From: Ranitomeya imitator
Lineage: Eukaryota
Length of the DNA stretch: 64,000 nt
Assembly (NCBI RefSeq): GCF_032444005.1
Contig: NC_091286.1
Span: forward strand, 375,286,001 to 375,350,000
Reading direction: 5' to 3'
Shown: piece after piece, positions 1 to 64,000 of the stretch
Layout: each line of letters opens with the position of its first letter
How positions within the stretch are numbered: the stretch's first letter is position 1
Position numbers and translations under genes: made by a program
The notes under the pieces: model-generated
What the model was told of the DNA's origin: nothing
The model's database searches: none
Seen by the model: only the letters and a program-made list of their open reading frames with translations

Positions 1-339
1 AGATGCCACCCTTGTCTGAACATAGTGAATCAAGTGTATTGTGCCAGCTATTGCTCAAGTAAGAGGGGGATTTTCATTGATGAAAAGTTTCACACTGGCT
101 AGCATAAAATGGTGTTGTCAAATTACACAGAATATGTAAATGTATGTCCGCAGACCACTTATCAGTCAGATTACCTGTCCAATGCAGAAAGTTCTTACAA
201 TAAGCATGTCAAAATTAGAACTACTTTCAAAGGAGCCACCGTGCTACCCTTTGTAGCTAAAACAGTTCCATTCCTCTGAGAATTCTTCCTACAAGGTATT
301 GGAGCGTCTGTGAGAATTTGAGCATTTGTTAGGTCAGAC

Positions 340-537
340 AGATTTTGGACAAGATTGCTTGGCTATCTCGCTATCTCCAATTTAGTTTATCCCAAAGGTG
401 TCCAATAATGTTTTTTTAGAACTTGCTATGTGCACTGGGCTAGTGTCATTCTGGAAGAGAAACGAGCCCTCAACCAACTATTTCCTCAATATTGGAAGCA
501 CATGATTGCCAAAATGTTTTAAGTGTTAAGATTTCTC
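340..537 (-). mobile_element. Degenerate Tc1/mariner transposase remnant
   Basis: gtcattctggaagagaaacgagccctcaaccaactatttcctcaatattggaagcac resembles the antisense of vertebrate Tc1 transposase sequence; no ORF; recognised from memory only. Confidence 0.4.
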
Positions 538-541
538 TTAA

Positions 542-700
542 AGGGACTCTGTCACCTGAATTTGGAGGGAACAATCTTCAGCCATGGAGGCGGGGTTTTC
601 GGGTGTTTGATTCACCCTTTCCTTACCCGCTGGCTGCAATATTGGATTGAAGTTCATTCTCTGTCCTCCGTAGTACACGCCTGCACAAGGCAATCTTGTG
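542..700. mobile_element. Kolobok/T2-type MITE end fragment
   Basis: TTAA (538-541) followed by AGGGACTCTGTCACC; a similar terminus (ggtgacaggttccct|ttaa) occurs at 52879-52897; right boundary approximate. Confidence 0.5.
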
Positions 701-1244
701 GGCAAGATCTATTTTTAGCCATAATAAGTCTCCTTTTGAGGCATTATGTGCAGATAAGGTCAGAATCACAATGATCTGAAAATTACATATTCTGTGATTC
801 TTATTCATCCAGACCATTCTATGCCTTCCTACCTCTCAAAATGTGAGGCTGACTTAGCTCTTTATTTTTCTGATATGTATAGATAATGGATTTATATACT
901 AGTGCATAATTCTTTCATCAGTTCACATATTCAGGAAGCTGCCAACACATTTCTAACAGAGCAACACAGGTACAGAGAGTACAGAGTACCTTCTAAATTG
1001 CATGAGTTTATGCCTGGCATTGACCCCATTAGTTGCAGAGGCTGAAAGGAGAAAGGATATTTTTACAGATATTTTGTTCCTGTCTATCCTCTTATTGGAA
1101 AAGATACAATGAATAATACATTCATTGTATGTACCTGGACCTGTTGAAGGGCTAGCGCGGCATAAAACATTTGTTGTTCTGAAAGAATACCATCCCCAGC
1201 TCCATGTTGTATAAACTGCTGTAAGAATAAAAGTTTATACAAGA

Positions 1245-2399
1245 CTAGATGGCAGCCCGATTCTAAAGAATCGGGAGTCTAGAATCCATATATACTTTAT
1301 TTATTCAAATGTAAGAATAATACAATTAATAAATAATAGTAAGAAAGAACAAAAAATGGCTGCACTCACCAGCTCTTGACAATTCTTGTTATTTAAGGTA
1401 CAGTTACACAGGATCCATGAACATGCTTATGAGTCACTGGGCCCGCCTCCACGCAGTAGAAACTTGCTGTGAGGTAAAAATTCAAAAATCACACCAAAAT
1501 GGCGGGCGGAGTGTGTCACAGTACGGCGCGTTTCTGATTGGTCGCTCGCAGCAGGCGGCAACCAATCAGACACTGGACACTGTTGACGTCACTTATCTCC
1601 GGACATTAGCTCCGGACATTAGCTCCGGACATTAGCTCCGGACATTATCTCTGCACATTAGCTCCGGACATTAGCTCCGGACATTAGCTCCGGACAAAGC
1701 CACGGAAGTTGGCACAAATTGCAGGAAGTAGTATTCTAGGCAATTAATCTCCGGACATTAGCTCCGGACATTAGCTCCGGACATTAGCTCCGGACATTAG
1801 CTCCGGACAAAGCCACGGAAGTTGGCACAAATTGCAGGAAGTAGTATTCTAGGCAATTATATATTAGACTAGATGGCAGCCCGATTCTAAAGAATCGGGA
1901 GTCTAGAATCCATATATACTTTATTTATTCAAATGTAAGAATAATACAATTAATAAATAATAGTAAGAAAGAACAAAAATAATAGGCAGTATATGGAGAA
2001 AACACCAAACAAAAGTTCAAAATTGGTGTGAAAATGTCACTGAACCACTTCACAACTAAATATATATAGTTTTGGTAAATGGTATTATCATTTTTTTGAC
2101 GAAATTCGGCAGGAGCTTGAAGAGCAACGTCACTGGGCCCGCCTCCACGCAGTAGAAACTTGCTGTGAGGTAAAAATTCAAAAATCACACCAAAATGGCG
2201 GGCGGAGTGTGTCACAGTACGGCACGTTTCTGATTGGTCGCTCGCAGCAGGCGGCAACCAATCAGACACTGGACACTGTTGACGTCACTTATCTCCGGAC
2301 ATTAGCTCCGGACATTAGCTCCGGACATTAGCTCCGGACAAAGCCACGAAAGTTGGCACAAATTGCAGGAAGTAGTATTCTAGGCAATTATATATTAGA
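1245..2399 (-). mobile_element. Non-autonomous Helitron family A, two head-to-tail units (1245-1868, 1869-2399)
   Basis: On the minus strand: A|TCTAATATAT start, 9-bp-stem hairpin CCCGATTCT-tt-AGAATCGGG 7 nt before terminal CTAG|T; inserted between A and T without TSD. Confidence 0.9.
1598..1810. repeat. 13-bp minisatellite (GCTCCGGACATTA)n inside Helitron A
   Basis: Directly visible tandem units; copy number differs among A units (also near 2293-2340, 3995-4040, 4520-4580, 5060-5092). Confidence 0.9.
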
Positions 2400-2575
2400 T
2401 ACTTATGTGAGTCAGAGTGCCACCCTTTCCTCTGCCTGAAGGTTGAGAAAATGTATTCTTCTGCTTTGGAAAAAAATGTGGCAGTCTACAATTTTCCTCT
2501 GAATCTCTAAAATCAATGAGATCCTGTATATGAAAGGTCTGTGTGGCGCTATTGCTGGCACCTTTGCATGGTGTT

Positions 2576-2867
2576 TAGTGATGAGCAAGTATACTCATTG
2601 CTGGGGGGTTTTGGGTGGTATTTGTAACTGCTTGGAGATTTAGTTTTCGTTGCCTCAGCCGCATGATTTACAGCTGATAGACAACTTGAATACATGTGGG
2701 GATTCCCTAGCAACCAGGCAACCCCCACATGTACTCAGGCTGGCTAGCAGCCATAAATAATGCAGTTGCATCAACAAAGACTAAATCTCCGAGCAGTTAC
2801 AAATACTTGGAGACCACCCTAGCGTGCTCGGGAAAACCAGAGCAACGAGTACACTCGCTCATCTCTA
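2576..2867. mobile_element. hAT-type MITE (duplicate copy at about 5329-5620)
   Basis: TIRs tagtgatgagcaagtatactcattgct / agcaacgagtacactcgctcatctcta; degenerate 8-bp TSD atggtgtt / agggggtt. Confidence 0.65.
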
Positions 2868-3040
2868 AGGGGGTTCCCTTTCCCCCCATGCAGGCATGCC
2901 AGCTTAATTACCACCATGGCCCCATTGGCATGGTTCCCTGGCATGATCTTCTACCTCCTGGTGTGAGCACCGCTGTTCCATGCTCTTAAAGGGGCAGCTC
3001 GCGAATATATTAAATGCCCTCAGTTTAAACCTGAAAGACA

Positions 3041-3956
3041 TCTATATATATAATTGTCTAAGGGTTTTTCCGTCTGTCTTTCTGTCTGTCTGTCCTTCTG
3101 TCTGTCTGTCTGTTTGTCTGTCCTGGAAATCCCGCGTCTCTGATTGGTCTGATAACTATGCCCCTTCTAGACAAGCCCAGCCCTATGACACAATGGGTCC
3201 ACAAATCAACGTGTGCCACTTTTGGGTGTAACAGTCTGATATCCTCGCTTGAAGAATCTCATGATAAATGTTATAACTTGCTATCTAAGGGTGAAGTTTC
3301 AGACTTCTCCTGAATATGGCCACACTGGGATCAGGGACTCAGGTAAAGGTCACTGGGCACACCGGGACCAGGGATTTGGATTCAGTACCATGACTGCACT
3401 GAGACCAGTGATTCAGGTTCAGGACACTGGCTGTACGGGGATGAAGTGACCTCACAACTGCACTGATAGAACACCAACTACCCAATGACTCTTTGCTTGA
3501 TGACTACCTAAAGGAGAGATAGTCTTTTATACGAGATGCCTCCCAGCTATTGTCAGGGAGTCTTCTTGCAGGTGTACATAATTATATTAAACTAGATTGT
3601 GGCCCGATTCAAACGCATCGGGTATTCTAGAATATGCATGTCCCCGTAGTATATGTGCCCGTCGCTGATTGGTCGAGGCAACCTTTATGACATCATCATC
3701 GCCATGGCAACCGTTATGACATCTACGTCGATACTGTGCCCGTCGCTGATTGGTCGAGGCCTGGCGGCCTCGACCAATCAGCGACGGGCACAGTATCGAC
3801 GTAGAAACCCGCGTCACTGATTGGTTGAGGCCGCCAGGCCTCGACCAATCAGTGACGGGCACAGTGACGATGATGTCATAAAGGACGTAGACATCCCGCG
3901 TCTGATTAGTCGAGGCCGCCAGGCCTCGACCAATCAGCGACGGGCACAGTATCGAC
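3041..3956 (+). mobile_element. Helitron family B, 3'-truncated rearranged copy
   Basis: A|TCTATATATATAATTG 5' end at 3041, TCTG microsatellite, same internal rearrangement as 5794-6824; ends in a junction with Helitron A at 3956/3957. Confidence 0.8.
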
Positions 3957-5152
3957 AACCAATCAGACACTGGACACTGTTGACGTCACTTATCTCCGGA
4001 CATTAGCTCCGGACATTAGCTCCGGACATTAGCTCCGGACAAAGCCACGGAAGTTGGCACAAATTGCAGGAAGTAGTATTCTAGGCAATTATATATTAGA
4101 TGGCAGCCCGATTCTAAAGAATCGGGAGTCTAGAATCCATATATACTTTATTTATTCAAATGTAAGAATAATACAATTAATAAATAATAGTAAGAAAGAA
4201 CAAAAATAATAGGCTGTATATGGAGAAAACACCAAGCAAAAGTTCAAAATTGGTGTGAAAATGTCACTGAACCACTTCACAACTAAATATATATAGTTTT
4301 GGTAAATGGTATTAACATTTTTTTGACGAAATTCGGCAGGAGCTTGAAGAGCAACGTCACTGGGCCCGCCTCCACGCAGTAGAAACTTGCTGTGAGGTAA
4401 AAATTCAAAAATCACACCAAAATGGCGGGCGGAGTGTGTCACAGTACGGCACGTTTCTGATTGGTCGCTCGCAGCAGGCGGCAACCAATCAGACACTGGA
4501 CACTGTTGACGTCACTTATCTCCGGACATTAGCTCCGGACATTAGCTCCGGACATTAGCTCCGGACATTAGCTCCGGACAAAGCCACGGAAGTTGGCACA
4601 AATTGCAGGAAGTAGTATTCTAGGCAATTATATATTAGATGGCAGCCCGATTCTAAAGAATCGGGAGTCTAGAATCCATATATACTTTATTTATTCAAAT
4701 GTAAGAATAATACAATTAATAGATAATAGTAAGAAAGAACAAAAATAATAGGCAGTATATGGAGAAAACACCAAACAAAAGTTCAAAATTGGTGTGAAAA
4801 TGTCACTGAACCACTTCACAACTAAATATATATAGTTTTGGTAAATGGTATTATCATTTTTTTGACGAAATTCGGCAGGAGCTTGAAGAGCAACGTCACT
4901 GGGCCCGCCTCCACGCAGTAGAAACTTGCTGTGAGGTAAAAATTCAAAAATCACACCAAAATGGCGGGCGGAGTGTGTCACAGTACGGCACGTTTCTGAT
5001 TGGTCGCTCGCAGCAGGCGGCAACCAATCAGACACTGGACACTGTTGACGTCACTTATCTCTGGACATTAGCTCCGGACATTAGCTCCGGACAAAGCCAC
5101 GGAAGTTGGCACAAATTGCAGGAAGTAGTATTCTAGGCAATTATATATTAGA
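3957..5152 (-). mobile_element. Helitron A array: one partial and two full units
   Basis: Near-identical to 1869-2399; junctions at 4097-4100 and 4636-4639; 5' TC at 5151-5152. Confidence 0.9.
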
Positions 5153-5793
5153 TACTTATGTGAGTCAGAGTGCCACCCTTTCCTCTTCCTGAAGGTTGAG
5201 AAAATGTATTCTTCTGCTTTGGAAAAAAATGTGACGGTCTACAATTTTCCTCTGAATCTCTAAAATCAATGAGATCCTGTATATGAAAGGTCTGTGTGGC
5301 GCTATTGCTGGCACCTTTGCATGGTGTTTAGTGATGAGCAAGTATACTCATTGCTGGGGGGTTTTGGGTGGTATTTGTAACTGCTTGGAGATTTAGTTTT
5401 CGTTGCCTCAGCCGCATGATTTACAGCTGATAGACAACTTGAATACATGTGGGGATTCCCTAGCAACCAGGCAACCCCCACATGTACTCAGGCTGGCTAG
5501 CAGCCATAAATAATGCAGTTGCATCAACAAAGACTAAATCTCCGAGCAGTTACAAATACTTGGAGACCACCCTAGCGTGCTCGGGAAAACCAGAGCAACG
5601 AGTACACTCGCTCATCTCTAAGGGGGTTCCCTTTCCCCCCATGCAGGCATGCCAGCTTAATTACCACCATGGCCCCATTGGCATGGTTCCCTGGCATGAT
5701 CTTCTACCTCCTGGTGTGAGCACCGCTGTTCCATGCTCTTAAAGGGGCAGCTCGCGAATATATTAAATGACCTCAGTTTAAACCTGAAAGACA

Positions 5794-6824
5794 TCTATAT
5801 ATATAATTGTCTAAGGGTTTTTCCGTCTGTCTTTCTGTCTGTCTGTCCTTCTGTCTGTCTGTCTGTTTGTCTGTCCTGGAAATCCCGCGTCTCTGATTGG
5901 TCTGATAACTATGCCCCTTCTAGACAAGCCCAGCCCTATGACACAATGGGTCCACAAATCAACGTGTGCCACTTTTGGGTGTAACAGTCTGATATCCTCG
6001 CTTGAAGAATCTCATGATAAATGTTATAACTTGCTATCTAAGGGTGAAGTTTCAGACTTCTCCTGAATATGGCCACACTGGGATCAGCGACTCAGGTAAA
6101 GGTCACTGGGCACACCGGGACCAGGGATTTGGATTCAGTACCATGACTGCACTGAGACCAGTGATTCAGGTTCAGGACACTGGCTGTACGGGGATGAAGT
6201 GACCTCACAACTGCACTGATAGAACACCAACTACCCAATGACTCTTTGCTTGATGACTACCTAAAGGAGAGATAGTCTTTTATACGAGATGCCTCCCAGC
6301 TATTGTCAGGGAGTCTTCTTGCAGGTGTACATAATTATATTAAACTAGATTGTGGCCCGATTCAAACGCATCGGGTATTCTAGAATATGCATGTCCCCGT
6401 AGTATATGTGCCCGTCGCTGATTGGTCGAGGCAACCTTTATGACATCATCATCGCCATGGCAACCGTTATGACATCTACGTCGATACTGTGCCCGTCGCT
6501 GATTGGTCGAGGCCTGGCGGCCTCGACCAATCAGCGACGGGCACAGTATCGACGTAGAAACCCGCGTCACTGATTGGTCGAGGCCGCCAGGCCTCGACCA
6601 ATCAGTGACGGGCACAGCGACGATGATGTCATAAAGGACGTAGACATCCCGCGTCTGATTGGTCGAGGCCGCCAGGGCACAGTATCGACGTAGATGTCAT
6701 AATGGTTGCCATGGCGACGATGATGTCATAAAGGTTGCTTCGACCAATCAGCGACGGGCACATATACTATGGGTACATGCATATTCTAGAATACCTGATG
6801 CGTTTGAATCGGGCCACAATCTAG
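5794..6824 (+). mobile_element. Helitron family B with internal templated insertions
   Basis: A|TC at 5793/5794; 3' hairpin cctgat-gcgtttga-atcggg followed by ccacaatCTAG|T at 6821-6825. Confidence 0.85.
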
Positions 6825-7099
6825 TTTAATATAATTATGTACACCTGCAAGAAGACTCCCTGACAATAGCTGGGAGGCATCTCGTATAAAAGACTATCTC
6901 TCCTTTAGGTAGTCCTCAAGCAAAGAGTCATTGGGTAGTTGGTGTTCTATCAGTGCAGTTGTGAGGTCACTTCATCCCCGTACAGCCAGTGTCCTGAACC
7001 TGAATCACTGGTCTCAGTGCAGTCATGGCACTGAATCCAAATCCCTGGTCCCGGTGTGCCCAGTGACCTTTACCTGATTCCCTGATCCCAGTGTGGCCA
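6070..7099. repeat. 425-bp inverted repeat (6070-6494 vs 6675-7099)
   Basis: Arms align as reverse complements with few mismatches; 180-bp spacer. Confidence 0.9.
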
Positions 7100-7256
7100 G
7101 TTCCCTGTACCTCATTACGTGATCCTAGTGTGATCCTGAATGTAGTTCCCTAGTCCTGGAATGTGGCCAGTTCTGACTCCGAAGTCTCCTGGTCTCAGTG
7201 CGGCCAATCCTTTTCCTGCAGTCCCCTGGTCCCAGTGCAGCCAGTGCCTTAACATT

Positions 7257-7625
7257 CTAGATAAACTTGGCACTCAGGCGGAAGATAAAGTTTAAATTGC
7301 TTTTAATGGCAGTGTAATAGTACAAGTGTGACATTTCGGTCAGATGGGACCTTTAGCAGAATACACACTGCTTTAGGTAAATGTAGAAGGGGACACAGTG
7401 TCCAGTAGTGTAACCTCACAAATTCATAGGTGCTGCGTATATGCTATTGCGGCATGAATGCAGTACCCACTGCTAGTTCAGGGGTGGATATACTATTGCA
7501 TTGCCATTAAAAGCAATTTAAACTTTATCTTCTGTCTGAGTGGCAAGTTTATCTAGAATAGTATTATTCTTCAGACCCTACTTGAGTACCTCAGCATAAG
7601 AGTGCAGCAATTGTACTATCTACAT
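7257..7625. mobile_element. Short PLE-like insertion with fold-back 5' end
   Basis: 7257-7322 is the reverse complement of 7491-7556; flanked by agtgcct(t/g)aacatt (7243-7256, 7626-7639). Confidence 0.55.
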
Positions 7626-9199
7626 AGTGCCTGAACATTGTCCTCTGGTCCTGCAGTGCTCAGTCCTGAGTTCGAAGTCCCCTATTCGCAATGTGGCCAG
7701 TGCCTGATTCAGTATGCTAGACCACCGTTTCTGAACATCGCCCTAATCAGTGTCAGCGAACCTGACCCCTGGAGTCAGCAGCTGCAGTACTGAGTTGAGC
7801 CTAGGAGTGGTACTGGAGCAGTACCTGGTGGCTACCTGTAACCCAGTCTGTCTCTAACATAAAGACCTCCACTGAACACCTGGTAGCTGCTTAGCTATGC
7901 CCCTTCTAGACAAGCCCAGCCCTATGACACAATGGGTTCACAAATCAACGTGTGCCACTTTTGGGTGTAACAGTCTGATATCCTTGCTTGAAGAATCTCA
8001 TGATAAATGTTATAACTTGCTATATAAGGGTGAAGTTTCAGACTTCTCCTGAATATCCTGAGACTCAGAGATCCAAGTCCTTCTACATTTGCTTCAAATT
8101 TCCTTTCGAAGGTCACAGGGAGCTGTTGGAATCTTCTTGGTGGAGGTTCGTGAGAAGCTGTTGAATCCCTCTCTGTGGTGTGAGGGTGGACTGGAGTCAC
8201 ATGGTGAACTGTTAAATTCTTCTTTGTGTTGTGGCAATGTACTGTAGGTACTTGAAGAGCTGTTGGATCCCCTTTGTGATGTGGGGGAGCATTGGAGGCA
8301 AAATGTGAGCTGTAGGATGCTTGCTAGTGTTCTGGAGTGGACTGTAGGAACATTGAAGCTTGAATATCATTGTTCTGATATGTCACAGAAATATGTTAGA
8401 GAGGTTAGATCACTGAACTACATGTTTCATTTTTTAGCAAAAGAAAGTGAGATATTATTAAAAAAAAGTATTGTTTTTACATTTTCATACACACCATAGA
8501 GTCTTTATATATTGTATTTGCTGAGACTCATGTAATGTAACTATGTAGAGCTACATAAAAATATATCCATAAGCAAATAAAATATAAAGGGCAATAGAAG
8601 AGTGTGTCATTACATATTTTAGTAAAGTTCACTAACAGCCAGTCATAACTACCTAGGAAAAGGTTTCCAAGTGCATGTCAAAGCATAATGTGTTCCATTG
8701 TTACCAATCTGAATGAAAGCTATTGTCTTCCATAGCAGGTTATAGTGCTCGATATAAAACAACTGGGAATTAAGAGATCATTTAAAAAATGTAATCTAAC
8801 AGTAACAGCAGTACTCAAAAACAAGAAATAGCCAGACAGTGTGTTCTCTTAAATTTAAGGTGTCATTTACTGTCTCCAAATAACATCTGCAAATCTTACA
8901 AAAAAAAGTTAATGCAGACAAAATAACATTTGTCATAAGTCTAGTACAGATATAAGTAAAGATATAGCAGATGGCTTAATTTTGAGCTATAAACCCCCTG
9001 CTCTATGTCCTTCATTACCCTACTTACTAGTTTCCTCTAGTATAGAAAATTTGATTCCTTATCCATAAATCTCTTAATAATGATGCACCAATGTCAAGGT
9101 TCTACTCTGGGGCTCAATATGGTGACCAATGTCTGGTGGTTGGTTTCTCTCTCTGTTGGACCACAGCTTGTATTGTCTCTGACCACAGCCTGCGTTGTC

Positions 9200-12100
9200 T
9201 GTTGTGAATTCTGTGGCTGAGTTCACTTCTGTGGTCACAAGTGGTATTGCAGTCTCTGGGCTTCCTCCCTCAGGTGTTTTGGTGAGCTCGTTGGCTGCCT
9301 TGCTATTTAGCTCCACCTGAGTCTGTCTTCCTTGCTCCTTGTCAATGTTCCAGTGTTGGATCTGAGCTACTGCATCTTTCCTTGGGCCTGCTGCTCTGCT
9401 AGATAAGTGCTTCTAGTTTGTTTTCTGTTTTTTTCTGTCCAGCTTGCTATTGTCTTTTGCTGGAAGCTCTGAGAAGCAGAGGGGTGCACCGCCGTGCTGT
9501 TAGTTCGGCACGGTGGGTCTTTTTGCCCCTTTGCGTGGTTTTCGTTTTAGGGTTTTTGTAGACTGCATAGTTCTCTTTGCTATCCTCGCTCTGTCTAGAA
9601 TATCGGGCCTCACTTTGCTGAATCTATTTCATTCCTACGTTTGTCTTTTCATCTTGCTAACAGTCATTATATGTGGGGGGCTGCCTATTCCTTTGGGGTA
9701 TTTCTCTGAGGTAAGTCAGGCTTGTATTTCTATCTTCAGGCTAGTCAGCTCCTCAGGCAGTGCCGAGTTGCATAGGTAGTTGTTAGGCGCAATCCACTGC
9801 TGCTTATAGTTGTGTGAGGATAGATCAGGTACTGCAGTCTACAGAGATTCCACGTCTCAGAGCTCGTCCTATTGTTTTTGGTTATTGCCAGATCTCTGTA
9901 TGTGCGCTGATTACTGCACGCTGTGTTGCCTGTTTGCCAGCCATAACAGTACAAGGAGCCACACCAATGATTCCCAATAGAGGGAAAAAAGAAATCCTGA
10001 CATCATTTTTTTTTCTTAGCTCTGTCTTCAGTCATTTTTTTCCCCTAGACATTAGAGTGCTTCAGGACACAGCTGTGGACATGGATATTCAGGCTCTGTG
10101 CTCCTCAATGGATAATCTCGTTGTAAATGTACAAAAGATTCAAGATACTATTGATCAGAAATCGATGCTAGAACCAAGAATTCCGATTCCTGATTTGTTT
10201 TTTGGTGACAGAACTAAGTTCCTGAGCTTCAGAAATAATTGTAAGCTATTTTTGGCCTTGAAACCTCATTCTTCTGGTAATCCTATTCAACAGGTTTTGA
10301 TTATCATTTCTTTTTTGCGCGGCGACCCACAGGACTGGGCGTTTTCTCTTGCACCAGGAGATTCTGCATTGAGTAATGTTGATGCATTTTTCCTGGCGCT
10401 CGGATTGCTTTACGATGAGCCTAATTCAGTGGATCAGGCTGAGCAAAATCTGCTGGCTTTATGCCAGGGTCAGGATGATGTAGAAGTATATTGTCAGAAA
10501 TTTAGGAAATGGTCAGTACTCACTCTGTGGAATGAATCTGCACTAGCGGCTTTGTTCAGAAAGGGTCTCTCTGAAGCTCTTAAGGATGTAATGGTGGGAT
10601 TATCTATGCCTGCTGGTTTGAATGAGTCTATGTCCTTGGCCATTCAGATCGGTCGTCGCTTGCGCGAGCGTAAATCTGTGCACCATCTGGCGGTACTGCC
10701 TGAGAGTAAACCTGAGCCTATGCAGTGCGACAGGACTATGACTAAAGTAGAACGGCAAGAACACAGACGTCTGAACAGACTGTGTTTCTATTGTGGTGAT
10801 TCTACTCATGCTATTTCTAATTGTCCTAAACGCACTAGGCGGTTCGATAGCTCTGCCGTTATTGGTACTGTACAGTCCAAATTCCTTTTGTCCATTACCT
10901 TAATGTGCTCTTTGTCATCGTATTCTGTCATGGCGTTTGTGGATTCAGGCGCTGCCCTGAATCTGATGGATTTGGATTATGCTAAACGTTGTGGATTTTT
11001 CTTGGAGCCTTTGCGGTGTCCTATTCCGTTGAGAGGAATTGATGCTACACCTTTGGCCAAGAATAAGCCTCAGTACTGGGCCCAGCTGACCATGTGCATG
11101 GCTCCTGCACATCAGGAAGTTATTCGCTTTCTGGTACTGCATAATTTGCATGATGTGGTCGTGTTGGGGTTGCCATGGCTGCAAACCCATAATCCAGTAT
11201 TGGATTGGAACTCTATGTCGGTAACCAGCTGGGGTTGTCAGGGAGTACATGGTGATGTTCCATTTTTGTCTATTTCGTCATCCATTCCTTCTGACATCCC
11301 AGAGTTCTTGTCGGACTTTCAGGATGTATTTGAAGAGTCCAAGTCTGATGCCCTACCTCCGCATAGGAATTGTGATTGTGCTATCGATTTGATTCCTGGT
11401 AGTAAATTCCCTAAGGGTCGTTTATTTAATTTGTCCGTACCTGAACACACCGCTATGCGCAGTTATGTGAAGGAATCCCTGGAGAAGGGGCATATTCGCC
11501 CATCGTCGTCACCATTGGGAGCAGGGTTCTTTTTTGTAGCCAAGAAGGATGGTTCGCTAAGACCGTGTATTGATTACCGCCTTCTTAATAAGATCACTGT
11601 TAAGTTTCAGTATCCCTTGCCATTGATTTCTGACTTGTTTGCTCGGATTAAGGGGGCTAGTTGGTTTACTAAGATTGATCTTCGTGGTGCGTATAATCTG
11701 GTGAGAATCAGGCAGGGAGATGAATGGAAAACGGCATTTAATACGCCCGAGGGTCATTTTGAGTATCTGGTGATGCCGTTCGGACTTGCCAATGCTCCAT
11801 CTGTTTTTCAGTCTTTTATGCATGACATTTTCCGTGAGTATCTGGATAAATTCTTGATTGTTTACTTGGATGACATTTTGATCTTCTCAGATGATTGGGA
11901 GTCTCATGTGAAGCAAGTCAGAATGGTTTTCCAGGTACTGCGTGCTAATTCCTTGTTCGTGAAGGGATCAAAGTGTCTCTTCGGTGTGCAGAAAGTTTCA
12001 TTTTTGGGGTTCATCTTTTCCCCTTCTACTATCGAGATGGATCCGGTTAAGGTTCAGGCCATCCAGGATTGGACTCAGCCGACATCTCTAAAAAGTCTGC

Positions 12101-14858
12101 AGAAATTCCTGGGCTTTGCTAATTTTTATCGTCGCTTCATCTGTAATTTTTCTAGCATTGCCAGACCATTGACCGATTTGACCAAGAAGGGTGCTGATTT
12201 GGTTAATTGGTCTTCTGCTGCCGTGGAAGCTTTTCAGGAGTTGAAGCGTCGTTTTTGCTGTGCCCCTGTGTTGTGTCAACTTGATGTTTCTCTTCCGTTC
12301 CAGGTCGAGGTTGATGCTTCTGAGATTGGTGCAGGGGCGGTTTTGTCACAGAGAGGTTCTGGTTGCTCAGTGTTCAAACCATGTGCTTTCTTTTCCAGGA
12401 AATTTTCTGCTGCTGAGCGTAATTATGATGTGGGCAACCGAGAGTTGCTGGCCATGAAGTGGGCATTCGAGGAGTGGCGTCATTGGCTTGAGGGTGCTAA
12501 GCATCGCGTGGTGGTATTGACTGATCATAAGAACTTGACTTATCTCGAGTCTGCCAAGCGCTTGAATCCTAGACAGGCCCGTTGGTCGTTATTTTTTGCT
12601 CGTTTTGATTTTGTGATTTCATACCTTCCGGGCTCTAAAAATGTGAAGGCGGATGCTCTGTCTAGGAGTTTTGTGCCCGACTCTCCGGGGTTATCTGAGC
12701 CGGCGAGTATCCTCAAGGAAGGAGTCATTGTGTCTGCCATCTCCCCTGATTTGCGGAGAGTGTTGCAGAAATTTCAGGCTAATAAACCTGATCGTTGTCC
12801 GGCCGAGAAACTGTTCGTCCCTGATAGGTGGACTAGTAAAGTTATCTCTGAACTTCATTGTTCGGTGCTGGCCGGTCATCCAGGAATCTTTGGTACCAGG
12901 GAGTTGGTTGCTAGATCCTTCTGGTGGCCATCTCTGTCACGGGATGTGCGTGCTTTTGTGCAGTCCTGTGGAATTTGTGCTAGGGCTAAGCCCTGCTGTT
13001 CACGTGCCAGTGGGTTGCTTTTGCCCTTGCCGGTCCCGAAGAGGCCTTGGACACATATTTCGATGGATTTCATTTCTGACCTTCCCGTTTCTCAAAAGAT
13101 GTCGGTCATTTGGGTGGTCTGTGATCGCTTTTCTAAAATGGTCCATCTGGTGCCCTTGGTTAAATTGCCTTCCTCCTCTGATTTGGTGCCTTTGTTCTTC
13201 CAGCATGTGGTTCGTTTACATGGCATTCCTGAGAATATTGTTTCTGACAGAGGTTCCCAGTTTGTCTCGAGGTTCTGGCGAGCCTTTTGTGGTAGGATGG
13301 GCATTGACCTATCTTTCTCCTCAGCCTTCCATCCTCAGACTAATGGCCAGACCGAACGAACCAATCAGACCTTGGAAACATATCTGAGATGTTTTGTTTC
13401 CGCTGACCAGGATGATTGGGTGTCATTTTTGCCGTTGGCTGAGTTCGCCCTTAATAATCGGGCCAGCTCGGCTACCTTGGTCTCTCCATTTTTCTGCAAT
13501 TCTGGGTTCCATCCTCGTTTCTCTTCAGGACAGGTTGAGTCTTCGGACTGTCCTGGTGTGGATTCTGTGGTGGACAGGTTGCAGCAGATCTGGACTCAGG
13601 TAGTGGACAATTTGACCTTGTCCCAGGAGAAGGCTCAGCTTTTCGCTAATCGCAGACGCCGTGTGGGACCCCGACTTCGTGTTGGGGATTTGGTTTGGTT
13701 ATCTTCTCGTCATATTCCTATGAAGGTTTCCTCTCCTAAATTTAAACCTCGTTTTATTGGTCCGTATAGGATTTCTGAGATTCTCAATCCGGTGTCTTTT
13801 CGTCTGACCCTCCCAGACTCCTTTTCCATACATAATGTATTCCATAGGTCGTTGTTGAGGAGATACGTGGCACCTATGGTTCCATCTGTGGAGCCTCCTG
13901 CCCCTGTTTTGGTGGAGGGGGAATTGGAGTATATTGTGGAGAAGATTTTGGATTCTCGTGTCTCTAGACGGAAACTCCAGTATCTGGTCAAATGGAAGGG
14001 TTATGCTCAGGAAGATAATTCCTGGGTTTTTGCCTCTGATGTCCATGCCCCAGATCTTGTTCGTGCCTTTCATGTGGCTCATCCTGGTCGGCCTGGGGGT
14101 TCTGGTGAGGGTTCGGTGACCCCTCCTCAAGGGGGGGGTACTGTTGTGAATTCTGTGGCTGAGTTCACTTCTGTGGTCACAAGTGGTATTGCAGTCTCTG
14201 GGCTTCCTCCCTCAGGTGTTTTGGTGAGCTCGTTGGCTGCCTTGCTATTTAGCTCCACCTGAGTCTGTCTTCCTTGCTCCTTGTCAATGTTCCAGTGTTG
14301 GATCTGAGCTACTGCATCTTTCCTTGGGCCTGCTGCTCTGCTAGATAAGTGCTTCTAGTTTGTTTTCTGTTTTTTTCTGTCCAGCTTGCGGGGTGCACCG
14401 CCGTGCTGTTAGTTCGGCACGGTGGGTCTTTTTGCCCCTTTGCGTGGTTTTCGTTTTAGGGTTTTTTGTAGACTGCATAGTTCTCTTTGCTATCCTCGCT
14501 CTGTCTAGAATATCGGGCCTCACTTTGCTGAATCTATTTCATTCCTACGTTTGTCTTTTCATCTTGCTAACAGTCATTATATGTGGGGGGCTGCCTATTC
14601 CTTTGGGGTATTTCTCTGAGGTAAGTCAGGCTTGTATTTCTATCTTCAGGCTAGTCAGCTCCTCAGGCAGTGCCGAGTTGCATAGGTAGTTGTTAGGCGC
14701 AATCCACTGCTGCTTATAGTTGTGTGAGGATAGATCAGGTACTGCAGTCTACAGAGATTCCACGTCTCAGAGCTCGTCCTATTGTTTTTGGTTATTGCCA
14801 GATCTCTGTATGTGCGCTGATTACTGCACGCTGTGTTGCCTGTTTGCCAGCCATAACA
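9200..14858 (+). mobile_element. Full-length Ty3/Gypsy chromovirus (Tf1/sushi type)
   Basis: LTRs 9200-9948 and 14142-14858 (TG...CA), PPT aaggggggggta before the 3' LTR, TSD gttgtc (9194-9199, 14859-14864). Confidence 0.97.
10081..14262 (+). CDS. Intact gag-pol polyprotein: Gag, CCHC knuckle, protease, RT, RNase H, integrase, chromodomain
   Basis: CFYCGDSTHAISNC, FVDSGA, YLDDILIF, DASEIGAGAVL, GHPG/WTHISMDF, EYIVEKILDSRVSRRKLQYLVKWKGY; ORF-track frame opens at 9814 inside the LTR, likely start is MDIQ at 10081. Confidence 0.95.
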   Translation: MDIQALCSSMDNLVVNVQKIQDTIDQKSMLEPRIPIPDLFFGDRTKFLSFRNNCKLFLALKPHSSGNPIQQVLIIISFLRGDPQDWAFSLAPGDSALSNVDAFFLALGLLYDEPNSVDQAEQNLLALCQGQDDVEVYCQKFRKWSVLTLWNESALAALFRKGLSEALKDVMVGLSMPAGLNESMSLAIQIGRRLRERKSVHHLAVLPESKPEPMQCDRTMTKVERQEHRRLNRLCFYCGDSTHAISNCPKRTRRFDSSAVIGTVQSKFLLSITLMCSLSSYSVMAFVDSGAALNLMDLDYAKRCGFFLEPLRCPIPLRGIDATPLAKNKPQYWAQLTMCMAPAHQEVIRFLVLHNLHDVVVLGLPWLQTHNPVLDWNSMSVTSWGCQGVHGDVPFLSISSSIPSDIPEFLSDFQDVFEESKSDALPPHRNCDCAIDLIPGSKFPKGRLFNLSVPEHTAMRSYVKESLEKGHIRPSSSPLGAGFFFVAKKDGSLRPCIDYRLLNKITVKFQYPLPLISDLFARIKGASWFTKIDLRGAYNLVRIRQGDEWKTAFNTPEGHFEYLVMPFGLANAPSVFQSFMHDIFREYLDKFLIVYLDDILIFSDDWESHVKQVRMVFQVLRANSLFVKGSKCLFGVQKVSFLGFIFSPSTIEMDPVKVQAIQDWTQPTSLKSLQKFLGFANFYRRFICNFSSIARPLTDLTKKGADLVNWSSAAVEAFQELKRRFCCAPVLCQLDVSLPFQVEVDASEIGAGAVLSQRGSGCSVFKPCAFFSRKFSAAERNYDVGNRELLAMKWAFEEWRHWLEGAKHRVVVLTDHKNLTYLESAKRLNPRQARWSLFFARFDFVISYLPGSKNVKADALSRSFVPDSPGLSEPASILKEGVIVSAISPDLRRVLQKFQANKPDRCPAEKLFVPDRWTSKVISELHCSVLAGHPGIFGTRELVARSFWWPSLSRDVRAFVQSCGICARAKPCCSRASGLLLPLPVPKRPWTHISMDFISDLPVSQKMSVIWVVCDRFSKMVHLVPLVKLPSSSDLVPLFFQHVVRLHGIPENIVSDRGSQFVSRFWRAFCGRMGIDLSFSSAFHPQTNGQTERTNQTLETYLRCFVSADQDDWVSFLPLAEFALNNRASSATLVSPFFCNSGFHPRFSSGQVESSDCPGVDSVVDRLQQIWTQVVDNLTLSQEKAQLFANRRRRVGPRLRVGDLVWLSSRHIPMKVSSPKFKPRFIGPYRISEILNPVSFRLTLPDSFSIHNVFHRSLLRRYVAPMVPSVEPPAPVLVEGELEYIVEKILDSRVSRRKLQYLVKWKGYAQEDNSWVFASDVHAPDLVRAFHVAHPGRPGGSGEGSVTPPQGGGTVVNSVAEFTSVVTSGIAVSGLPPSGVLVSSLAALLFSST

Positions 14859-17800
14859 GTTGTCTCTATTCAACTGCTGATAATACTATTGTCTTTGCTT
14901 TGCTCTGTTGCTTCAATGCAGGTGTTTTCACTTCCTCTTTTGGTCTATCCTATTTCATCTTTGGAGGGACTATGTATACTCACCATGAACCTGTAGTCTT
15001 TGCTGGCTATATTCCAAGGTTGATGCTGGAGATTCAGCATCTCAGTTAAGGATGATCTTGTCTGTCTAATCTCTGTTGTATTTCCAACAGTTTTTTTGTG
15101 TGTCTTTAATTTTAGGGTCTTTGAAGTTTTTCACATATTCCATTTGTTGTTCGGCTCTTATTATTTTATTCCGTCTTTCCTGTGTGACTGTATGAACACA
15201 TACTTAGCCCCGCTTCTCACTCTCTGCTTGTGTTCACTACTTTCTGCTATTGTTTTTTAGTACACCCTGTATGCAGTTTTGGATTCAGTTAAGGACACTC
15301 AGGGTCAGCTGACGTTAACTTGGAGCGCCATTGCGTAATCTTAGGGTACCAACCTCTGCAGTCAGGCAGAGACAGGCTAAAGATTGCCTAGTCTGAATAG
15401 GAGCCTGTGGTTTGCAACTTTAAGATCTCCCCTGGTTTGTACATAACCCATGTGAGTGTGCTTATACAGTCATAGCAACTGTATAATAACCTAGCCATGC
15501 TTTCAAATAAGTCAATGTTTTATGGCTATAGACGTATACTAACAAATTGCTACATCTTAGATAAATAACCCATAAATTAGTAAACTATTTTGTTCTAAGG
15601 ACCAGATACATTGGCCCCAAATCACGAAGACCGGTGTGAACAATGGGTTGTGCTAGAGTCAGAAGTGTCTAATTCATGAAGCAATGCATGCCTCTAAATG
15701 GATCAGGCATGTCTGAAAAGTGGCATTCTTCTCCATGTTGCTCACCATAAATTGTACTCTTGTTGCATCAAGCCTCCAGTTAGCCCCTGTCCTGCCCGAG
15801 ATAAACACATTTTAATGGAATTGGAAGAAGCCAAGGTTAAAACTCCCAAATATGCCAAATTTCTGCACAACTCCGTGATGCGCAAACATTTTGAAACTTT
15901 CAAAGAAATTTGCCTCTGTATTCCATCTTCATCACTTTGATAAATTGGAGCCATTGTTTTGGGGGTTGCATCACAACCTGCCGGCCTCCTGAAACAGTGA
16001 CCCTGCCTTTTGTGACCCCTCTCTACCACAGTCACCCCGCCAGGTAAGCTATGGTTAAAAGGGAATATATGATGCGCCACCATTTTATTTAAACTTTTTT
16101 TTCCTATTTGAGGTGCATCTTTTAATCTGCTAAATACATAGTGTTGCAGCATAACGTATTGGCAGTTTATGTCCACTTATGCGTAGCTGTGCAGTCATTT
16201 TGGAGAACTGATGTCCAAAATTGTTGCTAACGTTGTCATCCCTTTTTGCTTTTCTATTAAGACCTTTATTCTAATCTCATACAACCTTTTATAATTGTCA
16301 TTTTGCATATTTGTTTTCATAAAGAAGTTGTCACATAGTCCCATTCAATAGAGAACTGTTAAAAGTGTAAGTTTTCTAACAAAAAAGGCAAATGAATCCT
16401 CAGATCTTTCTGTTTATTAAATTGGGATTTCACTCTGCACCAAATACTTTATATGTGGTAACTGTGTATTGCTCTGAAAGTTCATTTTTCTCTTATGAGT
16501 ATTATATTGAATTGTACATTTTTTTACTTCTGTATCCAGGAAAGAAAGAATAGACAATTATGCCATTAACACAATAAAATAGAAGCCGTGTAAAGACTGA
16601 AGGTTGATGCTTTCATTCCTAAAGTGCTTAAGCTGCAGTGAGTCATTGATGAATGAGTCTCTTAGTCTCAGAGACAGTTTATACTACCTGGATCATTGTC
16701 TTGCCTGACTGCTTGGAGTCTAAACTGAACGTTTATTACCTGAATAATCTCAAAATGTGATTTCATAGGAAGTGCAGTTTTACCAGCACTGAGGTGCTAC
16801 TATGAATTATATATAAATCATAAATGGGTGCATTTTTATTCTGTTAACAGAGAGGAATGTATACTTATAAATAGAGAAAATAAAGGTAATACTGTAAGAG
16901 AGATTGAGCTAATTTATATAGACTTGTTAAATAAGAATTATTAGTACATGAAATGTTTGAAAGAAATGCTTAGCATAATATTATGACTGCATATTCCCGG
17001 CATCATTATTGATAGATCTTAAAGTATTCACAAATGCTAGAGTTGCCAACGATTGAATTCAATTTCCTGAGACAGTGCACTGTGGAAATGAGGCATAAAT
17101 ACATATGCAATCAGTTTTAGGTGGTCATAGGGCACTAAATCCCTACTATTTCTGACTATTGGGCATAATAATAGTAGGCAAATCCTGGATAAAAATAATT
17201 GGAGACAATATTTCATTTTGAAATACATTCTATAAATCTTAGGTTCCAGAGACAGAGAGAAAAATTGCATTTAACATAAAACGATACTTGTCTGTCAAGG
17301 TTATGCAAGTGTCACTTCTCCAAACCAAAAAAAAAAAACCTGCCCCATTAGCACAACTTTCATGGTTATTTAATACATAACATTACATGGCTATTAGAAT
17401 ATCAGTTATGTCCTAAACACATTCTAGATTGAGCTGGAAAGAATGTCTTGAACACAGTCTGCTCATTTTGTAAAAATATGATTTTTAGGGGGTCAGAGGT
17501 GTCACATGCCATAACTTCTGTTCTCATAATTTTAATGAAAAGCCAAAATTGCTGTAAAGCATTAATTTTCCAAAAAAATCTGAGCTGACAAGAAAGGACC
17601 AAATTGGCTATAAAATATTGGAATGTCCAAACAGATGTCTGAACAGAGCTTTTTGGGTTGTTCTCACAAAAAAGGCAATATTCAAGTGAGGCTACTAGTG
17701 TTAAGCATTTGGATACTGCAAATATCGGGTATCGCCGATATTCGCTGTATCAGAATTCCAATACCAAGATCCGATACTTTTGCGATATCGGGAACCGGAA

Positions 17801-17869
17801 TCGGAAGTTCCTATAGTGCAATTATGCACTGTAATGAAGTGTGGGCGGTGCGGGGGCGGTGCGTGAGCG

Positions 17870-18030
17870 GAGACTGCGTGTGTGTGTGGGGCTCTGTGCG
17901 TGTGTGCCGGGGCTCTGTGCGTGTGTGCCGGGGCTCTGTGCGGGCTGCCGTGGCTTTGTGCGGGCTGCTGTGGCTCTGTGTGGGCAGCCGTGGCTCTGTG
18001 CGTGTGTGCCGGGGCTCTCTGCGTGTGTGC
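17870..18030. repeat. GC-rich 20-bp-type repeats (gtgtgccggggctctgtgc), mirrored at about 28660-28960
   Basis: Visible tandem units; source of the many low-complexity overlapping ORFs. Confidence 0.75.
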
Positions 18031-18221
18031 AGGCATCGTCCGATGGGACTACAAGTCCCATCGGACGATGCCTGCTACACTGACAGTGATTGACACATTA
18101 GCCAATGATGGGACAGTAGTAGTCCCATCATCCGGCTAATGTGTTGAATGAAAAAAAAAAAAAAAACTCCATCCATACTCCAAACATACTCCATACATAC
18201 TCCATACTACATACATACATA

Positions 18222-18446
18222 CAGTACAGACCAAAAGTTTGGACACACCTTCTCATTTAAAGATTTTTCTGTATTTTCATGACTATGAAAATTGTAAATT
18301 CACACTGAAGGCATCAAAACTATGAATTAACACATGTGGAAATATATACTTAACAAAAAAGTTTGAAACAACTGAAAATATGTCTTTATATATTCCAGGT
18401 TCTTCAAAGTAGCCACCTTTTGCTTTGATGACTGCTTTGCACACTC
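18222..18446 (+). mobile_element. Tc1 element left end, cut by the assembly gap
   Basis: TA|CAGTACAGACCAAAAGTTTGGACACACC Tc1-type TIR; absent from the mirror arm. Confidence 0.8.
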
Positions 18447-18584
18447 NNNNNNNNNNNNNNNNNNNNNNNNNNNNNNNNNNNNNNNNNNNNNNNNNNNNNN
18501 NNNNNNNNNNNNNNNNNNNNNNNNNNNNNNNNNNNNNNNNNNNNNNNNNNNNNNNNNNNNNNNNNNNNNNNNNNNNNNNNNNNN
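18447..18584. other. Assembly gap (138 N)
   Basis: Run of N. Confidence 1.
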
Positions 18585-18651
18585 TACATACTGCATACAG
18601 TACATTCATACATTACATACATGACATACATATAGACATACAGAACATTAA

Positions 18652-19888
18652 CCCCTTTCTGACCTCGGACAAGATAGTACGTCCGAGGTCAGAAGCCCCG
18701 TTTTGATGTGGGCTCCAGCGGTGAGCCCGCATCAAAGCTGGGACATGTCAGCTGTTTTGAACAGCTGACATATGCCCACAATAGCGGCAGGTGAAATCGC
18801 AATTCACCCACCACTATTAACTAGTTAAATAGCGCTGTCAATCGCTTAACCGGCGCATCCGGCTGGGCGGCCAGAAATGAGCGCATCGCTGACCCCCGTC
18901 ACATGATCGGGGGTCAGCGATGCTTCTGTATAGTAACCATAGAGGTCCTTGAGACCTCTATGGTTACTGATCCCCGGTAGCTGTGAGCGCCACCCTGTGG
19001 TCGGCGCTCATAGCACACCTGCATTTCTGCTGCATATCAGCGATCTGATAATCGCTGCTATGTAGCAGAGGCGATCGAGTTGTGCCAGCTTCAAGCCTCC
19101 TATGGAGGCTATTGAAGCATGGCAAAAGATAAAAAAAGTAAAAAAAAATGTGAAAAAAATAAAAAAATATAAAAGTTTAAATCACCCCCCTTTCGCTCCA
19201 TTCAAAATAAATCTATAAAAAAAAAATCAAACCTACACATATTTGGTATCGCCTCGTTCAGAATCGCCCCATCAATAAAAAAAGCATTAACCTGATCGCT
19301 AAACAGTGTAGCGAGAAAAAAATTAGAAACGCCAGAATTATGTTTTTTTGGTCGTCACGACATTGCATTAAAATGCAATAACGGGTGATCAAAAGAACGT
19401 ATCTGCACCAAAATGCTATCCATAAAAACGTCATCTCGGCATGCAAAAAATAAGCCCTCAACCGACCCCAGATCATGAAAAATGGAGACGCTACGAGTAT
19501 TGGAAAATGGCGCAATTTTTGTTTGTTTTTTTAGCAAAGTTTGGAATTTTTTTTCACCACTGTTAGGTGTCGATGAATTCGTACTGACCTGGAGAATCAT
19601 AATGTCAGGTCAGTTTTAGCATTTAGTGAACCTAGCAAAAAAGCCAAACAAAAAACAAGTGTGGGGCTGCATTTTTTTTGCAATTTCACCGCACTTGGAA
19701 TTTTTTTCCCATTTTCTAGTACACGACATGCTAAAACCAATGATGTCGTTCAAAAGTACAACTCTTCCCACAAAAAATAAGCCCTAACATGGCCAAATTG
19801 ATGGAAAAATAAAAAAGTTATGGCTCTGGGAAGGAGGGGAGTGAAAAACGAACACAGAAAAACGAAAAATCCCAAGGTCATGAAGGGG
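18652..19888. mobile_element. piggyBac-like non-autonomous element
   Basis: TTAA|CCCCTT...AAGGGG|TTAA; the mirror arm shows the empty TTAA site near 23177. Confidence 0.85.
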
Positions 19889-20978
19889 TTAAACATAGAT
19901 TACATACTCACCATTACTTGTCATTTTGATCCCCGAACTAGTGTCAACCTGTAAAAAATATGAAAAAAATAAACAACCAATATACTCCCTGTCCGCAGAA
20001 ATCCACTAGTGTCCCACGACGATCTCCCGTGGAGAGCAGCAGCATCAGATGATGCGACTGCTCTCCAGGGGCTCCAGAAACACAATGACGGGAGGAAGGT
20101 ATTCCTCCGCTGCTGTAAAAAAATAGTCCCTAGTCTGACTTATGGCATTGCTGGGTGAGACATTTTCCCATGCAGCAATTGCCATAAAGTAAGACTTGAA
20201 CTTTAGTAACTTCAGTGATGCACTGCAGGAGCCATTGTCTCCTGTCAGTGTGTCACTGAGAGTCCTATAGAGCAGTGACATCACCCGATGTCACTGTTCT
20301 ATAGGGAAGATCGTCGTGGGACACTCGGTATTAATTGGACTATGGCGGGCAGGTAGTATACGGTTTATTATTTTACGTTTTTTGCAGGTGCTGAAGTATG
20401 GTAAGTATGGTTAAATGAAGAATATTAAAATACTTTTTTCCTAATGTGTGCGTGTTTTATTAACCCTTTCTTACTATTGGATTAATAATGGATAGGCGTC
20501 TTATTGACGCCTCTCCATTATTAACCCGGCTTAATGTCACCTTACAATAGCAAGGTGACATTAACCCCTTATTACCCCATATCCCACCACTACACGGGAG
20601 TGGGAAGAGAGGGGCTAAGTGCCGGAATTGGCGCATCTTACAGATGCGCCATTTCTGGGGAGACGGCGGACTGGTATTTGTAGCTGAGGGGGGCCAATAA
20701 CCATTGCCCCTCTCTAGGCTATGAATATCAGCCCGCAGCTGTCTGCGTAGCCTTCCTGGCTATAAAATATAAGGGGACCCCACGTCATTTTTTGGGGGGT
20801 CCCGCTATTTTAATAGCCAGTAAAGGCTATGCAGACAGCTGCTGGCTGATATTCATAGCAGGCTACAAATATTGGCCCCCGGCCGTCGGCTTTCCCCCTC
20901 TGGCGCAAAAAATTGCGCAGGAGCCCACGCCATTTTTTTCTGTTTTTTTCTTTTTTTTTTAAATTCAACGCTCATAAA

Positions 20979-22102
20979 GGTCTCTTTCACACTTGAGTCG
21001 GTACAGGACCGTTGCTATGCGTCAGGCCGACGTACTGACGCATGTTGTGAAATTTGTGCACAACATGGGCAGCGGATGCAGTTTTTAAACGCATGCGCTG
21101 CCCATTCTGAAGTCCAAGGAGGAGGGGGCGGAGTTTCTGCCACGCATGCACGGTAGAAAATGGCAGATGCAACGAACAAAAAAAGTTCACTTGAACGTTT
21201 TTTCGTGCCGACGGTCCACCAAAACACGACATGCAGTTTTTGGTGCGGTTTTTGATGCTGTTTTTGGTGCAGTTTTTGGTGCAGGTTTTGGTGCATGTGT
21301 TGGTATAGTTTTTGTGCGGTTTTTGATGCTGTTTTTGATGCTGTTTTTGATGCAGTTTAGTTTCCGTTTCTTGCGTGGCTTTGATGCAGTTTTTGGAAGT
21401 AAATAAATAAATAAACGGAAAATGTGCATGATTTGAATGAAAACATGCATGAAAAAACGGATTTGGAGGCCGGATTCATCATTTCACATCTGAGTTTCAT
21501 CCGTTTTTTGCTGGATCCATCGCTGTGCGCTTTTTCGCCGGACAGAGAAACCGTTCCTCTGTATGTGTTTTCCGGCGGAAACAGCTTTTTTGACTGATAC
21601 TGAAAAAAACGGATGAAACGTGTGTCCATCAGGCGCAATCCGGCGCTAATACAACTCTATCAGAAAAAAATGGAACTGGCGAAAAAACGGATCCGGTGGA
21701 AAAAAAACGATTTGGTGGAAAAAAAACGGATCCGGTGGAAAAAAACGGTTCCTGCAAATGTGCTCCCAGGATTTGTTTTTTACCCATAAACGTGTATTAG
21801 CGACGGATCGCGACGGATGGCCACACGTCGCGTCTGTCGTGCAACGGATCCGTCGTGCTTTGGCGGACCGTCGGCACGAAAAAACGTTCAAGTGAACTTT
21901 TATGTCAGCCGCGTCCGCCCTTTTCGACCGCACATGCGTGGCAGATACTCTGCCCCCTCCTCCCCGGACTTCAGAATGGGCAGCAGATGCATTGAAAAAC
22001 TGCATCCGCTGCCCAAGTTGTGCACAAATTTCGCAGCGTGCGTCGGTACGTCGGCCCGATGCATAGCGACGGACCGGTACCGACGCAAGTGTGAAAGAGG
22101 CC
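20979..22102. mobile_element. Inner palindromic module of PIF/Harbinger-MITE type
   Basis: TIRs ggtctctttcacacttg / caagtgtgaaagaggcc; centre carries 12-bp gtttttggtgca repeats and ggatccggtggaaaaaaaac repeats. Confidence 0.6.
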
Positions 22103-23209
22103 TTTATGAGCGTTGAATTTTTTTTTAAAAATTGAAAAATCGGCGTGGGCTCCCACGCACTTTTCTGCGCCAGAGGGGGAAAGCCGACGGCCGGGGGCCA
22201 ATATTTGTAGCCTGCTATGAAAATCAGCCCGCAGCTGTCTGCGTAGCCTTTACTGGCTATTAAAATAGGGGGACCCCAAAAAGAATGACGTGGGGTCTCC
22301 CTACATTTTATAGCCAGAAAGGCCACGCAGACAACTGCAGGCTGATATTCATAGTCTAAAGAGGGGCCATGGATATTGGCCCCCCGGCTACAAATACCAG
22401 TCCGCAGCCACCCCAGAAATGGCACATCTGTAAGATGCGCCAATTACGGCACTTAGCCCCTCTCTTCCCACTCCCGTGTAGCGGTGAGATGTGGGGTAAT
22501 AAGGTGTTAATGTCACCTTGCTATTGTAATGTGACATTAAGCCGGGTTAATAACGGAGAGGCATCAATAAGACGCCTATCCATTATTAATCCAATAGTAA
22601 GAAAGGGTTAATAAAACATGCACACATTAGGAAAAAAGTATTTTAATATTCTTCATTTAACCATACTTACCATACTTCAGCGCCTGCAAAAAACGTAAAA
22701 TAATAAACCGTATACTACCTGTCTGACGTAGTCCAATTAATAACGAGTGTCCCACGACAATCTCCCCTATAGGACAGTGACATTGGGTGATGTCACTGCT
22801 CTATGGGACCCTCAGTGACACACTGACAGGAGACAATGGCTCCTGCAGTGCCTCACTGAGGTTACTATAGTTCAAAGTCTCACTTTATAGCAATTGCTGC
22901 GTGGGAAAATTTCTCACACAGCAATGCCATAAGTCAGACTAGGGACTATTTCTTTACAGCAGTGGAGGAATACCTTCCTCCTGTCATTGTCTTTCTGGGG
23001 CCCCTGGAGAACGGTCGCAACAGCTGTTGCTGCTGTTCTCCACGGGAGATCGTCGTGGGACACTCGTGGATTTCTGCAGACAGGGAGTATATTGGTTGTT
23101 TGTTATTTTAATCTTTTTTACAGGTTGACACTGGCTTCGGGGAGCAAAGTGACAAGTAATGGTGAGTATGAACTCTATGTTTAATGTACTGTATGTCTAT
23201 ATGTATGTA

Positions 23210-23281
23210 TTGTATGGAGTATGTATGGAGTATGTATGGAGTATGTATGGAGTATGTATGGAGTATGTATGGAGTATGTAT
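23210..23281. repeat. 11-bp tandem repeat (GTATGGAGTAT)n
   Basis: Visible; mirrored near 18165-18210; insertion site of the Gmr1-like element. Confidence 0.85.
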
Positions 23282-23740
23282 TGTAAGACTCATGCTGGTG
23301 TGGTAGTTGGAGGCAGGTATATCTCACCCAGGTGTTTGTCCTATGTGAATTAGGCCATTCAGTATCTTCAGGGTGCTAATGAGTTAATAAGTGCAGGAAT
23401 AAAACATGACCAGCTGGGGCTTTCCAGCGTCAGCCTGGGGCACACAGATTGCCTGTCTGTGTGAGACAAACGTGAGTGAAGAGCTGTGCTCAAGATATGT
23501 GTGATGTTAGCTGGGTGGGAGAAGCCCCCCAGTTGTTGAGATAGCAACGTATTTGTTTAGTTAGTGCCGGACAGGCTAGGATTTATTTTTATGTTTTGTT
23601 TTGTTCATGTTGCTTTCACGTTAATAAATCTGACCTGAGGTCAGCCTGCTCAGAAACCTGCTGTACGCCTCAGATTCAATGCACAAACCACGTGACCTTT
23701 GACCCCAGCAAAGGCGATCCCAGAGTGTTTTGTCACATTG

Positions 23741-23758
23741 TGGTGGAGAACGCGGGCA
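23741..23758 (+). other. Primer-binding site complementary to the tRNA-Ala 3' end
   Basis: tggtggagaacgcgggca vs vertebrate tRNA-Ala complement TGGTGGAGAATGCGGGCA. Confidence 0.8.
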
Positions 23759-23779
23759 TACCGTGGCACAGGCGACAGC

Positions 23780-26700
23780 ATGGAAGACGTGGTGAAAGCC
23801 TTAGTACAGTCCACTGCCGTACAGCAGCAGGCCACTGCCGCACAGCACGAAGCTAATCGCTTGATGGCCGCACAGCTGAAAGAGATAGTCGACATGACGG
23901 TTGCAGACCTCCAACTTCTCCAACAGGTGGCGCAGCGTCTGGTGAGCATGCCTGATGTGGACCCGGAAGCAGAGTCCAGAAGGATCCATGTGAGTCGATA
24001 CTGGCAAAAGCTGACTGCAGAAGATGACGTCGAGGCCTACCTGACAACGTTTGAGCGGACGGCATTGAGAGAGAAGTGGCCGAAGGCACGATGGGCCGAT
24101 TTGATTGCCCCGTTTCTCTCCGGCGAGGCCCAAAAAGCTTACCATGATTTGGACCCGGAGGTCGCTCAGGACTTTGAGAAACTGAAAGCTGAGATCCTGG
24201 CCCGGCTGGGTGTGACGACGGCTGTCCGGGCACAGAGGGTACATCAGTGGACATACCAGCAAGATAAACCGGCGCGGTCTCAGATGTTCGACCTGATCTA
24301 CCTGACAAAGAAATGGCTGCAACCCGAGGTACTGACAATACCCGAAATAATCCAGCGGGTTGTCCTGGACAAGTACCTGAGAGTACAACCACCAGCGCTG
24401 AAAAGGTGGGTAAGCCAAGGAAATCCCACGACAGCGGATCAACTTGTGGAGTTGGTCGAGCGTTATTCCGTGGCAGAAGGACTTCCCGACGACACCGCCA
24501 GCCCCCGGTCTGTGCCTCCTCCTCGTGGAACCGGTAAGACTGTTCCAGGGACCACGGGTGAAGGAAAATCGCTTAAAACTGTGGGGGAGGAGTCCGGGAC
24601 TGCTCGCATTCCGAGACCAAGAGTATTGGACGGTGGTCTCAGTAGGGGACCTGTTAGGTGTTTCCGCTGCCATGAGAAGGGTCATGTTTCTGCGAACTGT
24701 CCTGTTACCGCTGAACCCATGCAGTGCGACGTTATAGACTCTAGAAAACGCATGTCTTTGGTTACACAGCTAGTGAGTGTGAATGCGGGTCAAAATGATA
24801 CAGCGAAACACCTGTGTGAATTATCTGTTGATGGGAAAAATGTTGTGGCATTACTAGACTCTGGAAGTGTGGTGACTCTTGTGAAAGCTAGTCTGGTGGC
24901 ACTTCCGTCTGGTCCGTCTGACAAGTTTTCTGTGACGTGTGTGCATGGTGACACTCGCTCGTACTTAACAGCGGTCATATGGATTTCTACTCCCTATGGG
25001 TCAGTGCAGCACAAAGTGGGACTCGTTCCCGCATTGTTACAGGATGTAATCCTGGGCGGGGATTTTCCCTATTTCTGGCAGTTGTGGGAGAATCAGTTGC
25101 TCCTTCACGGTAGCTGTACCCGTGAATCTTCTCCCATGCCAACGGGAGGTCCCGAGTCCCTAGAGGAGACCCCACAGGAAGATGTTGCTGGGGAGGTTAG
25201 TGAATCTAACCTTCAGTACCCCTTCTCCGTCATGGCGGGGGAAACGGAGGAAACTGAGGAACCTCAGCGAGAGGCGGAGGCGGACAGCCATCCGGCACCC
25301 TGCCTGCCAGATTTGGGAGTCCAGGTGGAGGACTTCCACAGCGAGCAAATGAAAGATCCTACCCTGACTCCGGCTAGGAAAAATGTAAAAATGATAGATG
25401 GGGTACCCGTAGAACCTGACACACGGCTAGCGTACCCGTATATGGTTCTTGAAAATGATTTGCTCTACCAGGTAGAAAAAAAAGGGGAAGACACAGTGCA
25501 ACGGTTAGTGGTACCCAAACCTTATCGGCGGAAGGTACTGGATTTGGCCCACGGACATATCATGGGGGGACATCTGGGGGTGCAGAAAACCACAGAAAGG
25601 ATATTGCATTGTTTTGTGTGGCCTGGAATACATTATGATGTGCGTAACTATTGTGAGACCTGTCCAGAGTGCCAAATCGCGGCCCCTAAATCTCAGTTCC
25701 GTAGCCCTTTGGTACCCCTTCCTATCATCGGGGTCCCTTTTGAGAGAATTGGGATGGATTTGGTTGGGCCCCTTCCCCGATCCGCACGTGGGCACCAACA
25801 TATCCTCGTCATCGTGGACTATGCCACTCGTTACCCGGAAGCCATCCCTTTGCGTAACACAGCTACCAAGACGATCGCCAATTAATTGGTACAAGTGTTT
25901 AGTCGGGTGGGAATTCCAAAACAGATACTCACCGACCAGGGGACTCCCTTTATGTCGAGGGTAATGAAGGAGCTCTGCAGGCTCTTACAAATAGACCCGT
26001 TGCGTACGTCTATCTATCACCCTCAAACAGATGGCCTGGTTGAGCGCTTCAACAAAACCTTAAAACAGATGCTCCGGAAGGCGATAGACAAAGATGGGAA
26101 GAACTGGGATTACTTATTACCCTATTTGCTGTTTGCCATTAGGGAAGTTCCCCAGTCTTCCACAGGGTTTTCGCCTTTCGAACTGTTGTACGCCCGTCGT
26201 CCCCGGGGACTGCTGGACGTCGCAAAGGAAACCTGGGAAGGTCAAGTCACTCCCTTTAAAACGGTGATCGACCATGTAACACAAATGCAGGATCGTATTG
26301 CCGCTGTCATGCCCATTGTTAGGGACCATATGTTACAGGCCCAGGGAGCCCAGAGGCAAAGTTATGATAGAGGCGCTAAGGTCCGTACATTAGCACCCGG
26401 CGATAGGGTGTTGGTCCTAATCCCTACGGTGGATAGTAAATTCCTGGCGAAATGGCAGGGCCCATTTGAGGTCCGAGAAAGAGTTGGTGAAGTGAACTAT
26501 AAAGTGTACCAGCCGGGTAAGAGAAAACCGGAACAGATTTATCATGTGAATCTGATAAAATCCTGGAAAGACCGCTCTGCCCTAACGGCGGATCTGCCCC
26601 GTCCGGTTTGTTCACCTACCGTACCGGAGGTGCAGGTTGCCGAGACTCTCTCAGAACGACAAAAATCTGAGGTCAAGCAATTTTTGTTGCAGAACCGACA

Positions 26701-28078
26701 GTTTTTCTCCGAAAAACCTGGCCGGACTAAGTTGGTGAAACATGAGATTGTCACAGAGCCTGACGTCACTGTTCATGTGAAGCCCTACCGGATTCCGGAA
26801 GCCCGCCGTGAAGCCGTCTCCCGGGAAGTGATGGCAATGTTGGACTTAGGAGTCATTGAGGAGTCGCACAGCGCCTGGTCCAGTCCAATTGTGTTGATAC
26901 CTAAACCGGATGGCTCCATCCGGTTTTGTAATGACTTTAGGAAACTGAATGCAGTTTCTAAATTTGAGGCGTACCCTATGCCCCGGGTTGATGAGTTGAT
27001 CGACCGGCTTGGTAAAGCCTGATACATTACGACCCTGGATTTAACAAAGGGGTACTGGCAGATTCCTCTGGCCGAGGTGGCCAGAGAGAAGACGGCATTT
27101 GCTACACCGGAAGGTCTGTTCCAGTATGTCTACATGCCGTTTGGACTTCACGGAGCTCCCGCAATGTTCCAGAGATTGATGGATCGAGTCTTGAGGCCTC
27201 ACAGACAGTACGCTTCTGCCTACCTGGATGACATCGTAATTTACAGCATGGACTGGGAAACTCATCTCCAGAAGGTACAAGCGGTGATTGATGACCTGCG
27301 AGATGCAGGTTTAACGGCAAACCCCAAGAAATTCCACATCGGGCTTGAAGAAGCCCGATACTTGGGCTACGTGATTGGCAGAGGAGTGGTTAAACCCCAG
27401 ATCGACAAAATACAGGCAATTCAGGGCTGGCCACAACCAGTGAACAAAAAACAAGTACAAACTTTCCTGGGGATTGCCGGCTATTATCGCCGGTTCATAC
27501 CCAATTTTGCAGCCATGGCTACTCCCTTGACGGATCTTACCAAGGGGAAGGGTTCCGTCATGGTAAAATGGACCTCAGCTGCTGAAGAGGCCTTCCACAG
27601 CCTGAAACGGGCTTTGTGCTCTCAGCCCGTTCTAGTGACTCCTGATTTCAGCAGCGAGTTTGTGGTACAAACTGATGCCTCTGATACTGGGGTCGGAGCT
27701 GTACTTTCCCAGGTGAGGGACGGAGTCGAACACCCGGTCCTCTACCTCAGTCGGAAACTGAATGTACATGAGCAGAGGTATGCGGTGGTTGAAAAAGAGT
27801 GCCTAGCCATTAAATGGGCTCTCAACTCCCTCAAGTATTACCTGGCCGGTAGGAAGTTTAGGCTGGTCACAGACCATGCCCCTCTCAAGTGGATGCACCT
27901 CCACAAAGACCGTAATAGTCGGGTAACCCGGTGGTTCCTTGCCCTGCAGGCTTACTCTTTTACGGTGGAGCACCGACCTGGGGTGCAGATGGGGAACGCC
28001 GATGCCCTGTCCCGAGTACACTGTTTCAAGAGTGTTCTTGCTCGACCGGAGTGGTCTGAGCAAGGGGGGGATATGTAA
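23780..28078 (+). pseudogene. Gmr1-like gag-pol (SCAN-like capsid, CCHC, PR, IN, RT, RH) with two in-frame stops
   Basis: Three track ORFs share one frame; stops at 25883-25885 (TAA) and 27020-27022 (TGA); LLDSGS, GHLG/GMDLVGP integrase precede YLDDIVIY RT. Confidence 0.93.
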
Positions 28079-30076
28079 GACTCATGCTGGTGTGGTAGTT
28101 GGAGGCAGGTATATCTCACCCAGGTGTTTGTCCTATGTGAATTAGGCCACTCAGTATCTTCAGGGTGCTAATGAGTTAATAAGTGCAGGAATAAAAGATG
28201 ACCAGCTGGGGCTTTCCAGCGTCAGCCTGGGGCACACAGATTGCCTGTCTTTGTGAGACAAACGTGAGTGAAGAGCTGTGCTCAAGATATGTGTGATGTT
28301 AGCTGGGTGGGAGAAGCCCCCCAGTTGTTGAGATAGCAATGTATTTGTTTAGTTAGTGCCGGACAGGCTAGGATTTATTTTTATGTTTTGTTTTGTTCAT
28401 GTTGCTTTCACGTTAATAAATCTGACCTGAGGTCAGCCTGCTCAGAAACCTGCTGTACGCCTCAGATTCAATGCACAAACCACGTGACCTTTGACCCCAG
28501 CAAAGGCGATCCCAGAGTGTTTTGTCACAGTATGGAGTATTTTTTTTTTCATTCAACATATTAGCCGGATGATGGGACTACTACTGTCCCATCATTGGCT
28601 AATGTGTCAATCACTGTCAGTGTAGCAGGCAGACTTGTAGTCCCATCGGACGATGCCTGCACACACGCACAGAGCCCCAGCACGCCGCGTAGACCTCGCA
28701 TGCTGCATAGAGCCCGGGCAGCGCACATACAGCCCCGGCACACCGCATAGAGCCCGGGCAGCCCACATAGATCCCCGGTATGCTGCATAGAGCCCGGGCA
28801 GCCCACATACAGCCCCGACACACCACATAGAGCCCGGGCAGACCGCATAGATCCCTGGCATGCCACATAGAGCCATGGCAGGCTCGCATAGAGCCCCACT
28901 AGGCCCGCACAGAGCCCCGGTAGGCACGTACAGATCCCTTGTAGGCCCGCACAGACCCCACCCGCACACAGACACTCACAGTGTCCGCCCATGCACCGCC
29001 CACACTCTTCCCCTTCCGGAACAGCATATAGAAGGACAGAAAGGGCTTATTTACGTTCCGATATTTGTGTCCCTTTGACTTGCATTGGTATCAGGTATCG
29101 GTATCGGTGATATCCAATATTTTTGGGATATCAGCCGATACAATCCAATACCGATACTTCTGGGTATCTGAAGGTATCGCTCAAAACTTGAGGCTACATA
29201 TTCAGCACCTCATAAAGGATACCAAAACCAAGAGGTCCAAAGAAAGATCTGGTCTCCGTTATACAAGTCATACCTTTCTCCTTTATACTTCATAAATCAC
29301 ATCACTTTCTAGGAACCCTTATTTCTATTCTGTCTCCTCTATCCTCAAGCCATCAACTTTTTTTTAATAGAGTTAAGAAAAATTATTTGAACTGTTCTGG
29401 TCTGGCATCTAGTCTGGTGCTCCACGGCAGCAAGCATCCTTGTCCCAGGATCCTATGTGCCTCTGGCATTTCAGAATCTATTAAAATCCACAGGCACACA
29501 GGGTGCAAGGCCAAGGATGTTGGCTCAGAATTTAAGACTACGACAAACCTATAAAGGCACCATGGCATTGATTCATTAATTGGAGTGCATAATGAATTAG
29601 GTGCATCTTATTCCTGTATTTCTTATCCCTCATTATGACTGATGCAATGCCAGTGTCTCTGCATCCCATTCCCCGGCAGTGACACCAAGGCTCTCACCTC
29701 CGCAGCCCTGCACCTCCTGCTCTGCATCCTGCCATGTTCCCAGTGCCTCTGCTCGATTCCCCAGCAGAAGCACTGACATACTCACCACTGCCATCCTGCT
29801 CATCATGCTTATTCTCCTGCAGCTGCCTGGGGTCTGAACACTGCTCGCAGAACCCTGACGCAGTGCTTAGAGTGTGCCTTGTCCTAAAGTGTCCCCAGCC
29901 AATGGCTGGGGAGCTCTTATTATTTAAGGCACCTCCATCAGGTGGGAGGTGCCTGTGCAATGTTGTAAGTGTGTTTCTAACTTCTTTATCAGTTCTCAGG
30001 TCCTAGCACTCATATTTCTGAATACCAGCCTGTCTATTAGCCATGCCCACAAGCCTGTCTTCCAATCATGCCCATT

Positions 30077-30112
30077 CTACGCATTTCAGGGGTCTCATGC
30101 CCCCTTCATCAG
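30077..30112 (-). ncRNA. Minimal hammerhead ribozyme core
   Basis: CTGATGA-agggggcatgagacccct-GAAA-tgc-GTA on the minus strand. Confidence 0.6.
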
Positions 30113-30396
30113 GATATGAAGGGGGCATGAGACCCCTGAAACGCGTAGAATAAAACCACTGTGAATCAACTATACTCTCCTGAAATTCATCTTAGCGGCA
30201 GCGCAGAACTTTAACTACAAATCTCCCTTTGAAGACATTATTTTCTCTGGTCGGTGAAGACCTGTGGATCTGCAGCAGCCGCTATCTATATGCTCTAATC
30301 TCATCCTAACCAGGTGAGCAAATTTGGTGTATATTTTCCTCTGTGTAACGTGGAAAAGACCCTATTGCGCTCTTTGCCTCCCCATTGTTTTGCAAT
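30077..30396 (+). mobile_element. Short PLE pLTR-derived insertion with fold-back hammerhead motif
   Basis: 13-bp TSD aatcatgcccatt (30064-30076, 30397-30409); palindrome at about 30076-30150. Confidence 0.7.
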
Positions 30397-30699
30397 AATC
30401 ATGCCCATTAGCATGTCTTCCAGCCATGATAAGCCAACTTGTCTTCCAGATGTGCCTGCCAGCCTGACTGGCGTAGCACCTGGACTACCTCCCTTGTTTC
30501 TCCTCGGATCTCAGTGTCGTACACTGCTGCATATCCATGGTCAGATTGGGTGAGGCTCCTCATTTCACCGATCCAGGCTATCCTTGGGCTCAGGTACAGT
30601 GGTTGTACTACCCAGCCCATTACAACTGATGTATCAAATGCCAGTCTTAATGAAGGATAATAAATGCAGGGATAATATGCACATAATTAATTTACAGAC

Positions 30700-31319
30700 T
30701 GTCATGGTTGTGGACAGGGTTCCTTCCCTGTACTTTCAGGGTTAATTTTGTATAGCCTCCTTTTGGTTTGGGGAGGGCTATATTTACCCACCTTCATCTG
30801 GAAATCCTGGTCAGTGATGCATCTGTCTTGGCTGTGTGTCTGACCCCTTGGTGTGCTTGCAAACTGCTGTTCTTTTGCTTTCCTGTGTATAACTCTGTCT
30901 GTTCTCTCATTCTGTGCTTTGCCTTGTGACTCTGTGCTAATTGTCTGTTTCTGGCACTGACCTTCGGCTTGATACTTTAACTTCCCTCCTTTCTCCCCCG
31001 TTTGTACTGCACTGCTATCTTTGACTCCCTGACCTATTTGCTACCTCCCAACTATGCTTATGTCTCATCCTTTTGGCACTACATTGACCTCCTGGCTTGA
31101 CTTTGGCACATTTAGACGACTCTCCGGCTCCACTGGTCTCTGCCAACACTCAGCATCTGGCTCCGCCTCCGTCCACTGCCCCGGAGGTCACGTGTTTCAG
31201 GTCCTGGGCTGGTCCTCTGGCAGGTAAGCTCACCTCAGCACTCCTTATTCTCTCTCTCTCTGTCTTTCTGTAACACGTGCTCAGACTCCTGCTGTAAGTC
31301 TGCAGCAGGGCTCTTGACA
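30700..31319. mobile_element. Probable solo LTR
   Basis: TGTCATGG...CTTGACA; flanks cagac / gagac (near-TSD); pyrimidine-rich body. Confidence 0.55.
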
Positions 31320-32911
31320 GAGACCCTTGCCACTTAAATAATTCTGTACTTCTTATTAGTGATGTGTGCCTCTGTATTCCTTGCCAGAAATGTTATGCCA
31401 ATCAGGTACTGGAGTAACATTTCTGGTGTAAGAAACCACACCCCTGTTGAAAATTTTGACAGGCAGGCATAGCCAAGACATGTTACGCCCAAACTCCTCC
31501 ACCATTTTGGCAAAACTGCTTGAAGTTGAAGTGAAAACACCAAAAGTCACAACATTTCTAGTATTGTGTTCTCTGTGACTTGTAGACCCATCAATACTGG
31601 GGGACATAGAGCTAACTGCTGTGTGACACTGCCAGTTATATTCTTACCTGGTTTGTGTAACGTGCCTTGTTACTCTTTCATTTTGAGCCTGTTGCCTCTG
31701 ATAGACATAACAAATTTATTTTTGTCTTCTGCCATAACCACTTCACCCCCCCCCCATAATTTTTCATGCAGTACTATTGTTATTTGTCCCTTTGACCTTT
31801 TGAATGTCAGCAAAATAAAGTTTTCATTCTTAATTCAGTTGGGATACAATTCCATTAGTAAAAAAAATGGAAGTAATCCAGTTTATAATGTTGCCACCTA
31901 AAATGATTCTAATTTAAGAGAATTGGGGATAATGATCTAAAGAATAATTCTATCCTTGTATTTTTTAACACAATTATTCCCCTCTCCTCAGAACTGACAA
32001 AGAAATGCTTGCTACACATCCAAAAGAAACAACAGCTGCAACAGGCTGCAGTATGTCATAATGTAAAATATGACTAATAAAGCAGGTGTTGGAAAAAACA
32101 GTAGATTTTGACATGCACAATGCATGATGTAGATGTCTGCACTTATATAGAACCAAAGAGATTATTTTCCAAATCATGAAAATACCCACAAGAAAGAGTA
32201 ATGAGGGCACAAAATAGAAAAAATAATTAAATATAAAGTTTATCAATAAATAATTAAACAAAATAACAACATTTACGGAAGTGCCTGTGCGCTCCTTCTG
32301 CTCCTCCTTTGGCATCCTATTTTTATCTCATCTCAGGTTATATATGGCAGCTTACTTTTTGGGCATGCTTTATTCCGAAGGAACAGTGCGTCCGAAACGC
32401 GCGTTGGGGTGCCCCTGATTGTCCTGGCTACCCACAGTGGTTTATATACAAATTGATCAAAGTAAGTGTTTTCCTACTTTTACCTACCCTCCCTGCATTT
32501 GCACTTTGTTAGCAGCACTTCAGTTTCTCATGCAAGACATTGCAATTATATTTGCCATTTTATATGCACATCGCGGCACTTTAGGCACACTGCGGGACTT
32601 TCTTTATATTAATTCCCTATTCAATTCAGTTTTTTCTCACATATATATATTTTTATATATTTTTTATATATATTTTTTAGTGTTTGCAGTAGGTAGTAGG
32701 TTTTAGTAGTGACCTTGTGGAGATCCAAACTATATCAGCCAGTTGGATAGGGGCACGTAGCAATAATTGGTTACATATATATTGGATTTATCTATTTTAC
32801 TTTGTAATTTTATGTGTGGAATTTAATAAAATAATATTTTATTTGATTATATTCTTGTCTTGATTGATTTTTGGATCTTTCTACCATGTGAAGAGCTTGA
32901 TCTTTTACTAA

Positions 32912-33170
32912 TGCTTTATTCCATGTGGAAAAAAGGGAATCCAGCTCCAAGAGATAAAATCACTTAACTTTAATAGTATTCATTTAAAATAGAAATAGGC
33001 TGTAGGACATAAAAAAAACAGATATACCGGAAGGAGAGTGCCTGTATAAACTGTACGCGTTTCAAACACACAAGTGCTCTTTGTCTCAGTTAGCTCTGGC
33101 CAGGCATAGCATCAATTTATACAAAGACATAGCAGTTGTGGAAAGAAACAAAACAAAATAAAAAAAAACA
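32912..33170 (-). mobile_element. Inverted partial pLTR of PLE family A
   Basis: Reverse complement of about 33360-33612. Confidence 0.75.
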
Positions 33171-33194
33171 GATAATAATAAAAACATTTTGAAT

Positions 33195-35265
33195 ATATTT
33201 GTTAAAAACACGTGTTTCCTCAGGTTTAAATCTTAAAAAAGAAGTCATGTTGCATTATTGACTGTTCTTTATTTGTTTCATCAACATTAGCTTGACAATT
33301 CCAGCTTTTAACATTTTCATTTGTTTTATATATTTGTTGAAGGTGGGGGTGTGTGCTTTTTTTGTTTCGTTTTGTTTGTTTGTTTTTTTCTTTCCACACT
33401 TGCTATGTCTTTGCATAAATTGATGCTATGCCTGGGCAGAGCTAACTGACACTAAGAGCACTTGTGTGTTCGAAACACGTACAGTTTATACAGGCACTCT
33501 CCTTTCGGTATATCCGGTTTCTGTATGTCTTACAGCCTATTTCTATTTTAAATGAATACTATTAAAGTTAAGTGATTTTATCTCTTGGAGCTGGATTCCC
33601 TTTTTTCCACATGTGCGTCTCTAGGCGTCTGGCAGAGACGCGAATCCGTGCTCAAGATTTCGGCATTTGCTTCTGCCTTTTCTTGATCCCCTTTTATCAT
33701 GAACTTTTATCATGAATGTTGCATTATGGCTGTCGCATGGACTTGCATTAATTTAGGCTGACATACTGTCATTGAAAAACAAGGAGAGTGCCTGTTTCAT
33801 TTATTGATTTCATTTTTTTTATGTTGCCTTACTTTGTCTATTTTCCCCTTTTTTTATTTTCTATTTTTTTTTTCTTACTATGGATTCCTTCATTGATCTT
33901 TCCAGAAATGAACGTGCGGTGCAAGTGTTTCATACTGCAGGGAAAGGTGCAGATACTCCCCCAGCCTTGCTACAAACCATACATGAAGTGAAAAAACTTT
34001 CTCTTAATGAAACACGCATCTGGTGGGATCAAACCACACTGGAAAATTTCTTGCTCAGAATATGATCCCCAGAGAATTGAGAATAAAGAAAATACCGACA
34101 ACAGTTTATAACACTGATTTGGTGGTGGAATGGAATTCTATTCTGACTAATTGTTCAACTCAGCTCATGCAATTAATTATTAAATATGAGAGCTATGAAC
34201 TGTCCAATATTCAGACAGATTTGACTAAAAACTTATTGTTTCTCAAGTCTAAAATGATTGTGGACAATTTTTAGATTTTCCAGAAAAAATTAAAATCTAA
34301 AATACAGTCAAAAATTTCTCATTTAATAGAAAAATATTTAGAATTGAGAGTCCTCAGTGGTTGATACCTTTTAATTGCTAACTGAAAAGATGGTAACACA
34401 TTGCAAGCTTTCGAGACTACACAGGTCTCGAAAGCTTGCAATTTGTTACCATCTTTTCAGTTAGCCATTAAAAGGTATCAACCACTGAGGACTCTCAATT
34501 CTAAATATTTTTCTATCCACTGGCTAACACGGTACCAAGATATATTTCTTTCCTGTATCATTTAATAGAGACATTTTTGATTATACTAATGATCAAGTCT
34601 ATGAATGGGGCAGATGGGAGAAACAACTTGCTACACCCTGAGTCTATATAGAAAAAAACACTCGTTCTCCTTATGGCAATCAAGTCATCACATTTTCTTC
34701 TTCAGATCCTGAATCCTCAGATGTGTCAGTGGATTCATCAAGAGACACTAGGGGGATGCTCCTCCACAAGCTAAGACTAATAAATCTCAAACTAACTATT
34801 AGCGCAAACCATGTAGAAGCAACAATTTCTCAAAAAACGCACAAGGAGAGGCGGAAGAAAACATTGCAACTGCATCAATGTTTTTCAGTAGTTGACTGGG
34901 GAGTGTCAAAAAGACTCCTCAATGGATGTTATTAATTTATCCTCTATAATTTTGTCTGATGTTGAAATTAAACTTCTTTCGAAAGGACTCAATTTTGTTC
35001 CCACTAACTGAAACTTGGATGTTTTTTCTACTCTAAAAGATATAAATACGTTTGTAAAAAAGTACTGTAAAAAAACATTTTTTTTGGAGGACAAAACCAA
35101 TAAGCTAACATCTTCAGCTGTTATTAATGAATTCAGAGGGAAGAATTTCTTGGAACAGAACACTCTCTTTTGTCTCCTAGATCTTGACACTTTGAATAAT
35201 TCACTAAACGATACTAATATTGTTTCTGGATTTAAAAGTAGGAATCCTCCTTTTTATCCAATTCA
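33195..35265 (+). mobile_element. PLE family A: 5' pLTR and decayed ORF N-terminus
   Basis: pLTR 33195-33660 directly repeated at about 47005-47473; ORF pieces MDSFIDL...RIWWDQTTLENFL and EWNSILTNCS. Confidence 0.75.
34331..34558 (+). mobile_element. 228-bp PLE-like insertion with hairpin 5' end
   Basis: 11-bp TSD catttaataga (34320-34330, 34559-34569); palindrome about 34331-34512; empty site in the paralogous copy near 42550. Confidence 0.8.
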
Positions 35266-35630
35266 AACCATGCTGTGGAGTAGTTGGAGGCATGTGATAT
35301 AGCATTGTCCTGCATGAAAATCATGCTTTTCTTGATCGATACCGACTTCTTCTTGTATCACTGCTTGAAGATGTTGTCTTCCAGAAACTGGCAGTAGGTC
35401 TGGGAGTTGAGCTTCACTCCATCTTCAACCCGAAAAGGTCCCACAGGTTCATCTTTGATGATACCAGCCCATACCAGTACCCCACCTCCACCTTGCTGGC
35501 CTCTGAGTCAGAGTGGAGCTCTCTGCCCTTTACTGATCCAGCCTCTGGCCCATCCATCTGGCCCATCAAGAGTCACTCTCATTTCATCAGTCCATAAAAC
35601 CTTTGAAAAGTCAGTCTTAAGATATTTCTT
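35266..35630 (-). mobile_element. Tc1 transposase fragment (3' side of the split)
   Basis: Reverse complement of 39228 to about 39590. Confidence 0.85.
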
Positions 35631-36815
35631 AGAAAAAGAAATGAAAGCTCAGTCTAAGCAGCACAGAAAGATGACTCTGACACAGGATAGGGTTAAGCCA
35701 CAGCGCGATTCAACGGAAATACTGTCATCATCAGGTGGACATTTTAATGGTGACAATAAGGAGGCAGTATATAAATGAAAAACAACCAATCATAACACTG
35801 TTAAAATTACATATGCAAATTATTTATATAGCACAGCTTATCACAATGTTCAACCCTCAAGAGCTATTACAATGTATAGCCCTAAACAGCTATTGAGAAC
35901 ATATAAAAACATATGAGGTAGAAACCTATCACATCTTAAAAAATAAAAAAAAACACACAATATAAAAAATAATCAAAATAGTGAAATTAATAATAAAAAA
36001 TAAAAATAAATAAAAGGAAACAATATTTATCTGGCTACTTTATCTATCATGAGGTCCAGTCCTTCAGGTGCCAACGTGCCGAGTTTAAAAATCCAAAAGC
36101 TTTTTTTATTTATTAAGCTACTAAAATGGTCAGCCACAGTGTCAGGTATATGATCAATAATTATTAATTTCAGAGATTGCAAGTTTTTCTGATGCATTGT
36201 TAAAAAATGTTTGGATAGACTGCGCAAAAGAAAGCCATTTTTGATGTGCTGACGATGTTTGTTCAGTCTACCATGCATTGTTTGTATGGTACGGCCCACA
36301 TATTGTTGACCGCAACCACATTCGATCAAATATACCACATAAGTGAATTGACAGTTAACAAATTAATTCATTTTAAAATGGTGCCTGTTGTATTAGATTT
36401 GAATTCCCGTGCCCCATTCACAATAAAGGTACAACAGAAACACTTGGCATTTCCACATGCAAAACAGCCAGAATAAGGGAAAATCTTGGAACTTCTATAT
36501 ACTGGAACTAAAGTTGTATTACTAGGTGCAATAAAATTGTGTAACATCCGATTCCTGCGAAATATCGTTCTGGGGTGAGCAGGTATATGTTTTGAAAGTA
36601 TTGGATCTCCTCTAAGAATAAACCAGTACTTAGACAACAGTTTCTTAATTATTCCATGAGATTGATTAAAAGTGGTGATGAAGTTCGACCTACCAAATGT
36701 CGTCTTAGGGGAGGGTGGCTCTATGGATTTCTTTTCAATTCTACATATACAGTCTTTCTGAGAGAGGGATTTGGCTTTCAGGCAAGCATCTTTAATCAAT
36801 TTCCTTGGAATCTTG
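35631..36815 (-). mobile_element. PLE family B 3' part: RT C-terminus, Cys-rich linker, GIY-YIG endonuclease, pLTR
   Basis: VYLIECGCGQQYVGRT GIY-YIG motif; CGNAKCFCC linker (Neptune-type); hammerhead-like motif at 35698-35738. Confidence 0.85.
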
Positions 36816-36819
36816 GTGA

Positions 36820-38730
36820 TGAGATACAACAGTATTATTCCTCACCAGAATATTGGATTCTGTGTCAATCACTAGTAAGACAGTGATAGTACTCACACTA
36901 CTAGGGGAACAATCAGCTTCATAAAATGAAATTTGGGAGAGGCCACCAAAATTCCTTAATATTTCACGTTTCAAATGCCTTTTTTTATTTTTTACCAAAA
37001 GTTCATAAAAATCCGATCAAACCCCCCCCCCCCCCCAATACCAATTTTGGTATTGACTCAATCACAAGTAACCTTTCTCACTATGTGGATTTGTTTCTTC
37101 AGAAGTAAGTTGTAGCTTTAGACTCTTATCTTAAAGACTCATCTCACCTCATTGATCTCATTTTGAAACTACCACCCATCCCCAACTGTTTTTTAATTAC
37201 AATGGATGTTCAAGCCTTATACACTAATATTCCCCACGATAGGGGTGTAGAGGCAGTGCATCAATTTCTTTCAACTGATTCATCTATGCCTCCTCAGCAA
37301 AAGGATTTCCTAATAAATCCCATTCTTTTTGTGCTTGAAAATAATGTATTCTCCTTTGAGCAGGTTTTTAATGTCAAGTCAAGGGCTGCGCGATGGGGAC
37401 GAGATTCGCCCCCATTTATGCTAATTTATTCATGGGGCTTTTAAGTCTGTCCTCATCGCGCAGCCAGACCTGACATCTGACATCGTTTTTTTATCGACGT
37501 TTCATAGATGATTTATTCTGTATTTGGACCGGCACTGAGAGCGAAGCACTGGAATTTATTTCCAAACTCAATAAGAACACGTGGGGTTTACGTTTTACAG
37601 CTAATATTTCAAATGTGTCTATTCAAGTTTTAGATCTCTTGATACATGTTGATGGATCCGGCTGCTTCTCCACTACTACATACTGTTAGGGCTAGCGGAA
37701 CGCACCAAATAATAAGATAGATTAAGGTGCATTCGCAGCCCGGGGTCCACCGTGCAGAGATGGAACCTGCTGCCAAGCAATGACGAGCCATATGGTGGTA
37801 CAATGTGAATACACACACGGGTTAACTTCATCCTGTGTGAAGGAAGCGAACCCTTTTAAGTCACAGGGCCGCGGTACCGCACACAAGAGCGCAAGCAAGG
37901 AGTTACCAAGCTCAGTCCCAAGACTTGGGATCCGAGTCCGACTAGACTACTTGCGCTCGACACCGCTAATGGGGTGTCAGCGTAACCAAAGCAATAATAA
38001 AAGATGCACGAGAGTGCATGCGGTGCCGCACTGGCGGATGCCACTAACCACCCAGGCTTGGGTCAGGAAAGCGCTGTGAAAGCGCACGGCGCTGCACTAG
38101 TGGTCACAGCAATTAGACGCTGTATGGTTTGTAACGTGCTGGTAGCTAAGTCGGGCGCTAGATAGCAATCACCCACCAGTCATCCAATAGGGAGGGGATT
38201 TTAATGAACGACTTTCACTCACAACACACACATTTACAAATGTACACTAGCGCATGGCCATGCGGTCATGCGCAGCTTATATAGCTGCAGCACGTTCAGG
38301 ACCTTCCAATAAAGGACCAATGGGAACCGCTGCAGCATCTGAGCATGTGACCCTCGATCTCCAATAGGATATCTCACCCTGGGCATGCTCAGAAGGGAAA
38401 AAGCAGGACTTAGATCCCAAAAGCGTCTGCTCGCCGCTGCCCAGCACTGGCTTCAATGGCAGAAGCAGGCAAAGCAGCAGTAATCCTATGCACAGAGTGA
38501 GACTGAGCAAGACGCTGGGAACGATGTCTCCGCTGAGCAGACTCCACTGCAGCTGGAGAAGAATGGGAGACTGCAGCAGAGATGGTTCGAGATTCCCTCT
38601 GTGCAGAGGCAGGAACTTGACACCTAACACATACTTTAATGCAAATAGCTACTTAAGCTTCAAGAGTGGCCATCTACTAAAGTGGGTGCAAAATGTTCCC
38701 TATGGGCAATATTGGCGGATACGTTAAAAT
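36820..38730 (+). pseudogene. PLE reverse transcriptase (inverted 5' part of family B), interrupted by a solo LTR
   Basis: FLPKVHK, TMDVQALYTNIPH, RFIDDL, PYGQYWRIR motifs with frameshifts. Confidence 0.8.
37684..38629 (-). mobile_element. Solo LTR of the element-X family
   Basis: TGTTAGG...CCTAACA, 5-bp TSD CATAC; homologous to 61448-62348. Confidence 0.9.
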
Positions 38731-39117
38731 TGTACACATTTTTTATCATTAATTTCACTATTTTGATTGCTTTTTATATTCTGTGTTTTTTTTTGTTTTG
38801 TTTTTTTAATTTTTTTATTTTTTAGGATGTGATGCCTAGAGACGCCTAGAGATGCACATGTGGAAAAAAGGGAATCCAGCTCCAAGAGATAAAATCACTT
38901 AACAAAAAACAAACAAAATGAAACATATAGGTTTCTAACTCATATGTTTTTATATGTTCTCAATAGCTATTTAGGGCTATACATTGTAATAGCTCTTGAG
39001 GGCTGAACATTGTGGCAAGCTGTGCTATATAAATAATTTGCATATGTAATTTTAACAGTGTTGTGATTTGTTGTTTTTCATTTATATACTGCCTCCTTAT
39101 TGTCACCATTAAAATTT

Positions 39118-39158
39118 CCACCTGATGAAGACGGTATTTCCGATGAAACGCATTGTGG
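39118..39158 (+). ncRNA. Minimal hammerhead motif in PLE-B pLTR
   Basis: ccac-CTGATGA-agacggtatttccgat-GAAA-cgc-ATT-gtgg; stem I ccac/gtgg; decayed copies at 35698-35738 (minus) and 43545-43585. Confidence 0.6.
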
Positions 39159-39227
39159 CTTAACCCTATCCTGGTGTCAGAGTCTTCTTTCTGCGCTCCT
39201 TAGACTGAGCTTTCAGGTTTTTTTTTT

Positions 39228-40942
39228 AAGAAATAACTTAAGACTGACTTTTCGAAGGTTTTATGGACTGATGAAATGAGAGTGACTCTTGATGGGCCAG
39301 AGGCTGGATCAGTAAAGGGCAGAGAGCTCCACTCTGACTCAGATGCCAGCAAGGTGGAGGTGGGGTACTGGTATGGGCTGGTATCATCAAAGATTAACCT
39401 GTGGGACCTTTTCGGGTTGAAGATGGAATGAAGCTCAACTCCCAGACCTACTGCCAGTTTCTGGAAGACAACTTCTTCAAGCAGTGGTACAGGAAGAAGT
39501 CGGTATCGTTCAAGAAAAGCATGATTTTGATGCAGGACAATGCTCCATCACATGCCTCCAACTACTCCACAGCGTGGCTGGCCAGTAAAGGTCTCAAAGA
39601 AGAAAAAATAATGACATGGCCCCCTTGTTCACCTGATCTGAACCCCATAGAGAACCTGTGGTCCCTCATAAAATGTGAGATCTACAGGGAGGGAAAACAG
39701 TACACCTCTCGGAATAGTGTCAGGGAGGCTGTAGCAGCTGCTGCACGCAATGTTGATCATAAACAGATCATAAACAGATAAGCAGAATCTATGATGGAAG
39801 GCTGTTAGTGTCATCATAAAGAAAGGTGGCTATATTGGTCACTAATTTTGGGGGTTTTGTTATTGTATGTCAGAAATGTTTATTTCTAAATTTTGTGCAG
39901 TGATATTGGTTTACCTGGTAAAATAAACAAGTAAGATTGGAATATATTTGGTTTTTATTAAGTTGTCTAATGATTCTGCACAGTAATATTTACCTGCACA
40001 AACAGATATCCACCTAAGATAGCCAAATCTAAAAAAAAACCACTCCAACTTCCAAAAATGATAAGCTTTGATATTTATGAGTCTTTTGGGTTGATTGAGA
40101 ACATAATTATTGATCAATAGTGTTGAGCATTCCGATACCGCAAGTATCGGGTATCGGCCGATACTTGCGGTATCGGAATTCCGATACCGAGATCCGATAC
40201 TTTTGTGGTATCGGGTATCGGTATCGGATCAATAGGGATGTGTAAAATAAAGAATTAAAATAAAAAATATTGATATGCTCACCTCTCCAGCGGCCCCTGG
40301 ACATCACGTTGGTAACCGGCCGGCTTCTTTGTTTAAAATGAGCGCCTTCAGGACCTGCGAATGACGTCGCGGCTTCTGATTGGTCGCGTGCCGCCCATGT
40401 TACCGGCACGCGACCAATCAGAAGCCGCGACGTCATTCTCATTCACAAAACTCCTAATTCTAGGAATTAAGGACCTGCGAATGACGTCGCGGCTTCTGAT
40501 TGGTCGCGTGCCGGTCACATGGGCGGCACGCGACCAATCAGAAGCCGCGACGTCATTCGCAGGTCCTGAAAGCGCTCATTTTAAACAAAGAAGCCGGCCG
40601 GTTACCAACGTGAAGTCCAGGGGCCGCCGGAGAGGTGAGCATATCAATATTTTTTATTTTAATTCTTTATTTTACACATCCCTATGGATCCCAGGGCCTG
40701 AAGGAGAGTTTCCTCTCCTTCAGACCCTGGGAACCATGAGAATACCTTCCGATACTTGATGTCCCATTGACTTGTATTGGTATCGGATATCGGTATCGGC
40801 GATAGCCGATATTTTTCGGGTATCGGCCGATACTATCCGATACCGATACTTTCAAGTGTCGGACGGTATCGCTCAACACTATTGATCAATAATAAAAATA
40901 ATCCTCTAAAATACAACTTTCCTAATAGTTTTGCACACAATG
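39228..40942 (+). mobile_element. Tc1 3' half (DDE domain and right TIR), interrupted by a hAT MITE
   Basis: QDNAPSH and WPPCSPDLNPIENLW in ORF 39401-39781; ends gcacacaatg|TA. Confidence 0.9.
40118..40881. mobile_element. hAT MITE
   Basis: TIR TAGTGTTGAGC, exact 8-bp TSD TTGATCAA, subterminal CCGATAC repeats. Confidence 0.92.
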
Positions 40943-40944
40943 TA

Positions 40945-43330
40945 GTGTCAGAAAGGAGAATACGTATCTCTCTCCACACTGTCCTGGAACTTTTCCATTG
41001 ACTCAATCCAGGTTTGAATTGAATAAAAAGTAGGATTCCTAGTTTTAAATCCAGAAACAATATTAGTATCGTTTGGTGAATTACCGTATTTTTGGACTAT
41101 AAGACGCACCCAAAATTTGGGGTGAAAATTGCAGAAAATAAGATTTTTTATATGATGGGGGTCAGTCTTATTGTCTGAATTTACAGTATCTTACCTGAGG
41201 GCTGGCGGCGGCAGAGCAGGGTCACAGGAGGCATGGCGTCAGCAAAGGTGGGGTGATGCGGTACAGCGTGCACCTGAGCAGGGTCCCTTCCTGCTTAGAT
41301 GGGCGATGCCACGCCCTTGTGTCCATGGGGGGTTGCAGTAGTGCTGTGGTGACGGCAGAGGTGCAGGGTTAATGAGCGGTATGGCGTGAGCAGGGTCCCT
41401 TCCACAGGTGAGGTGATGCAGGGGCCAGGTATCCATTCCAATGTGAGCAGCAGAGCTGGGTTAATTACTGGTTTATCAGTGGCGGTGGCCATCTTCCTGA
41501 GGCCATGCGTGCGCAGATGGAGATCGCGGCAGCCATTTTCCTGAAGCCGAGATCTAAATCTGCAAACTCGGCTTCAGGAAAATGGCCGCCACGATCTCCA
41601 TCTGCGCACGTGCGGCCTCCCATGGCCATTTTCCTGAAGGCCCGGGAAGCAGAGCACTCCATCTGCGCATGCACGGCCTCAGGAAGATGGCCACCACCAC
41701 CGATAATGCCATGATTCACCAGGCTCTGCTGCTTACCAGGCTGCTGCATCACCTCACCTGTGGAAGGGACACCGCTCACATCATACCGCCTCCTCATCCC
41801 CGTACCTCTGCCACCGCCACAACACTGCCGGTAAGCCTGTATTCCAACTATAAGACACACCCCACATTTTCCCCCCTTTTTTGGTGGGGAATTACATCTT
41901 ATAGTCGGGAAAATAAAGTATTCAAAGTGTCAAGATCTAGGAAACAAAAGAGAGTGTTCTGTTCCAAGAAATCCTTCCCTCTGAATTCATTAATAACAGC
42001 TGAAGATGTTAGCTTATTGGTTTTGTCCTCCAAAAAAAATGTTTTTTTTTACAGTACTTTTTTACAAGTATTTATATCTTTTAGAGTAGAAAAAACATCC
42101 AAGTTTCAGTTAGTGGGAACAAAATTGAGTCCTTTCGAAAGAAGTTTAATTTCAACAACAGACAAAATTATAGAGGATAAATTAGTAACATCTATTGAGG
42201 AGTCTTTTTGACACTCCCCAGTCAACTCCTGAAATACAATGGGGCATTTGCAATGTTTTCTTCTGCCTTTCTTTTTGAGTTTTTTGAGAAATTGTTGTTT
42301 CTGCATGGTTTGCGATAATAGTTAGTTTGAGATTTATTAGTCTTAGCTTGTGGAGGAGCATCCCCCCTAGTGTCTCTTGATGAATCCACTGACACATCTG
42401 AGGATTCAGGATCTGAAGAAGAAAATGTGATGATTTGATTGCCATAAGGAGAACGAGTGCGTTTTTTTCTATAAAGACTTGGGTGTAGCAAGTTGTTTCT
42501 CCCATCTGCCCCATTCATAGACTTGATCATTGGTATAATCAAAAATGTCTCTATTAAATGAGACATTTTTGAGAAAAATGATGGAATCCTCCAATGACTG
42601 TATTTTAGATTTTAATTCTTTCTGGAAAATCTAAAAATTGTCCACAATCATTTTAGACTTGAGAAACAATAAGTTTTTAGTCAAATCTGTCTGAATATTG
42701 GACAGTTCACAGCTCTCATATTTAATAATTAATTGCATGAGCTGAGTTGAACAATTAGTCAGAATAGAATTCCATTCCACCACAAAATCAGTGTTATAAA
42801 CTGTTGCCGGTATTTTCTTTATTCTCAATTCTCTGGGGATCATATTCTGAGCAAGAAATTTTCCAGTGTGGTTTGATCCCACCAGATGCGTGTTTCATTA
42901 AGAGAAAGTTTTTTCACTTCATGTATGGTTTGTAGCAAGGCTGGGGGAGTATCTGCACTGTTCCCTGCAGTATGAAACACTTGCACTGCAAGTTCCTTTC
43001 TGGAAGGATCAATGAAGGAATCCATAGTAAGAAAAAAAAAAAGAGAAAAGAAAAAAAGGGGAAAATAGACAAAGTCCGGCAACATAAAAAAAAATGAAAT
43101 AAATAAATGAAACAGACACTCTCCTTGTTTTTCAATGACAGTATGTCAGCCTAAATTAATGCAAGTCCATGCGACAGCCATAATGCAACATTCATGATAA
43201 AAGTTCATGATAAAAGGGGATCAAGAAAAGGCAGAAGCAAATGCAGAAATCTTGAGAACGGATTTGCGTCTCTGGCAGACGCCTAGAGATGCACATGTGG
43301 AAAAAAGGGAATCCAGCTCCAAGAGATAAA
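40945..43330 (-). mobile_element. Inverted duplicate of the PLE-A 5' region
   Basis: Reverse complement of about 33560-35265, extending further into the ORF; track ORFs 42631-43085 match 33880-34274. Confidence 0.88.
41084..41918. mobile_element. Tc1/mariner-superfamily MITE (Tc2/pogo-like termini)
   Basis: TA|CCGTATTTTTGGACTATAAGACGC ... catcttatagtcgggaaaataaag|TA; empty TA site in the paralog near 35196. Confidence 0.8.
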
Positions 43331-43770
43331 ATCACTTAACAAAAAACAAACAAAATGAAACATATAGGTTCCTACCTCATATGTTTTTATATGTTCTCAA
43401 TAGCTGCTTAGGGCTATACATTGTAATAGTTCTTCAGGGCTGAACATTGTGATAAGCTGTGCTATTTAAATAATTTGCATATGTGATTGGTTGTTTTTCA
43501 TTTATATGCTGCCTCCTTATTGTCACCATTAAAATGTCCTCCGTCCTCCTGATGAGGATGGTATTTCCGTTAAAATGCGTTGTGACTTAACCCTATCCTG
43601 GTGTCAGAGTCTTCTTTCTGCGCTCCTTAGACTGAGCTTTCTTTTTTTTTTCTGTGTCTGTATCATCCATTGGAGGTGTTTGGCTGGAGCTGCGGGGGGA
43701 CTTTGAACTTTCCCTTCCCTTGGGGCTACCTTCTTGGCGCTCTGGAGCAAACCGCCCACTATTGATTTTA

Positions 43771-43925
43771 TTAAGATATTTCTTGGCCCAGTCTTGACAT
43801 TTTATCTTATATTTCTCGTTCAAAGGTGGTTGTTTTTCAGCCTTCCTTACCTTGGCCATGTCCCTGAGTATCGCACACCTTGTGCTTTTTGTTACTCCAG
43901 TAATGTTGCAGCTCTGAAATATGGC
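43771..43925 (-). mobile_element. Tc1 fragment (5' side of the split)
   Basis: EKQPPLNEKYKIKCQDWAKKYL; begins with the duplicated 14-mer ttaagatatttctt. Confidence 0.8.
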
Positions 43926-43949
43926 AAAACCGGTGGCACCTCTCTCAGC

Positions 43950-44580
43950 AAAGAAATCTTTTTTTTCCTAATGTTCAAAAAGCAATTTTGCTATTCAAAT
44001 TTCATGTATTTCATATTTGACGTGTTTTGGCACGATAGAGTGCAACCTTTTTTTGTATATTATATATGGAGGTAGCTGCTCCTGGTATGCACCTATTCAC
44101 ACTAGTTTGGATGTGCCTGTCTTTTTTCTGTCATTTCTATGTTAGCTTACTGACTGCGCACTCCGCCCTTCACCATCTGGTCTTTAATTACATCTATTCA
44201 CACTTGGTTCCGGCCAACCCATATGTAGGCTTTGCTGAGAGAGGTGTCCATATTCACCCAAGCATGCAGACATTAGCCTTTGGTAAGTGTTCACATTTGG
44301 ACAGGGAGGTCAGGTACCCATCAGTTTTTTATTGAGACCACCTTGACGATGGTTGATGGGCTCACACTATTTGGCCAAATTCTGTGCTAAGCGTCTCAAA
44401 AAAATTTTTTTCCTAATGTTCAAAAAGCAATTTTGCTATCCATATTTCATGTATTTCATATTTGACGTGTTTTGGCACGATAGAGTGCAACCTTTTTTTG
44501 TATATTATATATGGAGGTAGCTGCTCCTGGTATGCACCTATTCACACTAGTTTGGATGTGCCAGTCTTTTTTCTGTCATT
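43950..44580 (+). repeat. About 180-bp direct repeat (43950-44135, 44400-44580), probably pLTR-derived
   Basis: Near-identical copies visible; origin inferred. Confidence 0.6.
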
Positions 44581-44669
44581 TTGATGTGGGCTCACTGCCG
44601 GAGCCCACATCAAAGGGGGTGACACAGCATGTGCAGTAATAGTACGGCGCATGTCGTGAAAGGGTTAAA

Positions 44670-47473
44670 TGCCTTGTCTAAAACACACAAGCATATTTTG
44701 CCCCCACATATGCATCCAATAGTCTCTGGCATTGGTTTTCTTAATGAACATCTGGGTGAATGACTTGACACAGTTTTACAACCCTTAGTACAGAGGGTAC
44801 CAGGCTATCTGAAAGACTCAAGAGACGTACTTGCTATGTTTCGAAATGTTGATTGGAATCTTTGCTGGACTTGGTTAACATGTGATGTCATTTCGTTATA
44901 TACGTGTATCCCACATAAAATAGCTATCACTGCAGTACAATTCCACCTCAATAAACACAGTACTTATAATGATGAGTTAAAAAATTATATCATTATGGTT
45001 TTATCCTTTTTATTAACTCATAACTTTTTTTAATTTGACAAAAGGTTTTTTCTTCAAAACAGTGGAGTTTCCATGGGTGCTAAATTCTCCCCATCGTGGC
45101 TAACTTGGTGATGGCTTGGTGGGAATATTTATGCATTTTTAATACTGATAATCCATTTTTTGAGTCCATACAATGGTATTCTAGATATATTGATGACTTA
45201 TTGCTAGTTTGGAATGATGATGTTTCTAAAATTTCTATATTTTTCTATTACATCAATAATAATCCATTCAATTTAAAATTTACATATTTTTTCAATAAAA
45301 AGTCAATACATTTTCTTGATTTTTGTTTATCAGGAATTCCAGACCAAGCCATCACCAGCTGCACACATCACAAATCAACTGCAGGGAACATCATACTGCT
45401 GCACGTAGTTTCCACCCTTTCAACTGTAGTGATAGTTCTCTTTTTCAAACTGAAAAGAACAATATAAAAAGCCATCTTATTAAAAGGAAATATCCTAGCT
45501 GGACTATTAATCGAAATTTCAAATTGTGTATTCTAGATCTAGACAGGATCTAATCAATCCTGATCCTAGTGTGAATAGTGGCTGCAATATCATTGCAATC
45601 CCTTCATCAGAACAACCTGTTTTGGCACTGACATATAGCTCTCACATTAAAGCCATTTCAAATATTATACATCGCAATTTGAATATTCTCAGAAATGATG
45701 ATGCTATGGACAGTATTTTAAAAAATGGCATTAAAATAGTGGCTAGACGTGCACTGACTTTAGGGAGTCATTTGTCTCCAAGCTTTTACAATCCAAACAG
45801 GAATAACCATTTCATTGGTTGACCATGACAAGTTTTTACAAGTGTGGACTTGTAAAACATGTTCACATTCTAAAAAAAACTTCGACTTTTTCAGATAATA
45901 AAAATGAAAACATCTACATAATTAAAAAATTTTTGAATTGCAATTCTTACCATGTGGTCTATATTATTGAGTGCTCAGCATGTAAACTCTAATATGTTGG
46001 TTCCACTATTCGAAAAATTAAAAAATAAAACAAGAGAACATTTAAATGACATTTCACAACCAACCACACGTAATATTTCTAATTTATCAAATCATTTTGT
46101 TACCGTTCACAATAGACAAATAGTGTTGAGCGATACCGTCCGATACTTGAAAGTATCGGTATCGGATAGTATCGGCCGATACCCGAAAAATATCGGATAT
46201 CGCCGATACCGATATCCGATACCAATACAAGTCAATGGGACATCAAGTATCGGAATGTATCCTCATGGATCCCAGGGTCTGAAGGAGAGGAAACTCTCCT
46301 TCAGGCCCTGGGATCCATATTAAAGTGTAAAATAAAGAATTAAAATAAAAAATATTGTTATATTCACCTCTCCGGCGGCCCCTGGACATCAGCGGGAGGA
46401 TCCGGCGTCCGGCACGGCTTCTTTCTTCAAAATGCGCGCCTTCAGGACCTGTGGAATGACGTCCCGGCTTCTGATTGGTCGCGTGCCGCCCATGTGACCG
46501 CCACGCAACCAATCAGAAGCCGCGACGTCATTCCTCAGGTCCTAAAAGGCGCTCATTCTAGGACTTTAGCTGAGGAATGACGTCGCGGCTTCTGATTGGT
46601 CGCGTGGCGGTCACATGGGCGGCACGCGACCAATCAGAAGCCGGGACGTCATACCACAGGTCCTAAAGGCGCGCATTTTGAAGAAAGAAGCCGTGCCGGA
46701 CGCCGGTTCCTCGCGCAGATGTCCAGGGGCCGCCGGAGAGGTGAATATAACAATATTTTTTATTTTAATTCTTTATTTTACACTTCCGATACCGATACCC
46801 GATATCACAAAAATATCGGATCTCGGTATCGGAATTCCGATACCGCAAGTATCGGCCGATACCCGATACTTGCGGTATCGGAATGCTCAACACTATAGAC
46901 AAACCATATTCCTTCAAGTTTTTGCAAGAGAACAAATTAATATAGATCCACGGGGTGGGGACAGAGAGATGAAATTACGTGATAAAGCAGCATTTTGGAT
47001 ATATTTGTTAAATACACGTGTTCCATCAGGTTTAAATCCTAAAAAAGAAATCATGTTGCATTATTGACTGTTCTTTATTTGTTTCATCAATATTAGCTTG
47101 ACAATTCCAGCTTTTAACATTTAATACATTGTTTTTTATATTTGTTGAAGGTGGAGGTGTGTGATTTTTTTGTTTTGTTTTGTTTTGATTTGTTTTTGTT
47201 TTGTTTTTCTTTCCACACTTGCTATGTCTTTGTATAAATTGATGCTATGCCTGGCCAGAGCTAAATGACGGGCTCTTGTGTGTTAGCAACACGTACAGTT
47301 TATACAGGCACTCTCCTTCCGGTTTATCCGTTTTTTGTATGTCTTACAGCCTATTTCTATTTTAAATGAATATTATTAAAGTTAAGTGATTTTATCTCTT
47401 GGAGCTGGATTCCCTTTTTTCCACATGTGTATCTGTAGGCGTCTTACAGAGACGCAAATCCGTGCTCAAGATT
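44670..47473 (+). pseudogene. PLE family A 3' half: RT, GIY-YIG region and 3' pLTR
   Basis: PIVSGIG, DVISLYTCIPH, GVSMGAKFSP, RYIDDLL, TRVPSGLN motifs with stops and frameshifts. Confidence 0.85.
46121..46895. mobile_element. hAT MITE (same family as 40118-40881, opposite orientation)
   Basis: TIR TAGTGTTGAGC, exact 8-bp TSD TAGACAAA. Confidence 0.92.
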
Positions 47474-48449
47474 TCCTGGACTCATAAGGAAATTCATCTA
47501 AAGGGTGAGCTGAATATATCTTTTTTTCTGCATATGCTTTATTCCATGCAGCCTTGGCTTAAGCTTCAATATTTGCATTATATTGATTATAGGCGCTAAT
47601 TAGCCTATATTCATGAGTAGCCTCATTAAGGCCTTTTGCGCTTGCACTTTGTACCTGCCCTGTATATTGATTTATATTATTATATTACACACTCAGGCAT
47701 GTTTCCTGTTTTCTAGGTGCTGCATGCACCTATAGGATTTATTTTTAGCCATTATGCTTTTTAAATATGGCTTATGATTTATATTATATGATGTCATTGT
47801 AAGGAGTTTGTTTGCTCGGAGTTCTGCCTTTTCAATATAGGGATTTCCTCTTTCCATCATATTCCCTAAGTATATAATTTTAGTTTCACCTTATCTCACC
47901 ATGGCATCATTTTGTTTATTTATTTGTCAATAAACTTTATATTTAATTATTTTTTCTATTTAGTGCCTTCATTATTATTTTTGTTGTGGGTATTATCATT
48001 ACTTGGACAGGAGTCTCTTTGGTTCTATATATTGTTTAATTTGGGAATTTGTTATTTTTTGTGGAGATTATTATAGGTTGGCATCTGTACTTAGATGTCT
48101 GGATTGTTTTTACAATTCTTTTATCACATTTTTAACACAATTAATCCTCCCTTTCGCAAAAAGAGCTGAGCAAGAAATGCTAGCTACATGTCTAAAAAAC
48201 ATTAGCGGCAACAGGCCTCAGTATTGGATTGTATGGATTTTCTATTTTTCTAATAAACCAGGTGCATGAAAAAAAAATAGTTTGTGACCTACAGAGATTG
48301 TGAAGTAGACTATCGCAGTTAAAAGTCTGGATGTTCTGTATTTTCTTTTGTATGCTGTAACACAATTATGCCCCCTTTTCCCAAAAAAAGACTCAACAGG
48401 AAAAGCTAGCTGTACATCAAAAAATTCAATCAACTAACGTCCTTCAATA

Positions 48450-51400
48450 TATTAAGGGCACTTCATCGAATGCAAAACAACAAAAATCCCACATTATTAA
48501 ATGCTAGGGACGAAGAAGAGATCTACATACCATATTAAAACCACAATTTTCTTTATTAAAGCCATAAATGACAATATGCTATAAAAAAAATAATAAAAAA
48601 GCAAAATGCCATCTAGGGGACGCCAGATTAACTTAAATAGGAAAATTCCCCACATGTAACACTGATCACATACTGTTAGGGCTAGCGGAACGCACCAAAT
48701 AATAAGATAGGTAGAATAAGGTGCGTTCGCAGCCCGGGGTCCACCGTGCAGAGATGGAACCTGCTTCCAAGTAATGATGGACTATATGGCGGTACAATGT
48801 GAATACACACGGGTTAACTTCACCCTGTGTGAAGGAAGCGAACCCTGTTAAGTAACAGGGCCACGGTACCGCACACAAGAGCACAAGCAAGGAGTCTCCG
48901 AGCTCAGTCCTAAGACTTTGGATCTGAGTCTGTGTAGACTACTTGCGGTCGACACCGCAACTGGGGTTATCAGCGTAACCAAAATAATAACAAAGGAATG
49001 CACGAGAGTGAGCGCGGTGCTGCACTGGCGGATGCCACTAACCACCCAGGCTTGGGTCAGGAAAGCGCTGTGAAAGTGCACGGCGCCACACTGGCGGGCA
49101 CAGCAACTAGACGCTGTATTAGTGTGTAACATGCTGTTGGATAAGTCGGGCGCTAGATAGCAATCATACACCTTCCGCAGTCATCCAATAGGGAGGGTTA
49201 TTTAAAGAGCGACTTTCACTCACAACACACACATGTTTACAAATGAACACTAGCGCATGGCCGTGTGGCCATGCGAGCCTTAAATAGCTGCAGCACGTAT
49301 AAGACCTTTCAAAAGAAGGACCAATGGAATTGCTGCAGTACCTGAGCATGTGACCCTAGATCTCCACTGAGAGATCTTGCCCTGGGCATGCTCAGTGTGT
49401 GCAAAGTGGAACTTAGTCTCAGAAGCGTCTGCTCGCCGCTGCCCAGCACTGGCTTCAATGGCAGAAGCTGGAAAAGCAGCAGCAACCCTATGCACAGAGT
49501 GAGACCGAGCAAGATGCTGGGACCGACGTCTCTGCTGAGCAGACTCCACTGCGGCTGGAGAAGAATGGGAGACCGCAGCAGAGATGGCTCGAGATTCCCC
49601 CTGTGCAGAGGCGGGAACTCGACACCTAACACATACATTTTATTATATCACTGACCACAAAAGGTCTTTAACAAACAAAATAAATCCAACAAAAGTCCAG
49701 AACATGTGTATTAATATACTGAGGCCCAAATATCCCCAATGCAGTCTGTACTAGCAAATATACCCTGGGTTACAATTAACAAAAAGGGAAATAGAAAAAT
49801 TCTTATCTGCCCACACTGCCTAGTGGCATTTGGAATACATGCCAAACAATCTTCCTAATGTAAAATGCTATTAGAAGCGATATAACATAGCTAATGCAAT
49901 GTGAAGAGTTAATAATTACCTATAACGTAGATGATCCTGGCATCCCCTCACCCCGACGCGCCTTTTGCCGCCAGCTTCTTCCGGGGGCGTGTCAAGGTGA
50001 GGGGTGGCCGTGTATTTATGTGAGCCTTAACCTATCAGCGGTGTCCAGTGCCGGTCAGGTGATATGGCGCATCGCGCGTCCTCCCCGCCTCCTACGTCAT
50101 CCTTCCTTGGCAACACTCAATGACACGCACGCTTGTTTGCGTGTCAGTGTAAGAGCGCAACCTGGAGGTGATGGAGTCCGGGGTCGGCGCGCATGCGCAA
50201 CACCGATCGGCACTTGTAGCATTGCCATCTGGAAGAAAAAAGGACTATGTGTAAAGATGAAGAGAGGAAGGGAGAGGGAAAGAGGAGAGATCCCTGCATG
50301 ATGTAGGCGGAAGGGGCTAATATGTGAGATTGATATATTGCGATAAATATATTGCGGCCATCCCAAAGCACCCATACATAAATACATGCCAATACAGTAA
50401 CTAATGTTTTACTATGTGCATTATAATTATTTTACGCACACCCCTAACAATATATTATGATATGGATTATTAGAATAAAAGACGCTAGATTATATGAAAT
50501 AAATAGACAGTTATTATAATTATTAAACAACAGCTATCTTAAAGTGCCCAATAAAAATATAAAATTAATAATAATAAATACCTATAAAGTGACTAGTGCA
50601 TAATTGTGTGATACAAACCATACCCTAAGAAGACTAAATTACCTGAATTACATGATATCCTATTTTATATTTTTACACACAAAAGTGCCCAACACTTAAT
50701 ATTAATCCCATGTATGATAAACATCCTTTTGTTTGTGTGTATGTGTAAGTCCTATAAAGTGAACTCGTGCTTGTATTGTAATGAATCACCCATAATATAC
50801 CAATATTGATAATAAATATGTATAAAGCGACTAGTGCATAGTTGTGTACATATTATATACTATGAACCCATACCCTAAGGATGAAGAATCCTAAGTTAAA
50901 GTGAACATGTGCTTTTATTGTAATTATCCCCCCCTAATATTCTGACATCTTCATTTTAGAGGATAATGATAACATGACATTATAAAAATGTGCATAATGC
51001 TTACTCTATTCCATCTATAGTAACCTCTTGAGAATAACATGAACCACCAGATAGCCTAACACGCTTAATATTATTCCCCTTGTTTTTAATATATATATAT
51101 ATATAAGTCGTATAAAGTGAACAGGTGCTTTTATTATAATCATTCCCCAATAATATACTATCCTCTCCATTTATAAGGGTAATCATATAACATTTAACAT
51201 TATAGCAAAGCGCATAGTGCTTACTATATAAAATCTATAAAAACCATTAAAGTGACATGAACCAATAGGCCATAAATTGAGAACCAGGTGCACCCGAGGC
51301 AACCCCCAGACAAGGCTAACACCTATGTCCCAGAGGCCACCCCAGACACACCCGGTCACCACAAGGAGGCACAGCCACAGCCATACCAGTCCTTATGTAA

Positions 51401-52590
51401 AATAAAAAATCAAAATTGAAATTAAAAATAAAAATACAGAAATAATAATAATAAAATAAAATTAGTGAATTGTTTACTTCCTTCCACCTACTATACCCAT
51501 AACTAAACTGTGTATAAAATGTATATGGCATATAAATATATTATGAAAGGTATATATGAAAGGTATCTAAGGGCTACCCAAGGCCGAATGGATAGTACAA
51601 AAAACCCAAATAACAGTGCAGAAACCCACATAATAATAACAAAATCCCCCCCATAGCCAAATCTTCATCCAAGGGACCACCGATTCTGACAATTCTTATC
51701 GAACTCCAAAACCAGACGGTTTTTTCATAGGAACCGGATAGCTCACACAAATAGAACTAAAATTAATGGAAACAAAAATAAATGTTAAAATCACAATTAC
51801 AATTACACCTACAGCATGGCCATTTTTAACCACGGAAAAATACCCCTTCCCCATATTTTCATTAAGTCCAGCCGGACTTAAAGTGCCTAAACTGTAGATC
51901 CAACGGCATTCTAATTTTGCAGGGGATTTCCTCACATCTCCACCTCTGACCCCCAAATCCACCTGATCAATGGCTTTTATACATAGACCATGAGGGTTGC
52001 ATTTATGATATCTTTTAAAATGCCTAGGGAGTGTCTTTAGCAGGGCATCATCTTCCACTGTAAAAGCTTTTTCGATGTCTAAGACATGCTCCCTAGCACG
52101 AATTTTCAATTCCCTCGTGGTCAAACCACATACACCTTCCCACAGGGACACTCCGCATGATATACTACCCCTTTTGATGTACAGGTAAGGTGTTTGCGGA
52201 TGTCTAATTGCCGAGACCTGTTAGAGTTACTGAATTTTTTGGATTTATGCAAATTCCAACAGGCCTTACATAGGCCACAGAGAAAAAAGCCAGCTGACAA
52301 AGACGCCAGGATCATCCACATTATAGTTAATTATTAACTCTTCACATTGCATTGGCTATGTTATATTGCTTCTAATAGCATTTTACATTAGGAAGATTGT
52401 TTGGCATGTATTCCAAGGGCCGCTAGGCAGTGTGGGCAGATAAGAATTTTTCTATTTCCCTGTATGTTAATTGTAACCCAGGGTATATTTGCTAGTACAG
52501 ACTGCATTGGGGATATTTGGGCCTGGGTATATTAATACACATGTTCTGGACTTTTGTTGGATTTATTTTGTTTGTTAAAGACCTTTTGTG
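48450..52590 (-). mobile_element. Third 5'-truncated Neptune-type PLE with inverted pLTR (52326-52590 mirrors 49660-49915)
   Basis: CGLCKAC...VVYHAECPCGKVYV / GLTTRELKIRAREH GIY-YIG split by a frameshift (ORFs 52121-52321, 51696-52151); left boundary approximate. Confidence 0.75.
48674..49631 (-). mobile_element. Solo LTR of the element-X family
   Basis: TGTTAGG...CCTAACA, 5-bp TSD CATAC. Confidence 0.9.
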
Positions 52591-53553
52591 GTATAAGTAC
52601 GAAGGGCAGCACAACTGCGCATACAGAACAGACGCCAGGAACGATAATGCAGGAAGAGGAGGCGGCGCCTGGCGCGCACAAGCCAGGAGTGACGGCTGTG
52701 CTGCGTCTCATTAGAAAGGAAAGTCCTGCCTCCCGGACGGGTTCAGGGTATGTGGGGGCAAATTTTATAAAGGGTTTATTTCAGCGTGTGCAGGTGTTTG
52801 TAACTAAAGAGCCACCTTGTCAGAATGCAGCATTTGTGCTGCACAAGATGGCTCTTTTAGTTACAAACGCCTGAGGGGGGTGACAGGTTCCCTTTAAAGA
52901 CAAAATTGTAGACTTAATATAGGCAGTACGCTTGTCTCCACAGAATTGTAACATTGGCTTATTCAGAAGAATAAAATCAGGCAAGGAAAGTCATATGAAT
53001 AATCTATTGCATACAACTGTATAAGAATATTTTCTTATGTTAATTATCTATTCTGTATGCAAAGAACATTAATTGCATCAGTTGAGAAAAATTAACTAAT
53101 GCAAAACCAATTTTAATATTGACATGAAAGCACATTAATATTTGGACTTAGAAATTATGTTGGTTCTCATACAAAATGCATTTGAAAGCTAATTGTGTTT
53201 TTAAGCAGATAATTTCTTAAACCTAGCCCAATTGTATGCACCATCTGGTGCAATTATTTTTAAATAGATTTAAATTAGCTTTGTATTAATTAAGCTTTGT
53301 TTTGAATGAGCTGCCTTTTGTTTGTCATTAATGACTGAGGTGAACAATGCTGATTATAATTAATAATCAACTTAACCAAAAAACAAATTTGCTGTTAAAG
53401 ATAAGCAAATAGCCTCATATTGAAAAATGTATGTTATTAATCGCATGCTAGATTTTATATTTTAAAATATTAAAAGGGTATGTGAATAATTTAAATGTCA
53501 TGTCTCAGAGATAGGATATGTCATAACATTGTTATTATTATTATTATTATTAA

Positions 53554-54762
53554 CCCCTTAACCCCCCTGGCCGTTTTCCATTTTTACATTTTCGCTTTTT
53601 TGCTCCGCTTCTTCCCAGAGCCATAACTTTTTTTATTTTTCTGTCAATTTCACCATGTGAAGGCTTGTTTTTTGCAAGACAAGTTGTACTTTTGAATGAA
53701 ATCATCCTTTTTTACATATCATCTACTGTTAAATGGTAAAAAATTCCAAGTGCGATGAAATTGCAAAAAAAGTGCAATTCCACAATAGTTTTTTTTTTTT
53801 TTTTACCATAGCCAATAAATGCTAAAACTAACCCGCCATTATGATTCTCCAGGTCATTATGAGTTCACAGATACCAAACATGTATAAGTTGATTGAAAAA
53901 AATCTCAAATTTGTAAAACAAAAAAAAAGGCTCAATTTTCTGAGACCTCTACCATCTCCATTTTTTGTGATCTGGGGCTGGGTGAGGGCAGACTTTTTGT
54001 GCAAGAAGGTAATGTTTCTATTGATACCATTGTGGTGAAGATACGATCTTCCCGCTATTGCATGTTATTGCAATATAGTGGCGACCAAAATAAACTAATT
54101 TTGGCCTTTTTCTTTTTTTTCTCTCCTTACGCCATATAGCGATCAGGTTAATTCTTCTTTATATTGATAGATCAGGCGATTCTAAACACGCCAATACCAA
54201 ATATGTGTACATTTGATTTTTTTATTGTTTTTTTTTTAATAGGGCGAAAGGGGAGTGATTTGAACTTGTCTATTTTTTTTATTTTGTTATATTTTTAAAA
54301 ACTTTTTTTTCATGTTTTGCATGCTTCAATAGTGTATATGGAAGACTAGAATCTGCAGTACTTTTATTGCTTCTGCTGCACACAGGTTATGATCAGATCA
54401 CCTGTGTGTAGCAGAAATGCAGTGACTCTCATAGCAATCTGGCAATGACAAACATAGAGGTCTGCTGCAGACCTCTGGTTGTCATGCCGACCCATCCGTG
54501 ACCCGCGATCATGTGACGGGGTCACCAATGGGTAGGAATATTGATGCGCTTCCTGCAAGCACGAGTTAAATGCTGCTGTCAGAGATTGACAGCAGCATTT
54601 AACTAGTTAAGAGTCGCTTGTAGATCGCGATTCCACATGCAGCTGTTGCAGGCACTTGTCAGCTGTCATGTGCCCGGAATGGTGCAGTCTCAGTGCCAGA
54701 GCCCGCACTACAAAGAGGGAGTCCTACATGTGCATTTTATTTCTGTACATTTCGGAAAGGTA
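53554..54762. mobile_element. piggyBac-like non-autonomous element, related to 18652-19888 in opposite orientation
   Basis: TTAA|CCCCTT left end; degenerate right end gaaaggta|TTAA. Confidence 0.7.
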
Positions 54763-54769
54763 TTAAAAT

Positions 54770-55316
54770 TAGTGATGGGCGAACCCACCGATGTTCGAGA
54801 TCGGCGGGTTTGCCCGGGTTTTCTGTAAAGTTCGAGTTCGGGGATGGACATGACACGAACTTGCATCTGAACCCCGAACTCATACTTTATATATATGAGA
54901 TGAGGAGGGGGAGCTGTAAAAAAAGCAGAAAATTAATAATAAACATTATAATTATACTTACCTGTCCAGCGATGTGTCCTCCCGTCCCACTGTCTCCCGG
55001 CCACATCTGCTTCCGGGGTCGCTCATTAACTGCCAGAAAAAGCTGAAGACTGGCGAGTGCAGTGAATACTGCCGGCAGTTAATGAGCGGCCCCGGAAGCA
55101 GATGCGGCCAGGAGACAGTGGGACAAGAGGACACATCGCTGGACAGGTAAGTATAATTATAATGCTTATTATTAATTTTCTGTTTTTTTTACAACCCGAA
55201 CTGGACCCAAACTGTAACACGGGTTTCCCATGGAAACCCATGTTTGGGACCATGTGACCGAACACTATGTGTTCGGTACGGTCCCGAACTTTACAGTTCA
55301 GGTTCGCTCATCCCTA
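54770..55316. mobile_element. hAT MITE
   Basis: TIRs tagtgatgggcgaac / gttcgctcatcccta; TSD attaaaat / gttaaaat. Confidence 0.8.
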
Positions 55317-56104
55317 GTTAAAATCCAACTATCTGAATTCCCACCAATTAGGAGAATATAGGTCTCTTTGGCACTTTTTCTGCACAGTGCCGCTACCTGC
55401 CACCCATGTGCAGGGAACTGCAACATAGCTGCTTTCATGGTAATGGAGTTGTGCTGAATTTCACTGCATAGATGATGGCCACAGGGGACCTTTATTCTCT
55501 ATATAACGACATACATGCATCAATTTTTGTTATAAACTTATATATCACCAAATCCTTATTATTTATTTTAATTTTCTATAATTGCATGAGAGTGATAGTG
55601 TGGTATGTGATGTGCCTTCACTTTGGAAGGTTATTCATTGAGTATAATTGCACTCACTAAAATAACTCTATTATTTTATGATATCAAAGTTTCTTATTTT
55701 TTTTATATATCCTTCATATTTAAAATACACTTTAGCCACTTCTTACCTCATACAAAAAAATGCAAGTAATTGGTGGTATTCCGTTGGTGTGCACGTTTAT
55801 CATGAACAGCTTCCAAGCACTGTTAGATATTCACAATCCTGCACTTGCTAAACCACTATAATTAGAAAAAATAATTCCTGATTGTTGACATAATAATACT
55901 TTTGCTTTTGTGTCAGTTCTTAACTTTGTGTGTTTGTCCTCATGTGATGCATTTAGATAATGGTGGTCAACCAGCCTAATCTGTTAGCATGGGTGTTACT
56001 AATAATCTATAAGCGAGACACTTTGCACTACCTGTGTGTGACTAGCGCCCTATGCAAGCCTTCTTTATGTGCAATTTTATCATTTTTAATAATAAGCAAT
56101 CTCC

Positions 56105-56866
56105 TGAGTCACCCGCAGGGGAGTGGGATACTCAGTACCGGGTCCGGTCGCAAAAAGGGATGTCACGGTGGCTGCGACCCAGTCAGTGGCCCTGGGCATC
56201 TACTTTAAAGGGGGTTAAATGTTCAAAGTTTGCAAAGCTTGCAGTGGTGTAGCTATCTTGGTGAAGTCTTTAATAAATCTTCTGTAATAGCCAACCAACC
56301 CTAGGAATTGTCGGACTTCATGGAGGTTACTGGGTTTCGGCCAGTTCTTGATCACGGTGATCGTGTCTGGGTCTGGGGCCACTCATTCAGAGCTCACCAC
56401 ATGGCCCAGGTACAGTACTTTGGATTTCAACAGGTGACATTTAGGTGGTTTTACCTTCAAGCCAAAGTTGGACATGCCTTCAAACACCTTGGCCAGGTGC
56501 TTCAGGTGATCTTCATATGTCTTGGAGAAGACAATGACGTTGTCTAGATACAACAAGACAGTTTCGAAGTTCTTGTGCCCGAGACAGCACTCCATCATTC
56601 TCTGAAATGTCCCTGGGGCGTTGCACAGTCCAAACGGCATGTAATTAAATTCAGCGAGACCCATTGGTGTTGTGAAGGCCGTCTTCTCCTTGTCCGCCTC
56701 TGCTACGGGAACCTGCCAATACCCACTGTGAGATCCAAGGTAGAAAAGTAATTAGCAGACTTTAATGCAGCCAATCACTCTTCTATTCTAGGCAACGGGT
56801 ATGCATCCTTGTGTGTAATGCGGTTTATCTGCCTATAATCCACACACATTCCCATGGTACCCGTTC
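56105..56866 (-). mobile_element. Gypsy element Z remnant: RT fragment fused to an LTR end
   Basis: [38 protein letters not shown]; probable LTR terminus near 56105. Confidence 0.75.
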
Positions 56867-59800
56867 TGTTATGATACGGTGGTCTAGGAGCAACATGGAA
56901 TGAGCTCTGAAGGAAGTGGTAACTGTACTGACCGCAGTCCCTAAGCTCAACACAACACTAGAAGTAGCCGTGGATGCTCCTAACTCTCCCTAGGCATCTC
57001 GTCACAGCCTAAGAGCTAACTACCCCTAAAGAAAGAAGCAGGAAAGCTATCTTGCCTCAGAGAAAATCCCCAAAGGATAGATTAGCCCCCACAAATAATG
57101 ACTGTGAGTGGAGAGGGAAAAGACATACACAGAATGAAACCAGGATGAGCACAGGAGGCCAGTCTAGCTAAATAGATAGGACAGGATGGAATACTGTGCG
57201 GTCAGTATAAAACACTACAAAAATCCACGCAGAGTTTACAAAAAATCTCCACACCTGACTAAAGGTGTGGAGGGCAAATCTGCCTCCCAGAGCTTCCAGC
57301 AAGACAGAATTAATTCACACTGATAAGCTGGACAAACATAGAAAGCACAGAATGGATAAGTCCACAATCTATGGACAGAAAAGAGCAAGCAAAAACTTAG
57401 CTTTGCTGAACTGGTCAGGATAACAGGGAACTTCAAAGAGATGTGAATCCAACCAGGAACCATTTACAAGTGGCACTGGCTGAAGAAAGAGCCAGGCCTA
57501 AATAGCCGAGCAGAAGAGACGATAAGTGGAAGCAGCTGATGATAGCTAACTCCAAAGAGCAGCCATACGACTAGAAACCACAAGAGGGAGCCCAGGAGCA
57601 GAACCCACAAAAGTGCCACTTACAACCACCGGAGGGAGCCCAAGAGCGGAATTCACAACAGTACCCCCCCTTGAGGAGGGGTCACCGAACCCTCACCAGA
57701 GCCCCCAGGCCGATCAGGACGAGCCAAGTGAAAAGCACAAACCAAATTGGTGGCATGGACATCGGAGGCAACAACCCAAGAATTATCCTCCTGGCCATAA
57801 CCCTTCCACTTGACAAGATACTGAAGCCTCCGCCTCGAAAAACGAGAATCCAAAATCTTCTCAACCTCATATTCCAACTCTCCCTCAACCAACACCGGGG
57901 CAGGAGGGTCAACCAAGGGAACAACGGGCACCACATATCTCCGCAACAAAGATCTATGGAAAACATTATGAATGGCAAAAGAGGCTGGAAGAGCCAAACG
58001 AAAAGACACCGGATTAATAATTTCAGAAATTTTATAAGGACCAATAAACCGAGGCTTAAACTTAGGAGAAGAAACCTTCATAGGAACATGATGAGAAGAC
58101 AACCAAACCAAATCTTCCACACGAAGCCGGGGACCAACACACCGACGGCGGTTAGCAAAACGTTGAGCCCTTTCCTGAGACAACGTCAAATTGTCCACCA
58201 CATGAGTCCAAATCTGCTGCAGCCTGTCCACCACAGAATCAACACCAGGACAATCAGAAGGCTCAACCTGCCCAGAAGAAAAATGAGGATGAAAACCAAA
58301 ATTACAAAAGAAAGGTGAAACCAAAGTAGCCGAACTAGCCCGATTATTAAGGGCAAACTCGGCCAACGGCAAGAAAGACACCCAATCATCCTGATCAGCA
58401 GACACAAAGCATCTCAAATAGGTCTCCAAGGTCTGATTAGTTCGCTCAGTTTGGCCATTAGTCTGAGGATGAAACGCCGAAGAAAAAGACAAATCAATGC
58501 CCATCCTAGCACAAAAGGCCGGCCAAAATCTAGAGATAAACTGAGAACCTCTGTCAGACACAATATTCTCCAGAATGCCATGCAAACGAACCACATGCTG
58601 AAAAAATAATGGAACCAGATCTGAGGAGGAAGGCAACTTAGGCAAAGGTACCAGATGGACCATTTTAGAGAACCGGTCACAAACAACCCAGATAACAGAC
58701 ATCTTCTGGGAAACAGGAAGATCCAAAATAAAATCCATGGAAATATGTGTCCAGGGCCTCTCAGGGACCGGCAAAGGCAAAAGCAACCCACTGGCGCGGG
58801 AACAGCAAGGCTTGGCCCGGGCGCAAGTCCCACAGGACTGCACAAAAGCACGCATATCGCGCGACAAGGAAGGCCACCAAAAGGACCTAGAAACCAAATC
58901 TCTGGTACCAAAAATCCCAGGATGACCAGCCAACACTGAACAATGAACCTCAGAAATTACCTTACTTGTCCATCTATCAGGAACAAAAATGCATCCCCAC
59001 TGGACAGCGGTCAGGCCTATCAGCCTGAAATGCCTGAAGCACCCGCCGCAAATCAGGGGAGATAGCAGAAAGAATCACCCCCTCCTTAAGAATGCCAACC
59101 GGCTCAAGGACTCCAGGAGAATCAGGCGAAAAACTCCTAGAGAGGGCATCAGCCTTAACATTCTTAGATCCCGGAAGATACGAGACCACAAAATCAAAAC
59201 GGGAGAAAAACAGGGACCATCGAGCCTGTCTAGGATTCAGCCGCTTGGCCGACTCGAGGTAAATCAGATTCTTATGATTGGTCAGGACCACAACACGGTG
59301 TTTAGCTCCCTCAAGCCAATGTCGCCACTCCTCAAACGCCCACTTCATAGCCAACAACTCCCGATTGCCGACATCATAATTGCGTTCCGCAGGCGAAAAC
59401 TTTCTGGAAAAAAAAGCGCACGGTTTCATCAAAGAACCATCAGACTCCCTCTGAGACAAAACGGCCCCTGCCTCAATCTCAGAAGCGTCGACCTCAATCT
59501 GAAAAGGAAGAGAAACATCCGGCTGATGCAACACAGGGGCAGAAGTAAATCAGCGTTTAAGCTCCTGAAAGGCCTCAACAGCCTCAGAGGACCAATTCGT
59601 CACATCAGCGCCTTTCTTCGTCAAATCAGTAAGGGGCTTAACCACACTGGAAAAGTTGGCAATGAAACGGCGATAGAAATTAGCAAAGCCCAAAAATTTT
59701 TGAAGACCCTTCACAGATGTGGGTTGGATCCAGTCATGAATAGCTTGGACCTTAACAGGATCCATTTCTATAGACGAGGGAGAAAAAATAAAACCCAAAA

Positions 59801-61447
59801 AAGAGACCTTCTGAACTCCGAATAGGCACTTAGACCCCTTCACAAATAAAGCATTATCACGAAGGACCTGGAACACCATCCTGACCTGCTTCACATGAGA
59901 CTCCCAATCATCGGAAAAAATCAAAATATCATCCAAATATGCGACCATGAATTTATCAAGATAATTGCGGAAAATATCATGCATGAAAGATTGGAACACA
60001 GATGGAGCATTAGAGAGCCCAAATGGCATCACAAGGTATTCAAAATGGCCTTCGGGCGTATTAAATGCAGTTTTCCATTCGTCACCCTGTTTAATACGAA
60101 CAAGATTATATGCCCCTCGGAGGTCATTCTTAGTAAACCAACTAGCCCCCTTAATCTGAGCAAACAAATCAGTAAGCAAAGGCAAGGGGTATTGGAATTT
60201 TGAGCGTGATCTTATTAAGAAGATGACAATCAATACAGGGTCTCAAGGAGCCATCCTTCTTAGCAACAAAAAAGAAACCCGCTCCCAATGGTGACGAAGA
60301 GGGCCGAATATGCCCCTTCTCCAAAGACTCCTTAACATAACTCTGCATGGCGGCATGCTCTGGCACAGACAGATTGAAAAGTCGGCCCTTAGGGAATTTG
60401 CAACCAGGAATCAAGTTAATAGCACAATCACAGTCCCTGTGCGGAGGAAGGGAACTGGACTTGGGCTCATCAAATACATCCTGGAAATCCGACAAAACTC
60501 AGGGACCTCAGAAGAGGGGGAAGAGGAAATTGACATCAAAGGAACATCACTATGTACTCCTCGACAACCCCAACTAGTCACCGACATAGTTTTCCAATCC
60601 AGCACCGGATTATGTTCCTGTAACCATGGAAATCCCAGTACAACAACATCATGCAGGTTATGCAACACCAGAAAACGGCAATCTTCCTGATGTGCAGGAG
60701 CCATGTACATAGTCATCTGTGTCCAGTACTGAGGTTTATCCTTGGCCAAGGGTGTAGCATCAATACCCCTCAAAGGAATAGGGCTCTGCAAAGGCTGCAA
60801 GGAAAAACCACAGCGCCTGGCGAATTCTAAGTCCATTAAGTTTAGGGCAGCGCCTGAATCCACAAATGCCATGACAGAAAAGGACGACAATGAGCAAATC
60901 AGGGTCACAGATAAGAGAAATTTAGGCTGTATAGTACTAATGATAACAGACCTAGCGACTCTCTTAGTACGCTTAGGGCAATCAGAGATAACATGAGCCG
61001 AATCACCACATTAAAAACACAGCCTATTCTGACGTCTGAATTCCTGCCGTTCTATTCTAGTCAAAATCCTATCACATTGCATAGGTTCAGGACTTTGCTC
61101 AGAGGATACTGCCATATGGTGCAAAGCTTTGCGCTCGCGCAGACGCCGATCAGTCTGAATGGCTAGAGACATAGATTCGCTCAAACCAGTAGGCGTAGGA
61201 AAGCCCACCATAACATCTTTAAGGGTTTCAGAAAGACCTTTTCTGAAAATAGCAGCCAGAGCCTCTTCATTCCATTTAGTGAGCACAGACCATTTTCTAA
61301 ATTTCTGGCAGTATAACTCTGCCGCTTCCTGACCTTGACTCAAGGCCAACAGGGTTTTTTCTGCATGATCCACAGAATTAGGTTCGTCATACAATAATCC
61401 GAGCGCTTAAAAAAATGCATCTACATTCAATAATGCCGGATCCCCTG
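56867..61447 (-). mobile_element. Chromovirus Y (same clade as 9200-14858), decayed; 3' LTR 56867-57660
   Basis: gag/PR/RT/RH/IN-chromodomain split across several ORFs; PPT complement gtacccccccttgagg at 57661; gag cut at 61447 by element X. Confidence 0.92.
57653..58936 (-). CDS. Integrase-chromodomain ORF fragment of element Y
   Basis: WTHISMDF, HPQTNGQTERTNQ, EYEVEKILDSRFSRRRLQYLVKWKGY. Confidence 0.85.
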   Translation of the reverse strand: MLAGHPGIFGTRDLVSRSFWWPSLSRDMRAFVQSCGTCARAKPCCSRASGLLLPLPVPERPWTHISMDFILDLPVSQKMSVIWVVCDRFSKMVHLVPLPKLPSSSDLVPLFFQHVVRLHGILENIVSDRGSQFISRFWPAFCARMGIDLSFSSAFHPQTNGQTERTNQTLETYLRCFVSADQDDWVSFLPLAEFALNNRASSATLVSPFFCNFGFHPHFSSGQVEPSDCPGVDSVVDRLQQIWTHVVDNLTLSQERAQRFANRRRCVGPRLRVEDLVWLSSHHVPMKVSSPKFKPRFIGPYKISEIINPVSFRLALPASFAIHNVFHRSLLRRYVVPVVPLVDPPAPVLVEGELEYEVEKILDSRFSRRRLQYLVKWKGYGQEDNSWVVASDVHATNLVCAFHLARPDRPGGSGEGSVTPPQGGVLL

Positions 61448-64000
61448 TGTTAGGAGTCGAGTTTCCTCTGCTGCACAGGGGGAATCTCGATCCGTGTCTG
61501 CTGCGGTCTCCCATTCGGTATCGGCCGCAGTGGGCTCTGCTCAGCGGAGACGTCGCTCCCAGCGTCTCGCTGGGGCTGATTCGGTGCATAGGGTCACTAC
61601 TGCCTTTTCTGGCTTTCCTATGGTACCCTGCACTGATCTGCGGCGAGCGAGCCTCTCTGGGACTAAGTCCTTGTTTACTCACACTGAGCATGCCCAGGGG
61701 AGGGTCTCCCATTGGAGGTCGAGGGCCACATGTTCAGTCACATGCTCAGGTGCTGCAGTACATTCCATTGGTCCTTCTGGAAGGTCCTGAAAGGGCAAAA
61801 CATGCTCAGGTACTGCAGCACTTTCCATTGGTCCTTCTGGAAGGTCCTGAAAGGGCAAAAACTTCAGTAGCAGCTTCCTGTGCTGCAACTATATAAACTG
61901 CGCATGACCGCACGGCCATGCGCTAGTATTGTCTCATGTTATGTGCTTTGCGCCAGTGTGGTCACATGTATGTGTGTTCAGGGACCCGGCTGAAATAAGC
62001 CCCTAGAATGCTGGCTCCTCCGGCGAGGAGATTGAGTCTGAGTGTATTCAGGGACCCGGCTGAAATAAGCCCCTAGAATGCTGGCTCCTCCGGCGAGGAG
62101 TTTTGTGTGTTTGTGTGACCACTGACTGCTCTCTGTTTGGGCAGTTAGCCTGTGCCTCTGTGGAGTCTAACAGGGCACAGTGCTTTCCTTTCACGGCTAC
62201 TCAGTGAATTAACTGAGTTAGTCTATACCGCCATATAGCTCCGCCGTTTGCTAGCAGCAGGTACTCCTGCATGGTGGACCCCGGGCTGCGAACGCACCAA
62301 TATCAATAAACATCTCTATTTACTCGGTGCGTTCCGCTAGCCCTAACAGAATACTAGCGCCAGGGTCTGGCTAGTAAATGGCGGACATTCAGCAATCTTT
62401 GCGGTATATCCAGCAGCTGGAGGGTAGGTTGGCGGCTCTCGAGAGCTCAACCTCAGCTGTGGATGTTACCGCAGTTGCTGTACAGGCTGCTAGCGTGGCT
62501 GCAGCAACCTTGTCCACTGCCACCCCTGTTCCGACGTTATCTCGCCTCCCGCTGCCAGAAAAATTTTCTGGAAATAGCAAAACTTGTAGGGGATTCGTGA
62601 GTCAGTGCTCTATTCACCTCGAGCTCCTGGCTGCACGTTTTCCTACAGAGCGGGCTAAGGTGGGATTTATTGTGTCTCTTTTGTTGGACAGGGCGTTGGA
62701 GTGGGCTACGCCGCTGTGGGAGCGTGGTGATCATGTGGTGCAGAGTGCTCCGTTGTTCCTGAGCACTCTGAAAAAGGTCTTTTTAGGACCTCAAGTCACC
62801 CATGACACAGCGCTCCAACTACTGGCATTAACTCAGGGTGAGTCCTTGGTCAGTCAATTTTCCGTCCGCTTCCGTGCTTTAGCTTCCGAGCTGGAGTGGT
62901 CGGATAAAGTCCTTATCCCCATATTTTGGAGGGGCCTGGCTGACCACATTAAGGACGCTCTGGCCACTAGGGAGATTCCTGCCACACTGGAGGAGTTAAT
63001 AACTGTCTCTACTCGTATCGACCTCCGTTTTAACGAGCGGAGGTTGGAGCGAGCCCAGTGTAGGCAGAGGTTTCGGTTGGCTCCCACCTTCGCCAAACCT
63101 TTGGAATCTCCAGTCCAGGCATCCGAGTCACATGAGGCCTTAGAGGTGACACGAGCAGGATCCAAGTCTCAGTCTGCCCGTGCACATAAGGTCCGTCAAG
63201 TTTGCCAGCAGTCAGGACACCTTGCTTCCAAGGGTCCTCAGCGGTCGGGGAAACGTCAGCGTCTAGTGGCAGTTGGAGGAGGTACACTAGACACGGCGAC
63301 GTTTGCCTCATAGTTGTCCTTCAAGGGGACAATTACCATAGGCCCATCCACTCTTATGGTCGAGCTATGCGTGGATTCTGGGGCAGAGGGTAACTTTATG
63401 TCCTCCGCTTTTGCCCAGCGTCACGCAATACCCTTGGTGATGCTCGCCAAGCCGGTAACCGTTCGAGTGGTAAATGGGTCAACACTACCTTCACAGATTA
63501 CCCACCAAACCATTCCTTTCACGCTATCTGTGTCTCCATCACATCAGGAGATAATCTCCCTATTAGTCATTCCTGAGGGAATTGATGAGGTCCTGTTGGG
63601 GATACCATGGCTTCGCTACCATTCTCCTCATATTGAGTGGTCCTCTGGGAGAATTTTGGGATGGAGTAAATCTTGCAAGGGTAGATGTCTGAGGGAGTGC
63701 GTTCAGGTTGCTACTACACAGGTACCCGCAGATCTTTCCTCTCTCCCCAAGCACTATTGGCCCTATGCAGACGTGTTCTACAAAAGAGCTGTGGAGACCC
63801 TTCCGCCTCACCACCCCTATGACTGTCCTATTGACCTCTTGCCTGGTGCTGAGCCTCCCCGGGGTCGAGTCTATCCGTTATCTCTCCCGGAGACGGAGGC
63901 AATGTCCCAGTACATCCAGGAGAATCTGGCAAGAGGATTCATTAGGAAGTCAGTGTCACCGGCAGCGGCAGGGTTCTTCTTCGTACAGAAGAAGACTGGA
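61448..64000 (+). mobile_element. Gypsy element X: 5' LTR 61448-62348, gag, protease, start of RT; runs off the window
   Basis: TGTTAGG...CCCTAACA LTR; gag 62378-63313; in-frame VDSGAEGNF protease and SVSPAAAGFFFVQKK after one TAG. Confidence 0.92.
62378..63313 (+). CDS. Retrotransposon Gag (PEG10/RTL-like capsid) of element X
   Basis: LPLPEKFSGNSKTCRGFVSQC, ALEWATPLWE; knuckle degenerate (VRQVCQQSGHLASKG). Confidence 0.85.
   Translation: MADIQQSLRYIQQLEGRLAALESSTSAVDVTAVAVQAASVAAATLSTATPVPTLSRLPLPEKFSGNSKTCRGFVSQCSIHLELLAARFPTERAKVGFIVSLLLDRALEWATPLWERGDHVVQSAPLFLSTLKKVFLGPQVTHDTALQLLALTQGESLVSQFSVRFRALASELEWSDKVLIPIFWRGLADHIKDALATREIPATLEELITVSTRIDLRFNERRLERAQCRQRFRLAPTFAKPLESPVQASESHEALEVTRAGSKSQSARAHKVRQVCQQSGHLASKGPQRSGKRQRLVAVGGGTLDTATFAS

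What the first reader, a model, noticed from the sequence alone, without database searches (positions are those of the whole stretch)
5794..8056. Helitron containing copies of its own downstream flank (three template switches)
Helitron B breaks at 5902 and, after 6 filler nt, carries a direct 162-bp copy (5909-6070) of DNA lying about 1.1 kb beyond its 3' end (7895-8056). It then carries an inverted 425-bp copy of its own 3' half plus 275 bp of 3' flank (6070-6494 vs 6675-7099), and finally resumes forward to CTAG. All captured DNA is local, so this may be a snapshot of Helitron sequence capture or of FoSTeS/MMBIR seeded by the element's internal inverted repeats.
Basis: partly seen in the sequence, partly recalled or inferred. 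Interest (0 to 1): 0.72.

Follow-up and report, generated by a model that had tools for sequence, protein, structure and literature searches.

The report
Template-switch scar inside a frog Helitron
A small non-coding Helitron transposon in a poison-frog genome carries a real 606-base patch copied from its own tail and nearby flank. It looks like a scar of error-prone copying at the element's hairpin-forming motif, not a transposon caught capturing and spreading host DNA.

Summary
5909-6070 is a direct copy of 7895-8056 (3 differences in 162). 6070-6494 is an inverted copy of 6675-7099 (10 in 425, half at CpG sites).

Short-read contigs of other family copies run from 5902 straight into the palindrome at about 6509. 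So the original element was 5794-5902 plus 6509-6824, and 5903-6508 is a 606-nt insert:
- 6 filler bases;
- S, the 162-nt downstream copy;
- the 275-nt 3' flank, inverted;
- about 150 nt of the element's own 3' end, inverted;
- a return through a 35-nt CCAAT palindrome, with the same 10-nt motif on both sides of the insert.

The S-to-inverted-flank joint occurs in contigs from two independent samples. The joint at 5902/5909 could not be checked.

That copy sits in a segmental tandem duplication that also carries non-Helitron flank and Helitron A copies, so it arose by duplication, not transposition. Contig depth over the insert is thousands of times lower than over the Helitron, so the chimera has not spread.

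Best reading: one replication- or repair-linked template-switch event (FoSTeS/MMBIR type), followed by a tandem duplication and a 20-nt palindrome deletion. The scan noted similar scars beside Helitrons elsewhere in this genome, but not this one.

The parts
5794..5902 (+). Helitron B 5' segment: TC start after A5793, AT-rich left end, (GTCT)n 5825-5875, and the left arm (5893-5902) of the first CCAAT palindrome, where the element is interrupted
   Evidence: joints show other copies continuing from 5902 into the palindrome
5903..5908 (.). 6 filler bases at junction 1 (only 3 if the copy is taken to start at 7892 with one mismatch)
5909..6070 (+). Direct copy (S) of 7895-8056, 3 differences in 162
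6071..6345 (-). Inverted copy of the element's 3' flank F (6825-7099). Junction 2 with S shares one T at 6070
   Evidence: the junction is present in contigs X2 record 10, X1 record 8 and X7 record 28
6346..6498 (-). Inverted copy of Helitron B's 3' part, including a perfect copy of the terminal hairpin (6356-6375) and the CTAG
6499..6533 (.). 35-nt CCAAT palindrome in which the third switch, back to the forward strand, must lie. 6499-6508 repeats 5893-5902 exactly; 15 nt match with one mismatch
   Evidence: joint 5902->6516
6475..6558 (.). Perfect 84-nt palindrome (40-nt arms, 4-nt loop) created by the switch. It extends beyond the family's normal palindrome
   Evidence: (I5)
6509..6824 (+). 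Rest of Helitron B: palindrome modules, 3' hairpin 6794-6813 (one G-T wobble), CTAG 6821-6824, followed by T6825. 20 nt are missing at 6676/6677 compared with copy 1
6825..7099 (+). Flank F, the source of the inverted copy. A 37-nt tandem repeat (7042-7132) runs across 7099/7100, so this side is the original
   Evidence: (D3); organism B contig 6992-7308
7100..7894 (+). Segment M between the two sources, not copied into the element
7895..8056 (+). Source of the direct copy S. It is continuous with its surroundings in organism B
   Evidence: X3 record 23 (7743-8300)
3041..3956 (+). Second, upstream copy of the chimera's left part (5' end, filler, S, inverted F, inverted 3' part, palindrome modules). 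It ends at 3956, where it joins Helitron A's palindrome arm at 3957
   Evidence: 5 differences in 1376
1747..3956 (+). Upstream copy of the segmental tandem duplication, matching 4518-6690: Helitron A copies, non-Helitron flank X (2400-3040, matching 5153-5793) and the chimera's left part
   Evidence: 2177 nt, 98.7%
3957..5152 (-). Head-to-tail array of Helitron A (a partial copy plus two full copies of about 540 nt) between the two copies of the chimera. A second array lies at 1246-2399

Best explanation
A resident non-autonomous Helitron of about 445 nt (5794-5902 plus 6509-6824, plus 20 nt lost later) suffered one copying accident at its first CCAAT palindrome. The step order below is inferred. 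A DNA end that had just copied a palindrome arm paired with the matching arm of a downstream module on the opposite strand. It copied about 460 nt backwards, through the element's 3' end and 275 nt of flank. It let go at 7099 and re-primed at 8056 on a single shared base, then copied 162 nt in the normal direction. After 6 untemplated or slipped bases it returned to the stall point at 5902. The result is a 606-nt templated insert with all source sequences still in place, which is the pattern of fork-stalling/template-switching or microhomology-mediated break-induced replication. Later, a segment of about 2.75 kb covering Helitron A copies, unique flank and the chimera's left part was duplicated in tandem. 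That joint (3956|3957) again lies beside palindromes. One palindrome half (20 nt) was then deleted from the downstream copy. Shown: the anatomy, the family's normal structure, the order of events from divergence, and the reality of junction 2. Inferred: the direction of synthesis and a replication or repair origin.
For: Repeats and junctions. Normal continuity of the family from 5902 into the palindrome: joints 5902->6516 (with 8 bases that match 6509-6516 apart from 2), 5902->6601/6608 and 5899->6607. Return homology: 5893-5902 equals 6499-6508. Hairpin potential: DNA fold of 6460-6700 gives -102.6 kcal/mol, z = -16. Single event: S diverges by 3/162 and the arms by 9-10/425, which is equal within error, and the two pieces abut with 1 nt of overlap. 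Real age rather than assembly error: half of the arm differences are CpG transitions. The tandem copies differ by only 5/1376, so that duplication is younger. The right-hand copies are the originals: a 37-nt repeat spans 7099/7100, and organism B contigs cover 6992-7308 and 7743-8300 without a break. Junction 2 is carried by a 335-nt contig found in both runs of sample S1, and organism C contig 6059-6223 carries 12 S-side bases. No spread: depth is 70-250 over S and inverted F against 1e5-1.5e6 over the Helitron body, and the window holds no other copy. Inverted-repeat-mediated iterative template switching is an established class (PMC4352052, PMC11293582).
Against: Junction 1 (5902/5909) and the tandem-duplication joint (3956/3957) were not seen in any listed contig, so they rest on the assembly alone. 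The S1 contig that carries junction 2 enters S from 7751-7894, not from the Helitron 5' end. That is either a de Bruijn graph shortcut through the 162-nt repeat or a different arrangement in that animal. Contig depths over inverted F (11-17) are no higher than over nearby single-copy DNA (7-20), which does not obviously fit three copies of F in that sample, although the tool warns that contig depth cannot be used as copy number. No empty or ancestral allele was recovered. A fork-based and a break-repair origin cannot be told apart from sequence.
Confidence: 0.62

Rival explanations
1. Helitron-driven capture (filler-DNA model). A break made during Helitron transposition or by the RepHel enzyme inside the element was repaired using nearby DNA as filler. 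The chimera, with both termini intact, is a capture intermediate that can be or has been mobilised.
For: Host flank DNA now lies between an intact 5' TC end and an intact 3' hairpin/CTAG end. The filler-DNA model predicts internal insertions with short junction homology (PMC6544945). The family is highly amplified and forms head-to-tail joints elsewhere, so it was active.
Against: No breakpoint lies at a RepHel cleavage site. The breaks sit at internal palindromes. The inverted copy crosses the 3' terminus into the flank without a break, so the element was already integrated. The only other copy lies in a duplication that includes non-Helitron DNA. Insert depth is low. Experimentally shown capture is 3'-end bypass, which gives forward-oriented flank beyond the old end (PMC4778049), and that is not seen here.
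Confidence: 0.15
2. Two or more separate events: first an inverted (fold-back) duplication at the palindrome, then an unrelated insertion of S, or the reverse order.
For: Each junction type is known to arise alone. The divergence estimates rest on only 3 and 10 differences, so equal age is not proven.
Against: S and inverted F abut directly with 1 nt of overlap and no extra sequence. Both sources lie within 1.3 kb downstream, and their divergences are equal within error. One multi-switch event is simpler.
Confidence: 0.15
3. Assembly artefact: chimeric or palindromic long reads, or two haplotypes laid in tandem, produced the inverted copy and/or the 2.75-kb tandem repeat.
For: Palindromes and tandem Helitrons are hard to assemble. 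Junctions 1 and 3956/3957 were not verified. Depth in sample S1 does not clearly show the extra copies.
Against: The copies differ by about 2%, with a CpG-transition bias, unlike artefactual duplicates. Junction 2 is present in short-read contigs from two samples and two studies. There is no gap nearby, the nearest N run being 18447-18584. For the tandem repeat alone, an artefact or a polymorphism remains possible, at perhaps 0.2.
Confidence: 0.06

Closest known systems
FoSTeS / MMBIR complex rearrangements, including inverted-repeat-mediated DUP-TRP/INV-DUP (PMC4352052, PMC11293582)
   Same: Several junctions in cis. Nearby templates are copied in both orientations while the sources stay in place. 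One switch goes through inverted-repeat homology, the others through 0-1 nt of microhomology with a short insertion.
   Different: The scale is hundreds of bases rather than kilobases to megabases. The inverted repeats are 35-nt palindromes inside one transposon. The result is an insertion, not a triplication. It is a germline event in a frog that is at least common: junction 2 was found in two samples under two species labels.
Helitron filler-DNA capture (model summarised in PMC6544945)
   Same: Foreign DNA lies inside the element between intact termini. The junctions show little homology.
   Different: The 'captured' DNA is the element's own 3' end and its immediate flank. There is no sign that the chimera has transposed or amplified.
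Helitron 3'-end bypass / read-through transduction (Helraiser, PMC4778049)
   Same: DNA just 3' of the element becomes associated with it.
   Different: Here the flank is inverted and lies upstream of an intact old 3' end, and no new 3' terminus was formed.
Quasipalindrome-associated template switching, which perfects imperfect hairpins
   Same: A switch within a near-palindrome turned it into a perfect, longer palindrome (6475-6558).
   Different: Classical cases copy a few bases. Here synthesis ran on for about 460 nt and then made two further jumps.

Membership tests
Helitron (non-autonomous) | 5'-TC and 3'-CTRR termini without terminal inverted repeats | tested here: met
   TC at 5794-5795 and CTAG at 6821-6824. 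The same left-end motif is found at 3041. Criteria as in PMC4778049 and PMC12001565.
Helitron (non-autonomous) | Short hairpin about 10-12 nt upstream of the 3' end | tested here: met
   Hairpin at 6794-6813, 11 nt from the end, with one G-T wobble. It is perfect in the inverted copies at 6356-6375 and 3603-3622.
Helitron (non-autonomous) | Insertion between A and T, no target-site duplication | tested here: inconclusive
   A5793 and T6825 flank the element, but no empty site was recovered.
Helitron (non-autonomous) | Dispersed multi-copy family with the same termini and unrelated flanks | tested here: met
   summed depth is 1e5-1.5e6 over 6216-6819. At the 3' terminus (6344) 231 contigs end in unrelated AT-rich flanks. 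Head-to-tail joints 6825->5793/5798 are seen.
Helitron (non-autonomous) | Autonomous RepHel-encoding partner in the genome | not tested
   None lies in 1-9300.
Helitron capture by 3'-end bypass | Flank in forward orientation beyond the old 3' end, closed by a new terminus | tested here: not met
   The flank copy is inverted and lies inside the element, and the old terminus is intact.
Helitron filler-DNA capture | Foreign DNA internal to the element with short junction homology | tested here: met
   The 606-nt insert 5903-6508 has junction homology of 0, 1 and 10-15 nt.
Helitron filler-DNA capture | Chimera mobilised: the same insert at other loci with Helitron-type flanks | tested here: not met
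   The only other copy lies in an adjacent segmental duplication. Insert depth is near single-copy level. The test is limited to this window and contig depth.
FoSTeS/MMBIR-type template-switch rearrangement | Two or more junctions in cis joining nearby segments, in direct and inverted orientation, with the sources retained | tested here: met
   There are three junctions. The sources lie within 2.3 kb and are all still present.
FoSTeS/MMBIR-type template-switch rearrangement | Microhomology or short insertions at the junctions | tested here: met
   6 filler bases, a 1-nt overlap, and a 10-nt exact match (15 nt with one mismatch).
FoSTeS/MMBIR-type template-switch rearrangement | Arises during replication or break-induced replication | not testable with these tools
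   Sequence alone cannot separate fork stalling from break repair.

The most novel reading that the evidence does not exclude
The chimera may be a true first step of Helitron 'filler-DNA' capture seen next to its source DNA: an element with both termini intact that now carries 437 nt of host flank. The family's CCAAT palindromes would then be recurrent hot spots that both scramble Helitrons and load them with local DNA in this giant frog genome. The contig joining 7751-7894 to S and then to inverted F could then mark an ongoing polymorphism, either unequal exchange or a circle between the two S copies (a 1986-nt unit).
Probability: 0.12. Interest if true: 0.6.

Novelty: new member of a known kind. 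Interest (0 to 1): 0.35.

Why it matters
[quoted passage not shown] Here every source sequence sits within 2.3 kb, so each junction can be read exactly. The breaks map to the element's own hairpin-forming CCAAT palindromes, not to its termini. That points to ordinary replication or repair errors at transposon-borne palindromes as a way Helitrons become chimeric. It also suggests a simple genome-wide test: are templated insertions enriched at this motif? As a single, non-mobilised case it is instructive rather than surprising.

Tried and rejected
- **Other Helitron B copies in the window.** BLAST of 5301-8500 and 1-12000 against the window, plus hairpin and left-end pattern scans, found none outside 1246-6824. 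The family's normal structure had to come from read contigs.
- **Earlier scan notes by sequence**: blank.
- **Contig depth as copy number for S and F:** rejected as unreliable. The tool warns against it, and contigs that fit two places are laid at one.
- **Two independent Helitron insertions head to head:** rejected, because 275 nt of flank is duplicated with the element.
- **Hairpin-capped break with breakage-fusion:** rejected, because the inverted copy stops after about 460 nt and the chromosome continues normally.
- **Left arrangement (S next to inverted F) as ancestral:** rejected, because the 37-nt repeat crosses 7099/7100 and organism B has the right-hand continuity.
- **Coding potential in 1-9300**: only short ORFs inside repeats, so no gene is involved.
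- **The upstream tandem duplication as one simple jump:** not achieved. The two copies hold different numbers of Helitron A units, so later array changes must be assumed.

Full report
**Observation**

- The repeat finder gives a direct pair 5906-6070 / 7892-8056 (165 nt, 98%) and inverted arms 6070-6494 / 6675-7099 (425 nt, 98%). A self-BLAST agrees.
- Read base by base, clean homology of the direct copy starts at 5909/7895, with 3 differences in 162. Six unmatched bases lie between it and 5902.
- The arms differ at 10 of 425 sites. Five of these are in CpG context. One (6088) is private to this copy.

**Is it a Helitron?**

The element starts TC at 5794 after an A and ends CTAG at 6821-6824 before a T. 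It has a hairpin at 6794-6813, 11 nt from the end. These are the criteria used for bat and Xenopus Helitrons (PMC4778049, PMC12001565).

A related element, Helitron A, lies on the minus strand at 1246-2399 and 3957-5152. It shares the left end, a CCAAT palindrome and the 3' hairpin type.

Contigs of four public runs were laid on 3800-8300.
- Summed depth over 6216-6819 is 1e5 to 1.5e6.
- At the 3' terminus (6344), 231 contigs run on into unrelated AT-rich DNA.
- Head-to-tail joints 6825->5793/5798 are seen.

So this is a very abundant family with these termini. Earlier notes of the scan say the genome is a poison frog rich in such elements. I did not check the species myself.

**Normal structure and the exact insert**

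In other copies the 5' segment runs from 5902 straight into the palindrome. The joints are 5902->6516 with 8 intervening bases that match 6509-6516 apart from 2, plus 5902->6601/6608 and 5899->6607.

The forward modules of the element read: a short GC-rich leader, the palindrome, a fixed tail, then the next module.

So the original element was 5794-5902 plus 6509-6824. The insert is 5903-6508 (606 nt) and consists of:
- 6 filler bases;
- S (5909-6070);
- the inverted flank F (6071-6345);
- the inverted 3' part of the element (6346-6498);
- the 10-nt arm 6499-6508, which repeats 5893-5902 exactly (15 nt match with one mismatch).

The third switch must lie inside the 35-nt palindrome 6499-6533. 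It produced a perfect 84-nt palindrome (6475-6558) that is longer than the family's own.

This region folds very strongly as single-stranded DNA: -102.6 kcal/mol, z = -16.

**Which side is original**

A 37-nt tandem repeat (7042-7132) runs across 7099/7100. Contigs of organism B, about 94% identical, cover 6992-7308 and 7743-8300 without a break. The right-hand F, M and S are therefore the sources.

The left part of the chimera is present twice. 1747-3956 matches 4518-6690 (2177 nt at 98.7%), and 2548-3923 matches 5301-6676 at 99.6%.

The duplicated block holds Helitron A copies, 640 nt of non-Helitron flank (2400-3040, matching 5153-5793) and the chimera up to its palindrome modules. At 3956|3957 the Helitron B tail is joined to the right arm of Helitron A's palindrome with at most 1 nt of homology. 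This is a segmental duplication, not a transposed copy.

Copy 1 keeps 20 nt (3924-3943) that copy 2 lacks at 6676/6677. One palindrome half was therefore deleted later, and the inverted arms were originally about 39 nt longer.

**Order and age**

- S diverges by 1.9% and the arms by 2.1-2.4%.
- The tandem copies diverge by 0.36%.
- Organism B differs from the window by about 6% (33 other letters in 558).

The chimera therefore formed once, later than the split from organism B by this crude measure. The tandem duplication is much younger. The CpG-transition bias argues for real evolutionary age, not assembly error.

**Read support**

Junction 2 (S to inverted F at 6070) is supported in two independent samples from two studies.
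- It is carried by a 335-nt contig found in both runs of sample S1: X2 record 10, laid on 7751-7894 and 5909-6099, and X1 record 8.
- In organism C, which is nearly identical to the window, it is carried by the contig 6059-6223. Only 12 of its bases lie on the S side, below the tool's 31-nt bridging rule.

Junction 1 and 3956/3957 were not among the listed pieces.

The S1 contig enters S from 7751-7894, not from the Helitron 5' end. This may be a graph shortcut. The short link from a very high-copy 5' segment is the kind of path that contig builders remove, and the downstream contig starts at 8052, which hints at a local tangle. Or it may be a real alternative allele. I could not decide between these.

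**Mechanism**

The best fit is a multi-step template switch of the FoSTeS/MMBIR kind, seeded by the element's palindromes. One switch uses inverted-repeat homology. Two use 0-1 nt of homology with a short filler. All templates lie within 2.3 kb and are retained (compare PMC4352052 and PMC11293582).

Capture by the Helitron machinery is less likely.
- The breaks are not at the termini.
- The inverted copy crosses the 3' terminus into the flank.
- Experimentally shown capture is forward read-through past the 3' end (PMC4778049).
- The insert is not amplified: depth is 70-250 against 1e5-1e6.

The filler-DNA model (PMC6544945) is itself break repair, so it differs from my reading only in what caused the break and in whether the chimera later moved. 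Nothing shows that it did.

**Verdict**

This is a real, cleanly readable local rearrangement of a known kind inside an ordinary non-autonomous Helitron. It was later caught up in a tandem duplication. It is instructive, because every source lies next door, but it is not a new mechanism. Similar scars beside Helitrons were noted elsewhere in this genome (s1-294704, s1-294857). Those notes are leads for a hot-spot survey, not evidence here.

The N run at 18447-18584 was left untouched.

Noticed in passing
window 1246-2399 and 3957-5152 (minus strand): Helitron A forms head-to-tail arrays. One joint is exact, CTAG directly followed by TC (1868/1869). Two joints lack 5 nt (4100/4101, 4639/4640). 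The copy number of its internal 13-nt repeat varies from 3 to 17, and there is a 113-nt internal duplication at 1636-1859.
   Followed up: partly
window 3956|3957: The joint of the 2.75-kb tandem duplication links a Helitron B palindrome tail to the right arm of Helitron A's CCAAT palindrome with at most 1 nt of homology. The two copies hold different numbers of A units, so one simple duplication does not explain the array.
   Followed up: partly
window 7751-7894 + 5909-6099 (X2 record 10 / X1 record 8): A 335-nt short-read contig joins the DNA upstream of the S source to an S of the copied type and then to the inverted flank. The assembly has no such arrangement. It is either a graph shortcut or a structural variant between the two S copies (1986-nt unit).
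   Followed up: partly
window 5371-5559 and 2618-2806: A foldback of 91-nt arms (80% complementary, 7-nt spacer) inside the duplicated flank. Summed contig depth is 3e5-1e6 in all four runs, so it is probably a very abundant MITE-like element.
   Followed up: no
window 7254-7322 / 7491-7559: A 69-nt inverted repeat (93%) with a 168-nt spacer, inside the uncopied segment M. It may be a small foldback element.
   Followed up: no
window 5893-5902, 6499-6533, 6570-6605 and Helitron A 1537-1569: The palindrome arms contain CTGATTGG, which from memory is the classical Y-box or inverted CCAAT motif. Each module is therefore a pair of facing CCAAT boxes, which may make these Helitrons promoter-like.
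   Followed up: no
window 4090 (X7 record 24 loose end): In organism C a contig joins a Helitron B-type 5' end, in reverse orientation, directly to a Helitron A-type 3' end. Mixed A/B head-to-tail arrays therefore exist elsewhere.
   Followed up: no
window 6796 versus 6373 and 3620: The hairpin at the element's working 3' end carries a CpG-type change that leaves a G-T wobble. Both inverted copies keep the perfect hairpin.
   Followed up: no
   Followed up: no
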